A DNA stretch of 63,648 bases, counting the filler, from Fonticula-like sp. SCN 57-25 (Eukaryota), in assembly GCA_001724245.1 (NCBI GenBank). It is 11 parts of 11 records of this genome, joined end to end, with 100 filler letters (N's around TTAATTAATTAA, not from the genome) between each part and the next. Parts side by side here need not be neighbours in the genome. Positions count along the whole stretch, not along the records: positions 21,504 to 32,312 come from MEDX01000731.1; 10 more parts are not named here. One strand, 5' to 3'. Shown piece by piece: positions 1 through 63,648 of this stretch. Each line of letters opens with the position of its first letter. Position 1 is the stretch's first letter. The notes under the pieces were generated by a model that was not told where the DNA came from, did not search any database, and was given only the letters and a program-made list of their open reading frames with translations. Made by a program: the position numbers and the translations under genes.

Positions 1-465
1 CTGCCGGAAGCGCGCAATGTAGTTGCGGAGCGTGCGGATGAAGCGCTCGGCATGGACTGCTCCGATAGCCGTCGAGTACATGTTTACGTCGTGGTCATCG
101 GCCCACTTTTTTACTTGGGCGTTGTAAAACTCGGTTCCTTCGTCGACATGGAGATATTTTGGTGCAGCCTTTAATGAGGAGAGGGCGTCGGCGACGGCGG
201 CGGCCGACTTTTCTTTGAGCGGAATGGCGCGCACAAACCGCGAGTACACGTCGACGATAATGAGGAGAAAGCGCGTGGCCTTGTTTTTCTCTGGATGGAG
301 TGACGCCGTATCCATCAAGTCGGCAGACCAGATGTCGTCGGGGTGAGACGCCGGGATTGATTGATGTTTATAGTTCTTGGTCGTTTGACTGAACATTGCA
401 GCCGTGTGTTGGTCACCAAGTGCGTTCTCCACCTTGTCACGCAGTGACACCTTCTTGATTGACAT
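1..465 (-). CDS. Retroviral-like (rve) DDE integrase, Polinton type, 3'-truncated
   Basis: Manual translation from ATG 465: MSIKKVSL...PDDIWSADLMD...FLLIIVDVYSRFVRAIPLKEKS...PKYLHVDEGTEFYN...NMYSTAIGAVHAERFIRTLR. The D, D and E catalytic motifs are present. It runs off the window edge and is absent from the ORF track. Confidence 0.93.
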   Translation of the reverse strand, partial: MSIKKVSLRDKVENALGDQHTAAMFSQTTKNYKHQSIPASHPDDIWSADLMDTASLHPEKNKATRFLLIIVDVYSRFVRAIPLKEKSAAAVADALSSLKAAPKYLHVDEGTEFYNAQVKKWADDHDVNMYSTAIGAVHAERFIRTLRNYIARFRQ

Positions 466-506
466 GTTTTACTTACATTCTGTAAGTGTTTAGCTGGCAC
501 AGGTGG

Positions 507-3500
507 CTAGCCACCGAATCCGTAAGGGATGCTCAAACCGTCGTTCACAATGACACGCTTGCGCGAGTCCTTGGAACACTCATACCGTTTCGTACCGTAC
601 TCGTGATACACATTCATACTACGGTCCTTGGCAATGTTGAGCTGGTCCTCGAGAACGATAAAGTTCTTTGTCTCATCATCGCGGTTGGCTACGATGGACT
701 CAAAGACCTCGTGAGTAAACTTTTGAGCATTCGCCCAGTTAAGCGAAAAACCCTTCATCTTCATCGGGCAAATCTTTTTCCACGTCGTCGTGTCCTCCGA
801 GTACTGGTCGTTCTTGTCGATACGCTGGACCGTGCGGTGGCTGTAACTCTTTGGACCTCCGGCAACGAGCGCATACATAGCACCTGCCGTCGCCTTGTCG
901 GCCGATTCGTTCTTCCAGTCGCCAAGGTAGTCGCTAATCTCCATACCGGCATCCTCCAACTCTTGGCGCGTACGGACGAGCTTGCAGATGACCGAGTCCG
1001 TATCGCAGTATGCCACATTCTCGTGGCCGACGGCATCGAAAGCCGTGTACAGCTTGGTCCGCGCATACGCCGTGGTGTAGCACGCGTAATACACGTTTGC
1101 CGTCTTGAGCTCGACCTGCTGCACCGACGGCGATCCGTACGACACGGCCCAACCTTTTGTAATACCACCGTTCTCGATAGGTTCGTAGTTTACATTCATA
1201 ATCTGACCTTGAATCTCACGCTGCACCAGATTGTTGAGTTCCTGGCTACTCGTGACGATTTCAGTCCGCTTTTGATCGCTGTTTTGACCTAGTTTTCCCC
1301 AATTGGAGTTTAATAGCAATTTGCTGCCAGCTTTACGTCCTGGGTTGTCACACATCGCGTCGACGTCTAGAACGATTCCCTCGCGTTCCAGGAAGCCTTT
1401 GGCCAACTCATGGCGCTTTTCAAGACTCACATTCTTCGTAACGCCAAACTCGGTCTTTGACTTGAGGAACTTGTTCACGTACGACGCAAAAATACCCTTA
1501 CGCCACCTGCTAAAGTGATGGACATTGTAGATATCAAGCAGCTCGTATCCGTGATTGAGCGCATTGAGCAGCTCGACGTGGTTCGTGTCCGTCACAAAGG
1601 ACCGCTCGTCGTCGCTGTGTATGCACTCGCCGCGTTCCAAGGTGGTGTGCTGGCAAGTGGCGTTGACACGCTCCTCGAGTGTGTGATGGCAGATACTTTT
1701 TACACTACCGCGTGTGCAGTGCTCGCAGCAAGTAAAGACGAGCTTGCTAAACTTTCCAACCTGCATGCGTACCGGCAATACCGGAATGAGTAGGTTGCGT
1801 GGTGCGCGAACGCGTACTCGCATAAGACCCTTGTACACAGTGTCCGTTCCGTCTTCACCAACGATGCCTGTGGTGAATGGGTCGCCGCGCTTCCATGTAA
1901 TGTCGGACGCATAGAGGATTTCGGGATGACCGAGCGGGAATGGTTTGTACTTTTGCACCCATGGGTAGAGCGACGTCACGTCAAGATAGACAAGCAGGTT
2001 GTCGTACAGCTCATTGTCGTGCGGAACGCCTGGCCGGGCCTTTGATCTCAGCAGTTTCTCGATCGAACCATCGGCAATGGCCTGGTCGACCTCGTCATTC
2101 TCGAGCAGCGTAACCAGGTGCTTGAACGCTTCAGTACGACCTCCATAGAACGGGTCACGCGGGTGGAAAGGACGCGACTCTGGCGCACGCGACTTGTACG
2201 CATCCGTCGGGTCATAGGTACACTCGCAGATTGAGATCACGTTGTACCCAAGACTCTCGAGGAGTTCCGTCCGCATCTTGGTCATACCGCGCTTCTGCTC
2301 CGAGTCGGAAAAGTGAGCCTTGCACTTGTTGCAACCGCCGTGCCAGTATGCACCGAGGAACTCGAATACGGTATTGGTGGCTTCATCGTAAGCGTCGACG
2401 ACCACATATCCCTTTGTCATACGATGGTCACGTCCGATCACGCGTGTATCGGCATTGCGGAGTTTGATTCGGTGTCCGCGCTTCAAGTTTGGGATACCGA
2501 GCGAGTTGAGCCAGTCGTCCTCCAGCATGCTCGAGTTTACGCGGGCACCATGCTGCGAGAAGTAACCGATCTCGTCCTCAGCCATGTGATTGATCAAAAA
2601 CTCGGCGATGGCAAGACTCGCTGCAGTCGTATAGTTTGTGGGATCAAGAGCAATATCACCGTTTGCCCCAGTCAACTCCATCATTGATTTACGATAGAGC
2701 AGCCAACCGCGACCGAGTACTTCCACGTCGGCATGACAGTACTTGCGCATGTTCTCGCGGTAACTCCAACTCGTAAGCGGTGCAACGTCGGTCTTGTACC
2801 ACTCAATCAACGCCGCTCTGTCTTTACTACTCTTTCTATTCGGTTCGTAATCCTCGAGCGGCGGTGGTGGTCCTACATAGTTGAGTGTCTTGTTCATTGT
2901 GTCAATTTGGTCATCACCTTCCACGATGAAGCGATGTGGAAAGTCACCCTTGACAACAGTGTCGGCGAATCCAAACATGCCCGGCACGCTTTTGAGGGGG
3001 CACATCCAGTGGAGTAGACTGTCTGAAAACTGTACAAGCGGCGAGTTGAGTGGACGCTGCGTAGACGGATTCTTGGGGCATGCCTGCATTGCCTTTGCCT
3101 TGGAACCGACGCGTGTCAACTGCACGTGCTTATCTTGGCGAACGAGCTCGTTGAAGAGAAACCCAAAGTCATAACCTGATCCGTTATGAAAGTAAACATG
3201 AGCACCATCGCGCTCCTGGTCCATCAGATACCTTGTGCTTTCGTACAACGCGGACTCGCCTTCGAACTCGACGCTTTCATCAACTTCAAAGTCACCTGCT
3301 TCGGTCTCGCGGAAGCGCTTGATGACAGCAAAGTGCACGACGTGATGCCAGCGCTTACGTTTGGACAAGCGGCTAATATCCTGAAGCGGTTGTGTCTCAT
3401 AATCCGCGAAATAGATCTTGTCGAGCGGTACCGGCTCTGCAACCTTTGGCTTTTGAAGGTAGCATTTGTGCTCCTCGTCGATACCGTACTGCTTCCCGCA

Positions 3501-5309
3501 GTTGCCGCACTTGGCCTTGGTGCAATCGTGCTTCTTCATCTGAAATGCAGTAAAGATCCGACCGCACAAGTCACAACACACACGCGTTCCGCATACGTGT
3601 GCTGCAATGCATGACTGTGTCGGGAACTTGTAATTACATTCATCGCACTTGATCCACGGCGTTGACTTGGTCATCTCGGCGCGTTCAGCGTCGTGATTCT
3701 CTTTGCTCTTGCAGTGGCGGCACGGATGTGAGACCGCATATGGACACGCATGATCGTTGTCAACAACCTTGGAGCAAACATGGCACCAACGCTCTTCACT
3801 GCGATTCAGACGGTATGTGCTGTACTTTGTGATTCCGTTAAAGTGCTCATCGTTTTTACGCCACTCGATGTATAAATGCTTCTTGTACGTGGCCGTCTTG
3901 GTAAACGTGTGTTTTTCAGTAATCTCTTTGTCCTTGGTCAATGTCGTTGAGGTTTGGAGCTGACCGTGGTCGAAATCGTAGATGTGGATGTACGCCTTAA
4001 AGTACTTTTCTAGAATCGGAAGGTCCTCGGCGGTCAACTTTTCCTGGGTACTAAACTTGCGGCCGCGGCGCTTCATCACCTCAGGGTCCTTGTTCAACTG
4101 TTCCACGATTTCAAGGATCGCCTTTGCAAATGAGTGCGTATGAGGAATACCCTGATTGTTTTGACGCTGATTCTCTCTGATCGTGTACGCTAGCTTTTTC
4201 GCCTTCTCCGCATCCTTACCTGCATTGTAAAGTTCATTGTGGAGACTACAGTGATGCAATGCGTAAAGGAGGCAAAGTTGATCGTTTTTGTTTTTCACCT
4301 CAAAACGACTTTGAGCCTTGACAAACTTGTCTTTTGCCGGTGCCGTCTTGAGGCGCGCCCCGCCAGCCGTGTTACGCAGGATTGTAATTCCAATTGGGAT
4401 ACCGTTAAAGTTATCATGCTCGCGTGCAGACTGGATGACGGATGCCATGATGTTGGTCAGGAACTCGATTGTAACTTGGTGTTTCCGAACAAGAGCGCCT
4501 TCACCGCCACCAAGTTCAATACGGGCAAAGTCATTGTCACGCATATTGGCGTTCAGGTAGCTCTTCACCTCTTTGTGGATACCGTCAACTACGACAGACA
4601 GCGCAACCACTTCGTCACGCGTTGGCATGCGAGCGAGGGTACCTTTCTTTACCTTTTCATTAAGAATCTTCTGAGTTCTTGTCACAATAGGTTTGATGGG
4701 TCGTGTACTTTTACGTGTTGCAGTAAATTCGTCGTGAATCTGTTCACCGTTAAAGATGAGTTGCAGGTTCTCAGCAATATGGAACACACCCTCTGCGCGT
4801 TGAATGGGACCTGTTTGTTCAGACACACGCATTTCCGTGGTGATGACACGCTGCTTCAGATGACGTGCTAGGGCATCCGCACGACGGTTGAAATCGGTTT
4901 GAGCCTTTGTAGCTTCCAGCTTTCGTTTTCTCTGGTATTCCTCACTGGAAAGCTTATCAAGCGTGTTTTCATTATTTCGTTGTTTACGCTCAAGCGCCTT
5001 GCGTTGGCTGCGAGGCATGTTTGGTTCGTCTTCAAGCTGTCTCTCGATGGAGTATAGCTCGTTCAGGAGCTTATCGCTCGTTTTCTTATCGACCTCTTTC
5101 TGATTCTTAGCCTTGGTTAAGACTTCATGTGCCTTGTCCTTTCTAAGCTCCAACTGCTGCTGTTTGATTACAGCTGGTGAGCGCGCAACGTAGGTACGTT
5201 GGCGTCCGTTTACAGTACGAAGCTGACGTACCGAAGGGAGTCCCGTTTCGTTCTGGGTCGAGGTCATGGACATCGCCGGAACTGTTCTGGCTCGGGTCTT
5301 TGGCGGCAT
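507..5309 (-). CDS. Protein-primed family B DNA polymerase (Polinton pPolB), 1600 aa
   Basis: Exonuclease motifs FADYET, FHNGSGYD and YCHADV; PFYGGRTE; polymerase motifs YLDVTSLYP, KLLLNSNWGKLGQ, YCDTDS and KMKGF. Cys/His clusters lie N-terminal to the exonuclease. Confidence 0.96.
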   Translation of the reverse strand: MPPKTRARTVPAMSMTSTQNETGLPSVRQLRTVNGRQRTYVARSPAVIKQQQLELRKDKAHEVLTKAKNQKEVDKKTSDKLLNELYSIERQLEDEPNMPRSQRKALERKQRNNENTLDKLSSEEYQRKRKLEATKAQTDFNRRADALARHLKQRVITTEMRVSEQTGPIQRAEGVFHIAENLQLIFNGEQIHDEFTATRKSTRPIKPIVTRTQKILNEKVKKGTLARMPTRDEVVALSVVVDGIHKEVKSYLNANMRDNDFARIELGGGEGALVRKHQVTIEFLTNIMASVIQSAREHDNFNGIPIGITILRNTAGGARLKTAPAKDKFVKAQSRFEVKNKNDQLCLLYALHHCSLHNELYNAGKDAEKAKKLAYTIRENQRQNNQGIPHTHSFAKAILEIVEQLNKDPEVMKRRGRKFSTQEKLTAEDLPILEKYFKAYIHIYDFDHGQLQTSTTLTKDKEITEKHTFTKTATYKKHLYIEWRKNDEHFNGITKYSTYRLNRSEERWCHVCSKVVDNDHACPYAVSHPCRHCKSKENHDAERAEMTKSTPWIKCDECNYKFPTQSCIAAHVCGTRVCCDLCGRIFTAFQMKKHDCTKAKCGNCGKQYGIDEEHKCYLQKPKVAEPVPLDKIYFADYETQPLQDISRLSKRKRWHHVVHFAVIKRFRETEAGDFEVDESVEFEGESALYESTRYLMDQERDGAHVYFHNGSGYDFGFLFNELVRQDKHVQLTRVGSKAKAMQACPKNPSTQRPLNSPLVQFSDSLLHWMCPLKSVPGMFGFADTVVKGDFPHRFIVEGDDQIDTMNKTLNYVGPPPPLEDYEPNRKSSKDRAALIEWYKTDVAPLTSWSYRENMRKYCHADVEVLGRGWLLYRKSMMELTGANGDIALDPTNYTTAASLAIAEFLINHMAEDEIGYFSQHGARVNSSMLEDDWLNSLGIPNLKRGHRIKLRNADTRVIGRDHRMTKGYVVVDAYDEATNTVFEFLGAYWHGGCNKCKAHFSDSEQKRGMTKMRTELLESLGYNVISICECTYDPTDAYKSRAPESRPFHPRDPFYGGRTEAFKHLVTLLENDEVDQAIADGSIEKLLRSKARPGVPHDNELYDNLLVYLDVTSLYPWVQKYKPFPLGHPEILYASDITWKRGDPFTTGIVGEDGTDTVYKGLMRVRVRAPRNLLIPVLPVRMQVGKFSKLVFTCCEHCTRGSVKSICHHTLEERVNATCQHTTLERGECIHSDDERSFVTDTNHVELLNALNHGYELLDIYNVHHFSRWRKGIFASYVNKFLKSKTEFGVTKNVSLEKRHELAKGFLEREGIVLDVDAMCDNPGRKAGSKLLLNSNWGKLGQNSDQKRTEIVTSSQELNNLVQREIQGQIMNVNYEPIENGGITKGWAVSYGSPSVQQVELKTANVYYACYTTAYARTKLYTAFDAVGHENVAYCDTDSVICKLVRTRQELEDAGMEISDYLGDWKNESADKATAGAMYALVAGGPKSYSHRTVQRIDKNDQYSEDTTTWKKICPMKMKGFSLNWANAQKFTHEVFESIVANRDDETKNFIVLEDQLNIAKDRSMNVYHEYGTKRYECSKDSRKRVIVNDGLSIPYGFGG

Positions 5310-5322
5310 CTTTTTTACACCC

Positions 5323-5422
5323 NNNNNNNNNNNNNNNNNNNNNNNNNNNNNNNNNNNNNNNNNNNNTTAATTAATTAANNNNNNNNNNNNNNNNNNNNNN
5401 NNNNNNNNNNNNNNNNNNNNNN
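5323..5422. other. Artificial contig spacer (N44-TTAATTAATTAA-N44); same spacer at 10716, 16065, 21404, 32313, 37648, 42923, 48155, 53343, 58498
   Basis: Identical 100-nt N-runs with a central six-frame stop linker; genes are truncated at these points. Confidence 0.98.
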
Positions 5423-5677
5423 AGAGCCAAGTGGTAAATGGATACACGCTTCGAACCAATGTTGAATATATATAAACTACTCCGAGTGCGCCTGTATTGC
5501 AACCGACCCGCGCATTCAGGCCGCTTAACCGCAGGGATGTCCGCTTGCAGTCTGGCAGGGGAAGCACCAACTTTGCAGAGTGACGTTCACTGCTTCGTTT
5601 ATGTAAACGTGACAAATCTTTTCCGTCATCAATACCGTTTGCGTCAACAACAGCAGCAGCTGCCCTTCGATCAGCTG

Positions 5678-6839
5678 ATGGCGGCGCCGAAACCGCGCCC
5701 CCCGAAAAAGGCGGAAGACAACCCTTTCTCCTTCAAGACATTTATAGGCGTCAAGGACGATGACGAGATCGACATCTTTGCCACTGCGCCCAAGGCGCCT
5801 TCCAAGAGCGCTGCGATGCCCATCCCTCCGCCGGCCAGCGTGAGCAGCGGCCCCCCTCCCCCGCCGTTCGTCCCCTCCTCGCCGAGCCTGGCCAGCAAAT
5901 CATCCTATTCGTCCTCCTCGTCTATGCCGCCGCCGCCGCCGCCGTCGTCAGCCGACGAGAATCCCTTTTCTTTTCAGAGCTACGCGCGCAAGGGGACGGC
6001 GTCGTCGGCCGGCCCCGCAGCGGCCGACCCCAACGCCGATGACGACGCCTTTCTTAGCGATGACGACGGCGGCCTTCCCGCACCGCCGCCTTCTTTGTCG
6101 GGCCCACCGCCGCCACATTCCTCATTGGGTCCGCCCCCGCCGCCCTCTTCGTCGTCGGGTCTTCCGCCGCCTCCCCCGGTGGACTCGGACCCGCAGGATT
6201 TGCGTCGCGAGGTGGCGCAGTGGGAGGCGCGCGCGCGCGCAATGGAGGCAGAGATCCAGGCGGAGCGGCAGCAGCTGAGCGCGGCGCTGCTCAAGGAGAA
6301 AAAGTGCGCTCCTTAGCCCTCATCTCCCACTACTAACCCCACTCGCAGGCGCGTCAAGGCTCTGGAGCAGCAGCTGCAGGCTTCGCGCAAGCTCGAGCAG
6401 GCCGACACGGCGGCGCTCGAGGACGCCGTACGGCGCGTCGAGGTCAACCTGGACCTTGCCAACAAGCGCGCGGCCGCCGCTGAGGCGCTTGCCGTGCGGC
6501 TACAGGTGCGCTTCGCGGCCGCTTTTTGTGTCGATCCGCTAACGCGCCACGCAGAGCGACCTTGCTACGACGACCGCACAGCTGCACGAGGAGCGGATGC
6601 GGGCCGCGTCGGGAGCCGGCGGGTTTCCGCAGCAGCAGCAGCCGCAGCCGTCGCAGCCCTTCTACGGGTCGCCCGAGGCCGAGGTGCAGGCGAACGTACT
6701 GCAGATTGCCGCGACGTTAGAGAAGGCGGTGCGCGACGCCAACGACGGGCTCAAGAGGGCCGCGGACGCGGGTCGCATTATGTACTCGTCGGTCGAGGCG
6801 CTCAGGCTCGTCGGAAAGTTTGCGCCAGGCCAAGGGTGA
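5678..6839 (+). CDS. ENTR1/SDCCAG3-like endosomal trafficking coiled-coil protein, 3 exons
   Basis: Two NPFSF motifs and a Pro-rich linker. After GT-AG introns 6304-6348 and 6506-6554 comes the coiled coil ALEDAVRRVEVNLDLANKRAAAAE, recalled as similar to ENTR1. Confidence 0.6.
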
Positions 6840-7132
6840 GCTCCCGGCGTGGCTCGGGTGTGAGCAGGGCGCGGTTTTGTGTTTTTTTTTGCTGTATCAT
6901 ACTATCAGTCCAATGCACGTGTACACTATCTATATGGTTTAACGTCACAGTGACATCAAAGGGATCTGCAGTGAATGCTAGATGGATGTGACCACAAATG
7001 TTTTAGCCACTGCACGGAAAGCACTATTAGAGTTTCCTTTCTCCAGAGCCGACGATGGGTCTAGTCCACCAAAGCCCCGCAGCGTCCATTGCAATTATAA
7101 TGATAATATGCAATATATTCAACAAAGGACAG

Positions 7133-8722
7133 TTATTTTACAGTTTCAAATCTCCTGTACGTGAACCCGATGACTCTTGAGATGGCCTTACCCTGCGCTG
7201 CGAGCGCCGCAATGTCGTTCTGGCTCATCTCGTTCGGCCCCGCGCTATACACCGGATCAAAGTTTGACGTGTCCGTCTCATGGTCGATTGTCGGCACGAA
7301 CGGCGGCTGTACGTCGCGAAGCGCTTCCCACGGCCCAAGCGGCTCCATCCACGGGTGCGCCTGGACGTCGTCGGGGGAGCGCAGACGGGCGGCGCGGCGC
7401 GCGATGAGCTCCGTTATGAGCGACCAGGCGCCATCGGGGATGGCCATCGAGGCGTCCGTCGGCCGCTCGAGTGTCGTCGCGTGGCTGAGGATGTCACGGA
7501 AGGTGTGCTCAAGCGACGCCTGGCAAAAGGGGGTCGTGCCGGCAAACATCTCGTACAGCATGACTCCAAGCGACCAGTAGTCGACAGCGCCGTCATAGCC
7601 CGAGTTTTCAATGATCTCGGGCGCCATGTAGTCGGGAGTGCCAACAATCGTAAAGCCCTGCAAATAGTCAGTTATAAGGCGAAAAGGAGGAGGATGATAT
7701 CAACACATTCAACATCAAGCAGCAGCACGTTTATCACAAATGTCACTCATAGGTCAAATCATCCTTTCTATCTCTTTTCCAACCTTCCCGCTTCCCCCCC
7801 ATGGTCGATCCAATACGCACCATAACGCCCATCTTGCTCCTGTAAATGTTTCTTCTGTCGAGGCTGCTCGTGTACGGCGCTGGCTCATTCTTTGCCGCGC
7901 GCTCGAGCCGTGCGACGCTGGCCTCCATCCAGTCGTTGCTGAGCTCGCCCTTGCTGAGCCCAAAGTCGGTGAGCTTGAGATGCCCCGCGGCGTCGATCAA
8001 AAAGTTCTCTGGCTTGATGTCGCGGTGAATGAAGCCAAGGCCGTGCAGGGTTGCCACAGCCATGCTGGCCTCGGCCATGTAGAAGCGCGCAGCGTCCTCG
8101 TCGAGCGGCGCACTTTTTTGCAGCAGGCCGCGCAGGTCGCCGCCGGGGACGTACTCCATGCACAGGTACAGGCTGTCGGCGTCCTGAAACGCGCACAGCA
8201 GCGCGGTCAGCCATTGCGAGCGCGCACTCACAAGCACGTCGCGCTCAGCAAGGACGCCATCAAGCGCCTTTTTCAGGAGGAGCGCCTTTTTGTCCATCTT
8301 TTTGACTGCGCACAGCGATCGAGACGCTGTCTGGCGCTGGCAGAGGTATACCTCGCCGTAGCCGCCCTGGCCAAGCTTGCACAACACGTTAAAGTGGGAC
8401 TCGTCAAAGTGAAGTGCGGAGCGGCGTTCGCGAAGCTTGCAGCTCTCGGAGGCGTAAAAGGAAGAAAGGGCGGCATCCTGCGCCTCAGATGGCTCACTGC
8501 CAAGCTGCGTCTTGAGCGCAGACAGTGCGTCGAGACGGCGCTGGCGAGACACCAAGAGACGAAAGTAGTACTCGAGAAAATCTAGTTGTCAGACCACCAT
8601 CAGCCAACGATGCGCAACGAGAATCAAGGGGAAAGAGGGGAAATGAGGCACGTACAGACACGGTTGGCCGCTAGCTGGCGCTCAGTGCGAGGCGAAACGT
8701 ATGGCATCCTCGCCGCCGCCAT
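7133..8722 (-). CDS. AGC kinase, NDR family (DBF2/Sid2-like), 3 exons
   Basis: GQGGYG, AVKKM, HRDIKPEN, DFGLSK, VGTPDYMAPE, DYWSLG and an AGC tail (PPFVP...GFTY). N-terminal FLEYYFRLLVSRQRR resembles the Mob-binding region. ATG at 8722; introns near 8582-8655 and 7660-7816. Confidence 0.9.
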
Positions 8723-9099
8723 GGTCGATGCTTGTCTGTCTCTCCTTTTGCGCGCCCGGGGCCGCTTTAAGTACCTCTATCTCGGAGGAAGGCGGGCGGC
8801 CGCCGGCGGCGTCAACCTCGTAAATTTGATTACGTGTGCTCTTAACGTCACATTTTCTACGTCACCGCCTACGTCATCACTTGCTTGACAATTGTCAACA
8901 AAGTGAAACTTGATGACCATCGTCTGCAGTTGACGCACTTTTCTTCCTCTGCTGAGCGGACGCGGGATCGCAGGGCCAAACGAGGAGCTAACGCACAGCT
9001 CCGCCCAGGCAGCTCGCAAGACAGAGAGAAGGCGTGCATTGTGAGATAAAGAGAAGACAGTGAGATTGGAATCGAGAGAGAGCACGTTGTTAGTCAGCA

Positions 9100-10638
9100 A
9101 TGGTCGGATTAACTTCAGCGGGTACGATGCGCGCTTCCGTGTGACGTAGCACAGATTAACCCGCGCCCTGTTGCATCACACAGCCGGCCTCCTGGCGCTG
9201 CTTGATGAGCCGGACGTGTCGCTTAAGGTGCACGCGCTCGAGCGCCTCAACGACCTCGTGGACGAGTTCTGGGCCGAAATCGCCGACTCTGCCACCCTCA
9301 TGTACGCCCTTGATCCCCCCCCTTTAAGTGCATGCCCCGCTCACACGCTCCCCCAGCGAGGTGCTTCATGAGGACGAGACTTTTCCGGCGCGCGAGCTTG
9401 CCGCCCTTGTGGCAGCCAAGGTGCGCTTCCATCCCTCTGTTTGTGTTTTGGGATTTGCGTCCTGACCGTGATTGCCGCCAGATCTACTTTCACTTGGGGT
9501 CGCTCGGCTCGTGCCTCGACTTTGCGCTGCGCGCCGGCGCTCTGTTTGACGTGATGTCCAAGACCGAGTTTGTTGAGACTATTGTGAGCTATGGCGTTGA
9601 CACGTACATTCGGCAGCAGACGAGCTCTGATGCGACGTCTGTTCCCGATGCGCGCCTCGAGGGCGTCGTGAACCGGATGTTTGAGCGCTGCTTCCACGAC
9701 GGGCAGCACAAGCAGGCGCTGGGTATTGCCCTGGAAGCGCGCCGGCTGGACATTGTGCGCGCTAGCATTGCGTCGAGCGGCAAGCCCGTGGCGATGCTGT
9801 CGTACTGCCTGTCGGTGTGCATGACGGTCGTGCAGAACAAGGCGTTCCGTAACGCGGTGCTGGACGTCGTTGTGCAGCTGCACATGGAGATGAAGGAGAA
9901 GGACTATGAGGCTATCTGCAGGTGCCTCGTGTACCTCAATGACGCCGCGGGGGTAGCAAACGTCATTGGGCAGCTCATCTGTGGATCAGAGGTGCGTGAG
10001 CAAGAGGGAAGAGGGAAGAAAGGGAAGGAAAGAGAAGAAACGGGAGGGAATGAGAAGAAAAGAGAGCGAAAGCGAGGACAGAGTGATTACATTCATGTGT
10101 GGGATAATGCATGGGTGATGATATAATTTGCGTGACGCATGGTATATGATCCATGATCCATGATACATCTTTTGTGATTCATTTCTGTTGTCTATCTGTC
10201 TGTCTGATGTCTGACGCCTTCCCTTGCCTTTAGAGCGACCACCAGGTGGCGTACCAGCTGTGCTTTGAGCTGTACGACAACGCGACGCAGCAGTTCCTGC
10301 GCGGCGTGCTGGACGTGCTGCGCCCGACTGTCTCCTCCTCTGCCTCCCCCACCGTGCTGAGCCACGTCGAGGGCATCCTGCTCGGCGAGAAGACGACGAG
10401 CCTCTACCTCGAGTTCCTCTTCCGCAAGAAGCACATTGACCTGGCGATCCTTAAGGGCACCAAGGCGGCGGTCGACGCGCGCAGCTCGGTGCTCCACAGC
10501 GCCATTGTGGCGGCCAACGCCATCATGCACGCCGGCACGACCAGCGACCAGTTCCTCAGGGACAACCTCGAGTGGCTCAGCAAGGCCACAAACTGGAGCA
10601 AGTTTGCCGCGGTGGGGTCACTCGGTGTCATCCACAAG
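9100..10638 (+). CDS. RPN2: 26S proteasome regulatory subunit Rpn2/PSMD1, 5' part, multi-exon
   Basis: MVGLTSA|AGLLALLDEP...HALERLN..VDEFWAEI, QALGIALEARRLD and MHAGTTSDQFLRDNLEWLSKATNWSKF; truncated at the contig end. Confidence 0.95.
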
Positions 10639-10815
10639 GTGCGTGGAGGAGAGAGAAGAATGGGAAGATATGGGAGGGAATTAAAGTGTTGATTGTCATT
10701 GTGTGTCATTGAGTGNNNNNNNNNNNNNNNNNNNNNNNNNNNNNNNNNNNNNNNNNNNNTTAATTAATTAANNNNNNNNNNNNNNNNNNNNNNNNNNNNN
10801 NNNNNNNNNNNNNNN

Positions 10816-11316
10816 TGTGGCTTCGTGAGCTCCAGGATCCAGTAATCCCCTATTCATTGTAGTACGTTGTCAACTTATTTGGTGAACACAAAAGAATAAC
10901 CAATTGGACACTACACAACCAACACTCACATTCAAACATACTCCACACTCCCACAATGTACTCTACCCATTCACTACTACCCAACACACACGAATCATCA
11001 ATTTCAAACCCACTTTAGTAACACGTGTATCGAGAAGGCGAGTGACTTTGCTTCCTGTGTAGATATTGGACTGAAACAGATCCCAGAACAGAACAAGAAC
11101 ATCCTTGTGTTTGTTTTGCGCTTCTTGGCCCAACTTTCCCTTCCGCAATACAGCGCCAAAACCATGATGAACTGTGACAACTTGGCACTCGTGTTTGCGC
11201 CAAACATCATTCGAAACCCTAGTTCGAACCCATTGGCAGTGATGAAGAACAGTCCTCTTGAGCAACTCTTTCTCAAGAATCTCTTACTCTACACTGTAAA
11301 CAACAATCTTCCGTAA
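10816..11316 (+). CDS. RhoGAP-domain protein, 3' end
   Basis: LWLRELQDPVIP, then an intron, then NKNILVFVLRFL...TMMNCDNLALVFAPNIIR. Confidence 0.85.
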
Positions 11317-11530
11317 CATTAAACTGTACTGCTGCTGTACTTTACCCATCTTCGCAGAATAACAGGTAGATTATTTGTTTCGCTGGCTACCCTGATTGCT
11401 TTATTGGATTTCAGCACAAAACTGAAACTGTACAACCATAACTGGAAAACATGCAGTTGACCATTTCAGCAAATTTTTTTGGACTGCTGTCAAGTTTTCC
11501 TGAACAACACACTATTTTGAAGCAAATCGA

Positions 11531-12979
11531 ATGGAAGACATTGTATGCCAATTTTGTCACCAGCTATGTGATGATCCAGTGCTTTTGCAATGCAAACATC
11601 CATTCTGTTCCAAATGTCTGCAAGCGCAGTTCTCCTTTGAACTCACACACAAAGCACGTGATAGTGTTGTAGGGATAGTTAAACAAATGAAGAAAATCCA
11701 TCACAAAAAGCGAACAATCCATATTTGCTGTCCTGTTTGCAACGAGAAAACAATTGTAATTTTCTCACAAGGAGATATCAAATTATCAAACAATCAACAA
11801 ATGTCAGCTGTAAACGATGGATTGGGAGAGAAACAACAACAACAACAACAACAGTACATCCCTGATGAAATGTTGCAATGGATGTTCCAGTTTTTGAATG
11901 CAAAGGAATTGTTTATGAAAATTCGTTTTATATGCCAAAGAATTGACAAGATTGTATGCACCTCATTACTCTCTCTTCATTGTCAAGGAATGTGTATAAA
12001 TGGGTTGAAATTTGTACGTGAAATTTTACCAAAGGAAACTCTATTGCAAGAATTGAACTTGATGGCAAATAATATTGGTGATAATGTGATAACAGAAATT
12101 GCATCAATATTTCCATTGATTCATCAATTACAGATTCTGAATCTTTCTTGGAATCAAATTGGAGACACTGGTGCAACTGCAATTGCTAATTCTGTTACAC
12201 ATCTGAAACAGTTACAAATGTTGGATATTTCTTGGAATCCAATTGAAAATCCTAGGATAACTGCAATCTCCAATGCAGCCAAAATATTGACAAAATTACA
12301 AGAATTGAAGATTACTGAGGAATATCATCAAGAAATTCATGAGCAAGTGATAGAAGTGTTAGAGGAGGATGAATCAGGATTGAATTTTCATGATTGTGAT
12401 CTTGACGAAACTTTTGCGATTGCAATGGCAAAATTGTTCCCACAATTGACACAATTACAACAGTTGAACCTGAGTGATAATCGAATTGGAGACACTGGTG
12501 CAATTGCAATTGCCAAAACAATCTCCCATTTGACACGATTACAGGAGTTGTCACTTGATAATAACCAACTTGGGGATGATGGCGTAATTGCAATTGTGAA
12601 TTCAATCACCAATTTGACACAATTACGAGTATTACGGCTTGCGGTAAACCAAATTGGAAACACCTGTGCAATTGCAATTGCCAACTCTATCAGCAATTTG
12701 ACACAATTACAAGGGCTGTATCTTTATAATAACCAATTTGGAGACACTAGTGCAATTGCAATTGCCAGTTCAATCAACAAGTTGACACAATTACAAGAGT
12801 TGTGGCTTCATAGCAACCGAATTGGAGACACTGGGACAATTGCAATCGCCAAAGCAATCCTCAATATGACACAATTACAACAGTTGCACCTTGGTGGTAA
12901 CCAGATTGGATACACTGGTGCAGCTGTACTTGCCAATTTCATCACCAATTTGAAACAGTTACGGTTGTATGACTCTTAG
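11531..12979 (+). CDS. RING finger + F-box-like + RI-type LRR protein
   Basis: C3HC4 RING CQFC..CKHPFCSKC..CPVC; F-box-like IPDEMLQWMFQFL...ICQR; 28-aa LRRs with consensus LTQLQELxLxxNQIGDTGAIAIA. Confidence 0.88.
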   Translation: MEDIVCQFCHQLCDDPVLLQCKHPFCSKCLQAQFSFELTHKARDSVVGIVKQMKKIHHKKRTIHICCPVCNEKTIVIFSQGDIKLSNNQQMSAVNDGLGEKQQQQQQQYIPDEMLQWMFQFLNAKELFMKIRFICQRIDKIVCTSLLSLHCQGMCINGLKFVREILPKETLLQELNLMANNIGDNVITEIASIFPLIHQLQILNLSWNQIGDTGATAIANSVTHLKQLQMLDISWNPIENPRITAISNAAKILTKLQELKITEEYHQEIHEQVIEVLEEDESGLNFHDCDLDETFAIAMAKLFPQLTQLQQLNLSDNRIGDTGAIAIAKTISHLTRLQELSLDNNQLGDDGVIAIVNSITNLTQLRVLRLAVNQIGNTCAIAIANSISNLTQLQGLYLYNNQFGDTSAIAIASSINKLTQLQELWLHSNRIGDTGTIAIAKAILNMTQLQQLHLGGNQIGYTGAAVLANFITNLKQLRLYDS

Positions 12980-13416
12980 TAGTTATGGAAACCTAAGAGT
13001 GAGAGTTGAGTAGAGGAGACAATTTGGGGGGTTGTTTGGAATTTAACAATCTCAATACCAACCCTCAAGCACTTGAAAACAATGGTAGAGCCAATCGATA
13101 GCACAACAACTAGAATCTGGTAGACAAGAACTATAATTCGACGGACTTTGTTCATTCTAATAGCAAATTTTGGTGGAAGACTACATTTATTACCAAAGAA
13201 AACTTTTTCAACAATAAATAATCGCAAACTTACACAAATTTTTTTCTCCAGGCAATGTGTATCACAATTCCCAGTTGAGGAGTGGAAAAACAATAACAAT
13301 GATGAGAGATCCAACAACACAAGTGACATCTAAAAAGAATAACTCATGCGAGAGACCTACAAAAAAAAACCTCCTCTTACAACATTGGACAACCGGTGCT
13401 ACACTTGTTGTGCAGA

Positions 13417-16064
13417 ATGAAGCGCTACGCAAACCTCAACATCAACAAGCGTGGTGACAATAACCAGCCATCTGCCTCCGAGGAGAAGAAGAAGCCACTA
13501 GATCTCCGCGTTCTATGCGGATTACCGCCCAGCCTCCTCGCCTCATCCTCATCCACCTGCTTGGATCACAAGAGTTTGCGCAGCAGCCGCAGCCGAAACG
13601 CGTGCTGTTTCGACGCGCAGCACGGGACCGTGTGCGTGCTCATGGACAAGATTGCAACGGTAATCGATGTGCAAGCCGGAAAGCTGCTGCGGCAATTCGA
13701 GGTACCGCAATCCGGGCATCGCGTGTTCGTCGCGTTTGTGAGTCTCCAGTCGCGACCCAACTCGGCGCCCTCTCTGCTCGCGCTCACCGCGGAGGGCTTC
13801 TACCGTCTGTGGCTCGCTGACAATGCACCCCCGTACGAGGGCCATCTGGGACCAGCTATTGCCCAGCAACAGATTCAGCACATGGTTAGTGGTGGTGGTA
13901 GTGGTAGTACCTGCACTGTTCTCGTAGCGACACGGGATGGAAAGCTCTTTGTGGTTAGGTTTGAACCGGAAGGACATGCAATTGTGACAGCGTTGCAGAT
14001 GGCAACTTATGATGGATTCTTTGCATGGATAACTGGAAGACAGACTGGTTCTGGTTCTAATACTACTGGTCATCTTGTTGCTCTGAGGCAAACTGTCAAA
14101 TTGGAGTCGCAAGATAATAATAATGTGCTGCAGTTGCAAGATAATGTGTTGGAATCACGAATTAGTAATGGACTGGGGTCGCGAGTTACTACTGGAATAC
14201 CAGTGTTTGCTTTTGCACTCACCGAAGAATCACTGATCTGCATCTCTACGGAGACGAGGAAGCCTGTCTCAGTGTACTCAGTGCGCACTTTGATTCGCGA
14301 GAGACTTGCTGAACATGTGCAACACGAAATGTACACTCAGCTGCTAGATTTTGAGTTCCTACCGGGACTGAGCCACAGTCGTCGTGTTGCAATTCTAACA
14401 GCCAGTGTTCCAGCGAATGCAAGGGGTGACAATGACACTGCTGTGCAACTGGACTCGAGTGCACCAGATCTTGATACAAATATTGCAGTGGTGTTGTACC
14501 AGTTATTTGTTCTTGTGCTCACAGAGGGATCCAATCAATGCACATTGCAGAAAGTGGTCACTATTGATTGGAAACCGGATTACTGGAGACATGAGGAAGG
14601 TAGCTACTTTTCCAACGTCAAAATACTGTCACTGCGCGATGACAAGTTTTACATTGGTTTGTTGAATCTTTCATGGCTAATGGAGGGCAGTTTCTTCAAC
14701 CAGAGCACCAACCTCTTCTCTATTCCAGGTCTCTTGGGTGGCTGCTACCTTGGTGGCCTCAAATCTCCCGTATTCGTGAGCAGCAAGGATGGTATCCTTA
14801 CGAATGCCATCGGTGTTGAGAGGAGTGCTGTTCTGGCACCCATGGTTCGCTCTTCACTGCAACTGGAACAGGAAGCGAAGAGTGCTACGGCAAATATGCT
14901 ATACAGAAAGTTCAACTTGTTCGCATCGCAAGAGCGCCAAGTAGCAGAATCAGCTGTCAGGGCGAGCGCAACAGTAGCATCAGGCACAGTTTCCCCACAT
15001 GATATTGTGCAAGTTTCTCAATGGATTGTAGACAAGAAACCAATGCTTGCGTCAGTATGGATGGACGAGTCTTTGCTTGATTGGCATACAGCTGACAAGG
15101 AAGTAACACAAATATCACAGGAACCTCAGAAAATGCGTGGGCTACAGTTATCACAAAGACAACAACTATCACAAGGATTGCAACAGGAAGTGCAAATGTC
15201 ACAAACTCAACCACAACTTGTCTTCTCCTCCACTGTCTCTTTGCTAATCTTGGAAGAGTTGGACAAGAAGACTGACTTACACGACAAGTATATCAAATTT
15301 TTGGACTCACAACACTTGTGGATCTCATCTGAAACATGGCGTGTATTGGAACATGGAGAAAAAATTGCAATGTGTCGTGCTGTGCGATCGATTCAACCGA
15401 GTAAACAATGGTGCATTGGTGGTACCAATATTCTCCATGATGCCGTACTCAACTGCTGTATCGACCGCAATTATAGCAATGATCGAATCACAGCAGAATA
15501 TTTCTTCAGCCATACATCTCGCATCGAAGATCTCCTCTTCAAGCTTCACAATCAATTTGGGAACCAATTTGAAAGTAATGACAAGCTCCAGTATTGCCAA
15601 TCATTCAATAAGCTAATTGCTTCCTGTACACAGGCTCTCTTTAGTTACCGCACTTCCAACGCAAAACGGTATCCCCCAGTACTGGGCAGCAATGATATGG
15701 ACACTCGCAGTCCCCACGAGTACCAGCCATGGACCAGCAATACCAAACTCATTTTCTTACTCTACAATCAACTACAGACTACAAAATCTGTGATTACAGA
15801 ACACATGGACAAACAAGCATTATCAAGTATGCTTGAAGATGTGTTTACGATAACCCATTTCCTGTCCCAATGTATGATTGGTGATGTTACAGTGAGCACA
15901 GAAACCATTCACTCTTACACTAAATTGGGTGCTTCAATGCTCGAAGGATATGGACGTATTCGCGATGCAGCTTATTTATCTGAATTTGTTGGAGATTTTG
16001 AGAGTTTAGTGTCACAATTACTCCAATTGTATGGAGATAGCCAGCTCTCAGAGTTTATCCCGTT
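13417..16064 (+). CDS. NUP133: Nucleoporin Nup133-like, 3'-truncated
   Basis: Beta-rich N-terminal half followed by a helical domain with SLLILEELDKK..H..YIKFL, EHGEKIA, FFSHTSRI and AAYLSEFVGDFESLV, recalled as Nup133-conserved blocks. Start codon uncertain. Confidence 0.7.
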
Positions 16065-17905
16065 NNNNNNNNNNNNNNNNNNNNNNNNNNNNNNNNNNNN
16101 NNNNNNNNTTAATTAATTAANNNNNNNNNNNNNNNNNNNNNNNNNNNNNNNNNNNNNNNNNNNNGGCGACCTGATGGCGGCAATCGGTGCCGATCGCCAC
16201 TCTGAAACAGTAGAAGCTTGAAAAATAGCGCAAAAGAGAGCGAGCGACAGTGGCCAGCCAGCGTGGTCTTTTGGCAAAATTTCACAGCGCAAATGACGGA
16301 GCGATGCGCAAGACCAGTCGCCGTCGATTGTGACAAATCACCTGAAATCGGCGATCGCCACTCTACCGCCAAAAGCACCAAAAAAGCTGCGCTAAAACTG
16401 AAACAAAATTCAGGAAAGGCGCGTGCCCTTTGCAAAAGCAGCGAGCGTCAGCAACATATTCAGTTTCAGTTGAACCGAGGGGATGCGAGGCCGAGCAACA
16501 CAACGACAGGATTGGGAAAATCGTGTGGGGATCTAGACACTGGCTACCGCTGCGCACCTTGTCGCTTTCCAGCGCCCGCTCGCACTGCTCGCTCTCGCTA
16601 TTAAACTCGCGAATTAAAAAGGCGTGCTTTTGGTCTCGGCCAGATGCGCATCGCCAGCTCAAAAGAGACAAACCGGGATCGTGAGAAGTGCCTGTTTGAA
16701 GTGGCGCGTGTCAGAAGAGGGGCCAAACAGTTGAGCAAAAAAAAAATTGGGATGGCCGAAAAAAAAGCAAAAAATGGCCATGCTGACCAGCGCGAGCGGA
16801 GCGCCGGCGCAGCGCAGTGGACACACAATCAGTTAATCGTGCATAAACAGTCACAACAGTGAAACACCCCCGACAGCAGCTACAACTAGATTTGACAAGG
16901 GGGTAATTTCCGAATGGGGTATGCAACACTGCGCGATCCCCGCGATGGGGATCGGTGTGCGCAGTCGGGTGCCAACGCAGGTGACCTTAGAGCAACGAGT
17001 CACCCCCAGACAATACCAAAAACACTTTGCCGCCACGTTTCACATGCCATGGAAGCAATAGATCCCGGGGGCGCGTCGGGTCACAGACATCGTCAACCAC
17101 CTGCCAAAAAAGGCAGCGTGTTGCGCGCCTCACCCGACGCGGCCCCCGACGCCTGCGCGCCACCCTGACCCTAGCCGCAGGTCACGCGCAGCATCATCCC
17201 GACACTCGGGCATCCCCAAACATCCCAGACTGCCCGACATCGCCATGATCCCCACACAACATCCATCACATGGCAGCGAGTGCGGAAAAAAAGCGCTCAT
17301 TAAATAACCCTTTGACGTACCTCGCGTGCGCAGTCGTGTTAAGGAAAGGCGGCGAGGCGGTGCGCCGAGGCTGAAAAGGCGCGCCGGCGTGGTCAGGGCA
17401 AAGGGAAAGGCGGCCAAAGGGAAAGGCGGCCAAATGCAATGGTGACCGCGCTACTGATTATAGTAATAGGACTTTTCTATACGGTTGCACGTGGCCGTGA
17501 AGCGGGGATGAACTGCGCTGATGCGGCTGGCGGGCTGCAATGTGATGTTGCGCTGTCTGAGCAGAGAAAATGTGCAGGCGCACAGTGAAAAGTCAAGTGA
17601 CACGTTGTACGTTGTATACAATTCTTTATTGATGATTCAAAGGAAACCAAAAAGTAAGCAGAAACATGTTTCAGACTGTGTTGCCATCGCGCGGTCGATT
17701 CCAAAGTCCACGTCACTGCATGACCGACGCAGACGCGGGCGACGTTGCCCGCGCGACAAACTTTTTTTGTACTTTAGGCCCAAAGCGGATGCGGCCGTCC
17801 GGATCGGGCCCAGCTGAGCAACTGGCGGCCAGCAGAACAGGTGGCATACCCCAGACTCTACCCCGGATTTGACAGGTGATCGCCTTCGGCGAGCAGGCGC
17901 CGAGG

Positions 17906-19229
17906 ATGGGGTTCATTGGGCAGCGCGCGGCGGCGCTCGCGCTTCTCGCGGTCTTTGGCAACGCGTTTGTGTACTTTGATAGGGACCCTCTGCAGCGCTC
18001 CGGGCCGCAGAGCGTTGACCAGTTGTCCGCGCCCCTGATTGAGTGGGCATCCCAAGGCGAGTACATAAATGTGACGGGCGGCCGCATGTGGACGCGCATG
18101 GTGAAGCGATCGGGCAGCGAGCCCGCGGCGTCGGCCATAGCGCTCATCCACGGATTTCCTTCCAGCAGCCACGACTTTCACCGCGTCATCCCTCACCTGT
18201 CTGAGCGTACGTTCTGCATCATTTCTGTCTTGGGCCTGACTGGGACCAGATGCCGACATTGTCATGTGCGACCACATTGGATTCGGGCTGAGCGACAAGC
18301 CGCTTCACGGCGCCTACTCTATCGCCGAGTACGCCGACAACGTCCTTGCCACATGGCGCCACTACGGCATCAAGCAAGGTGCGCTTTATTTCTGTGATTC
18401 GCATGGCTCATTTCTACACAGCGCATCTTGTTGCCCACGACATGGGATCGACCGTCGCTTTGGAACTTTTGGCGCGAAAGGAACGCGGCATGCTTCCCGT
18501 ACGCGCCTCTTTCTTGTTGTGTTTTACCGACACTTGTGGCTAGGCCGATGCGCCCGAGATCCTTTCGGTGACGCTCACCAATGGCGGCATCGTCATGGCC
18601 GAATCGCGCCCGCTGCTTTCCCAGCGCATCCTCACTGTACCTTGGGTGCGCCTTTTTTCCTTCATTTTCTTTTCTTACGAACTATTTAGATTGGCCGCGT
18701 GTTTAACAATGCCGCGAGCACGTTGGACAGCGGCCTTTCAATGATGAAGCGACAGCTGCGCGGCCTCTGGGGACAAACTGACGTAATCAAATTTACCTTT
18801 TTTTGCTTCTCTGACGATCATGCGTAGATGCCTTCAGTCGATGCCGACATTGACGAAATGGTCGCTCTACACGTACGTACACATTAAAATTGACATACTT
18901 TTACTCATACTTAACAGAGTTTGAATGGCGGAAATGACATTATGTACCGTCTAATTTCGTACATTTCCGAGCGTCGTTCCATTGAGCCGCGCTGGCATCA
19001 GAGCCTTGTGAGGCTACAGGACTCCTCCCAGGCCGTGCGCTGCCATCTGGTGTGGGGCACGGCGGACCGCGTGGCGCCGCCGGCCATCGCGACGGCGCTC
19101 GCTGACATGCTGCGCGGCGCGAAAGAGGGGTGCGAGGTGCGCTTCATGGAGGGCGTCGGGCATTTCGGCATGCTCGAGGCGGATGGCGATTGGGCGAGGC
19201 AGATTTCGAGCTTTATTCAGAAAAAATAG
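17906..19229 (+). CDS. Alpha/beta hydrolase, MEST-like, many short introns
   Basis: N-terminal hydrophobic anchor; IHGFPSSSHDF, DHIGFGLSDKP, nucleophile AHDMG, LTNGG, WGTAD and GVGHF. Confidence 0.85.
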
Positions 19230-19283
19230 TAATTGTACAGTTAAAACATGTATACGTCGATTAATAGGCATAAATATTGTGGT

Positions 19284-19728
19284 TTATGGAAGGCGGCGGC
19301 CATAGGAAGCCATTATTGTGTCCAGTGCTACGGCATCATCAGCATCATCATCGGCAACAGCATCATCGCGTACCAACTTTGCCAAACTGGCGGCCCATCG
19401 ACATGGCGATCAGCGGCACGAGAACGTAGAGCGACTTGTACAACGTGTTCCTTAGCTGCTCCTGATACATTTCCTCTTCGTCGTACTCGTCCATCTCGGA
19501 GTCGTCCGTGTCATCATCGCTCGACACATCCTCGTGAATGTACCCGTCCACCTCGTACGACACTGTTTGCCGCTCGATGCGGACGCGCCCATCAGCCGCT
19601 TCAACTCGCCTCTCAACCGAAGCCATGCCAAAGCTCGCAATGTTTACCACAGAGTCCGCCTCGGGCGACTGCGAAAAGTCGGCATCTTGCCGCGCGATCG
19701 CCGCCGATCCCGCTGATCCCGCGGGCAT
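19284..19728 (-). CDS. Small acidic single-pass membrane protein, possibly Mim2-like, 2 exons
   Basis: ATG 19728; acidic run SDDDTDDSEMDEYDEEE, then a hydrophobic segment SLYVLVPLIAMSMGRQFGKV. A GTACGC...CCGTAG intron gives the C-terminus ALDTIMASYGRRLP*. Confidence 0.55.
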
Positions 19729-19779
19729 GGCGTGTTGATCGATCAAAGTGCAAACCAGTTTGCATCTATCCACGTGGCG

Positions 19780-21038
19780 ATGGCGAAGCGCGGCCACGAT
19801 GCGGGGGATGCCGCCGAGGGGGCGGCGGTCGCGGCGGCGAGCGGTGCAGCGGCTGCCGAAGCCGCGCCGCGGGCAAACAAGCGCGCGCGCGTCGAGCCCG
19901 CCGCTTCAGTTCCAGTAAAGCGCAAGACGGCATCGGTCGTCATCTCTAGCAACTGGAAGCGGTTACAAGCGGTGCGCATCCCGATGCCTCTGGCCACGGT
20001 GAATCACTGAAGCGCTGATCTTTTGCTCGCCTATTAGAAGCTCAAGCCGACGTCTTCCGGAACGAAATCGTCCATCAAGATCCAGGAAAAGTGCGCAATT
20101 ACCTTGATTATTCCATTGCTGATGCCTTTCTTTAAAGGTCGTCGGCGATGTGGTTTGACAATGTTGACCCTGCCGTCCTCAAGGCGAGCCAGCTCGCCGG
20201 CCTCGGCAAGTCGGCCGCCGCCGCACAGGCCGCAGCCGCCGCCTCCGAAAAGCCCATGGGCAAGCTCGAGCTTCCGCGCGGCAGTGCCGTGTACGCATCA
20301 TCCCCATGATCATGGCCCCTGTTTGCTGACCGCCATCCCCTTTCAGTGCCGGCAAGTACGTCGCCCTCGACTGCGAAATGGTCGGCATTGAAGGCAACGA
20401 AAGCGCGCTCGCCCGCGTGGCCGTCGTCAATTTTAACGGCCACGTGCTTCTGGACACCTTTGTCAAGCCGGTCGAAAAGGTGATCGACTACCGCACCCAA
20501 TGGAGCGGTGTCCGCCCACAAGACCTCATCAATGGTACGTTTTTTTCATGCCACGTGGTCAAAATACTCACCACGCAAACTGCAAACTTCATTTTATGCC
20601 CCTTTTCTTTCATTTTCCTTTACAGCGACGCCGTTCAAAGATGCTCAAACCGCCGTCAGCGACCTCATCAACAACCGCATTCTCGTCGGCCACGCGCTCA
20701 AAAACGACCTTCGCGTGCTAATGCTGACTCATCCTCGCCGTCTCATTCGCGACACTTCTTCCTACAAGCCCTTTCGAAAGCTCTATAATGGGCGGACGCC
20801 CGGCCTCAAGAACCTCGCGCGCGACGTGCTCCAGGCCGAAATCCAGACAGGCGAACATAGTCCAGTACGCATGCAAACTGCAAACTAGTTTGCATATTGA
20901 CACATATTGACTCTGTTGTAGGCTGAGGATGCGCACGCGTCGCTGCTGCTGTACAAAAAGGTGCGCGACGAGTGGGAGGAGGCCGAAAGGGCGAGGTGGT
21001 CAAAGCAGGAACGCGCGGGAAAAAAGGAGAAAAAGTGA
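19780..21038 (+). CDS. REX4: RNA exonuclease 4 (DEDDh), multi-exon
   Basis: [46 protein letters not shown] and HSP|AEDA. Confidence 0.93.
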
Positions 21039-21503
21039 TCGGGATCGGTGGTGGATCGGGATCGGTGATGGTGCTTTTGAGTCTGTTTATACGTGATTGT
21101 CTGTAATTATCAATACAACACTTGAGGTGCAAAAAGTTTCTTTTTATGGACGATAAACATAGTAAAGTTATGTCGATTTGCTATATTAGTAAAAAAAAAT
21201 CATATCAAAATACGGCATTTTTTGGCACTTTGACACACTAGTTCATATCAATCCGCCATATTAGCCATAAAATCCTCATCAAAATACATGCGTATCATAT
21301 CGAGTCATAAGAAATACTGTACACGTCATCACTTTTTCTATCCCAAAACGGCCATCTCGAATGCCTGCTGCTCCTGCTCCGCCGTCATATTCACTGTACT
21401 ATCNNNNNNNNNNNNNNNNNNNNNNNNNNNNNNNNNNNNNNNNNNNNTTAATTAATTAANNNNNNNNNNNNNNNNNNNNNNNNNNNNNNNNNNNNNNNNN
21501 NNN

Positions 21504-23230
21504 GACCCCGGGGACTCGGACACCGTGGACTCAGACTTCGGGGACTTGGGATCTGGGGACTCAGACTCTGGGGACTTGGACTCCGGGCACTCAAACTCCG
21601 AGGACTCAGACTCAAGTAACGATTCGAGTAAGCGCAGGTTAGCATCATCACGGAGCTCTTGGTTGCATTGCTCAATGTCCCTTTCACGTTCCAAATATGA
21701 TACGTAATCGGGCATGGCGTTTGCAACAGCTTGCACCTGTTTCGCAAGATGACTACCGGAAAGGGACGGTGAGGAGTGCGTGTTCAACAGAGAAGTCAGG
21801 TCTGCCGCAAGGGCGGCCCTGTGGTGATTCGAACTGATTTGCTCCAACGAAAACCCATCAAAAAGAAAAACAGAGTCACAAAGAATGGACCATTCTGCGA
21901 GGCGCACAACGAGACCGCGTAGTGCAGTGCATAGAATGTCACATGTCGGTGCCACCCGGTGGCTTCCTGATTGAGCAGGTGGAGGGTCGTACATAAGCTG
22001 AACGGCTTGAACAACGTTCGTCTCAAGCAGGAAAGCCGCGAAATTTTGAGATAGTAGGTCGTCGCGAGGATGCTGGCGACATAGTACTATTGTCATTTCC
22101 ATTAGAAGACGAGCTACTTCCACGGCTAAAACGAGGTGTCGGTGGGTGTCTGTAGGCGGATGTCTATGCAACAGACGTTGAATGTTGTGAGTCTCACTCT
22201 CCGCGCCCATAATATAGCCGACGAGCTTGGAATTGAAACTGGCGGACAGTGCATCTGCGGCCCGATTGCCCATGCTCAGCTGCAGCCTCAGCACATTGAG
22301 CACCAGCTTGCATTCCCGAGGGCGGTCCGTTATCATGAACGTCGCCAGGAAGCGCATAGTGTCAGGCGCAAACCTGGCTGGCATCTCGAGACGAAAAACC
22401 GGGAAAGGAAATTGCGCAGTCGAGCAAACTTCACTAATATGGTCACCCTCCGTCACGCCTCCCGCCGTTGTTGAGCAGACTTCATGAAGGAATTGCTCAA
22501 AATGCTCTAATACGACTACGAATTCGGAATCCACCACGTCGCGGCTTCCGGAATTTGTAGAACCCGTGGCTACGAAATACGATAATACCGCAATGAAATC
22601 GACGAGCTGCCTACCAACTGCCACGCGCAAATCCTCTTCCCAGGGGCGCGGCTGGGCAAAAGTGTACAGGAGCCGGACCACGTCGCCGACTTGCGGCATG
22701 GGAGATCCATCGTTGCGTTGGATATGATGTGAGCGCGCAAGTAACGGAAGGATAAATCTGCCAAGCAATGGCTTCTGGTTCGCGACGACGAATTTGGCAG
22801 CAGCAGCGCGCGTCTGGTCGTCGCGAGGCTCGCGAGAGAAGACATAGCCAAGAATAAAAGACGCGCACAGGCCGAGTAGGGGGTCGACCGGCGCGTGTTC
22901 GTCCTGCAAATAATGTGGCGCCATGGCCCGCTTGCGTAGCTCTTGAAATAACCGCGCGTGCGACCGGATTGACCCAGTGCCGGTCTGTTCAACAAGGTTC
23001 ACGAGGCCTAGGGTGACAAGAACGATGTCTCCTCCACCGTAGCACTGGTCCGTGTTGGCGGTGTTGCCACTGTTGCCCATGGCCCCCCAATTTGAATCCT
23101 GGGGTTGTTTCAGAAGTTGACGAAACAGTTCCTCACGATCGGCATTATGCCTGCTTTGTATATCCGCTTCCAAAACGGAGCGTCGCTCGAGCAGCTGCCC
23201 TTTCTTGTTCGACGACGCTGCCATGGTCAT
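21504..23230 (-). CDS. Hypothetical helical protein with Ser/Glu/Pro-repeat tail, 3'-truncated
   Basis: About 575 uninterrupted codons with amphipathic-helix character; the tail ESKSPESESPDPKSP is encoded by 15-bp degenerate repeats; no recognisable motif. Confidence 0.6.
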
Positions 23231-23458
23231 TGGTCTCAGGCTCTCAGCGTGATGTTTGCAGCTCCTTCCGTCAGCCGTGACCACGGTGACCTCGCCGTGG
23301 ATGATATCGTGAAAATCGTCGTGCGTTCGAATCCCTCAAAAGCACTGGCACTTTTGATTGGATGGCATCACACTGGTCGTTTATGTCTGCCTGACTGCCT
23401 CTTTGTTTTCCTCGCAGTTTCCTCGTCTGTTCCTCGTCCCGCTTGCAAAAGTTGCAAA

Positions 23459-25342
23459 ATGGACGAAAAGCTAGCGAAGCTTGCACAAGTCAACAAGGTT
23501 ATCGAGGAATTGGGGGGAATCGACTCGCCCAAGATTCCTCCCGCGCTCGCCGCGAAGCGTGCAGCCCTTGAACGCAATATTGCTGCTCTGGCTGCTGAAA
23601 TCGATGATGACATCGAGTCGAGCCAAGAGGTTAACGAAGATGGTGAGGACGGTAGTTGTGAAAGCCCAGCCCCCCCGGATGAAGCGCCTACCGAGCCCAC
23701 GCGCACCAAGCCCCTGGCATCTGGGCGTCGGGCGGGCCGCCCTACCAGTGAGCGTGGTCGTGGCCGCTCCTCGAAACGAGGCACTTCGCGTTCTCGTCCG
23801 CCCGTTGCCGACGCGGCATCAAGCTATTCCACTCGTCGCAGCCCCGCCCACCATCCTGCCGAGTATTATTCCGGACACCCCGCCGCTCACCCCAGCGTCC
23901 CCTACGGTTATGGCTATTCTCGTTTCGACCCGTATGGTCGCCCGCATGGCCAATTTGGCTATCCTCCCGCTCACCCTGCTGACCCCTATGGTCATCCTTC
24001 CTCCTCCACCGGCCCCTACCCTCCCCCCTATGCGAATGGCTCTCGGTCGTATCCCCCTGCCGACACCGTGGACCCGCGTGACCGCGAGATTGAGGAATTG
24101 CGTCGGGAATTGGCCAGGGCGAAGTTAGCCCCCGGCTCTGCCGCTCCAGCACCAGTTGACCCGCGTGACCGCGAGCTGGAAGAGTTGCGGCAGCAATTGG
24201 CGGCAGTGAAAGCGGGTTCCAGCACTTCCTCAGCCATCGCCGTTGATGCCATAGCCGTCGACCCGGTATTGGCCCGTGAGCTTGAGGAGTTGAAGCACAA
24301 AGTGGCGGCCAAGGCAGCATCTTCCACACCTTCACATGACTCAACAACAGCCAGCAGGAGCAAGACTTCTGTCCGAGCAAGCACTCATGGTACCAGCACT
24401 CGCGGTGATCCTATGATGACAAGCTTTTCGAAGATGGCGGAAGAACGTGCCAAGGCAGAGAAAGCCTTGAGTGATTTTGAGAACAGCTCGTATATGCCGA
24501 CTACCGTCAATCGCAAGCAAGCAGAGGCTGAGAAACGTCTCGAGGATCTCCGCCTCAAGTCGGTGGCACTGAAGTCGGGCGCCCCATCTGCTTCTGATAT
24601 GCGCACTGCGCAAAAGGAAATGGAAAAGTTCAAGGGCGTTGATGTGGCGTTTTTGATGGATTGCACGGGTTCCATGCAGCCCTACATTAACGGCACTCGC
24701 GACAAGATTGTTGAGATCATGCGCCTTATGCCCACGATTAATCCAGAGGCGAAAGTCCGCCTTGGTTTCGTTGGTTACCGCGACCATTGTGATTCGGAGC
24801 GCTTCATCAAGATTGACTTTACTTCTGCGCAGAACGTCGAGCGGCTGGCTTCTGACCTTGGCAAGATACGTGCGGATGGAGGAGGAGATGCCCCTGAGGA
24901 TATTGCAGGCGGTTTGCACATGGTGGCGCACGAGCTGACGTGGCTGGCATCCACTCGGCTGGTGATTCACTTTGCTGACGCGCCCTGTCACGGTTCCCAA
25001 TATCATAGCTTTTCGGACTCGTATCCTGGCGGAGATCCTGACGGTAAAGTCCCAGAGGAATTGTTGAAGTTCATGTGCAAGCGCAGGGTGGACTATACGT
25101 TTGTGCAAATTAACCCCAGCGCTACTGCTTCCATGCTGCAGAAGTTTCAAGCAGCCTACGACGGAACGGTCATTCCGCAGATAAAGAAGGGTACGTTCAC
25201 CGTCATGGATCTCAAGGCACGATCCGACGAGTTTTTACCCAAGGCCATTGCAAACACAATTATGGAGAGCATTCGTTCTTCGATGTCTCGCAGCGTGCAC
25301 CTTAGCGCGAGCACGCGTCGTAGCACCTTCACTATGAGCTGA
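23459..25342 (+). CDS. vWA (MIDAS) domain protein of the VwkA type with disordered/coiled-coil N-terminus
   Basis: DVAFLMDCTGSM (DxTxS), RLGFVGYRDH, GGGDAPEDIAGGL and IHFADAPCHG; three VDPRDRE(I/L)EEL-type repeats. ATG 23459 chosen so that it does not overlap the opposite ORF. Confidence 0.88.
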   Translation: MDEKLAKLAQVNKVIEELGGIDSPKIPPALAAKRAALERNIAALAAEIDDDIESSQEVNEDGEDGSCESPAPPDEAPTEPTRTKPLASGRRAGRPTSERGRGRSSKRGTSRSRPPVADAASSYSTRRSPAHHPAEYYSGHPAAHPSVPYGYGYSRFDPYGRPHGQFGYPPAHPADPYGHPSSSTGPYPPPYANGSRSYPPADTVDPRDREIEELRRELARAKLAPGSAAPAPVDPRDRELEELRQQLAAVKAGSSTSSAIAVDAIAVDPVLARELEELKHKVAAKAASSTPSHDSTTASRSKTSVRASTHGTSTRGDPMMTSFSKMAEERAKAEKALSDFENSSYMPTTVNRKQAEAEKRLEDLRLKSVALKSGAPSASDMRTAQKEMEKFKGVDVAFLMDCTGSMQPYINGTRDKIVEIMRLMPTINPEAKVRLGFVGYRDHCDSERFIKIDFTSAQNVERLASDLGKIRADGGGDAPEDIAGGLHMVAHELTWLASTRLVIHFADAPCHGSQYHSFSDSYPGGDPDGKVPEELLKFMCKRRVDYTFVQINPSATASMLQKFQAAYDGTVIPQIKKGTFTVMDLKARSDEFLPKAIANTIMESIRSSMSRSVHLSASTRRSTFTMS

Positions 25343-25356
25343 CCAGCCTGACCTGT

Positions 25357-26944
25357 TCATTTGGCCCTATCTCTTCTTCTTGTTTCGCTTGTTCGACGTG
25401 TACTTGCGCGAATCGATGAAGTGTACTCTACAACGTGGTCTACATCATCGATTTGCTGCGTGGGCATCAATATATCACTAGTAATTTCTATCCACATGCC
25501 GGAAGACCATGTATCGAATTCACGAGGCCAGTTGGGTGTACGTGTATCATTAATGATAAATACAGAGAAAGCCCGTCCAAACGAAGAATGCTGTATTCGC
25601 GAACACGATAATATGGTGAAAAAGACACTGGCGCAAACACTTACCTGCTCTCGATCCAGGCAACGCAATGCGGGGCAGGCGAGGATGCAACTAGACGATA
25701 CGCAAAAGGTAGATAGGCATCGTAAAAGTTCAGCGTAAGATCCAATTCAATTCCGCTACGATGCTGCCATTACGCTCAAAAAATGCAAAGGCGTTCAAAG
25801 CAACGTGGAGTACTTGATGGTCGCCACGGAAGAACTCCTTGGTGAGCGCCACGGCACGTTTGTGCTCCGCAGAGTAGCTTGACAATGAGGAGACGTGCCT
25901 AATGAGGTCGAATGTCACTTGCGTCAGGACGCGGGGAAACGTCAGATCCCTGCTGTAAAGCGGCAAAAAAGTCGCGCTCAAGGGACCCGAGACAACGAGC
26001 CAGTCTCCCCAATCTCTGGCAAAGCGCAGAATCGACTCGTAGAGCGCCTGCTGTAGTTTGAGCTCGTTGGGAGAGATGAGCATCGAATACCTGCTGCCCT
26101 TGCCCACTTGCGAAACGAGACGAACAAACTCTAGAAAACTCCACAATATTTGCACCGCCCACATGTTGGTGGTCCTATTGTGGTGCTCGGCCGTTGGCAC
26201 AACGGAGGTAGGAAAATCAGCAGCAGCCTCGGCCTTGCCTAAAAAGGGAGGCATAGTATAGTCTGTTGAGCGGGTTCTTGAAGGCGTGCCCGTATTGGTT
26301 GGCTCGCTGCCCGTTGTGCATGATTCATCAACGTCCATCTCGTCTCCACACAAGGCATTGCTGCTTCCTGACTCGCCGTGGCGCACGCTACCTTCGCTCG
26401 GCCTCCCTACGCTGAGTGCATTTTTGGCAGACACTTGACAAGTGACAAGCTCGGTGACGTCCGCCGGGGCCGGGCTCAAAACTGGGTCGTGCCATTGCGG
26501 GTAGAAGGAGGAAGACAACAACCCCTCAAGATCTTCTGGAGACATATCCACCACAAGCAGGCAGCAATCGTTCAGCGCCTCCGCTGCAATTCCCTGGTAA
26601 GCGGGCTCGGAGGGGTCGTCCTCATCATTGTCAAAAATCGAAAGGCCGCCTTTGATGCTTGCAGGTGCAGACGATGACGCAATCGAGCGGGCAGTGCTCT
26701 CGACTGTGTCGACAGTGTCGTAGGATATCTGTGTAACTCGGTCGGATCGGGNAACTCGGTCGGATCGGGGGCTTCTTCCGCCAGTTTCCTGCTTATTCCT
26801 TGGCAGCGATGCTTGCGCTGGAGGTTTGCGACCTCCGGATGCAGCCTGTGCGTAAGTTCTTCTTGTCTTGTTTTCTTGGCGTGGTCGCTGCCCAGCCTGC
26901 CCCATTACGAGCCCGCAAACCTGACCAAAAATTTGAGCCAACAT
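25357..26944 (-). CDS. Hypothetical protein, probably extended by a frameshifted 3' segment
   Basis: 404-aa ORF to 25730. Removing one A near 25748 continues in frame (IGSYAELLRCL...RDRAK*) to 25357, 14 bp from the convergent vWA stop. Confidence 0.5.
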
Positions 26945-27078
26945 GAGGAAGTAAAAATCGCATGCGACAACAAAGCAGATTTTAACACAAAAGCTGACAG
27001 GGCCGTAAGTCTGCCTTTTGTCGGCGCTTGTCTGGCGGCGACTGGCGCTTGTCTGGCGCTTGTCGGTTGTTTGCGGAA

Positions 27079-29346
27079 ATGAGGCCAGCCAGCGCTAGTT
27101 CAAAATCTACCCAACCCCAACGACGGCGACCCGCTTCGACTCGAGACAATGGTGCACATATTCCTGCGATATTAAATGATGCTCCAGCTGAGCATCGCCC
27201 ACCTGCAAAGTGCCGTTTTGGGGTAAAGTGCCATCAGACCGCTTGCCGCTTTTCCCATCCGCCCGAGCGGGTGTTCCCATCGGAGTCCCCGCGACCTGCT
27301 TCGGTTGAATCGACTCGTGACGACAACGCACGTATCCCAGCGGCAGGCCGTACTCAAGCCAAGCATCGCCGACCCCGGCCACCCTCAAAGTGCCGTTTTG
27401 GGTCAGACTGCTTCAATCCTGCATGCCTCTTTCCCCATCCGCCCGAATGGCGAATGTGTCTTGTTCCCGATTGCGCGGACTTCATGTGCGAGCGATTGCA
27501 TGGGCTACCTCGTTCGTTTCCGTTGTGGTATATGGTTCAAAAAGAAATAGGTAGTGATTCACTCGCGCCGCAGCTTAAGACGACATGGAAATCCCTCCTA
27601 AGCACAGTTCGTGCGCATGAAGAAAAACGCTTGTCCGAGCTTAAAGTGCACAAGAAACGTTGTGGTAAGCAACCATCCAAGAGTGCTTCTGGTACCTCTC
27701 CTTTCAGCGTTGATCCCATGGCTGCTGCGCAGGATCGCCTTTTAACGTTTGTCAAGCACCGCTGCGTATTTGATACCTTATTGCATGACTTGCTGACCCT
27801 TTTTCTGGACAAAAACCTGACAACCGTTCTCCTCCACGAACGTCTTCAATGGGAGACGGATCGTTTCGTTGACGCAGTGTTTATGCTTTCTGCTAACGTT
27901 CAGCAGGCAGGAGCGCGTGGCCATCACGCCCCCCCTGCCTCGCGTCGTTCCGGAGCAACGCTGCCCCAGGATATCAACACACTGGACGCGACGCATGATA
28001 ACATTCACTCCCCATCGCGTCGTGTTGCGCCGTCATCTTCTCCTGGTCATCCCAGCACGCTGTCGCCCGCTGCTCGTGCTAGCCTTCCTTCCAATGCCCA
28101 ATCATCGTCGCCCATGGCGCGTGGTACGCCACCGCAGGACGATGAGCTCTTGGCGCGTGTCACGCCGCCGCAGGACGATGAGCTTGCCAAACGCTTGCGG
28201 GAAGCCAAGGAAGCGAAGGAAGCGGAGATGCGCCGGGAGGTCGCAAAGATGAAGCAGCAGCTGGAGCGGATGGAGTTGGAGGAACGGCGGAAACAAAAGA
28301 AGCGAGAAGCAGACGAAGAACGACGACGGCGCATTCAAGACAACTATGTCAAGAAATGTGAAGCGGAAGAAAAGCTCAAGCTTCTCAAGGTGCAGCGTCG
28401 GCTTGAAGGTCTTCAACGAGTGGCGAAATTGCAAAGTAAACTTGACGCGCGCGAGAAAGATATCCAGGAACGTGAGTTGCAAAAGCAGGAACGCGAGTTG
28501 CTAAAGGAGGTTGAGAAGATGGAAGGCAACATCCGTGAGTATGCCTTTATGCAGTCGAAAATCTATGCTGAAAAGGTTGAATACGACGACGTGAGCAACA
28601 CTTGGACTGACTCTAGCGGCTGGACCGACCTTGCGGAGCTCAAGGCCCATCAGTTTTCGCTGACTCCTGAGGGTGAAGGGTGGAAATTCCGGGAAATTGA
28701 ATCCGCCAAACTCTCAGTCCGCGTGCGCAAGCGTCCCTTTGAATGCGGCTCTTTTCGCTTCTGCTATTACGCGCAACTATCCGACGGACGTAAAATGGTG
28801 GCCAAGGCTTTCATTGCGGACAAATTTATCAAGGACAAGACTGTTATGTTGCAAGATGCCATTGCTCAAATGCGCATTCACATGATTGCTCACGAGTACG
28901 CAAAGATCTTTTCGGCCACCGCGCCAGCAGGAACTACTCGCGTCGAATACGTCAAGTCATGGCTCTTGTCAGATGTTAAGGCGGGATCATCGCCATTCAA
29001 TGGGCACTATATTTGGTTCCTTGAACCACTTCTCGATGGCTCCTTCGTCAAGTACAACAATAACAAGGATCAAGTGAAGGACGAGCATGAGGTGCCGCAA
29101 GCATTTTCACACTTTTGCTGGCACCAAAGCAAACAGCGCTTCATGGTGGTGGACGTCCAAGGATTACATGAGGAGAGCAAGCGTCGTTACATGTTGACCG
29201 ACCCTGCCATACATTCCAAAGACAATTCCTGTGGCGACACAGACCTTGGTTCGAGCGGCTTTTCTCATTTCTTTGGGGCACATCGTTGCAACACACTTTG
29301 TCGTCAACTGCGACTTGCGGCCCACCCGGCGCAATCGTCAGCCTGA
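27079..29346 (+). CDS. Alpha-kinase (eEF2K/MHCK family) with N-terminal CCCH zinc fingers and coiled coil
   Basis: CRFGVKCHQTACRFSHP and CRFGSDCFNPACLFPHP; kinase motifs PFECGSFRFCY, VAK, EPLLDGSFVKYNNN, PQAFSHF, VVDVQG, LTDPAIH and GDTDLG..F...HRCN..C. Confidence 0.93.
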   Translation: MRPASASSKSTQPQRRRPASTRDNGAHIPAILNDAPAEHRPPAKCRFGVKCHQTACRFSHPPERVFPSESPRPASVESTRDDNARIPAAGRTQAKHRRPRPPSKCRFGSDCFNPACLFPHPPEWRMCLVPDCADFMCERLHGLPRSFPLWYMVQKEIGSDSLAPQLKTTWKSLLSTVRAHEEKRLSELKVHKKRCGKQPSKSASGTSPFSVDPMAAAQDRLLTFVKHRCVFDTLLHDLLTLFLDKNLTTVLLHERLQWETDRFVDAVFMLSANVQQAGARGHHAPPASRRSGATLPQDINTLDATHDNIHSPSRRVAPSSSPGHPSTLSPAARASLPSNAQSSSPMARGTPPQDDELLARVTPPQDDELAKRLREAKEAKEAEMRREVAKMKQQLERMELEERRKQKKREADEERRRRIQDNYVKKCEAEEKLKLLKVQRRLEGLQRVAKLQSKLDAREKDIQERELQKQERELLKEVEKMEGNIREYAFMQSKIYAEKVEYDDVSNTWTDSSGWTDLAELKAHQFSLTPEGEGWKFREIESAKLSVRVRKRPFECGSFRFCYYAQLSDGRKMVAKAFIADKFIKDKTVMLQDAIAQMRIHMIAHEYAKIFSATAPAGTTRVEYVKSWLLSDVKAGSSPFNGHYIWFLEPLLDGSFVKYNNNKDQVKDEHEVPQAFSHFCWHQSKQRFMVVDVQGLHEESKRRYMLTDPAIHSKDNSCGDTDLGSSGFSHFFGAHRCNTLCRQLRLAAHPAQSSA

Positions 29347-29531
29347 ATGGCCTTTGACAGCCTCTTGCCTTGTCCATACTGTAAGAGAGCCAAATGAATA
29401 CGGTGTACATAGTTAATAATTCCGCTAATATACTACCAGTCTACCAACCCTCTATTATATCGAACCCAAATATCCTTTCGTTCACTGCTCAGAATCTCAT
29501 AATCATCAGTTTTATGCATAATGGTCAGGAA

Positions 29532-29621
29532 ATGGTGATGGTAATGGTGATGGTAATGGTGATGGTGATGGGTGATGGTAATGGTGATGGTAATGGTGAT
29601 GGTAATGGTAATGGTGATGGT
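29532..29621 (+). repeat. (ATGGTR)n hexamer microsatellite
   Basis: Tandem ATGGTG/ATGGTA units seen directly. Confidence 0.95.
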
Positions 29622-30426
29622 TATGTGCAACACGATTGTTAAAGGGGCAAATTACCTGCCTTTTACGGACGTACGATCACTACCAGTAGATCGTCTTTGC
29701 TTTCTTTGGGCACCCCGTACGGAACAGCTCAAACTCTTCTGAAAATCATGATTGATAGTGGATTTGTATTTTTCACCATTGTTCAAAAGGCCAAATGCTC
29801 AGTGATGGAATGACTGAAACTCTCCTGAAAATTATGGTGGGATTTGTACCTCTAGCTTGCTTCCGGCCAAATGCTCAGTGTTGGCACGCTTTTGATAGAC
29901 CGTGGCCTAAAATTGTCCGCCCCAGACAATACCCCAGACAATCAGGGTTTTGTTACGGGAAGGACGCTTTCCCGTAATCCCAGATTTTCGCCGAAACGCA
30001 CCCAAAAATCATTTTTGATTAGCTGGACCATATTTTGATCCTGATTATGTTATCCCAGATTTTTTGTTCCCGAACCTTTCCCGCCAATTTCACGGCGCGT
30101 AGACCTTTGAACATGCCTGCAATGGGCCGTTTCCTTGTGGCAGAAGACAAAAACGCAATTCTATAGGCCAAGTGTATGGGAACCATATAAAAATGTATAG
30201 ATTCTTTTCCTGGCGATTTCAGACCACAGTGCTGCGAATGCGGTGTGTCGCATTGCCGCCATGAGCATTGGCAAAGCATCTGCATCTGCAGCGATGTCCG
30301 ACGGCTGGCCCACAGGCTTCTTTGAATGTGTCTCTCAACTTCAAGCATAACAGTTTCATTGCTCAATTACCCATATTCTGACCGAGCGAGTCTATTACAA
30401 CAATGCGATCGCGCCGCCGCCATCCC

Positions 30427-32308
30427 TCACGTGTACTTTTGCATGACGACCGCATTGAGCAGCTTTTCGTCCGCGACCGTCGCCGCCGGGTCCCTGAGCT
30501 CGCGGTTCGGGAACGTCGTGAGCAGCGCAAAGGGCCGCGCGTCCCCCGGCCGCGATCTTCAATGCACCCACAGTTAGCCATCCCTGCAAACCGCGCCCAG
30601 TTTGCGTACTGCTGGATGAAGCGGACGATGTCGGCGACCGTGTGCGTGTGGTTGAGCTTTGCGACGAGCCTGCTGCCGTCGGCGAGGCGGATCTGCACTT
30701 GCGTCGTCGGCGCGCTCGCGTCGACCTCGATCGTCGCGGCGGCACCGGCGGCGGGCACGGCGGCCGACACGGCGGCGGCGGCAGAGGCGGACGACGCGCC
30801 GTCGCCAGGGATGATACTGACGTAAAATGTGAGAGACGCAAAAAAGAGAGACAAAAATGGCGCACGTTCCGAGGCGGTTTCCGCTGCCGGTAAAGGCCTG
30901 CGCGGGCTGCTTGGTAGGCACGTAGTCCTGGTCCTGGTTGGGCTGGATGTAGAGGTTGACGGGGCCGTGGTCGGCGCGCAGCTCGGCGGGGACGAGTCTG
31001 CAGGGAAAGGAAAGGGTTAGTAAAGGCGGGAAATCATGTAGAAAAAGAAAGGCATAAAAAGCATTAAATTAACCATATCAACAGCCACACAGACATCAAT
31101 ACCAGTCATCATGAACAGGAACATGATCACCATAAACATCAGTCATCATGCACATGACCACCAATACCAGTCATCAATCATGAACAAAACTCATTAAAAT
31201 GTCATCAATGATAAACATAATCATTATCAACCATCAATGTTTCTTGATCCCATTCCCATTCTATGCCATCTCACTTTTCACTTTCCATCCCACTTCACCA
31301 CGCATACCCCTGCCTGATTGTGTTGAGGAACGCGGCGTTCTGCGGCTCCTTATAGTCACGCAGCGGCCCATCGTCCACCGTAAATCCATTACGCCAAAAA
31401 GTGATACGGCGGCGCTGCTCTTCCTCCTGCGCCGGCTGCGCGGCGGGGACAGTGGCGGGGTCGGGGGTGGCGGGGTCGTCGAGGGACTCGCCGAGGCGGT
31501 AGCCGGCGCCGTGGAAGGAGCGCTTGGCGGGGGCTTCGTCAAGAGGCTGGGCGGGGTTTCTGCCAATTAGAGTGAGACATTGTGATATAGGCACAAAAGT
31601 AGACAAGCACAATGATGCATAGATAGGTGGGTAGTGGCATGGACATTGAGCTTGATAGAAACACATAAATTACAAACGTACTGTGCGGCGCGCTTCATAA
31701 TGCTGTCAATTGCGCTGCGGTGCCCGCCTTCCTTTGGCGGTCCCTTGACGGCGACGCCACTAGCACAAGTAGGTCAGATCGGCATCATCAGCAGCAATGA
31801 TGCGTACGAGTGCTTCCCGCCGGCATAAAACTCGTTCGTCTCGTCGTCGTCGTCATCGTCGTCATCGTCATCATCGTCATTGCCGCCGCCGCTGCCGCCG
31901 CGCAGGATGTCGGCCAGTGTGCGGATGCCGCCCCTGTATGCATGCTGATCATCAGCACATCATCAGGCGAGCCAACAAGGGACGCACGAAGGAGGCGCGC
32001 TGCGTGATGATCCCGCCGACGGTGCCGCCGCGGGCGCAGCAGAGGAAGACGATGGCTGTGAAGATGCCTGTATCAAGCATCGGTGTTAGTTAAGCGGCGA
32101 TGTGCGTCAAGGGGATCGCATGCCTGCATGTCGCCGTCGTTCAGGTAGCTCTCCATGGCCGACTGGGGCGGCGGGTGAGTTAATAGAAAGCGAGAGATGG
32201 CGCGCGCACCTCAACGTCGCCGTTAAAGGCCGCAATGAGACGCTCGGCGACGCTGCGAGACGCGCCGGTCGCCTGCACGAAGAACTCAATCCCCTCGTCG
32301 CGTTCCAT
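30427..32308 (-). CDS. NSFL1C: p47/Shp1/NSFL1C Cdc48-p97 cofactor (UBA-SEP-UBX), multi-exon
   Basis: UBA-like [38 protein letters not shown] box [27 protein letters not shown]...TTFPNREL...LLNAVVMQK. Confidence 0.93.
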
Positions 32309-32412
32309 CGTCNNNNNNNNNNNNNNNNNNNNNNNNNNNNNNNNNNNNNNNNNNNNTTAATTAATTAANNNNNNNNNNNNNNNNNNNNNNNNNNNNNNNN
32401 NNNNNNNNNNNN

Positions 32413-33466
32413 AAACCAGGTGAGCGTGTTGGCGACAGCAGAACTGGTGTGCAAACAATGGCTCCGTATTGTCCAGTCGAACAATGCACAAATCAATTTG
32501 TGGCTTTTTTTCGCAAACCAAGAATTGGGCTTGATGGCCAAGAACTTAGAGGTTCAACATGTAAAACAATATGTGATGATGCATTGGGCTACTTTTCACA
32601 AGGTGGATCTTGAAAAGGCATTTGAATGGCTGAAAAATGAGAGAATCAAGAATGGAACCATTCCCGAACTTCGAGTTTGTGTAATTGGTGCTGGTGGATG
32701 TGGCAAGAGCAATACTGTCATTCGCTTTGTTTCGAATCAGTTTGTAGAAGAGTAAGTCATACTACTCCTTGCAGATCATTTCTTTTTCATTTCAACTAAC
32801 GAAAACACAAAACTGCCTCAGTTATGATCCATTGATCGGTTCGTTAAGCTGAAGCCCTATCATCTTGTTTCTCACCTAAACAGAAGATACATACAGAAAA
32901 CAAGTTTCGCACAGAGATATCCCGTTTATATGTGAAATATTGGATACAGGCAAGTTATAGCATATTTGATAAAAATTTGTGTGATTATATGTAATTAGGT
33001 GGGACTGAGGATTATAGGGCATTACGAGGTTTGAATAATGCGGATGTTATATGCATTCTTGTTGACAAATTTATCTTTAGATTGGATTCATAGATTCACT
33101 AATGCAATCATCCTTGTATGCTCTGTAGACAAAACAGACTCATTACTAAAAGATGGAGTTGATAAATTCATTCCATTTATCATCGAAACGATGAAAATAC
33201 AGTCTATTAAATTTATCCCATTTATTCTTGTGGTAAACAAGATAGACCTCCCATTAGAGAAACATGTAATCTCTGACAAGATTATTGAAGAGCAGGTGAA
33301 AAAATATGGAATACCAGCTTGGACAAAGATAAGCTGTTTACAAGATATTGGAGGACCAGATGTGTACTCAAATTTAATCGACCAGATGGTGAAGAAACTG
33401 TATTGGGAGCACCTGTTGCGCAATGTAGAGAAGACACGGAAGAAGAAGAAATGCCAAATGATGTGA
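32413..33466 (+). CDS. F-box-Ras-family GTPase fusion with CaaX, 5'-truncated
   Basis: F-box tail LATAELVCKQW...LW; spliced GTPase GAGGCGKS, YDPLIED, DTGGTE, NKID and C-terminal KKKKCQMM. Confidence 0.8.
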
Positions 33467-33825
33467 ACAAATCAACCATTGGGAAGCAATATGTGAAATT
33501 GTATTGGTCATATGTTAAAACAAATCAAAAAAGTTTAAGCAAACAACAACAACTCTTCTGAACATTGATGTAGCAAAGATATAATTCTTTCATTGTATGT
33601 GTTGGCATTTGTAACTCATTGTTGAGTGAGTAGTAATTACTAGGAACAAATCGTACAACCACACTTGATAACTGTAAAACTTGGTGCTACTTCAACACCA
33701 GATTTGTTGAATGTTGAGTGCCCTGGTTTCATACAATGCGAATACCAACTGATACACATGAAGAAAACAAATTTTCGCACGAACTTACAACCACTCCTCA
33801 CTCACAAAAACCATTAGTTGACTAG

Positions 33826-35940
33826 ATGATGCTTTCTTTGCAGGGCGCATACAAACGACTCGTCCTGCTCAAAACAGCAAGGAGGACAGCATTGCCGTTT
33901 CTCACACTACAACGCAAGAAATCCAGCAAATTTTCACAGCCGCCTAGCGGCATTACTGTCCCGCAATCACGCAATCACAACAATAGTTCACCTCTGCAAT
34001 CACGCAACAAGAAGAGCAATGACATCTCTCCTGCAAACAGAAACACTAGCAATGTTAGAAGAAACGTTGACAACATCAACACTTACGATACCAACAAGAA
34101 TGGAAACGATGACATGTTTCTGCCAAGCGACGAGAATGGCAGAATGGAGGACGAAGAAGAAGAGATGGAGGAGTACAAGGGGAAAGAATTGCAGAATGAC
34201 GATGATAAAGGACTGCAGAATGATGAGAAAAGATCGCATAACGATGAGTACACTCAAATCGAGACAGATATTCGCCAACTGCTGCGAAGTAAGAACTGCG
34301 AGAGGGCGTTTGAGGTGTTCATGACACAGCGTGCAGCGGGAGAGCAATTTGGGGCCAAATTGTATGCATCTCTCCTGCAGCATCTCGTGGAGAGGAGCCA
34401 GTTCGCAAAATTCCAGCAGGCCTTCGAGTGTCTCCAGGAGGACCAAATACCACCAAACGAACACATCCTATCGTCAGTCATTGATCATCTCTGCACCCAG
34501 GGTAAATTTGCAGCACAACAAGCAATGGCAGCACAGTTATCACCACGCGTATCAACACAAGAATTAGCACAGGAATCAGTTCAAGAATCAGTACAAGAAT
34601 CAGTACAAGAATTAGCACAGGAATCAGTACAGGAATTAGCACAAGAATCAGCACAAGAATCAACACAAGAATTAGTACAAGAATCAACACAGGAATCAAC
34701 ACCAATATCACAGGTAGTATCAGCAGAACCACAATCACCATCACCACAACCAGTATCACCACCATCAACAAAAGTAGAATCACCAGTAGCACAACAAGCA
34801 CAAGTAGAATCACCAGCACAGATAGTTTCACCACAACAATTATCACCATCACCACCACCACCAGCAGCACAAACAGTATCACCACCAGCACAACAAGTTG
34901 CACTTGAGTATGCAAACCAGGCTGAACTCCTGCTGAAGCAGATGCTCGAGTACAAGATTATTCCGAACCCGAGGGCTTATACATCACTTGTGAGCTGCAT
35001 GCTCACAGCGGGACAGCCTGAACGAGCGATGCACGTAATCTCGCTAATGTCTCCCGGTAGCAAGTACACGCAGCAGCAGCGAGCATCCGTTGCGAGCCAC
35101 TATGCGCGCAGCGCAGTTGCCCCGGGGGAGATGGAGCGTATTGACAATGCGGAGCGCATGGCCCGCGAGTTGCACAGAGAGGGTGCCCGTTCGTACGCCC
35201 GCTATGTGTACAATAGCATCGCGCAGCAGCTGTTTACCCTTGGTGTCATGGGCCGCGCGCACGAAACGCTGCGCTTCATGTTCTCGCAAAAGTGGAATCC
35301 GTCTGTCGGCGTTTGGTTCGCTGCAGTGGACTCAACACTCAATAGCGGTGATCTGGAGACAGGTAGTCGTCTGTTTGAAAGATATTCCCAGTACAACAAG
35401 ATCGCAGAGGTTGTAGCAGAGTCGTTTATTGCAGCTCTTTGCCGCCAAGGTTTGGTCAACCATGCACTACAATGGGTGGTCAGGTTGAGGAGGGAGAAGA
35501 GGTTCGTTCCGAGCCGCAGCATTTACACCTTCCTGATTGGAGGCTTCACGCAGCTTGGCGATCCTGGAAATGCTGAGCAAGTGCTTCGCGTGATGCTGAA
35601 TCAGGCCAAGGCCAAAGTTGGTGGACAGCCACCGCTAGGCCACTACAACATTGTCTTGGAGGGATACGTTGTGCAAAGGAATCTCCGTGACACAGAGAGA
35701 CTGTACTACGAGATGAAGTCTGCTAATTTGGTCCCCTCTGTGCGTGCTGCTTCTTTCCTCATGGAAACCTTTGCGAACAGAAACAATGTGGAAAAGATGG
35801 AAAAGCTACTTGAGGAAATGAAAGTGAGGAGAGCTGATCTCTCGGTCCCTCTTCTTTCCACGCTTGTCCGCGTTGTAAAGAAGCCGCATCTCGTCAAATT
35901 TTGTGAAGGACAACTGAGACGGCAAACCAAAAGTTCTTGA
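33826..35940 (+). CDS. PPR-repeat protein, probably mitochondrial
   Basis: Basic N-terminal presequence; 35-aa PPR-like units (AYTSLVSCM, IYTFLIGGFTQLG, HYNIVLEGY); Q/E/S/P low-complexity insert. Confidence 0.8.
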   Translation: MMLSLQGAYKRLVLLKTARRTALPFLTLQRKKSSKFSQPPSGITVPQSRNHNNSSPLQSRNKKSNDISPANRNTSNVRRNVDNINTYDTNKNGNDDMFLPSDENGRMEDEEEEMEEYKGKELQNDDDKGLQNDEKRSHNDEYTQIETDIRQLLRSKNCERAFEVFMTQRAAGEQFGAKLYASLLQHLVERSQFAKFQQAFECLQEDQIPPNEHILSSVIDHLCTQGKFAAQQAMAAQLSPRVSTQELAQESVQESVQESVQELAQESVQELAQESAQESTQELVQESTQESTPISQVVSAEPQSPSPQPVSPPSTKVESPVAQQAQVESPAQIVSPQQLSPSPPPPAAQTVSPPAQQVALEYANQAELLLKQMLEYKIIPNPRAYTSLVSCMLTAGQPERAMHVISLMSPGSKYTQQQRASVASHYARSAVAPGEMERIDNAERMARELHREGARSYARYVYNSIAQQLFTLGVMGRAHETLRFMFSQKWNPSVGVWFAAVDSTLNSGDLETGSRLFERYSQYNKIAEVVAESFIAALCRQGLVNHALQWVVRLRREKRFVPSRSIYTFLIGGFTQLGDPGNAEQVLRVMLNQAKAKVGGQPPLGHYNIVLEGYVVQRNLRDTERLYYEMKSANLVPSVRAASFLMETFANRNNVEKMEKLLEEMKVRRADLSVPLLSTLVRVVKKPHLVKFCEGQLRRQTKSS

Positions 35941-36447
35941 AATTTACTTTCTCTTCGGTCGTTACCTCTCCAATCTGCCCCAAACAATTAACAGCTAACA
36001 AGAACGATTCTGACCGTTGCTCTTTAACGTGTAACATGTCTCAATTGTTCTGATAATCACCACTGCTGAACATCCTGTAATCTTCGAGAAACACAGTAAA
36101 AGCCTTGTAGATTGCGTAGATATTTCAGAAACAAAAAAAACCAACAAATTTTTCCAGTTTCTTCAAACATTAGTAAAACAATATGATCATTGTAATGTGG
36201 ATTTTGTCACTTTTTCAAATGCCAGTGTAAAATATCAGACGACTGTAACTTTAGAGTGAGAACACAATTCACAATTCTGTTTGTTTTTCATCGATACCGC
36301 GAAAGAGGAATGCACTGGATCTTTTGCATTCGGTTCTGAATGGGAAAAATTTGGAGAGAGAATAACAGAGTTGATCACCATAGTTGACCCGTTCGAGAAC
36401 CAAACGCAAACAGCGCAACCCATTCCGAGATGACCTTGCAGACGAGA

Positions 36448-36715
36448 ATGCTATTCAATAAGCTCACCCGTTTTACGGCGAGCAACAGTTTGTGGAGAGC
36501 ACGTGTGCTGCCCAAATTCCAGAAGAGAAATTCTGGAGACGAACACGCCGAAGATTTCCCCCAGGACGGCCCAGGTACGCAACATTTGTGAGACACGCGT
36601 TCAATTCACACTCCATGCAGGAGACATTGTGTTCCCCATCGCGTTGGCCATTCCAATCTCCATGTTCTTTTGGTACGGAAAAGACGAAGATGAAGCAGAA
36701 CCAGAAGCAAAATAA
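36448..36715 (+). CDS. Small spliced membrane protein with presequence-like N-terminus (~73 aa)
   Basis: MLFNKLTRF...KRNSGDEH...GPG, intron 36575-36620 (GTACGC...GCAG), then DIVFPIALAIPISMFFWYGKDEDEAEPEAK*. Confidence 0.6.
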
Positions 36716-36924
36716 AATGTAAAAAAAGAGGGAAAAACACGAAATTGGCAAACAGGTGATGCAGTGATTATTTGGTTTTTTTCTTGTTGCATTTTTTTGC
36801 TTCATAGAGCACTTGAATGATTGTCTTGCACTGTTTGTTGTACCTGTTTCTTGTAACAGATTATGTGTTCACTGCTTCTTTCACAATGTACATTCAGTGT
36901 ATCTGTTTCACATTGGATATTTGT

Positions 36925-37465
36925 TCATCTCTTTTGGTCGTACAAGCGTGTGGCCCAATTGGGTTCGCCATGTGCTTCGTCACCCCATCCATCTGGACCC
37001 TCTCTATCGACACGCCGTCTCCCGTTGCTCAGTTTCAGCACGAGTGCGTCCATTTGACGAACGTATTCGAGACGACGACACGTTGGTATCCAGAAGCGAA
37101 CAAGCGACTGCTCCGTGTTCGGGAGCATGTGGTGCTCGAACACCTCGTGCACCATGAAGCGCACAAACTGCTCCTTGAGGTGCTCGAGACCCACAATTCC
37201 TAGACTCTTGAGGATCCGCGTGACGCGCAGGTAGTTGTGGAAACTGGCGTTCAGGTGCGCGTACCGGCTCTGGAAGTGCTGCGCGCGCGCGAGCGAACCG
37301 GAGTGCGCGTCGGTGAGAGTGATGCCGAAAAAATCGAGCATTAGCTCGTAACTCGCGATGAATCGGCGCTGAATGTCGGCATCGGTGCGCATCAGCTCTG
37401 CCTCGTGTCGCGTGAGAGGCTGTGCATTATCGTTCATCCCGCGCTCTCTGATCGGAAATAGCCAC
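36925..37465 (-). CDS. OGFr-like (opioid growth factor receptor conserved region) protein, last exon
   Basis: QWLFP..E.GMN..AQPLT, YELMLDFFGI and HNYLRVTRILKSL. Confidence 0.88.
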
Positions 37466-37747
37466 TGCAAGTTGTTATTCGTTGGTTATCACACTTTTGT
37501 TTTTTTTTTTTTCACAATTATACCCAGTCACACATCCAGTCACACACATCCGGTCACACATACTCACACACATACTCACACACATACTCACACACATATC
37601 CAGTCACACATATCCAGTCACACATACTCACACATCCAGTCACACACNNNNNNNNNNNNNNNNNNNNNNNNNNNNNNNNNNNNNNNNNNNNTTAATTAAT
37701 TAANNNNNNNNNNNNNNNNNNNNNNNNNNNNNNNNNNNNNNNNNNNN

Positions 37748-39385
37748 CTGAATGGTAGGAGAGTGCAAAAGTTGGCTTATGAACAAGTTATAATAATGAA
37801 TCGTTACAAACCTTTGTGCTCATCCCAGCCAGCATGAACCATGTAGGTACTGAATTACATGCTGTAATTTGGCACATCGTTGATAAGGCAACCTTGGATG
37901 TTGACTTGTATTTGTTTAGTATCTGGCCATCAGAGCATCTCCTGAGCATGATGGTCTTATCGGAACCAAGTGACACAATAGTGTTTGTCTCAGTATCCAA
38001 AAAGAAATCAACAATTGTTCCGTTTTCGTGTGCCTTTGCAAATTGGAACTCTGGAAGATTCTTCTCAGCATTGAATGAGCATAGGCTACCATCAGTCGCA
38101 CAGGAGATGATTGATGGTAGAGATATCAACGGGTCATCACGCTAATATTAACAGAATAAGATGAGCAAATGATCGTTGTGGGTGATACTCTGGGTACACT
38201 TACATGGACCACAACTATTTTCTGAACGGGCTTCGTGTGTGCCATGATAACCTTTTTCAACACCTGTTTTTCTGAATAGTTCCAGAGACGAATACTTCCA
38301 TCAGAACCTACATGTGTGTGATGTATATAGTGTATGATATGTGGTATGTAGTATGATATGTGTATAATTTGTATGTGTATAATGTATGGTATGTGTATAA
38401 TTTGTATGGTATGCATATGGTGCATGTGGTATGTGGTATGATATGTGGTATTTATGTAGTATGGTATGTGTATGGTATGTGCACGTGGTACATGTTATAA
38501 TATAACTTGTTAAAAGAAAAAAAAAAGAAAGCAGTTTGACATACATCCAATTGCAATAATCGGTTGAGAATAGATGAATTCCATGCAAGTTATATTCTTG
38601 TTATCGAGTTGCGAGTGCTTGAGCTCATCGAACACATACATGCTCGATGACACCTCATCATATCGAAGCATCACCATACTCTTATCCAGTTGCAGCACAA
38701 TGCACCGCGGGGGCCTACTGGGTGCAAATTTGGACGACTTCCCATCCCCTCCTCCAGAAGCCTGGGACATGAAGTCCATGCTCGCATACCCCAACCTCTT
38801 CCCGACACTCTGCAGCGTCTTCAAGTTCCTCGATCCACTCCTCACAATCCCAACCCTCTCATCCCTCGTCTTCTCCACATTCAGCTTCCAGTGCACAATC
38901 TCCTCATCAAACAGACGCAAATCACGCACCTCACCGGCTGCTCTGATCGTTGCCTCCACCGCTTGAGCCGCAGCATCCGCAGCACCACTGGATTGTGACT
39001 GCAACTGGGACTGTGACTGTGAGTGTGGCTGAGAGTGGATCAATTCGTTGAGGTACCAATCTGGCATCGTGATTCCATTGTAGGTGCGCTCGAGGACGCG
39101 CAGAAGCTGGATCTCCTCCTTGCGCTGCTCGAAAATGGAGGCCACGGAGAAGGAGTGGAGCACATCGTTCTGCTCGTAATCGTACAGGTAGATCTGGCCC
39201 TTGGCGTGCTTATCGGAGAAGAGGATCCAGGGGCGCACGGGGTGCACGTCCACCCGCTTCACCTTCATCGACGGGAACCGATGTTGCAGCAACGACGGTC
39301 TTGGTGCGAGGCCACTCTGGAACTCACTCCCCGTGGTGCTGCTCTCCATGTTCATATCAACCTTTGACCCAAACACACTCTTCAT
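37748..39385 (-). CDS. TSET/TPLATE-complex WD40 subunit TTRAY/TWD40-like, 3'-truncated
   Basis: VDVHPVRPWI, IRAAGEVRDLRLFDEEIVHW, LDNKNITCMEF and IAIG|GSDGSIRLW, matching recalled plant TWD40 blocks. Confidence 0.72.
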
Positions 39386-39664
39386 GTTTTTTGTGTTTTG
39401 TTTTTGTTTTGTTTGGTGTTGTTACCGTCTCGTGAAAGAGCGCAAACACAAGACTTGGAAAAAAAATTCTTCAGTTGACCATGTTGAGGAAGGAGCGGAA
39501 AAGTTGTGTGATTGAAGAATTTGTGTTTTTTCTCAAAGTTCCGGGAGAGGGGTGACCAAAAAACAATCAAATGGACTTACTTCATGGGAAGTGAAGTACT
39601 GGCCTGTTTTTTCTCGAACAAACAGTAAACCAAACAGTAAAACTTGAAGTGTCTACCTGACTGT

Positions 39665-40816
39665 TTACTGCTGCATGATTTTCACTAAATCATCAAGTTC
39701 CCAAAATTTGGCAAGCTTCAGAACCTCCAGTTTCACAGGTTCCTCGAGACACTGCTGCGCCCCGAAGCGGTACAGATACTTGAGCACGCGGAGGACCACA
39801 TCGGGCGAGAAGCCGGGCACCTCAATCACATGTTTTCCCTGCTGCTGCGCGATTTTCGCTTCCAGCGATTCCAGCGGGGCAAAGAAGGGCGCCGCGCTGT
39901 GCAGCAGCACCGCCGCGTGGCACGGGATGAGCGTCGGCGCGCTCTCTCCCTGCGCGGTGCAGGACAGCTGCACCTCGCTCATGTCCAGCAGCGGATTCTC
40001 GCGTGCGTTGTGGAAAATGTAGCGAAGACCGTCGTCCCAACGAGATGGAGGTAGCTGCTTAGGCGTGCCGCGAAGCAGCTGATCGCACAGAACCTCCAAT
40101 CGTTCGTCTTCCACGTAATTCGCAGCCTACCCCCGTTAAACCACAAGTAGTTAATTGCCCAGTGGTAATTACATTGTACAAGTGGTGCAGTTGGCCAGTG
40201 GTAATTCAGTTGAGAGGAATTACATTGTAAGAGAGGTCCAGTTGAGTTTCATCATTGTAATAGGTTCGGTTGAAGAGAAGAATATTGAAACGAGTAATAT
40301 CACAACAAACAAGTTGAGAGATGGAATTGTAACAAATTGAGAATTGCAGTTTGTTTTTTAAAAAAAATGAAGCAGTTCGGTTGAAGAAAACATACCTGCT
40401 TCAATTCCTGGATGGCAGTCTTGTCCGTTTTTTCATCAAATCGGACGCTGTCATGCGAGTAGTAGTGAATCAGTTCTCTTACGGCGCGCGGAGTGACAAA
40501 CTCCGGGAACGCAATGGTGAGCTGGCCCTTGTCGTCAAACACTATGCTTGTTCCCGTGGTGTCGATGGGCTCGTGGTGTTGGTGTGCATTGTTCAACTTG
40601 GCTGCATCGTCGGCATTCTTTCCTGCACGGAAGCACCACTCGTTAACGATGAGCTGTCGAAAGAAACGAGAGTTGGCGAGCACAAGCACGCGGTTGTAGA
40701 ATATTGTGCTTTTGTTTTCTTCCATTCTGCGCTAACAAAGGAATTGGTTGACTATCTGTCACGCATCGCAGTTTATTTTTGATTTCTACGGGCAGGTTGC
40801 TCGTGCAGTTTTCCAT
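39665..40816 (-). CDS. Tandem BTB/POZ-domain protein (start uncertain)
   Basis: NRVLVLANSRFFRQL...VTPRAVRELIHYY and IPCHAAVL...PFF...FSPDVVLRVLKYLY...LKLAKFWELDDL. Confidence 0.75.
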
Positions 40817-40972
40817 CACAACTACTTCAATCAAGGGACTGTGCTCAAGCAATCGTATTAAATCTCCTAAGAACCACAAAATCAGAGAATGATTCCTGTG
40901 TAGGGCTCTACAACAGTGTTTCGATTTTTTTACGTCTACTCAACCGCAGAAGTGTAATCAGCCCACTTATCA

Positions 40973-42275
40973 ATGACGTTCATTGTATTTCCCCAGAGTT
41001 ACTTGATATTTTATACGGGCTATTTTTTCAGTCTTGTGCTGGCTTTTTCCCTGTTTGTTGGCCTGCTGCGCCAAGTTCGATCTTACCGCGTGCAACTTAC
41101 ACCGGTATTCATCTTCTTTTGTATTTTCGGTATTGCACGTACGTTCTCGTGAAAGGAAGAAATCAAGCTAATTGCTGACATTGCAACCTTCCAATTCCAC
41201 AGTGGAATGCATTGTTGCGTTTCTGTACTTTTTTCTCATCGCCAATGCTTTTGTGCGACGACCGACTGACACATGGCTCACCTTTGCCAATACTATTGAG
41301 TTTTACCAGGAGATAATTGAGCGTGTCAGCACATTTTACTTTGCATCGACTCTCCCACTAATTGCCTGCTTCTATTCCATCAAGTACGAACAATGCAATC
41401 ACCCTTACACTGAATAACAATGGTTTGTGTGTTTGTTTTTTTCTCGCTTTCTACATAGGAACTTGATTCATCATATCCAAAACCAAGTGCCGCAACTGTT
41501 GCTCAAATTTGTATCGCTGAGTTTGATAACAGTCTTGCTGATTCTGAGCACTCTTACCCTCTCTTCCCTGTTAGTTCTCCCGATTGTGGTTCAGTGGCAA
41601 GGAAGCCGTTTGTACAAGGAGGCATTTGTTCAGATGTCGAAGTGGACACAAGTTGTAATTATTTTCTTGTCCATGCCATCGCTTCTTGGTATCTTATTTG
41701 GGGCCACTTGCATCAACATACCAAAGAAGACGCACATTGTAGAGGGTAGCAACCAAAACACAGACACTTCTCACGAACTAAGTACAGAAGGGAGTGTTGA
41801 AGAGGTAGAGTATGATGATGAAGAAGAAGATACAGCAGCACAGGAGACAGATGAGTTCTTGCCACGGACAAAGGAAATTTCGAGACAAAAAGTGAAAGTG
41901 AACGAAGTGCAAGTTATTCAGCGTGCTCACTATGTTTGCGTATGTTTTTCACAATGTTTGCCTTCCTTTTTCACAGTTGTCCATAATTACAATACCCAGT
42001 TGATTCGCATTGTAACTATTTTGACCTTCTTTGCCATTTACCATGTGGTGGTACTCTTTTTCCCGCTTGTAATTACCACTGATCTGCAAGTTTTTGAGGT
42101 GTTTATAATGTACACCAGAAAGAGCATTCTGATGGCTGTATTTATAGCACTTCTTATTGTGCACGCTATTGCACTACGAGGACAGATTTCATTCTTCTCG
42201 AAGTTTAGGGAAGAAAACTGGATCAAAATGAAAGATGCTGATGTTATTCAAGAAAAATTATCTACCAGCATTTGA
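40973..42275 (+). CDS. Seven-transmembrane (GPCR-like) protein, 3 exons
   Basis: The spliced product has seven hydrophobic segments, with a long acidic loop between TM5 and TM6. Confidence 0.6.
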
Positions 42276-43022
42276 GCGTTGTGCATTGGACCATAGAATT
42301 GTTCATAAGAGTTTTTCAAGTGTACATACTTTCCTTTCACAAGCAATTTCTCCATTGTAAACTCACTATTGTAATGAGTACATGTAACAATACATTCTTT
42401 TGCAACAGTTTTTGTGGGATAAGAGCACACGAAAGAAGAATGAAGGAAAGAAGAACAAACACAAGAAGAAACAACTGGCTGCAATGATTGAAGAACGAAA
42501 AAAGCAATATCTCCCATTTGATGCTTTGTTGAAATCAAAGAAAACACGTTATGATCAAAATGGAAAAGCCGTCTTCTCAACTCCATTCAGATAATCCAAA
42601 TAACATTCAAGCAAACAGCTGTAAAGATTGACAATTCATTGTGAAAACAATGACAATTTCACAACATGACAGTGAACCACAAGAGAGCAATACACGAACG
42701 CAATAAAATCAAGGGATTAACTTGTTTTTCATTTACCCAAGAAAATGAACTGTTGAGTCTGTAGAAGAAAAATCTGCTGATGCTGAACAGGAACCTCAAG
42801 TTGTGCCTTCACAAGAGCGAAAGAGGAAGAGCAAGAAACTCTCCGAAACTCCTCAACGAAAAAAAGTAGTCAACCAATTACAGCAACTTTAATTCCGCGG
42901 AACTGAGCGCTTTTCAGTCCCCNNNNNNNNNNNNNNNNNNNNNNNNNNNNNNNNNNNNNNNNNNNNTTAATTAATTAANNNNNNNNNNNNNNNNNNNNNN
43001 NNNNNNNNNNNNNNNNNNNNNN

Positions 43023-43518
43023 CTTTTTCATTGGGAATCCACGTAATAAATTCTTCCACAAAAAGAGGAATCATAAAATGTATCACTTTTGACACAATGT
43101 ATGATGATACTCCAAATCTTGACGAGAGCTGACAAATCTTTTCATTTTGACAGAGCCAGATCAGAGTCATCAAAATCTTGTTTTCGTACGACACGCTGCT
43201 TTCTGTTTCTGAAGCGCGAGGTTGAAACCTTCTCAAGAGGTGGAGAACTTCGTCAAAATCTAACCTTGACATGTGAACCACGCTTTGGAAGTGACTTGCG
43301 TTGCGGCACCACTGCTTGTAGACGTCTACCCGATCGTACGGATGATAAGATTGTTTGAATTTTCCCCTTCCTCTTCCAATGTTTGTTGTTTTCGCCTCCC
43401 AGATGAGATAAGGAGGGAATTGGATTACTGGATCCTTAATTCCAAAAAGTAGTGACAGGAGAATCATCTGGTTTTGCAAAAGTATCGCCAACAGACAGAG
43501 GTTTTGTTTTTCCATCAT
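43023..43518 (-). CDS. Harbinger/ISL2EU-type transposase, N-terminal part (HTH)
   Basis: HFQSVVHMSRLDFDEVLHLL...VSYENKILMTLIWL...LSSRFGVS..IVSKVI, a typical DDE_Tnp_4-associated HTH; the catalytic part is cut off by the gap. Confidence 0.8.
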
Positions 43519-43598
43519 GATTCTCAGAGCAAGTTGAGTGATTTTTCACTACTTATCCAATTCTAACACATTGTTCCGTCAATTCACAAAACAAGAGC

Positions 43599-44393
43599 AT
43601 GAACAGTCAAGAAGAACCAGAGGTTGAAGAAATCGAGATGGGATCAGCAATTCAGAATGGTAAGAAGAAGCAGCACAGGGCAGTTTGGACAGAAGACAAG
43701 GTCAAGGTTTTGGTAGAAGCTTATCGGTACGAGAAAGGGAATTGGGAAGCAATAATGAAAAATCCGAGAGTAATCGAACTCGGATATGACAAACCTCAAC
43801 TCCAAAATAAAATAAAGACCATCAATGGGAAAAGAATCAGGAAAACTTGGAATGATTCCGGAACCAAGAAGCGCGAGAGCATAGTCAAAAATATCCATGG
43901 TGATACAGACAAGGATGAAGAACATCTGCAGAAGAAAAGGAGAGAGTTCTCCGCAGAAAAACTTTCAGAAGAAGAGAAGGCCCTAGAAGAAGTTGAGGAG
44001 GCGCAAGTATCCAGTGCTGTTGATAGTTCAAGCTTTTCCACCTCTGGAGAATTCGAAGACTATGCAGAAGAGGAGAAGACAAGAAGAAAGAAGCAAAGAT
44101 TAACATTTCAAAACATCTCCAACCAAAAACTACAGGCCATTCAAGCGATCCATGATGAACAGGAACAAAACAAGGTGGAAAGAGCAGTCAATGCTCTTAA
44201 AGAAGGAACATTGATGCAAACTTTGGAGCTCAATCAAATGATGTTGGCAGAGCTCTTCAAGAACATTCGGAATGAGCGATCACAACCAGATGATAATCTA
44301 AAAGAGGAAGTTGAGAAGATCAAGCAAGAACAAGAAATTGTGCTCCTCAAGTTATCCAGAATCGAGGAATTGTTAACAAAGCAAAAGGAATAA
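43599..44393 (+). CDS. Myb/SANT-like DNA-binding protein (Harbinger ORF2)
   Basis: WTEDKVKVLVEAY...NWEAIM...QLQNKIK followed by a charged coiled coil. Confidence 0.78.
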   Translation: MNSQEEPEVEEIEMGSAIQNGKKKQHRAVWTEDKVKVLVEAYRYEKGNWEAIMKNPRVIELGYDKPQLQNKIKTINGKRIRKTWNDSGTKKRESIVKNIHGDTDKDEEHLQKKRREFSAEKLSEEEKALEEVEEAQVSSAVDSSSFSTSGEFEDYAEEEKTRRKKQRLTFQNISNQKLQAIQAIHDEQEQNKVERAVNALKEGTLMQTLELNQMMLAELFKNIRNERSQPDDNLKEEVEKIKQEQEIVLLKLSRIEELLTKQKE

Positions 44394-44665
44394 AATTCTA
44401 ATCGATTAACCCAGTTAAACTATAAACATTTGTGATGAACCGAGTTTAATCTTAGTTAACTCTAGAGTAACTTCAACCACCAACCCAGTTTGCTGCATAA
44501 AAGGTTAACTAAAGTTTAAAGTTTTTACTAAAGTTTAATTTGTACCCACTTGACTAAACTATGCAATATCAGAGCTTAGAAGAAATGAAAAAATAAACAA
44601 ATTGAGAGGAATTGAAGTTAGTGAAGCGAATGGTGATTGGTTGGGAACAAAAATATAAAAAGGTT

Positions 44666-44745
44666 TGTGGTCAGAGGGGTTCGAACCCTCGCCCGTGAAG
44701 AATGGTGCCTTAAACCACCGCCTTAGACCGCTCGGCCATGACCAC
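44666..44745 (-). tRNA. tRNA-Leu(AAG)
   Basis: GTGGTCA acceptor stem pairing with TGACCAC; D arm TGGCCGAGCGGTCTAAGGC; anticodon arm GTGGT-TTAAGGC-ACCAT; variable arm; GGTTCGAACC; T-run Pol III terminator downstream. Confidence 0.96.
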
Positions 44746-44869
44746 TTGGATGAAATAAGTGTCTATATTTTTTATTGAAATAATTATCGCAAACTGGGAT
44801 TGTTGTTTGCCATTTTCCCTGTTTTCTGTGGGACAACCCTCCTCAATTTCCAATTTGTTCACAAGCTGT

Positions 44870-46817
44870 ATGAGCCACCACCACACATTCTGGCTGCAGT
44901 ACTTCAAAGAACGGCAGCACGACCCGTTCACACTACTCCGTCACACGAGATCTGCAATCGCCCGTTTCGATGCCCAATTCCATGCCCTAGTATCCCTGAA
45001 CCCAGAGCTCACTGAGCACGCTGCACAAGCGCAAGCGCAACACAACTCCAGTGCAACAAGAATTACCACCACCATTGCAAATGCAAACAATGTCAAAACG
45101 AATGTTAATAGTGCTGGTGCAAACGTCAACAGTGTTAGCAGCGCAAATACGAACCACAAATCCATACTCAACCAGAATTCCCGTTACAACTACAGTTCCA
45201 CCAATTTCTGGAACGGTGTACCTGTCCTCCTCAAGGACAATTGTCTCACTGAAAACTGGCCCACCTTTGCAGGAGTCGCAGCGTTGGGGCGGTACCGCGC
45301 CCGTAGTTCCGCGTCGATTGTGCGGAAGCTGCGCGAGAGCCATGCGGTGATCGTCGGGAAGACGAACGTGCCGCCGCTCTGCATGGATGTGCAGTGCGCG
45401 AATCGCGAATTTGGGACCACGAGCAACCCGTTCGACGCGACCCGCACCAGTGGTGGATCGAGCGGTGGCTCGGCGGTCGCAGTTGCCCTGGGCTATGTGC
45501 CTGTTGCCCTGGGATCGGACCTGGCGGGCTCCCTTCGCATCCCGAGTGCGTTCTGTGGTGTGTGTTCCCTGCGACCGTCTGCAGGTAGGATTCTGGCAGA
45601 TGCTCACGTATGTGTGACATTATGTGTGTGGAGGATGTACAATGTGACATTGTGTATGTGGAAGTATTCATTGGGTGTGACACTATGTGTAGTGGAAATA
45701 TAGAATGAGTGTGACATTATGTATGTGAAGATATACAGTGGGTGTGACATTGTGCATGTGGAAATATAGAATGAGTGTGACACTATGTGCAGTGGTTTCA
45801 TGTATGTGACAATGTGTGTTTGTTTTTATGCACAGTGATTCTGTAACATTGTGTATAGTGATTTTGTGTGGCTCTTGTACAATGGTTTTGTGTGTAACAG
45901 TATGTGTGTGTCGGTGTTGGAGAGAAAGTGTCTACTACTGGTACCCACTCAATAGATTCCACCAAGTCCAGCAGATGAAGAGGAGCAAGATCTAGAGAAG
46001 AAGGCATTGTTCCAGTGTGACATGTGTGTAATAGGTCCTATTGCCATTCGAGTGGAGCTGCTCGAACAGTTCATGGCACACTTTTCGAGCAAATTTTCAC
46101 AGCAAGTGTGGCCAAGTAGTGTTCCAGTGAGAGTTGCGATAACTCCATGCTTCCCCTCGATCCCTACAGATGCTCGGATCATCCAAGCTATGAAAGAACT
46201 GGGCACTACTCTCCAATTGGGAGGACATGTGGAATGTGAGTTTGTTGTCCCTCCACTTGACTTAGATGAGCTTCGTGAAGCATATCTTGAGCTCTGCAAG
46301 CCTTTTGCCTTGGCAGAAGCTGCCATGAACAATTCCCCACTCACACCGTTTCTGCCCAATGAAAAGAGGCTCAAACAGGCTCGTGCTGTGATCCAAGAGG
46401 CACACCAACTCTTGCAGGAACACATTTTCTCCAAGTTTGATGTGTGGATTATGCCAACTACTCCTGTACCTCCTTTCCCCCACAACCCAAAGCACACTCC
46501 GTTACAATTTTTGAATGAGCATGGAAACACTGAATGCATGAGTTATTGGAAGGTGATTTCCTATTGTACCCCAATCTCTACCCTGGGTAACCCAGTTGTG
46601 ACATTGCCAATGGGGATGATTGAGCACTTACCCTTTGGGGTACAAGGTATTGATAGCAATCAGTGTTTTGCTTACTGGGTTTTTCTTGTGTGACACTTTA
46701 GTGATTGGCCAACTCGATCAAGATGAGAAGCTCTTGGCTGCCTGTAGAGTATTGGAGCCCTTGGGTCTCGCAAAGATGCGCTGGCCATCACCCACGATGA
46801 TTGAATCGAAACTGTAA
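44870..46817 (+). CDS. Amidase-signature family enzyme, 3 exons
   Basis: GVPVLLKDN, GKTNVP, GGSSGGSAVAV, GSDLAGSLRIPSAFCG, LGNPVVTLP and LPFGVQ|VIG. Confidence 0.93.
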
Positions 46818-46957
46818 CAAAACATCTCAAAACTATTATCATTTTATGAGTGACCTGTGAAGGACTGCATCCAATTGAAAAAACACAAATCCATCGGTTT
46901 ATTTGATCTACCATGTGGAAAAGATTACCAGAGGAGATATGTTTTACATGAAATGAT

Positions 46958-47921
46958 CTATTGTTCTTTGATAGTGCTATTCTTGTTCATGTGTAATTCA
47001 ATAATGGCAGCAGTGTTCTTGGTCTTTGCGACATCTTTTGCTGTTTGTTTCTATTGTGCAAACAAGAATGGTGGATTTCATTGCTGAGACAAGAACAAAG
47101 TACCTTTTCCTATGACGAGTGTGAGGAACTGTTGGCTGGTAAACAACTTGCTATTTCTACATACATTTGTTATAGTCGGGTCTACACCCGTGTTCAACAA
47201 GTACTCCACAATCTTATCACTTCCTCTCTCGCTTGCAGTATGCAAGGCAGTATCTGTTGGGACAGAAAGGTCAAATGGTTAAATTTTCTCATCTACCTGA
47301 AATTTCCAAACCTTCCCAACTGTTCAGTGCATTCAACTCGACACCTGGATGCTCAGCAATCGTTTTCACGAGCTCCAAATTGTCATAACAGCAAGCCAAG
47401 TGCAGGGGAGTCTACAAAATACAAGTGTGAGCAGGTGTGTTCATCGTAAGGCGCAGCATACCCACTGTTTTATGTGTGTTAGTTGGCCAGGGCAATGTAC
47501 GCTACCCCCTTGTTCTGTGAAAAAGTGAGTGTGCGGAAGAAAATGTATGGAGAAAAAAAAAGTGTAGATTTGAAAAAGTGCAAAAAGGGTGCAGATTCAT
47601 GTGTTAAAAAAAGTTGTATCATGCATGAATGAAAAGGTACCTCTTTCGCATTGACGTTAGCCCCTTTGCTGAGCAAGTATTTCACAAGTTCAATACGTTT
47701 GAAATAAACTGCAAAGTATAGTGGTGTCTTTTTGAGTGCATGGTTGGTGCAACTGAAGCGCGACATTACGAACATACTTTTAAAGATTAGTAAAATGTGA
47801 CAAACACACATTCACGTACGAGTACGGTAGGTTGGACAGTGTTGACGTCTGCTCCCTCTTTTTCAATACACTCCTTGACTCTTTCCAGGTTCCCCTTCTT
47901 CGCAGCTTGCAAAATGTTCAT
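46958..47921 (-). CDS. Small ankyrin-repeat protein (~163 aa), 9 exons including four micro-exons
   Basis: Exons 47921-47820, 47776-47774, 47727-47641, 47514-47506, 47464-47462, 47411-47312, 47253-47165, 47109-47104 and 47050-46958, all joined by GT-AG introns, restore ankyrin motifs (Y-TPLY, NKG-W-TPLH, DTALH, EK-KQTA). Confidence 0.85.
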
Positions 47922-48254
47922 TCGTGGTAAAAAAAAACGACGAACAGTGGTTGAGTTGGATTCAACATTTTCGTGGAAAATTGCGGCAATTTCACACTCT
48001 GTAAATTTATGGCAAACACTGATAAATTTTCACACGGAAAAATGAATTGGTTGATTTCGTTTGTAACCTTCTTATCGTTGTAAACGTTGAAGTTCTTGAA
48101 CACAATAGTTCACTGTGCAAAAAGTCTGTACGTTGGTTGGCTTGGCCACGAATTNNNNNNNNNNNNNNNNNNNNNNNNNNNNNNNNNNNNNNNNNNNNTT
48201 AATTAATTAANNNNNNNNNNNNNNNNNNNNNNNNNNNNNNNNNNNNNNNNNNNN

Positions 48255-50760
48255 TAAAAAACAAAAGGTTCAGTTAATTCACAACAAATGAAAAGGTATG
48301 ACAAACAGCTGTATCGCGAACATGCCAGGCAACCAACTGTTGATTTTTGGAATCAATGGTTGCAATAAGAGGTAATGTTGGATGTGAAGAAATAGCAGTC
48401 ACAGGACCACAATGGCCAGTAAAGGTGTCAATAAGTTGCAAATTTGGAGTACCGCTTCGCGATGCCCCTCTTCCAATGTTCAGCTCCCAGCATGACAAAC
48501 TTCCATTCTTGCTGTGAACATAAAATGTGATCTTATTGGGGGTCAGATAACCAAGGTCAATCTACAAATCAGAGTGAGAGTGGGTTGTTGCAGTTGAGAG
48601 TTACATACCGCTTGATTTTCCGAAGTCTTGTATGGCTTGTAATACATGAAAATATTAATCGCATCGGTCAGCTCCTTTAGGATCTTGGGCATTCTGATCC
48701 AAGTGGATGATTTTGGAGTACGTCTGGGAAAATCAGCAAGACCTTGAATAACGTCAATGGTGAATGAGCCATCAGGTTGAATCATGGAGAGCCAGGTGTG
48801 TGATTCTATCAATCCAGTATCTGAAGAGGCGCCAATATAGGCCACAGATTCCTCTGAGGCATTGTTTTCCTCATCTCCAAGTTGCAAATCATGGTGTCCT
48901 CCGTTGCTGCGCTGCTGGAGCTTGTCTTTCAAGTAATGCAAGATGAATTTGTTGGGGCTATGAATTGGCCAGTAAAAGTGACAGTTACGACAATACGAGC
49001 TTGATGGGACAGACTTACCTAATCTCATGCGTGGTGTTCAAAATCTTTGCGAGCAACGGGGTGTCCTTTTGGACTGCATAGCAAATGTGGAACTGAAGCT
49101 CTTCTGTCTCGCTCGTTTCGCTCCACATGCGGATCACGTGGTCTCGAGCACAAGTTACAAGAACGTTGGCAATGAACTTGCGCTCACTTTGTACTACTTA
49201 GTCTCACAAGCTCTCTCGCACATACACACAAAATTCAACAAACTTTTGCACAAACTCGCGTTTTCTCCATTGAATGGACTTGACTGCAGTCGGATGGGGC
49301 AGGTACATGTAAGCGTAGAGGAAATTGTTTCCATCCTTGTCACTCTTACTATTCTCATTCTCATCACCCACCATTTGTTCAGCATCCTGTGAATCGTTTG
49401 GGTGTTGCTGTTTATCTGAATGGTTCTCAAGGTGGTCCTTGTTGTCGTAGTCGTCTTCACCATCATCATCATCATCAACATCATTATTATTACCACCCAG
49501 TTCCTTCCTTCTTTTCTTCATATACAGTTTCTCTTGGTCCTGTATGCGCGATATCCGCCTTTGTGCCTCTGGAACGTTCTGTTTGTACCAGACCTTCACC
49601 ATACGATCGTGATGCGCAATGGTTGCAAAGAATCGCTCGTCAGGCGAAAAAGAACAGTCAAAAACTGGTGTTGCATTCTTCACTCTCCAGAGTAACTGCC
49701 ATTTCTGTGTTTGTTTGTTTGTTCAAGTGGCAAGTGGTGTCAGTAATCTTTTGCACGCGCACACACACATTATTGTCACACTTGTTCGCACAATGGTATC
49801 ACACTCATGCATCAGATGCACTCCACACAAGAATAATACAATGTTTACATTTACACTTATATTCACTTACATTTTCACACCTTTATCACGTTCACACATT
49901 TTCACACATCACATTCGAATCACATTCATATATTTTCACACATTTTCACACATTTTCACACATCTCCACATACGTTTATGTTTGCATTTGAGGGATGTTC
50001 CTTGTACTCCCATAGCATGGAGTCTGGACCACCGAGGAGCAGACGTGTGCCACTGGCGTTCCACGCGAGACACGAGATATCGCAGTCCTGGAGGGGAATG
50101 AGGGAGTGCTGGCGCAGCTGCACCTTGCGGTCGTCAAACAGGTAGTCGCCTTCGCTCAACGGTTCGTACACGATCACCCGTCCAGGACAATACACGGCAA
50201 GCTACATGTGTGCGAATGTGTGTGTGCGTGGGTGGGTTATGTGCATGTACGTGTGTGAATGTGTGAACGGAAGAAATAGTTTCAATTTGTAAAATTCCAA
50301 TAGTTGATTCAAATGTGAAAAAAAACCAGTCGCGCGATAGTTGTGAGTGGATATTGCAAGTGGACATTGCAAATGGTTGTGAGTGTGAGCAACAATGGTC
50401 GAAGGAACGTACTTTTGCAAATGGCTCGCACCACGCGACGCATGTTACAAGGTCGCGTTCACTCGCTCGCAGCAGTTGCACGCATTTCCCTCCATGGTAG
50501 ACGATCACATTGTTTGCGCTCGCATAGGCCTGAGTTCGTTTCGACGATTCACTCCCAGTTAGCATCGCTGATAATTTTGGGGCACCAAAAAATAACAACA
50601 ACAACAACATTCTACACAAAAACAACAACCTAACAACACAACAACAACTCTGGAAACGCACTATTAGCTCCTCCCCCTCGTGAATGGCCCAAGAAAACGC
50701 CTGGCGATACGGATTGATCGATCCAGGGATGACCTGATGAGGTGGGTATTGGTCTTCCAT
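48255..50760 (-). CDS. RAV1: RAVE/Rabconnectin-3 alpha (Rav1/DMXL) WD40 protein, 5' part
   Basis: HQVIPGSINP, AYAS, FSPDERFFAT...DRMVKVW, YMYLPHPTAV..IQWR and GSLSCW. Confidence 0.8.
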
Positions 50761-50822
50761 TGCCTTGAAAATCAAAAAAAAAATATCCCAGTTTACAACG
50801 GTAAACCAGTTATCAAAAAATT

Positions 50823-52028
50823 CTATTCCTTTTTTATGTTTTCGTTTCCGCGACTGTTACTGTTACAAGCTGTTGGCCCTCCATCGGACAACAGGCCGTG
50901 CAACAAGGGCTGGTGAGAATGCACATGTGAACGAGTAAGTACTGATAGTCCAATTGAAAGCACAAACACTCTCACATTTCTCTCCCATTCACACATAATA
51001 TCAGTTCATGCACACGATATTCATTCACACATAATATTCATGCACACAGTATCCTCACAGGGTATCCATTCACACATTTTCCACACGATATTCATGCACA
51101 CAATTTCCACACATAACATCTGGATACACACTTGCAGCTCCACTCTCCCCCGCTCTACGTCATCGAGTAGCTGAGAAGAGTCCTGTTGGTGATGGTGATG
51201 GTGATGGTGATGCTGGTGCTGGTGCTGGTGCTGGTTCTTCTGTAGGAAACAACAGATCGCATAGCCATAGTGTAGACATCTGGTCAATCTTGCAAACAAT
51301 GAAATCAGCAAACTACTGTCACCATTTGATCTCCAATCGACTGCCGAGTTCCTAGCGTCCACTGGTTCAACCCGGAACACCAGATGGTACGCATCCTCCA
51401 GTTTCCCGTTGATCAAGTAGTAGTCCACAATCCTCTCCGCGACAGTGTACCCCATGCTCGTGTAGAAGCGGAGGGCCGCAGCGTTGTCTGTCTGGCAGTG
51501 CAGGGAGAGCTCCTGGACCGCATGCGAGTCAACCACGATTCTGTGGAGCAGCTGGAGCATGCGCGAAGCTACCCCCTTGCGCCGGTGCAGCGGGGACACA
51601 CCGAGGGTCATCACGTAGGCACCCGTGCGGCGTCTGGCGGTGTCCCAGCAGATCCAGGATGCACTGCGCTTCGCGAAGATCCTGCACGTGCAGACGCCTG
51701 CAACTGCGCCACTCCGCTCTGTGCACACGATGCTCACGTAGCTCTTTCGCTCCAGGAGGTTCGCGTAAAAATCATGCGGATAGCGCACTGGGAACAGCGC
51801 AATCTGGAAATCTCTAATGGCATCGGTATCTTCGTCACGAAGGAAGCGATAGGTGAACTCTTGTGAATAGAATGTGCAAATAAAATTCGACATTCAAATG
51901 AGCACGCAATCACACACACGTGAACATTCAAACATGAGAACGTTGTCAACTCCTAGTGAATCAACGGTACCTGCAGTGCGCTCAATCACATCCAGCTCTT
52001 GCTCTCGCTGGTCCCATGGCTCAAACAT
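50823..52028 (-). CDS. NAA60: GNAT N-terminal acetyltransferase, NAA60-like
   Basis: LFPVRYPHDFY, YVMTLGV....RRKGVAS, LHC...N..A..FY and YYLING..DAY; hydrophobic C-terminal helix and poly-His; last exon inferred. Confidence 0.78.
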
Positions 52029-52191
52029 GATTCTCGATTGACGGTCAGTTGACTGAAATAAAACATCGCAAAACTTCCCTTCCTCTCAATGAAAACAGCA
52101 CAACCAAACGATGATGAGGTCCTGGCCAACTTTTGTCAAATTCCACTGGGAATCGAACCAACAATGGGTCAAGTCAACTGACTATCAGTCC

Positions 52192-53253
52192 ATGAAACTT
52201 GGTGCAGTGTATAACGGTTGGTTGCGCGACAATTGTTCTGCTGACAGAATCTATGTGCTTGTTGGATAGTGTGGGATGGCGAAGAGCTTCTGGAAGCGAG
52301 CATCAAGAGCGTGAGAGCGAGTGTTGATTACATCGTAGTGGTCTACCAGACGATTTCAAACTTTGGTAACATGTGTTCCGAGCAGCTTGTGCCGTTGCTG
52401 GAGCGTTTGCAGGCAGAGAAGCTGATTGACGAGCTGGTCTACTTTGAACCCCACACTTCGCTCACCAATCGTGAGAAACGCGAAATGGTGAGCCCATATG
52501 CCGAAAACTTGGGTATGCTGGAAGGTAACTTGGAAGTTTGAGCAATTTTTTTTTTTGTTTAAACAAACACTCCACCTTGTACCATCCATGTAACCACCAC
52601 CCCGTACTTCTTATCTCAGGATTTGTAACGATTGCCGACCAATTCTTCAATGAACTCATGAAGCGAGATCTGGGAAGACAAAAGTGTGTGAACGTTGGTT
52701 GTACGCACATTCTGTCCTGCGACACCGACGAGTTTTACTTCAAGGAGCAGTTTGATGCTGCTAAAAAGTTAATTGAGGAGCATGACTACGAAGGAAGTGC
52801 CTGTCTCATGCGCTATTATTACAAGAAGCCCATCTGGGAGTGCAAGCCAAGAGATGATCTCAATTGCGTTCCTTTCATCTTGAAGCTCCGTCCACACAGC
52901 AGGTTCCTCCTTGCACACCCTTATCCGTGTCTCGTGGATCCAACGCGTGCCCTCACTCAAGTGCGCAAGTATGTACTCCTATGATTTACAATGCTCAACT
53001 TGTGCACAACAGGTTCAAGTTGTTTTCACGCGACGAACTTGAGATGCACCACATGAGCATGGTTCGAAAGAATATTCGGGGCAAAGTTCAAAACGTGTCC
53101 AATCGAGCAAATTACACAAACACTGAGGGCTTTTGGGAGCAATTTGAAGCGTTTGAGCCTGGCAAGAAATTAGTGCATCCGCACCCCTTCTTTCACGAGC
53201 GCTTTTCAACCGTAGAAGTTGTCCCAAACTATTTCAATGTTAATCTGCTGTAA
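52192..53253 (+). CDS. GT-A fold glycosyltransferase-like protein, 4 exons
   Basis: MKLGAVYNV|WDGEELLEASI, DxD motif SCDTDEFY, LVDPTR and MHHMSMVR. Confidence 0.7.
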
Positions 53254-53442
53254 TAATAAACTGTAACAGCTCTTGGTTAACGTTAAAAAAGCAGACAACT
53301 TTGGAACTGTCACAATTGAGTTGACAAGGCCAAAGAATGTTCNNNNNNNNNNNNNNNNNNNNNNNNNNNNNNNNNNNNNNNNNNNNTTAATTAATTAANN
53401 NNNNNNNNNNNNNNNNNNNNNNNNNNNNNNNNNNNNNNNNNN

Positions 53443-54520
53443 CAAGTGGATGCAAACGTGCAGCCGAGTGAGTCCCAACTGAACGACAGTACATCACCAG
53501 AGGTATGGGCATCCTTAATGTCCAGTACTTGTTCATTCTTGTTCAAATCCCAGAAGCAAATAGACCTAGTTCCTGTGTGTGTGATGTGATGTGTGTATGT
53601 GATAGTGTGTAATGTGTAATTGTGTGCGTAATGTGTGTGTGATTGGGTATGTGTTATTTTGTACATGATTATGTGTACATGTGATGGTGTGAGTGTTAGA
53701 TGTGCCAATTGTTGAACAAATCAAGAGAGAGAATGAGAGATACAACAACAGCAAATGTGAAACACGTACGATGTCCTGTCATGAGCAACTGGGAGCTAGT
53801 CGGGTGGAATGCAAGTTTGGTGACCACATCTTCGTTGAGACCAAAACTGTGCGCACAAGTTTGTAAATCTTCATTCAAACCATTGGATGGAATTTTCCAC
53901 AATTTCACCTTTGCAACACAATTTGTTGTGAGTTTAAACAAAAATGTTCACAGTTTCAAAACAACAGTAACAACAGTTACCACAACAATTACAAAATCAA
54001 CAACATCCACTGTTACATCCACATCTACAACACCGATAACATCTACAGTTACATCCACATTTACAATAGTTACAGTTACATCCACATCTACAACATTTAC
54101 ATCCACTGCCACTACTACAACTGGAATTACTAGTACAACAAAAACTGTTTGTGAAACCGCAACAAGAGCACCCTTCGTTCAATTAGTGTTGTACCATCAA
54201 CTTACCGTGTTGTCCATGGCCGAAGAAGCCAAGAAATTGTCAAAAAACGGACTAAATTCGAGGTCTGTCAGCAGATTCTTGTGTCCTGTGACAACTGGCG
54301 GAATGTCAAACACTCTTCCAGTTTGATCCAATCGGCGAACCAAGATGGCTGCGCCACTCACGCTCTTCCAGGGCACGGCGAAGAACTTGGACGTGCATTT
54401 TAGAACATTTTCGGCCTTGCAAATGCCACAATGCACGTTTTCAAAAATTCCAGTCTTGTTGGCAAGGACACCAAACAGGTTCTGGTATTTTGAGTCGCGC
54501 ACGAAACCTTCTGTTTGCAT
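53443..54520 (-). CDS. Coronin-family WD40 protein, partial
   Basis: FVRDSKYQNLFG, FFAVPW, GHKNLLTDLEFSPF...LASSAMDNT|VKLWKIP and LAFHPT. Confidence 0.88.
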
Positions 54521-54972
54521 GTGAACTGGTTGTTCTTCTTGTTTGCTCACTCTTTCTCGCTGACAGGAATTCTGAAAAAGTGGATGTTACTGTCAGAAGT
54601 AGACAGTTGACAATCAATTTACTATTGGTCGCGGAGAGAACAAGGAAAGTTACAACTAAAGCGTCCCAGTATTCACTTGCTAATAGTCACTCTTCTCCAA
54701 GATCAATCAGCTCGATCTTTGGCCTCTACATTGTTTTTGTTTTTCGTTGCTTTTCAAACAACAATGCACTTTTCTGTGAACAAAAAAACCAGAATGCTCC
54801 AACAGGTGTAACAAACTCTCTGCCCAATCAATGGAGCTTGTGTGAGATACAATTGTTGCAACTCTCAGTTTGCAAAGGAAATCACATTCTTCTTCTCCAA
54901 CGCGCAACAGCGATAATTATCTTCTAAAGAACCACAACACAACAATATCACCAGTTGACTAACCAACCAACA

Positions 54973-56043
54973 ATGAACAACCCTGCAACATTCAAACGAC
55001 TGCGCGTCGAACAAGCAGCCCCCCACGTTGCCAATGTCATCCTATCGCGCCCAGAACGCCTCAACGCCATGGACAACCTATTTTTCGAGGAGATCGCCCA
55101 AGTGTTCCGTTTACTCGATGCAGACCCAGAGGTGCGCGTAATTTTGCTTTCAGCAGAGGGCAAAAATTTCACAGCGGGTCTGGACCTCAACTATGCTGCG
55201 ACTGTACTCCTCCCAAAACAAAAGAGAGTACCATCATCTGTTTCAGCAGCAGCAGCAGTAGCACCCACAGTTTCATCATCTGTTACATCTCCATCACCAA
55301 CATCACCATCATCTGTTACATCATCATCATCACCAACATCTGTTTCATCATCACCAGTACCACCACCACCTGTTACATCATCATCAACACCTGTTTCATC
55401 ACCACCACCTGTTACACCTGCCAAGAAGAACAACACCAACAACTCCAACCGCAACAACGAAACCACTCTGCTCACATCGTCAGTCGAACTGTACCATACG
55501 ATCCTCAAATTGCAGCAGTCGTTCAGTGCACTCGAGGAGTGCCGAAAGCCCGTGATCGCCTGTGTGCAGGGGAGCTGTGTGGGCGGCGGTGTCGACCTGG
55601 TGACCGCATGCGACTTCCGTTTCTGCACCGCTGATGCGCGCTTCTCGGTGCGCGAGACGAAACTCGCGATTGTCGCGGATCTCGGCACCCTGCAGCGCAT
55701 CGTCCGTCTGTGTCCCGCGGGACTCGTGCGCGAGGCGGTCTTCCTGGGCGACGATATAGATTCCAGCGCGGCGCACCACATGCATCTTGTGAATCGCACG
55801 TTTCCGTCTGCTGCACACATGCTCGCAGAGGCAACGCAATTGGCAGTGCGTATTGCGGCGAATAGTCCACTGGTGGTACAGGGGTGCAAGAGGGTGATGC
55901 AGTTTGCGCAGGAACACTCGGTGAGTGATGGTCTCAAACAGGTGGCACTGTGGAATGCTGCCTTTTTGCACAGTGATGATCTCATGGAGGCAATGAGTGC
56001 ATTCATGCAGAAACGAAATCCTACATTCAGGAACAAATTGTGA
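54973..56043 (+). CDS. ECH1: Delta3,5-Delta2,4-dienoyl-CoA isomerase (crotonase family), PTS1-like NKL
   Basis: LSRPERLNAM, FTAGLDL, KPVIAC..GSCVGGGVDL, RETKLAIVADLGTLQR and WNAAFLHSDDL; Ser/Pro/Thr insert. Confidence 0.9.
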   Translation: MNNPATFKRLRVEQAAPHVANVILSRPERLNAMDNLFFEEIAQVFRLLDADPEVRVILLSAEGKNFTAGLDLNYAATVLLPKQKRVPSSVSAAAAVAPTVSSSVTSPSPTSPSSVTSSSSPTSVSSSPVPPPPVTSSSTPVSSPPPVTPAKKNNTNNSNRNNETTLLTSSVELYHTILKLQQSFSALEECRKPVIACVQGSCVGGGVDLVTACDFRFCTADARFSVRETKLAIVADLGTLQRIVRLCPAGLVREAVFLGDDIDSSAAHHMHLVNRTFPSAAHMLAEATQLAVRIAANSPLVVQGCKRVMQFAQEHSVSDGLKQVALWNAAFLHSDDLMEAMSAFMQKRNPTFRNKL

Positions 56044-56445
56044 CAAGTTGTGAAAAGTTGTGACAATTTGTGGGGGAAATAGAAAGATGTGAGGAAATAG
56101 AGATGTGGGGGAAATAGAAAGATGTGCGAATAATAAGTTGTGGCAAGATGTGGGGAATAGAAAGATGTGGGGGAAATAACAAATTGTGACAATACACGCA
56201 AATAACAAGTTGAAACAATATCTGCGAATAACAAATTGTGATAATTACAAGTTGTGACAGTATGTGCAAATTACAATTAATGGAAATTGTTGTGAGTACT
56301 CTGGAGTAACATGGAATCCGTTTGCTGCTTGTCTTCATCACCGGATAAGTGTTGGTGTAAGCCAATAGCGAGTAAATGCGACTGTGCGAGTTTCCATCAA
56401 CAAAAGCATATGACAAACTCATGTGGAACACTGTACATTGTTGTC

Positions 56446-58497
56446 TTACTGCTCTCTTTCTAGTATCTTCTCCAGAAGGAGCATCATTTTTGCAATCTGT
56501 GACTCCTTTGCGCTGATAGACAGTTCGCATCTCTCTTTTTCCACTTTCGCTCGTTGTCTCTCCTGTTGCAGCACTTGTCGCAACTCCTCGTTTTCACTGC
56601 GAAATTGCATGCATTTGACTTTGAACTTGTAGGACTGTTGAGATAGTTTAGCTATTCGCTTTCGCAGCCCCTCTTCTTCTGTCATTTTGGGGTGCTGGGT
56701 TTGCACTTGATTTTCTGACTGATTTTGCTGATCCTGCACTTGGTTCTCTTGTTGATTTTGTGTTTCATTTTCTTGTTTTATTTGATTCTCTGGAATGTTT
56801 TGTGTTTGTTGATTCTGTGCTTGATCTTCTTGTCGTACTTCATTCTCTTGTTGGGTTTGTAGTCCATTCTCCTGTTTGACCTCTGTTCTCACTACATCAT
56901 CACTGTCTCCTCTATTTTCCATTGCAGCTGCTTGTTGCAGCTCTATTGCAATTGAAACTTGCTTGTTATCCATTGTAGCAACTGCAATATGTGGTGCTGC
57001 AGCTAATGTATCATTGGGAACAACTTCAATCCCTGGGTTCTTTGCAACTTCTATCCTCTGAGTAGAAAAGGTGAATAACACATCTCTCACTAGCTCTTGC
57101 ACTGTGTCAATCAATTGGGTCAAGTGGTGGGATCGAATATTGGGATACTCGTTCAAGAGTTGCTCTGTTTTCCATGCAGCAAGTTGTCTCCTTGTCAACT
57201 GGATAGTTTCCTTGGTAGTGGAAATATGCTTCAATGGTTCAGCTGTGAAAAGTGAGGCCAAAAAAACAAGATTGAGTCGGGAAGAGCCCTAGAATGATTT
57301 AGCAATGTTACAAGAAGCAACTTACCGATGTAATCTCTTCAGGTTCAATAAAAATATGGAATGGGATATTCAACTTTTTAGATGCAGCGATAACCTGTTC
57401 TGCCCGAGTGGTAAGATCTGATTCTGCTAACAATTGGTCCAATTGACTGCGTGAGAAGAGTTCATCAGAAATAGCATAAAGTAAGTGTGCGTAAATTGAA
57501 GAGTCACGAATATCAGTGAGTAAGTTTGAAATTACAGGTGCATCTTTTGAGAAAGTTGACTGTAAAACATTATTTGTCCATCGAACCAAGAGTTCACGAC
57601 TGTCACATTGCATAAAATTGTGTAATGTTTCAGAATCTTGCTTTAACATTATGAATGTCGGGTGGTAGTGTAACGAAACTTGCAAAAACAAGGATTGTCT
57701 CAAAATTTGCCACAGAATACTGAACAAGGTGTTGAGCTATTGTGGTAACAAATCACAATGAAAGAGTGAATGAGATAATGAATGAATGAGTGAAAGAAAA
57801 AATGGGTGGAAATGTGGATAAGAGAACGAATGAAAGGAATAATGGGTGAAAGTGAATCAATAAGTGAATTAACGAATGAATAAGAGAATGAAATAAATGA
57901 ACCAATAAGTGGATGAGTAATATCATTGAAAATCAACAAACTCACCCTTCCTTCAGCAATATCCTGCGGTTTCACATTCATAATCGTACATCCAATCTCT
58001 TCAGCAGCTTTGAGTCCCAGAGAGATATTCTCAATTACTTGAAATTTCGTGATTTTGCGCTTCTCTGTTGACACATGGATGGCCCTCTCATTTATCGTGT
58101 GTGGCTGGACAATGTTGACCAATTTACTGTTGTGCTAATGTGTCAGAAAATAGGGGATCAATTGACCGTAGATCGTTACCATAGCAGCACACCATCCTGG
58201 AACAGACCCAAGAATGCATCACTCTCATCCTCCAAATTATGTTCTATCCATCCAGTTTCGCTGTTCAACTTTGAATTCAGGAAGTTGAGACACGTGCGTC
58301 GTTCCGAACGTTTGAACGACTGAATCGCACTCGCAGTGCGTGTCTTCTGTCGCTTCTGCAACAACTTTGCATCCAAGGCAGCAGCAGGTTCAATGATATC
58401 ATTGGAGGATAACTTGATCTCTATTCGCTTGAAAAGCTCCTTCATCATGTAGAAATGCAGATCCTTGATGGTGCAATTGAATTTTTGGGCAACTGCT
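56446..58497 (-). CDS. Protein with one fimbrin/plastin-type actin-binding (2xCH) domain and coiled-coil tail, 5'-truncated
   Basis: FQDGVLL, PHTINERAI, ENISLGLKAAEEIGC, ILWQILR, LLVRWTN, DIRDSSIY, RAEQVI and LNLVFLASLF; followed by a Q/E/N tract and a coiled coil. Confidence 0.82.
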
Positions 58498-58667
58498 NNN
58501 NNNNNNNNNNNNNNNNNNNNNNNNNNNNNNNNNNNNNNNNNTTAATTAATTAANNNNNNNNNNNNNNNNNNNNNNNNNNNNNNNNNNNNNNNNNNNNAAG
58601 ATTTGAAAATCGCATGCGTTTAGGGTCTTTCCTTTTTCGTATAATTCCATTTTATGGGTCCCCACTC

Positions 58668-58719
58668 CAATATGGTGTGCAATATGGTGTGCAATATGGT
58701 GTGCAATATGGTGTGCAAT
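58668..58719 (+). repeat. 12-bp tandem repeat (CAATATGGTGTG)x4
   Basis: Seen directly. Confidence 0.95.
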
Positions 58720-58762
58720 GTAATGTGTGACTCATGGGGCTTCTCGAAGTTGTTTTGCCAGC

Positions 58763-59029
58763 ATGACACCTGTACGGGCTGGAGCCGTGATTGTGTGCTT
58801 CACAATATTGGCGTTGCTGGATAACGTTCAAGCGCAAACGCTCGCTCATTATCGCTCGAGCGAGCTGATCGCACCAGGCTCGAGTAACGAATCGCGAGGG
58901 TTTGGCTCGCAAATTGCTGTTGCTACTGATGGGCCAATCGATTTTGTAGCCGTTGGCGCCCCGGGCGCGGCAGTCCCACCGTGGCGTCGGGCGAACGTAA
59001 AACTATTCCTGACTCGGAGGTTCATTTAG
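58763..59029 (+). pseudogene. Fragment of a secreted FG-GAP/integrin-alpha-like protein
   Basis: Signal peptide MTPVRAGAVIVCFTILALL..VQA, then FGSQIAV...FVAVGAPG; no convincing continuation. Confidence 0.4.
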
Positions 59030-59674
59030 GTTGGTCGCGCGAGGACAGTGGGAAGTTCAATTCTATGTGCAGGCCGGTGGCTGGTGCATCCCGTTCTTGA
59101 GAAAAGATTCATTGTGATTTCCGAGTGAGTTTGGACTGTTTGGTCGGTCGCGCGCACTTAGGACAACGGAAAGTTCGATTCAATAATGTCCTATACTCCA
59201 CCGTTTGGCAGAAAGAGAGGTCACTATTAGTCGGTCCTGGTTCCTGACTCGAGCTCTGGCGTCGACCGGCTTCATCAAAAAGACGGTACACTTCCAACGG
59301 CGGTAGCGGCAAAGTCCGACCAGGGAGTTGAGTGAACGCAAAACTATTTCTAATTCGGACATCAATCTTCCAGCAGTGACGCGTTAAACCCTGGACGACA
59401 CTCCGCGTGCATGCACACAACGTTAGGTGTTGATCATGTTCCAGTGACCACCAGATCACCTCTCGATGGTCCGAAATCGCGTTTCGAACTAGCCTTTGGC
59501 GTCCTCGTCGGAGTCGTCGCGGCTTCTTTGTGCTGAAGGGTAAAGCAGGAACTCCAGAGAAGACAACTCCCGTGCCGGCATCGCTAGATTAAAAAAGGGG
59601 ATTCACAAAATATGCCCACCGCCATCATGCGTGGTCGACTACCTACAGAACATCTTTCCACAGGTCATGGTGAA

Positions 59675-59948
59675 GCACGATGATCTCGGCGCTGGCGTGA
59701 ATGAGGTCCGTCCGTGACGAGTGCCCATGGCCATGGCGCGACCCAGCGACTTTGCTGGACACGGCATAAATTATTTGCGCGAGCACGCTGATCTTAACGC
59801 CGTCGGGAGAGTGTGTTCTCCCTCGCGTCCGAAACGAGTGGCCCACGGCCCTGGCGCGACCCAGTGACTTTGCAGGACACGGTATAAATTCTTTACGCGA
59901 GCACGATGATCTTGGCGCTGGCGTGAAAGAGCGTGTTCTCCATTGCGT
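59675..59948. repeat. Degenerate tandem repeat, ~110-bp unit, ~2.4 copies
   Basis: GCACG(A/C)TGATCT starts at 59675, 59783 and 59901; TGGCGCGACCCAG.GACTTTGC.GGACACGG.ATAAATT occurs twice. Confidence 0.85.
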
Positions 59949-60999
59949 CAATGACCTCGCCGCCGTCATCGTCGTACTGCAGGACCCCGTGAGCGTAATA
60001 TGAGCTTCTCTTTGTTTATATCATCGCCTGTCGTTCGGCACTCTCAGCTGATCAGGGGGTTCTTCGGCGCACCAAGAGCGTGCCGTAGCGGACAATTAAC
60101 ACGCGTTTTGCGCTCGACGATCTTGACCACTGTGAAAGGCCTTGGCCTTGGCCTTGCAACGAGCCCTTCGCACTTGACGAGCAAGGCTCTGCCTTTCATT
60201 GGGAGGACAGCGCGATGTCTCTGCAATGCTCAGCCGTACCAAGAGCAGCCCAGAGGTCGCGCGCCTCATTTGCATTCAATTATCTGCAGTGGCCAGTATA
60301 GGTTGCACGTTAATAAAATTACGAAAAGTATAGTATATTTATGCGATAGGGGTCACAGTTGCAAGATGCCGTTGCCAGGCCGTGTGACGAATATCGCCAC
60401 AATCGCCTTTGCATTGCGGTCGCCGGTGTAGTACTTCTGCCAAACATTCCGGAAAATTCGTGCATTTTCAACTCCTTGACGCGCGAAACCGCGCAGCCCT
60501 TAACCGGCACGTCAAGAGCCAAGTGCTCCTTCGGCGCGCACAGGCTGTCCGCTCGTTCATATTTTGAAGCGCGAGCGGCAGTCTGCCTGGTTCTGGTTCA
60601 TGACGCTCCTGCGCGTTGCCCTGGCCAGTTTTACATAGAGAAAGCAAACCCGCACGACGTCTTTGCGATGACGTTAACAGCGCGGTCGCCCAGTTGATAA
60701 GCTTGCCCATGCCCGCCTCGGCCAGCGATGGCCTGGTCCATCCATGCTGCAACGCGCTGGTTAAACACACCATCGACAAAAATAGTAAAGATTCCCTCTT
60801 TATCCCCCTACTCTCGACACAAAACCAGACGAAAAGCAGTTCCACGCTTCGCTTTCGAGTAAGGCAAAGGACTATTCGGGATCTAGGCGGATTTCTTAGT
60901 GGGGCGTCCCACTGCCGTTGTGGAGAATGCGATGAGCACCCTGACTGGGCAGCTGTCGGAAAACAATCCCAACATGATGTTGCCACATGTTGACGGAAA

Positions 61000-61150
61000 T
61001 ATGATCTCACCGCCTACGCGCATATTGCGACCTATGAATTCTTTCTTCCTTTTCCGCCGCGAGCAGCACGTACGACTGCAAGCGATGTCGACTCGTCTGT
61101 CAACAACCAAAGTATTTTAAGCAGGTAGCTCGGTTCTAAAAGAAACCTCC
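61000..61150 (+). pseudogene. HMG-box remnant
   Basis: RILRPMNSFFLFRRE...LSTTKVF; helix 2 (KQVARF*) requires a frameshift and contains a stop. Confidence 0.6.
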
Positions 61151-61562
61151 CACCCCATGCGCAGACAGGACATGGCTGCTCCATTTATGCGTGGCGACGT
61201 CGAAATCGTAAGTGGATTCCGCGTTTGAGTTCACCATCTCGATGCCCGCGAGGATAAGCTCCTCGGCATCGTCTATGGCCACGAGAGCCAGCCGCAACGT
61301 CAGCTCGAGTAGCCGCTGTAATCGATTTGTTCGAGGTCGAGACCTATAAAAGCCGGGCGACGCCTAACCTGAGCCACGAACTGCTCGCGAAGTGCTTCGA
61401 CGCGAGCGACATGCCCCCCTCCACAATGGCGAGAGTTCGGTTCGGAAGCGTGGAATAGCGTTCCAATCAGGCTGCTTATGCCTCTTGCTACGATGATTGG
61501 TCAAAACAATATTCTTGATTGGTCGGCAAAGATTAGTACGCATTTTATTGGTCCACTATTAT

Positions 61563-61598
61563 TGATCTGATCTGATCTGATCTGATTTGATCTGATTT
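61563..61598 (+). repeat. (TGATC/TGATT)n pentamer microsatellite
   Basis: Seen directly. Confidence 0.9.
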
Positions 61599-61718
61599 AT
61601 TCGTGCGATTACGCGATTAGGAGAACGGTCTTGAAAATCTCGAGATACTTGTGTCCCATTTCGGTAGCGAAAGACGATCAGGGCGCCGCTGGGGGCGCGC
61701 TGTTTCCATACTACAAAT

Positions 61719-63648
61719 ATGATGGAGGAACGGCGAGGCGGCGCTCTGAGAAGGTTGCGGGGCGTCCTGTTCGCCCTGGCGGTACTGCTGGGTGTGCTGA
61801 CCAATCGTGCCAGCCGATCTACTGCACCAAGAGCTCGCCCAGTTACTCTGCGTTCAATGCCGAATGGCCGGAGTCGCTTCAGGCCGGCTCGTCGACCGCG
61901 GGCACCTGCGCTCCGGGCTTCTCTGGCACGACAGCGCGCTCCTGCTCGCTTACTGGTGTGTGGGGAACCCCTTCGCCGACCTGCGTGGCGATCAAGTGCG
62001 CCGCCATCGGCAACGACGGCGCGCACAGCTCGTGGGGGAAGACGCAGGCCGGCTCGAACAGCTTCGGTACCTGTCTGGCCGGCTATGAAGGCGCACCGAC
62101 CCGCGCGTGCAGCATCACTGGCCGATGGGAGGCTGTGGCTTCGCCTTGCACTCAAAAGAAGTGCGCGGCCGGCACGTTCTCCAATAGTGTCTGGGAGAAA
62201 TCGCTCGGTAACTTGACGGCGACGGGAGCTTGCGTACTCGGAACGGCGGGCTCGGTGACGCGCACCTGCTCGACGGACGGCGTATGGGGCCCGATCTCGG
62301 GCGCGTGCATTGGTGTCTTGTGCCCTGCCGAGACGATGGACAACGCCGAGTGGCCGCAGATGCCGCAGGGTAGCACTGCGTCGGGCTCATGTGTGACCGG
62401 CTATGGACCATCTCCGGCTCCGAGCCGCCTCTGCCTCGCGAGCGGCGTATGGGACTCCATTGTTGGTGCCTGTGTTCGTCTTACTTGCGAGGCGGCAACC
62501 TTTGAGAATGCCGATTGGCCCAAGGAGAACTCGATGACGGACGGTGTTCGTGGCACTTGCGTTGCTGGCTGGCAGGGCGCACCCGTGCGCGACTGCTCCG
62601 TGGCGGGCCATTACTCTACCGTGTCAAACCGGTGCACTCGCATTACATGTCCTGCTCTTGAGGACGCGACTGGTTCCTGGACTTTGGCCAATGCCGGCAC
62701 GAGCACTGTTGCTGGCGCCTGCCGCGCTGGCTCGTACGGGACGGCTACGCGCGATTGCGGAGTTGATGGAACCTGGAGCGCGCCTACGGGTTACTGTGTT
62801 GCTCACTCGTGCGAGCCGGAGTACGCTGGGCAAGTATCTTGGCCTACAACGTCTGCTGGCGGCTCCGCGGGTGGTTCCTGCGAGACCGGCTACTCGGGCA
62901 GTCCGTCGCGCGCCTGCTCGTCTGTCGGTGAGTGGGAGGTGATTGTGAACCCGTGTGTGCAGAATGTGTGCCCTGCAGTGTTTGACGACCATGTTGCGTG
63001 GCCATTGACGCCCTCACTGTCGCTTCCCGTCGAAGGTGTATGCGAGAGCGGCTTCTTTGGTTCTCCTTCGCGCGTGTGCGGCGATGACGGTAACTGGATC
63101 GCTGTTGTTGATCCCTGCGCTCCGCTGCTCTGCCCTGCTGTGCTGGTCGGCGACGCCAACTGGCTTGCGACGAGTGCGGGCGAAGAGACCATTGGCGCGT
63201 GCATCGCCGGCTACAAAGGGACGCCTCGTCGCCAGTGCCTCTCCTTGGGCGCGTGGGGCACCATCAGCGACCCGTGCACGATCCAGTACCCGAACTGCCC
63301 GAGCGACACCGTCGGGATGACGTTTTTCCCGTCGGCGGAGCCCGGCGAGGTGTCCATCGGCAACTGCGCGACTGATTTCATGAATGCGGCTGCCGTCCCG
63401 CCGTCCCGCCAGTGCTTTGCCAACGGCACCTGGGAGGCCGAGTTTAGCAACCCCTGCGCGCTGATCCCTGTCGACGTTTCCGGCACCTTGTCGAACCTGA
63501 CGTGGGTATCGAAGACTTCCACTGATGTGTCGCTCTCGTGGAGCGCCATCAACATGACCGTGAACACGACCTTCCGCGTTGAGGTTGCGACAGGCACTGG
63601 CTCGTTTGTGGTTGCAAACAACGACGGTGCTGTCCATCTCACGGCGAC
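61719..63648 (+). CDS. Cys-rich repeat cell-surface/receptor ectodomain (10 x ~54 aa) + FN3, 3'-truncated; signal peptide out of frame
   Basis: Stop-free frame from 61586 to the window end, absent from the ORF track. Repeats C...NA.W..T.AG....G.C..GY.G.P.R.C...G.W......C start at 61823, 61997, 62162, 62321, 62486, 62648, 62810, 62969, 63131 and 63296, then FN3-like NLTWVSKTSTDVSLSW. Confidence 0.82.

What the first reader, a model, noticed from the sequence alone, without database searches (positions are those of the whole stretch)
21504..29346. Four-gene cassette with a split vWA / alpha-kinase pair and two orphan partners
Seen: orphan(-), vWA(+), orphan(-), CCCH-alpha-kinase(+), arranged as two divergent pairs with gaps of ~228, 14 and 134 bp. 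There are no introns in the coding regions and weaker GC3 bias than the intron-rich p47 gene on the same contig. Established: this vWA subtype is fused to an alpha-kinase in Dictyostelium VwkA-type proteins. Inference: a co-inherited signalling, defence or allorecognition module (or cargo of a large mobile element) with sensor and kinase encoded separately; I know of no described system with this layout.
Basis: partly seen in the sequence, partly recalled or inferred. Interest (0 to 1): 0.72.

Follow-up and report, generated by a model that had tools for sequence, protein, structure and literature searches.

The report
Linked vWA and alpha-kinase gene pair
Two protein domains that are normally fused in one signalling enzyme are here encoded by separate neighbouring genes, and the same pairing recurs in an alga and a third microbial eukaryote, which points to an undescribed, jointly inherited kinase module that may also include two helical partner proteins.

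Summary
The four ORFs are real and form two divergent pairs on one scaffold. Two details are wrong or unshown: orphan B stops at 25730 (gap to vWA 387 bp, not 14) and may be spliced; orphan A runs off the contig. The join at 26752 looks true. The main result is conserved linkage. A search with the vWA domain alone found a stand-alone vWA gene beside a separate coiled-coil alpha-kinase gene in 2 of 3 other distinct loci with enough flank: a second metagenomic eukaryote and the haptophyte Chrysochromulina tobinii. C. tobinii also has four genes, with two family-less long ORFs, one head-to-head with vWA. The exception has a degenerate vWA motif. The window and C. tobinii kinases group together (99/88). 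A vWA-kinase complex prediction gave weak support (0.50 against 0.00). The orphans have no detectable relatives and no likeness between cassettes. Best reading: a VwkA-like kinase encoded in two parts and kept clustered, probably with fast-evolving helical partners. A defence role is inference only; allorecognition and mobile-element cargo got no support. Six literature searches found no description.

The parts
21504..23230 (-). Orphan A, at least 575 aa, predicted all-helical (ARM/HEAT-like, weak), acidic Ser/Pro repeat tail running off the contig end
   Evidence: ORF; no Pfam; 0 hits in 1.84 billion representatives; Atlas ARM-type clusters at 0.91-0.92; AF2 pLDDT 41, helices only
23231..23458 (.). 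228-bp head-to-head gap between A and vWA
23318..23361 (+). 44-bp piece, 89-93% alike to a stretch near one end of a ~1.1-kb dispersed repeat of G000 that carries a decayed helicase C-terminal motif
   Evidence: UvrD_C_2 E 0.007, under cut-off; loose ends at 23361 in all four runs laid
23459..25342 (+). Stand-alone vWA protein, 627 aa: N-terminal helix, Pro/Gly/Tyr-rich stretch, short helical repeats, C-terminal VwkA-type vWA domain (about aa 393-612) with DCTGS, GYRD, GGGDxPED and FADAP motifs intact
25357..25746 (-). Open frame in the vWA/B gap containing a GT-AG intron-like stretch (25644-25591); possible spliced 3' extension of B, unproven
25730..26944 (-). Orphan B, 404 codons as assembled (398 if the 17-bp overlap is one copy): low-complexity N-terminal part, probably helical C-terminal ~150 aa
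   Evidence: no Pfam; Atlas HEAT-type clusters 0.89-0.91 with low recognition, weak
26735..26769 (.). Scaffold join: one N at 26752 between two copies of a 17-bp sequence; frame of B kept
   Evidence: 9,493-bp contig listed for vWA, B and kinase
26945..27078 (.). 134-bp head-to-head gap between B and the kinase; holds one copy (26955-26967) of a motif enriched across G000
   Evidence: 98 strand hits against 1 for the reversed control
27079..29346 (+). Alpha-kinase, 755 aa: Nab2-like CCCH fingers (aa 45-60, 105-120), charged helical coiled-coil-like stretch (aa 364-490), C-terminal alpha-kinase domain (aa 557-741) with catalytic and zinc-binding motifs intact
30427..32312 (-). Neighbouring host gene p47/NSFL1C (SEP domain), multi-intron; not part of the module

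Best explanation
This is a VwkA-like alpha-kinase system encoded in trans. Shown: the vWA domain and the kinase that are one polypeptide in VwkA-type proteins are separate, intact genes here, and they are neighbours in three eukaryotes. Inferred: the vWA protein binds the kinase protein, probably through the helices before each domain and the vWA metal site, and acts as its regulatory or targeting subunit. The helical orphans, each sharing a short divergent promoter with one of the pair, are co-expressed, fast-evolving scaffold, input or substrate subunits. The genes stay clustered because they only work as a set and are gained or lost together. Most likely output (weakly inferred, about 35%): an inducible stress or anti-parasite switch in which the kinase, here carrying RNA-binding-type fingers, phosphorylates a host target such as translation or cytoskeletal machinery, as eEF2K, MHCK and ALPK1 do (family functions recalled, and PMC2827801 passages).
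For: Linkage found without searching for the kinase: of 79 loci returned for the vWA alignment, long-N-terminus stand-alone vWA ORFs with enough flank fall into 3 groups, and 2 have a separate kinase on the other strand (L013-15, 135 bp away; L074/75/82, about 2 kb away). L074/75/82 match C. tobinii KOO28091.1 (vWA) and KOO28095.1 (kinase), both listing a 41,761-bp contig. That locus has two further family-less ORFs, one head-to-head with vWA at about 136 bp. The kinase-less group (L016-18) has lost the GGGDxPED motif. Window and C. tobinii kinases are sisters, 99/88, 44 rows; the three linked kinases and paralogue P0086 form one clade at SH-aLRT 84, 30 of 44 rows. G000 gave one alpha-kinase and one vWA of this type, both here. 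Complex prediction 0.50 against best control 0.00, runs agree in at least 84% of contacts, partner pLDDT at least 83: weak support; such passes came from 5 of 78 solved complexes and all 4 passing mismatches of 180. No solved structure matched the vWA profile.
Against: Orphans of the two four-gene loci show no similarity by BLAST or single-sequence HHalign, so their equivalence rests on position and weak helical signals. In L013 the neighbours are not head-to-head orphans. Gene order and orientation differ in all three loci. L016-18 has no kinase within 5.7 kb upstream and 4.1 kb downstream. vWA trees place the window with L013/L017 (98/65) and not with the haptophyte copies; monophyly of stand-alone vWAs has support 58 only. 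The C. tobinii kinase is a long branch. Kinase N-termini differ between loci, and Pfam found CCCH fingers only here. Most stand-alone vWA relatives come from contigs too short to test.
Confidence: 0.6

Rival explanations
1. Only the vWA-kinase pair is a unit: an old fission of a VwkA gene whose halves stayed near each other. The orphans are unrelated lineage-specific genes, and the function is ordinary VwkA-like signalling.
For: No orphan homology between loci; no such partner beside the L013 pair; C. tobinii cassette GC3 0.60-0.78 is like its flanks 0.71-0.76; close vWA relatives in other high-GC contigs form one clade with C. tobinii, 100/100, which suggests vertical descent.
Against: Two distant genomes both have exactly two long family-less ORFs in the cluster, one head-to-head with vWA at 228 and about 136 bp. 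In the window all four genes share low GC3. Order and strand have been shuffled, yet linkage is kept, which passive retention after fission does not explain well.
Confidence: 0.25
2. The cassette is passenger DNA brought in by a mobile element or virus, and its genes are linked by the carrier, not by function.
For: Lower GC3 and few or no introns against host genes; a 44-bp piece shared with a helicase-remnant repeat; short stand-alone vWA genes occur on giant-virus contigs.
Against: No transposase, integrase or element end on C731. None of 16 viral vWA loci has an alpha-kinase within the flanks held; a kinase scan of viral contigs confirmed 0 of 58 stretches. The giant-virus-like vWA ORFs are short and sit elsewhere in the tree. 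The cassette is single-copy in G000 and carries a host motif. The left boundary is unseen.
Confidence: 0.1
3. An allorecognition or toxin-antidote locus with divergent haplotypes.
For: Head-to-head pairs and orphan partners resemble such loci (general knowledge); the L013 organism has a second kinase paralogue, 39% identical, listing the same 39,108-bp contig.
Against: C. tobinii-like cluster members differ by 0-7 residues in kinase, vWA and the 809-aa orphan, apart from indels; clusters at 90% would hide divergent alleles. No other letters in four runs laid on the window.
Confidence: 0.05

Closest known systems
Dictyostelium VwkA (vWFa-kinase) and fused vWA-alpha-kinases of fungi, oomycetes and ciliates
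   Same: Same vWA subtype (about 30-47% identity to the vWA of fused proteins); alpha-kinase at the extreme C-terminus (PMC2827801 passage; PMC3019232 passage).
   Different: Two genes instead of one, on separate transcription units with an ORF between; a long charged helical stretch and CCCH fingers precede the kinase; two orphan genes in the cluster.
MHCK and eEF2K alpha-kinases
   Same: Kinase domain (PDB MHCK-A E 5e-20, eEF2K E 2e-17); coiled coil before the kinase as in MHCK-A (recalled).
   Different: No WD40 or SEL1 region; outside the eEF2K group in both trees.
Prokaryotic vWA conflict systems (vWA-MoxR ternary systems, PMC7159879, listing and abstract start only; TerY-phosphorylation triad, recalled)
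   Same: A stand-alone vWA gene clustered with a kinase or effector and variable partner genes.
   Different: Eukaryotic; alpha-kinase, not a Hanks-type kinase; no MoxR ATPase or PP2C phosphatase; the listing shows no occurrence of 'alpha-kinase' in that paper.
Head-to-head paired NLR genes and fungal het loci (recalled)
   Same: Divergent gene pairs with short shared promoters.
   Different: No NB-ARC, NACHT or HET domain; no allelic diversity seen.

Membership tests
VwkA (vWFa-kinase) | vWA and alpha-kinase domains in one polypeptide | tested here: not met
   Separate ORFs 1.7 kb apart with an opposite-strand ORF between
VwkA (vWFa-kinase) | vWA domain of the subtype found in fused proteins | tested here: met
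   Hits include many fused PF25106+PF02816 proteins; motifs intact
VwkA (vWFa-kinase) | C-terminal alpha-kinase with catalytic and zinc-binding residues, no WD40 | tested here: met
VwkA (vWFa-kinase) | Kinase domain nests among fused vWA-kinases | tested here: inconclusive
   Sister to fused P0071/P0087 at SH-aLRT 83 in the 30-row tree; open fork in the 44-row tree; Dictyostelium VwkA itself was not among the rows
VwkA (vWFa-kinase) | Ser/Thr kinase activity, contractile vacuole and Golgi location, effect on myosin II | not testable with these tools
   PMC2827801 passage
MHCK / eEF2K | C-terminal WD40 (MHCK) or SEL1 repeats (eEF2K) | tested here: not met
   Kinase domain ends 14 residues from the stop; Pfam finds only PF02816
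vWA-MoxR and TerY-P prokaryotic conflict systems | MoxR AAA+ ATPase, or Hanks kinase plus PP2C, beside the vWA gene (recalled) | tested here: not met
   No such family in the four ORFs
Allorecognition locus | Highly divergent alleles in a population | tested here: inconclusive
   None seen, but samples are few and 90% clusters or 85% read matching would miss divergent alleles
Cargo of a Helitron, Polinton or giant endogenous virus | Element ends and replication or integration genes on the same stretch | tested here: inconclusive
   None on C731 beyond a 44-bp piece; left boundary missing

The most novel reading that the evidence does not exclude
A four-gene, operon-like eukaryotic defence module found across supergroups: an alpha-kinase effector, a vWA adaptor and two rapidly diverging helical-repeat sensors, moved between lineages as a block. 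It would be a eukaryotic counterpart of bacterial vWA-kinase conflict systems, with the fused VwkA kinases as its domesticated or ancestral form.
Probability: 0.25. Interest if true: 0.85.

Novelty: new variant of a known kind. Interest (0 to 1): 0.62.

Why it matters
Conserved clustering of signalling genes across distant eukaryotes is rare and usually marks co-function. VwkA-type kinases are widespread, yet their substrates and the role of the vWA domain are unclear (PMC2827801 passages). A natural split form makes the vWA-kinase relationship testable with two separate proteins, and the linked orphans are candidates for the missing inputs or substrates. C. tobinii is a named, sequenced alga, so the test need not wait on the uncultured window organism.

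Tried and rejected
tblastn of both orphans and both N-terminal halves against 79 metagenome loci gave nothing at E 0.01. AF2 single-sequence models of orphan A (pLDDT 41) and the C. tobinii 501-aa orphan (pLDDT 42) are too poor to use; Foldseek gave ARM-type rows at TM under 0.3, kept as a lead only. Kinase homologue searches were saturated (8000 and 7998 candidates scored), so no kinase from Trebouxia, Elliptochloris, Cavostelium or Echinamoeba was found or excluded. L020, L049, L050 and similar same-strand vWA and kinase ORFs were read as intron-, code- or frameshift-broken fused genes and not counted. The P-x-W segment before the kinase was first taken as a VwkA-specific linker; rejected because eEF2K has it too. 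A possible kinase intron 27665-27903 is 239 nt and would break the frame. No RNA holder listed. Runs X3 and X4 (equal size, possibly one data set) cover only the left half; low depth, no conclusion, and no empty-site joint was seen. Viral origin. Earlier scan notes by sequence and by words gave nothing. Literature: searches found no description of linked separate vWA and alpha-kinase genes; most subscription papers are not held and no supplements were opened.
Full report
Setting. The window is a string of separate contigs joined by N linkers. The finding is the left part of G000:C731 (21504-32312). G000 is 9.5 Mb in 749 contigs; earlier scan notes describe giant-virus and phage contigs in it (unchecked), so it is probably a mixed assembly. 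The one EF-1alpha among three matches (C63) has the short insertion I recall as opisthokont-specific. That C63 and C731 come from one organism is likely but not shown. Both halves of C731 carry marks shared with other G000 contigs: a 44-bp piece of a dispersed repeat on the left and an enriched palindromic motif on the right (98 strand hits against 1 control); C521, C58 and C398 carry both.

Observation. Four long ORFs lie as described: orphan A (-), vWA (+), orphan B (-), alpha-kinase (+), with head-to-head gaps of 228 and 134 bp. GC3 is 0.55-0.62 against 0.76-0.84 in five host gene pieces. The reported 14-bp gap is not there: B stops at 25730, 387 bp from vWA. Another frame runs to 25357 and a GT-AG stretch lies at 25644-25591, so B may be spliced. 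A is cut by the contig end. The join at 26752 is a 17-bp overlap with one N; B's frame is the only one without internal stops on both sides. A vWA variant differing by one residue, the left-of-join part of B and the kinase all list a 9,493-bp ENA contig. I infer one contig across the join, though it could itself be a scaffold. Logan contigs of four runs match without listed differences; run X2, from another study than X1, holds pieces of both halves; none of the pieces shown bridges the N.

The proteins. The vWA protein has intact DCTGS, GYRD, GGGDxPED and FADAP motifs. Its 68 relatives (of 2369 candidates) include fused vWA-alpha-kinases and a set of stand-alone proteins with a long helical or low-complexity N-terminus and the vWA domain at the C-terminus, among them proteins from Cavostelium, Echinamoeba and Trebouxia. 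The kinase keeps the ATP-site lysine, DxQG, TDP and the His/His/Cys/Cys zinc motifs, and has a charged helical stretch (aa 364-490) and Nab2-like fingers below cut-off. Orphan A has no relative in 1.84 billion representatives. Both orphans give weak helical-repeat signals in the Atlas.

Linkage test. After setting aside fused or broken-fused genes and contigs too short to test, three groups of long-N-terminus stand-alone vWA loci remain. L074/75/82: 809-aa orphan (+), kinase (-), 501-aa orphan (-), vWA (+), the last two head-to-head; vWA and kinase match C. tobinii KOO28091.1 and KOO28095.1, both on a 41,761-bp contig. L016-18: no kinase in 5.7 kb upstream or 4.1 kb downstream, and this copy has lost GGGDxPED. 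So 2 of 3. As a rough assumption, 20 alpha-kinase genes in 50 Mb would put one within 5 kb by chance about 0.4% of the time. vWA genes of other builds (short giant-virus forms, forms with long C-terminal extensions, L035) had no kinase neighbour.

Trees. Kinase, 44 rows, careful method: window plus C. tobinii 99/88; the L013 pair separate on an open fork. With 14 long, partial or redundant rows dropped, quick method, all four form one clade at SH-aLRT 84, beside fused ascomycete-type proteins at 83. vWA, 54 of 118 rows: window with L013/L017 at 98/65, haptophyte-type copies elsewhere on a weak backbone. With 32 rows the 15 stand-alone forms are one side of a branch at support 58. A single fission is compatible with this, not shown; direction (fission or fusion) is not determined.

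Complex. vWA protein residues 309-619 with kinase residues 364-752, folded without alignments: score 0.50, best of 3 controls 0.00, runs agree in at least 84% of contacts, partner pLDDT at least 83. The tool calls this weak support: at 0.60 or under, 5 of 78 solved complexes and all 4 passing mismatches of 180; 7 of 44 blind neighbour pairs also passed. No solved structure matched the vWA profile, so recall of a like complex is unlikely.

Mechanism. Shown: intact separate genes; linkage in three eukaryotes despite changed order and strand; related kinases. Inferred: the two proteins form a complex that does in trans what VwkA does in cis, with vWA as regulator or targeting subunit. More weakly inferred: the orphans are subunits, from head-to-head promoters in two genomes, shared low GC3 here and helical character. 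Against this, they share no detectable sequence and L013 shows none beside the pair. Weakest: a stress or defence output, argued from clustering, patchy distribution, fast-diverging partners and the known roles of alpha-kinases. Allorecognition lacks allelic diversity. Mobile cargo lacks element ends, and no viral alpha-kinase was found.

Comparison. It works like VwkA but fails the defining test of one polypeptide, so it is not filed as a VwkA. PMC2827801 (passages) describes VwkA as a fused protein with unclear substrate; PMC3019232 (one passage) reports fused forms in oomycetes, fungi and a ciliate. PMC7159879 was seen as listing and abstract start only. Six searches found no linked split form; the library lacks most subscription papers, and supplements were not opened.

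Verdict. A real, conserved vWA and alpha-kinase gene pair, a new variant of a known kind (confidence 0.6 that it is a functional trans-encoded unit with probable partners), with about a one-in-four chance of being a new four-gene eukaryotic defence module. Interest 0.62.

Noticed in passing
window 507-5309 (-): 1600-aa protein-primed B-family DNA polymerase (PF03175, E 3e-26) with a RAP-like insert, on a separate contig; Polinton-like or linear-element origin likely; not linked to the cassette.
   Followed up: no
G000:C521, C29, C398, C58 (L006-L009): Dispersed ~1.1-kb repeat, 79-86% between copies, with a decayed helicase C-terminal motif (UvrD_C_2 E 0.007); possibly a non-autonomous Helitron-like element. 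C58 holds an internally shortened copy.
   Followed up: partly
G000 genome-wide; window 26955 and 58607: Palindromic motif AAATCGCATGCGA(TTT): 98 strand hits against 1 for the reversed control; candidate transcription-factor site or repeat end.
   Followed up: partly
L090-L092, L023, L024, L040, L048: Giant-virus-like contigs carry a short stand-alone vWA gene in a conserved neighbourhood near topoisomerase II-like and RNA polymerase subunit-like genes (names from reading the ORFs, not scanned), with no alpha-kinase.
   Followed up: partly
L017:6065-7969: Single-ORF vWA paralogue, 60% identical to the L013 copy, with a degenerate signature motif and no kinase neighbour, next to an intron-rich RNA polymerase large-subunit gene.
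   Followed up: partly
L050: Three tandem fused vWA-alpha-kinase genes within 9.5 kb.
   Followed up: no
window 11531-12979 (+): RING-LRR protein on an AT-rich contig (GC3 0.33), probably another organism.
   Followed up: no
window 29520-29625: GGTGAT/GGTAAT microsatellite between the kinase and p47; similar tracts on five other G000 contigs.
   Followed up: partly

Follow-up and report, generated by a model that had tools for sequence, protein, structure and literature searches.

Candidate exons of 3-9 nt at the repeat-loop tips of an ankyrin gene with short introns

Organization of the locus and of the ankyrin gene

The window, meaning here the whole stretch of 63,648 nt of DNA that was analysed, comprises 11 contigs joined by N44-TTAATTAATTAA-N44 spacers, which rules out a single locus. 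Ten of the contigs measure 5.05-5.32 kb and one 10.8 kb, and with the exception of the 10.8-kb contig they are ordered by falling size. GC content ranges from 0.43 to 0.59, with six contigs at 0.43-0.46, and the bin thus possibly contains more than one organism. The spacers are located at:

5323-5422, 10716-10815, 16065-16164, 21404-21503, 32313-32412
37648-37747, 42923-43022, 48155-48254, 53343-53442, 58498-58597

The ankyrin gene lies on the minus strand of contig 43023-48154 (5.1 kb; GC 0.43), which also carries an amidase gene (Pfam PF01425) and, at 44666-44745, a tRNA-Leu(AAG). Within 43024-44390, a fragment with a weak match to a DDE-transposase HTH domain (PF13613, 22.9 bits, below the cut-off) is faced by a 271-codon charged ORF that displays no Pfam match. 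Parts of 44199-44573 recur in other runs at high depth and with unlike flanks, suggesting a repeated element. The intron of the amidase gene at 45660-45960 (plus strand) is long and packed with short tandem repeats rich in GTGTGA/AATGTG, and the long intron of a WD-repeat-like gene at 49700-49990 (minus strand) is likewise rich in them. The DNA occurs in runs X1, X2 and X5, and near-identical sequence of the ankyrin contig was identified in Logan contigs of runs from other studies (among others 47615-48143 and 47158-47400 in X2; 47630-47780 in X5); this near-unchanged recurrence indicates that the contig is no assembly artefact. Two single-base differences within the gene, at positions 47757 and 47847, were observed in contigs of four DNA runs, a number too small to test conservation. 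The nine runs listed included no RNA run.

The gene model comprises nine exons and eight introns, with 163 codons followed by a TAG stop (492 nt of coding sequence). The exons and introns, all on the minus strand and given in their order in the gene, are:

47820-47921 (-), exon 1 (E1), 102 nt, 34 codons; carries the start codon and the helix pair that caps the N terminus
47777-47819 (-), intron 1, 43 nt; donor GTACGT, TACTAAT branch motif, ends at the next AG
47774-47776 (-), candidate single-codon exon TAT (Tyr), 3 nt; phase 0-0
47728-47773 (-), intron 2, 46 nt; donor GTTCGT, without a well-placed branch motif
47641-47727 (-), exon 3 (E3), 87 nt, 29 codons; ankyrin repeat, Ank 4-31 (+1), E 1.3e-7
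47515-47640 (-), intron 3, 126 nt, T-rich; CTCAC branch motif, CAG acceptor 10 nt further on
47506-47514 (-), putative 9-nt exon AACAAGGGG (Asn-Lys-Gly, NKG); phase 0-0, Ank positions 33, 1 and 2
47465-47505 (-), intron 4, 41 nt; donor GTAGCG, AACTAAC branch motif, CAG acceptor
47462-47464 (-), putative single-codon exon TGG (Trp, W), 3 nt; phase 0-0, Ank position 3
47412-47461 (-), intron 5, 50 nt; donor GTATGC, GCTCAC branch motif, T-run, TAG
47312-47411 (-), exon 6 (E6), 100 nt; ankyrin repeat, Ank 4-32, ends in phase 1, donor GTTTGG
47254-47311 (-), intron 6, 58 nt (43 nt with the alternative E6 donor)
47165-47253 (-), exon 7 (E7), 89 nt; ankyrin repeat, Ank 4-32, E 7.5e-7
47110-47164 (-), intron 7, 55 nt; donor GTATGT, CCTCAC branch motif, TAG
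47104-47109 (-), putative 6-nt exon GAAAAG (Glu-Lys, EK); phase 0-0, Ank 33 and 1, last hairpin
47051-47103 (-), intron 8, 53 nt; donor GTACTT, no clear branch motif
46958-47050 (-), exon 9 (E9), 93 nt with the TAG stop (46960-46958) counted in; half-repeat that caps the C terminus

Every main exon is open and has a positive coding score. E1 starts at the first in-frame ATG after a stop and its residues 6-28 correspond to Ank 9-30 in a weak Ank/Ank_4 match, while E9 by itself yields no Pfam match. Alternative donors were identified 6 nt upstream of the E1 donor (exon end 47826) and 15 nt downstream of the E6 donor (GTAGAT; exon end 47297). The gene is taken to be intact and to encode a protein of ~163 residues with four to five ankyrin repeats, in an uncultured eukaryote with short introns. 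The length of intron 3 is a multiple of three and the intron lacks an in-frame stop, so its retention would add 42 residues and keep the frame; a prokaryote-style gene call that spans it exists in the protein collection (P0001).

Counting coding exons of at most 30 nt as micro-exons, the four candidates, TAT, NKG, TGG and EK, are flanked by AG and GT and keep the reading frame. A sequence-only reading had proposed single codons framed as AG-TAT-GT (47776-47774) and AG-TGG-GT (47464-47462), together with a 9-nt exon and a GAAAAG exon, and all are present on the minus strand, the latter two at 47514-47506 and 47109-47104, respectively. Its description of CTAAY branch points ahead of TAT and TGG agrees with the CTAAT and CTAAC motifs found there, the 41-50-nt flanking introns it gave for these two codons measure 43/46 and 41/50 nt, respectively, and the phase 0-0 it ascribed to all four micro-exons is borne out by the gene model. 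The flanking introns of NKG and EK extend over 126/41 and 55/53 nt, respectively. Branch-type motifs precede TAT, NKG, TGG and EK (CTAAT, CTCAC, CTAAC and CTCAC, respectively), and in all four cases the next AG past the motif is the proposed micro-exon acceptor; the distance from motif to acceptor AG is 9 nt for CTAAT (TAT exon) and 13 nt for CTAAC (TGG exon). Use of the micro-exon acceptors without the donor that follows would break the frame. The donors that follow TAT, NKG, TGG and EK are GTTCGT, GTAGCG, GTATGC and GTACTT, respectively. Several donors of the gene are weak (GTAGCG, GTACCT, GTACTT), and introns 2 and 8 have no well-placed branch motif.

Small exons are also found in a Ras-like GTPase gene on contig 32413-37647, which belongs to the same bin and has a similar GC content, with the reservation that the bin may be mixed. 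Two large pieces of this gene match Pfam Ras 2-26 and 71-160, and positions 27-70 are filled only via three small exons. They include the following:

32822-32838 (+), 17-nt exon; required to keep the frame and to cover Pfam Ras 27-33

The 17-nt exon is preceded by a 70-nt intron (counted from the sequence) and followed by a 45-nt intron, and skipping it would shift the frame. The donors of the Ras-like gene are GTAAGT, GTTCGT, GCAAGT and GTTTGA; the GTTCGT donor, used after the 17-nt exon, is the same as that of intron 2 of the ankyrin gene, and the next intron starts with GC (GCAAGT). The resemblance of GTTCGT and GTTTGA to the ankyrin donors indicates that donors like the weak ones of the ankyrin gene are indeed used. 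On contig 53443, a calponin-homology-type gene, named from reading its translation, has introns of 53, ~210 and 37 nt. An automatic intron finder based on flanking coding scores returned 113 candidates, mostly spurious, and was dropped; since it was too noisy, about seven introns in the bin were curated by eye.

Fit of the micro-exons to the ankyrin repeat and to chance expectation

The alignments of exons E3, E6 and E7 to the 33-position Pfam Ank profile (PF00023) begin at position 4 and stop at 31/32; their E-values lie between 1e-7 and 4e-6 and their scores are 31.9, 27.1 and 29.6 bits, respectively, against a curated cut-off of 21.1; E1 scores 16.6 bits, under this cut-off. Thus, about four residues per hairpin would be missing if the micro-exons were left out. 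NKG and W together add exactly four residues, and EK with the first two codons of E9 also adds four. With the micro-exons, the repeat periods are 33 (E3 with NKG and W), 34 (E6, using the GTTTGG donor) and 33 (E7 with EK and two E9 codons), while the spacings without them are 29 and 31, so that a period of ~33 residues is obtained only when the micro-exons are included. Among 150 ankyrin proteins collected as a reference set with E6 as query, a choice that biases the set towards 34-residue repeats, spacings of 33-35 were observed in 415 of 496 repeat pairs, 32 in 9 and 29 in 2, with a mode of 34. In 64% of the reference hairpins the residue two places ahead of the Thr is Gly, which is where the Gly of NKG falls.

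Splice variants of the ankyrin gene were scored by phmmer against the 83 of the 150 reference proteins that have at most 1000 residues, averaging the 30 highest best-domain scores:

All micro-exons, 56.2 bits
Without TAT, 58.6 bits (top score; TAT costs 2.4)
Without W, 54.0 bits (W worth +2.2)
Without NKG, 50.0 bits (NKG worth +6.2)
Without NKG and W, 49.0 bits (pair worth 7.2)
Without EK, 55.9 bits (EK worth +0.3, neutral)
Downstream E6 donor GTAGAT, 49.2 bits (7 below the GTTTGG donor)

These scores speak for NKG, for W and for GTTTGG as the donor of E6, are neutral for EK and mildly disfavour TAT. The sequence-only reading had held that the hairpin residues complete the ankyrin consensus. 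For NKG and W this is sustained by Pfam coordinates, spacing and phmmer scores, as well as by the environmental genes described below; EK is compatible with the consensus without adding to the score, and TAT adds an extra residue, the analogy with the environmental genes being what speaks for it. On balance, NKG and W are very probably real exons and EK is likely one, while TAT, the least certain of the four, is somewhat favoured as an exon.

The doubt about TAT gives rise to an alternative, which we consider rather unlikely, in which NKG, W and perhaps EK are exons and TAT is not: E1 and E3 would be separated by one intron of 92 nt, or the acceptor ahead of TAT would serve as a decoy and lead to an unproductive transcript. 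The direct join of E1 to E3 is already canonical, because residue 28 of E1 corresponds to Ank 30 and residues 32-34 therefore occupy positions 1-3; with TAT, hairpin 1 exceeds the Pfam register by one residue. The top score of the variant without TAT (58.6 vs 56.2) and the lack of a well-placed branch motif in intron 2 point the same way. Against this, the AG of TAT is the next one after a near-consensus TACTAAT, at a distance of 9 nt, and a 92-nt intron would need to ignore it. One extra loop residue is, moreover, common in ankyrin proteins, a spacing of 34 being the reference mode.

How often such arrangements arise by chance was estimated by shuffling. When the interior of the putative single intron was shuffled in 20,000 trials, an internal AG-NNN-GT with a branch motif appeared in 0.4-1.9% of trials for the TAT site and in 0.5-1.2% for the TGG site. 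Between E3 and E6, an in-frame chain with a length of exactly four codons was obtained in 7% of 3,000 shuffles, a figure that falls to 0.17% with Gly as the third codon, and a 6-nt exon at the last hairpin was obtained in 8.8% of 5,000 shuffles. A loose scan for paired intron-like segments 1-20 nt apart, which has no power, revealed 51 in the six low-GC contigs compared with a mean of ~100 in a baseline of 30 block shuffles. Paired intron-like patterns are thus common by chance, and the motif argument alone carries little weight. This frequency of intron-like double signals, together with the 7% and 8.8% returned by the shuffles, favours an explanation in which the micro-exons are chance AG..GT pairs inside longer introns, the gene then encoding repeats of 29-31 residues or being a decaying copy that makes no protein. 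Such an explanation is nevertheless improbable, since a spacing of 29 was found in so few reference repeat pairs, a Gly at the conserved loop position is rarely reproduced by the shuffles, and the main exons are without exception open and coding-like. As the splice motifs alone are not distinctive, it is the agreement with the ankyrin repeat, together with two loci outside the window, that carries the case for the micro-exons.

Runs of single-codon exons in two environmental ankyrin genes

Orthologues of the ankyrin gene were sought through its neighbouring amidase in a metagenome scan, in which 49 patterns matched and none was confirmed. Protein searches with the 110-codon ankyrin frame returned only its own match among 5 candidates, and the comparison of the 40-codon E6 frame with longer proteins gave no match among 3 candidates. 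As no orthologue was found, the architecture itself was sought in metagenome contigs, using a pattern of AG-TGG-GTA, a 28-58-nt gap, AG and a degenerate Thr-Pro-Leu-His-x-Ala. The sequence-only reading had suggested looking for AG-NNN-GT ahead of TPLH in other ankyrin genes of the bin. Of the 6 loci from the metagenome scan, 2 are ankyrin genes, termed L001 (2,399 nt; GC 0.24) and L004 (1,106 nt; GC 0.22), both on unannotated contigs of an AT-rich eukaryote. The remaining four (L002, L003, L005 and L006; GC 0.39-0.74) lack an ankyrin frame and were discarded as chance matches. A search for the train pattern in prokaryote genome contigs gave at least 120 loci, and the 120 screened (L007 onwards) were bacterial repeats without ankyrin exons.

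The four 87-nt exons of L001 and L004 each correspond to Ank 4-32 of 33. These exons are parted by single codons, three or four in a row, every one preceded by AG and followed by GT. The introns extend over 32-44 nt, run from GT to AG and have mostly GTAAGT donors. The codon runs are:

L004: GAT, GAA, TGG (three codons) and ATT, GAT, GGT, AAT (four codons)
L001: AGT, TTG, GGT, ATG (four codons)

The 29 codons of the main exon plus four single codons complete the 33-residue period. GGT (Gly) is the third codon in both four-codon runs, and Asp, Gly and Asn of L004 match the most frequent residue of the 150-protein reference set at the respective positions. The same TGG single-codon exon is found ahead of TPLH in L001 and L004. 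Codons with an intron on both sides measure exactly 3 nt in 13 of 13 cases while intron length varies, which argues for selection on spacing and against a single repeat-unit intron; two further candidate single codons are located at the contig ends. The typical hairpin residues encoded between the introns (Asp-Gly-Asn), and AG and GT that stay invariant between introns of 32 to 44 nt, also speak against the chance-pair explanation considered above. Both genes carry, in addition, one single-codon exon that follows the N-terminal exon and precedes the first Thr-Pro-Leu-His exon, at exactly the place of TAT, which tells against an E1-E3 junction without TAT.

An alignment of the repeat units reveals intron homology both among the repeats and across L001 and L004, with AG and GT invariant and the single codons variable. 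Three codon-plus-intron units are present in the hairpin at L004 698-788 and four at L004 948-1069 and at L001 (reverse complement) 2099-2223, the difference in number being a clean 41-column alignment gap, as if whole units had been gained or lost. Identity between L004 and L001 is 77/87 for the main exon, 117/145 for the introns and 6/12 for the single-codon exons, the last being a rough value that covers 12 bases with the last codon misaligned. Upstream of the ankyrin gene, L004 encodes at 2-211 (plus strand) a Tesmin/TSO1-type CXC domain (PF03638, 31.2 bits) with a TAA inside the domain, and the closely related L001 has a 250-codon ORF without in-frame TAA or TAG. A sequencing error, a recent nonsense mutation or the reading of TAA as a sense codon could account for this in-domain TAA of L004.

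L001 and L004 are non-orthologous to the window gene, and their micro-exons occupy the same repeat positions. The micro-exon boundaries of the window gene, at Ank 32/33, 1/2, 2/3 and 3/4, all fall within the boundary set of the trains (32/33, 33/1, 1/2, 2/3 and 3/4). The GC content of 0.22-0.24 in L001 and L004, compared with 0.43 in the window contig, was counted against shared descent of the layouts.

Proposed splicing, known micro-exons and significance

Taken as a whole, the repeat fit and the two environmental genes point to repeat-loop tips of the window gene being encoded on exons of 3-9 nt, a reading to which we assign a probability of roughly 0.7. At least three of the four micro-exons would probably be included in the main mRNA. 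In the proposed organization, each main exon would encode the two helices of one repeat, and the hairpin-tip residues would reside on separate micro-exons, hairpin 2 having one of 9 nt and one of 3 nt, hairpin 4 one of 6 nt and repeat 1, probably, one of 3 nt ahead of it. The 41-58-nt introns may be recognised singly across the intron (intron definition), in which case exon length would not be limiting. A 3-nt exon would leave no room for two side-by-side spliceosomes, so neighbouring introns would have to be removed in sequence. The main mRNA would keep the micro-exons and encode regular repeats of 33-34 residues. We infer that inclusion is constitutive, that splicing is ordered and that the layouts may share common descent. 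The layout of the window gene may represent a partly fused form of that of L001 and L004, in which each hairpin codon has its own exon. The arrangement suggests an inherited unit, formed by an exon and its micro-exon train, that may have spread by tandem duplication and later been thinned by intron loss; separate gains would be the other route.

The sequence-only reading had also raised combinatorial skipping, in which real micro-exons are left out in regulated combinations to give proteins with hairpins of differing length and residues. Phase 0-0 throughout means that any subset stays in frame, the single codons are the most divergent part between L001 and L004, one train is shorter by a 41-nt unit, and differential splicing is recorded for schistosome micro-exon genes (DeMarco et al. 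2010, cited in PMC10526429). We nevertheless regard such regulated skipping as very unlikely: loss of NKG or W would produce spacings that are rare in nature together with lower scores, so the products may fold poorly, and divergence of loop codons, here seen in a sample of 12 bases, is expected without any variation in splicing.

Very small coding exons are established in other systems. In plants, APC11 and VPS55 have 1-nt exons, and adjacent exons of 5 and 12 nt are found in rice (PMC8831610); in fungi, the Fusarium P450 CYP621A needs a 1-nt exon (PMC12940212). Such micro-exons are reported to be far below the size suited to exon definition, to be needed for the correct protein, to have GT..AG introns of the ordinary kind on either side and to escape annotation as a rule, similar to those proposed here. 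They were validated by RNA-seq and RT-PCR and appear singly or in pairs at one site, whereas those of the ankyrin gene are predicted from sequence to recur at the equivalent position of each repeat, and L001 and L004 carry runs of three or four single codons. Schistosoma micro-exon genes (MEGs), as described in PMC10526429, likewise combine many tiny exons in one gene (3-81 bp, between long introns), and for them a link to protein variation by differential splicing is on record. They encode secreted, largely unstructured proteins of an animal and have introns of up to 5 kb; in contrast, the introns described here are 32-58 nt long save one of 126 nt, the encoded domain is a folded repeat and the micro-exons are confined to hairpin tips. 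The alternatively spliced 3-nt micro-exon of Drosophila homothorax (PMC7392893) and the 3-, 18- and 22-bp micro-exons of human RPS24 (PMC12207440) illustrate that single-codon exons exist and may change protein function. They are described as isolated, regulated cassette exons of long-intron genes that employ exon-definition helpers, unlike those of the ankyrin genes, which have near-minimal flanking introns and, to judge from sequence, would probably be constitutive. No description of hairpin-periodic micro-exons in a repeat protein, or of runs of consecutive single-codon exons, was found in the open-access literature searched. Very small coding exons being established, it is the hairpin-periodic placement and the single-codon runs that appear to be new.

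Provided that the micro-exons are real, such genes would be misread by standard gene finders and short-read aligners, with shortened ankyrin repeats as the prediction. Runs of single codons between 32-44-nt introns would be among the tightest splice-site packings known, and would provide a natural substrate for studying the order in which neighbouring introns are removed. By itself the window gene constitutes an annotation trap, while the trains of L001 and L004 would surprise splicing specialists. Loop tips are among the randomised contact positions in designed ankyrin binders, and the placement of micro-exons at these tips raises the question of whether exon structure helps the loops to vary. 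A wider proposition, and as a joint claim a decidedly speculative one, is that some protist lineages keep a heritable ankyrin architecture in which each variable hairpin-tip codon is its own exon between near-minimal introns, the codon-plus-intron units being gained, lost, replaced and possibly skipped, with the window gene as a partly fused member. Were this true, trains of 3-nt exons would force a strictly ordered, zipper-like splicing and offer a test of how close splice sites can be, and the binding loops of these ankyrin proteins would change more rapidly in evolution than the remainder of the repeat, or vary inside a single cell.
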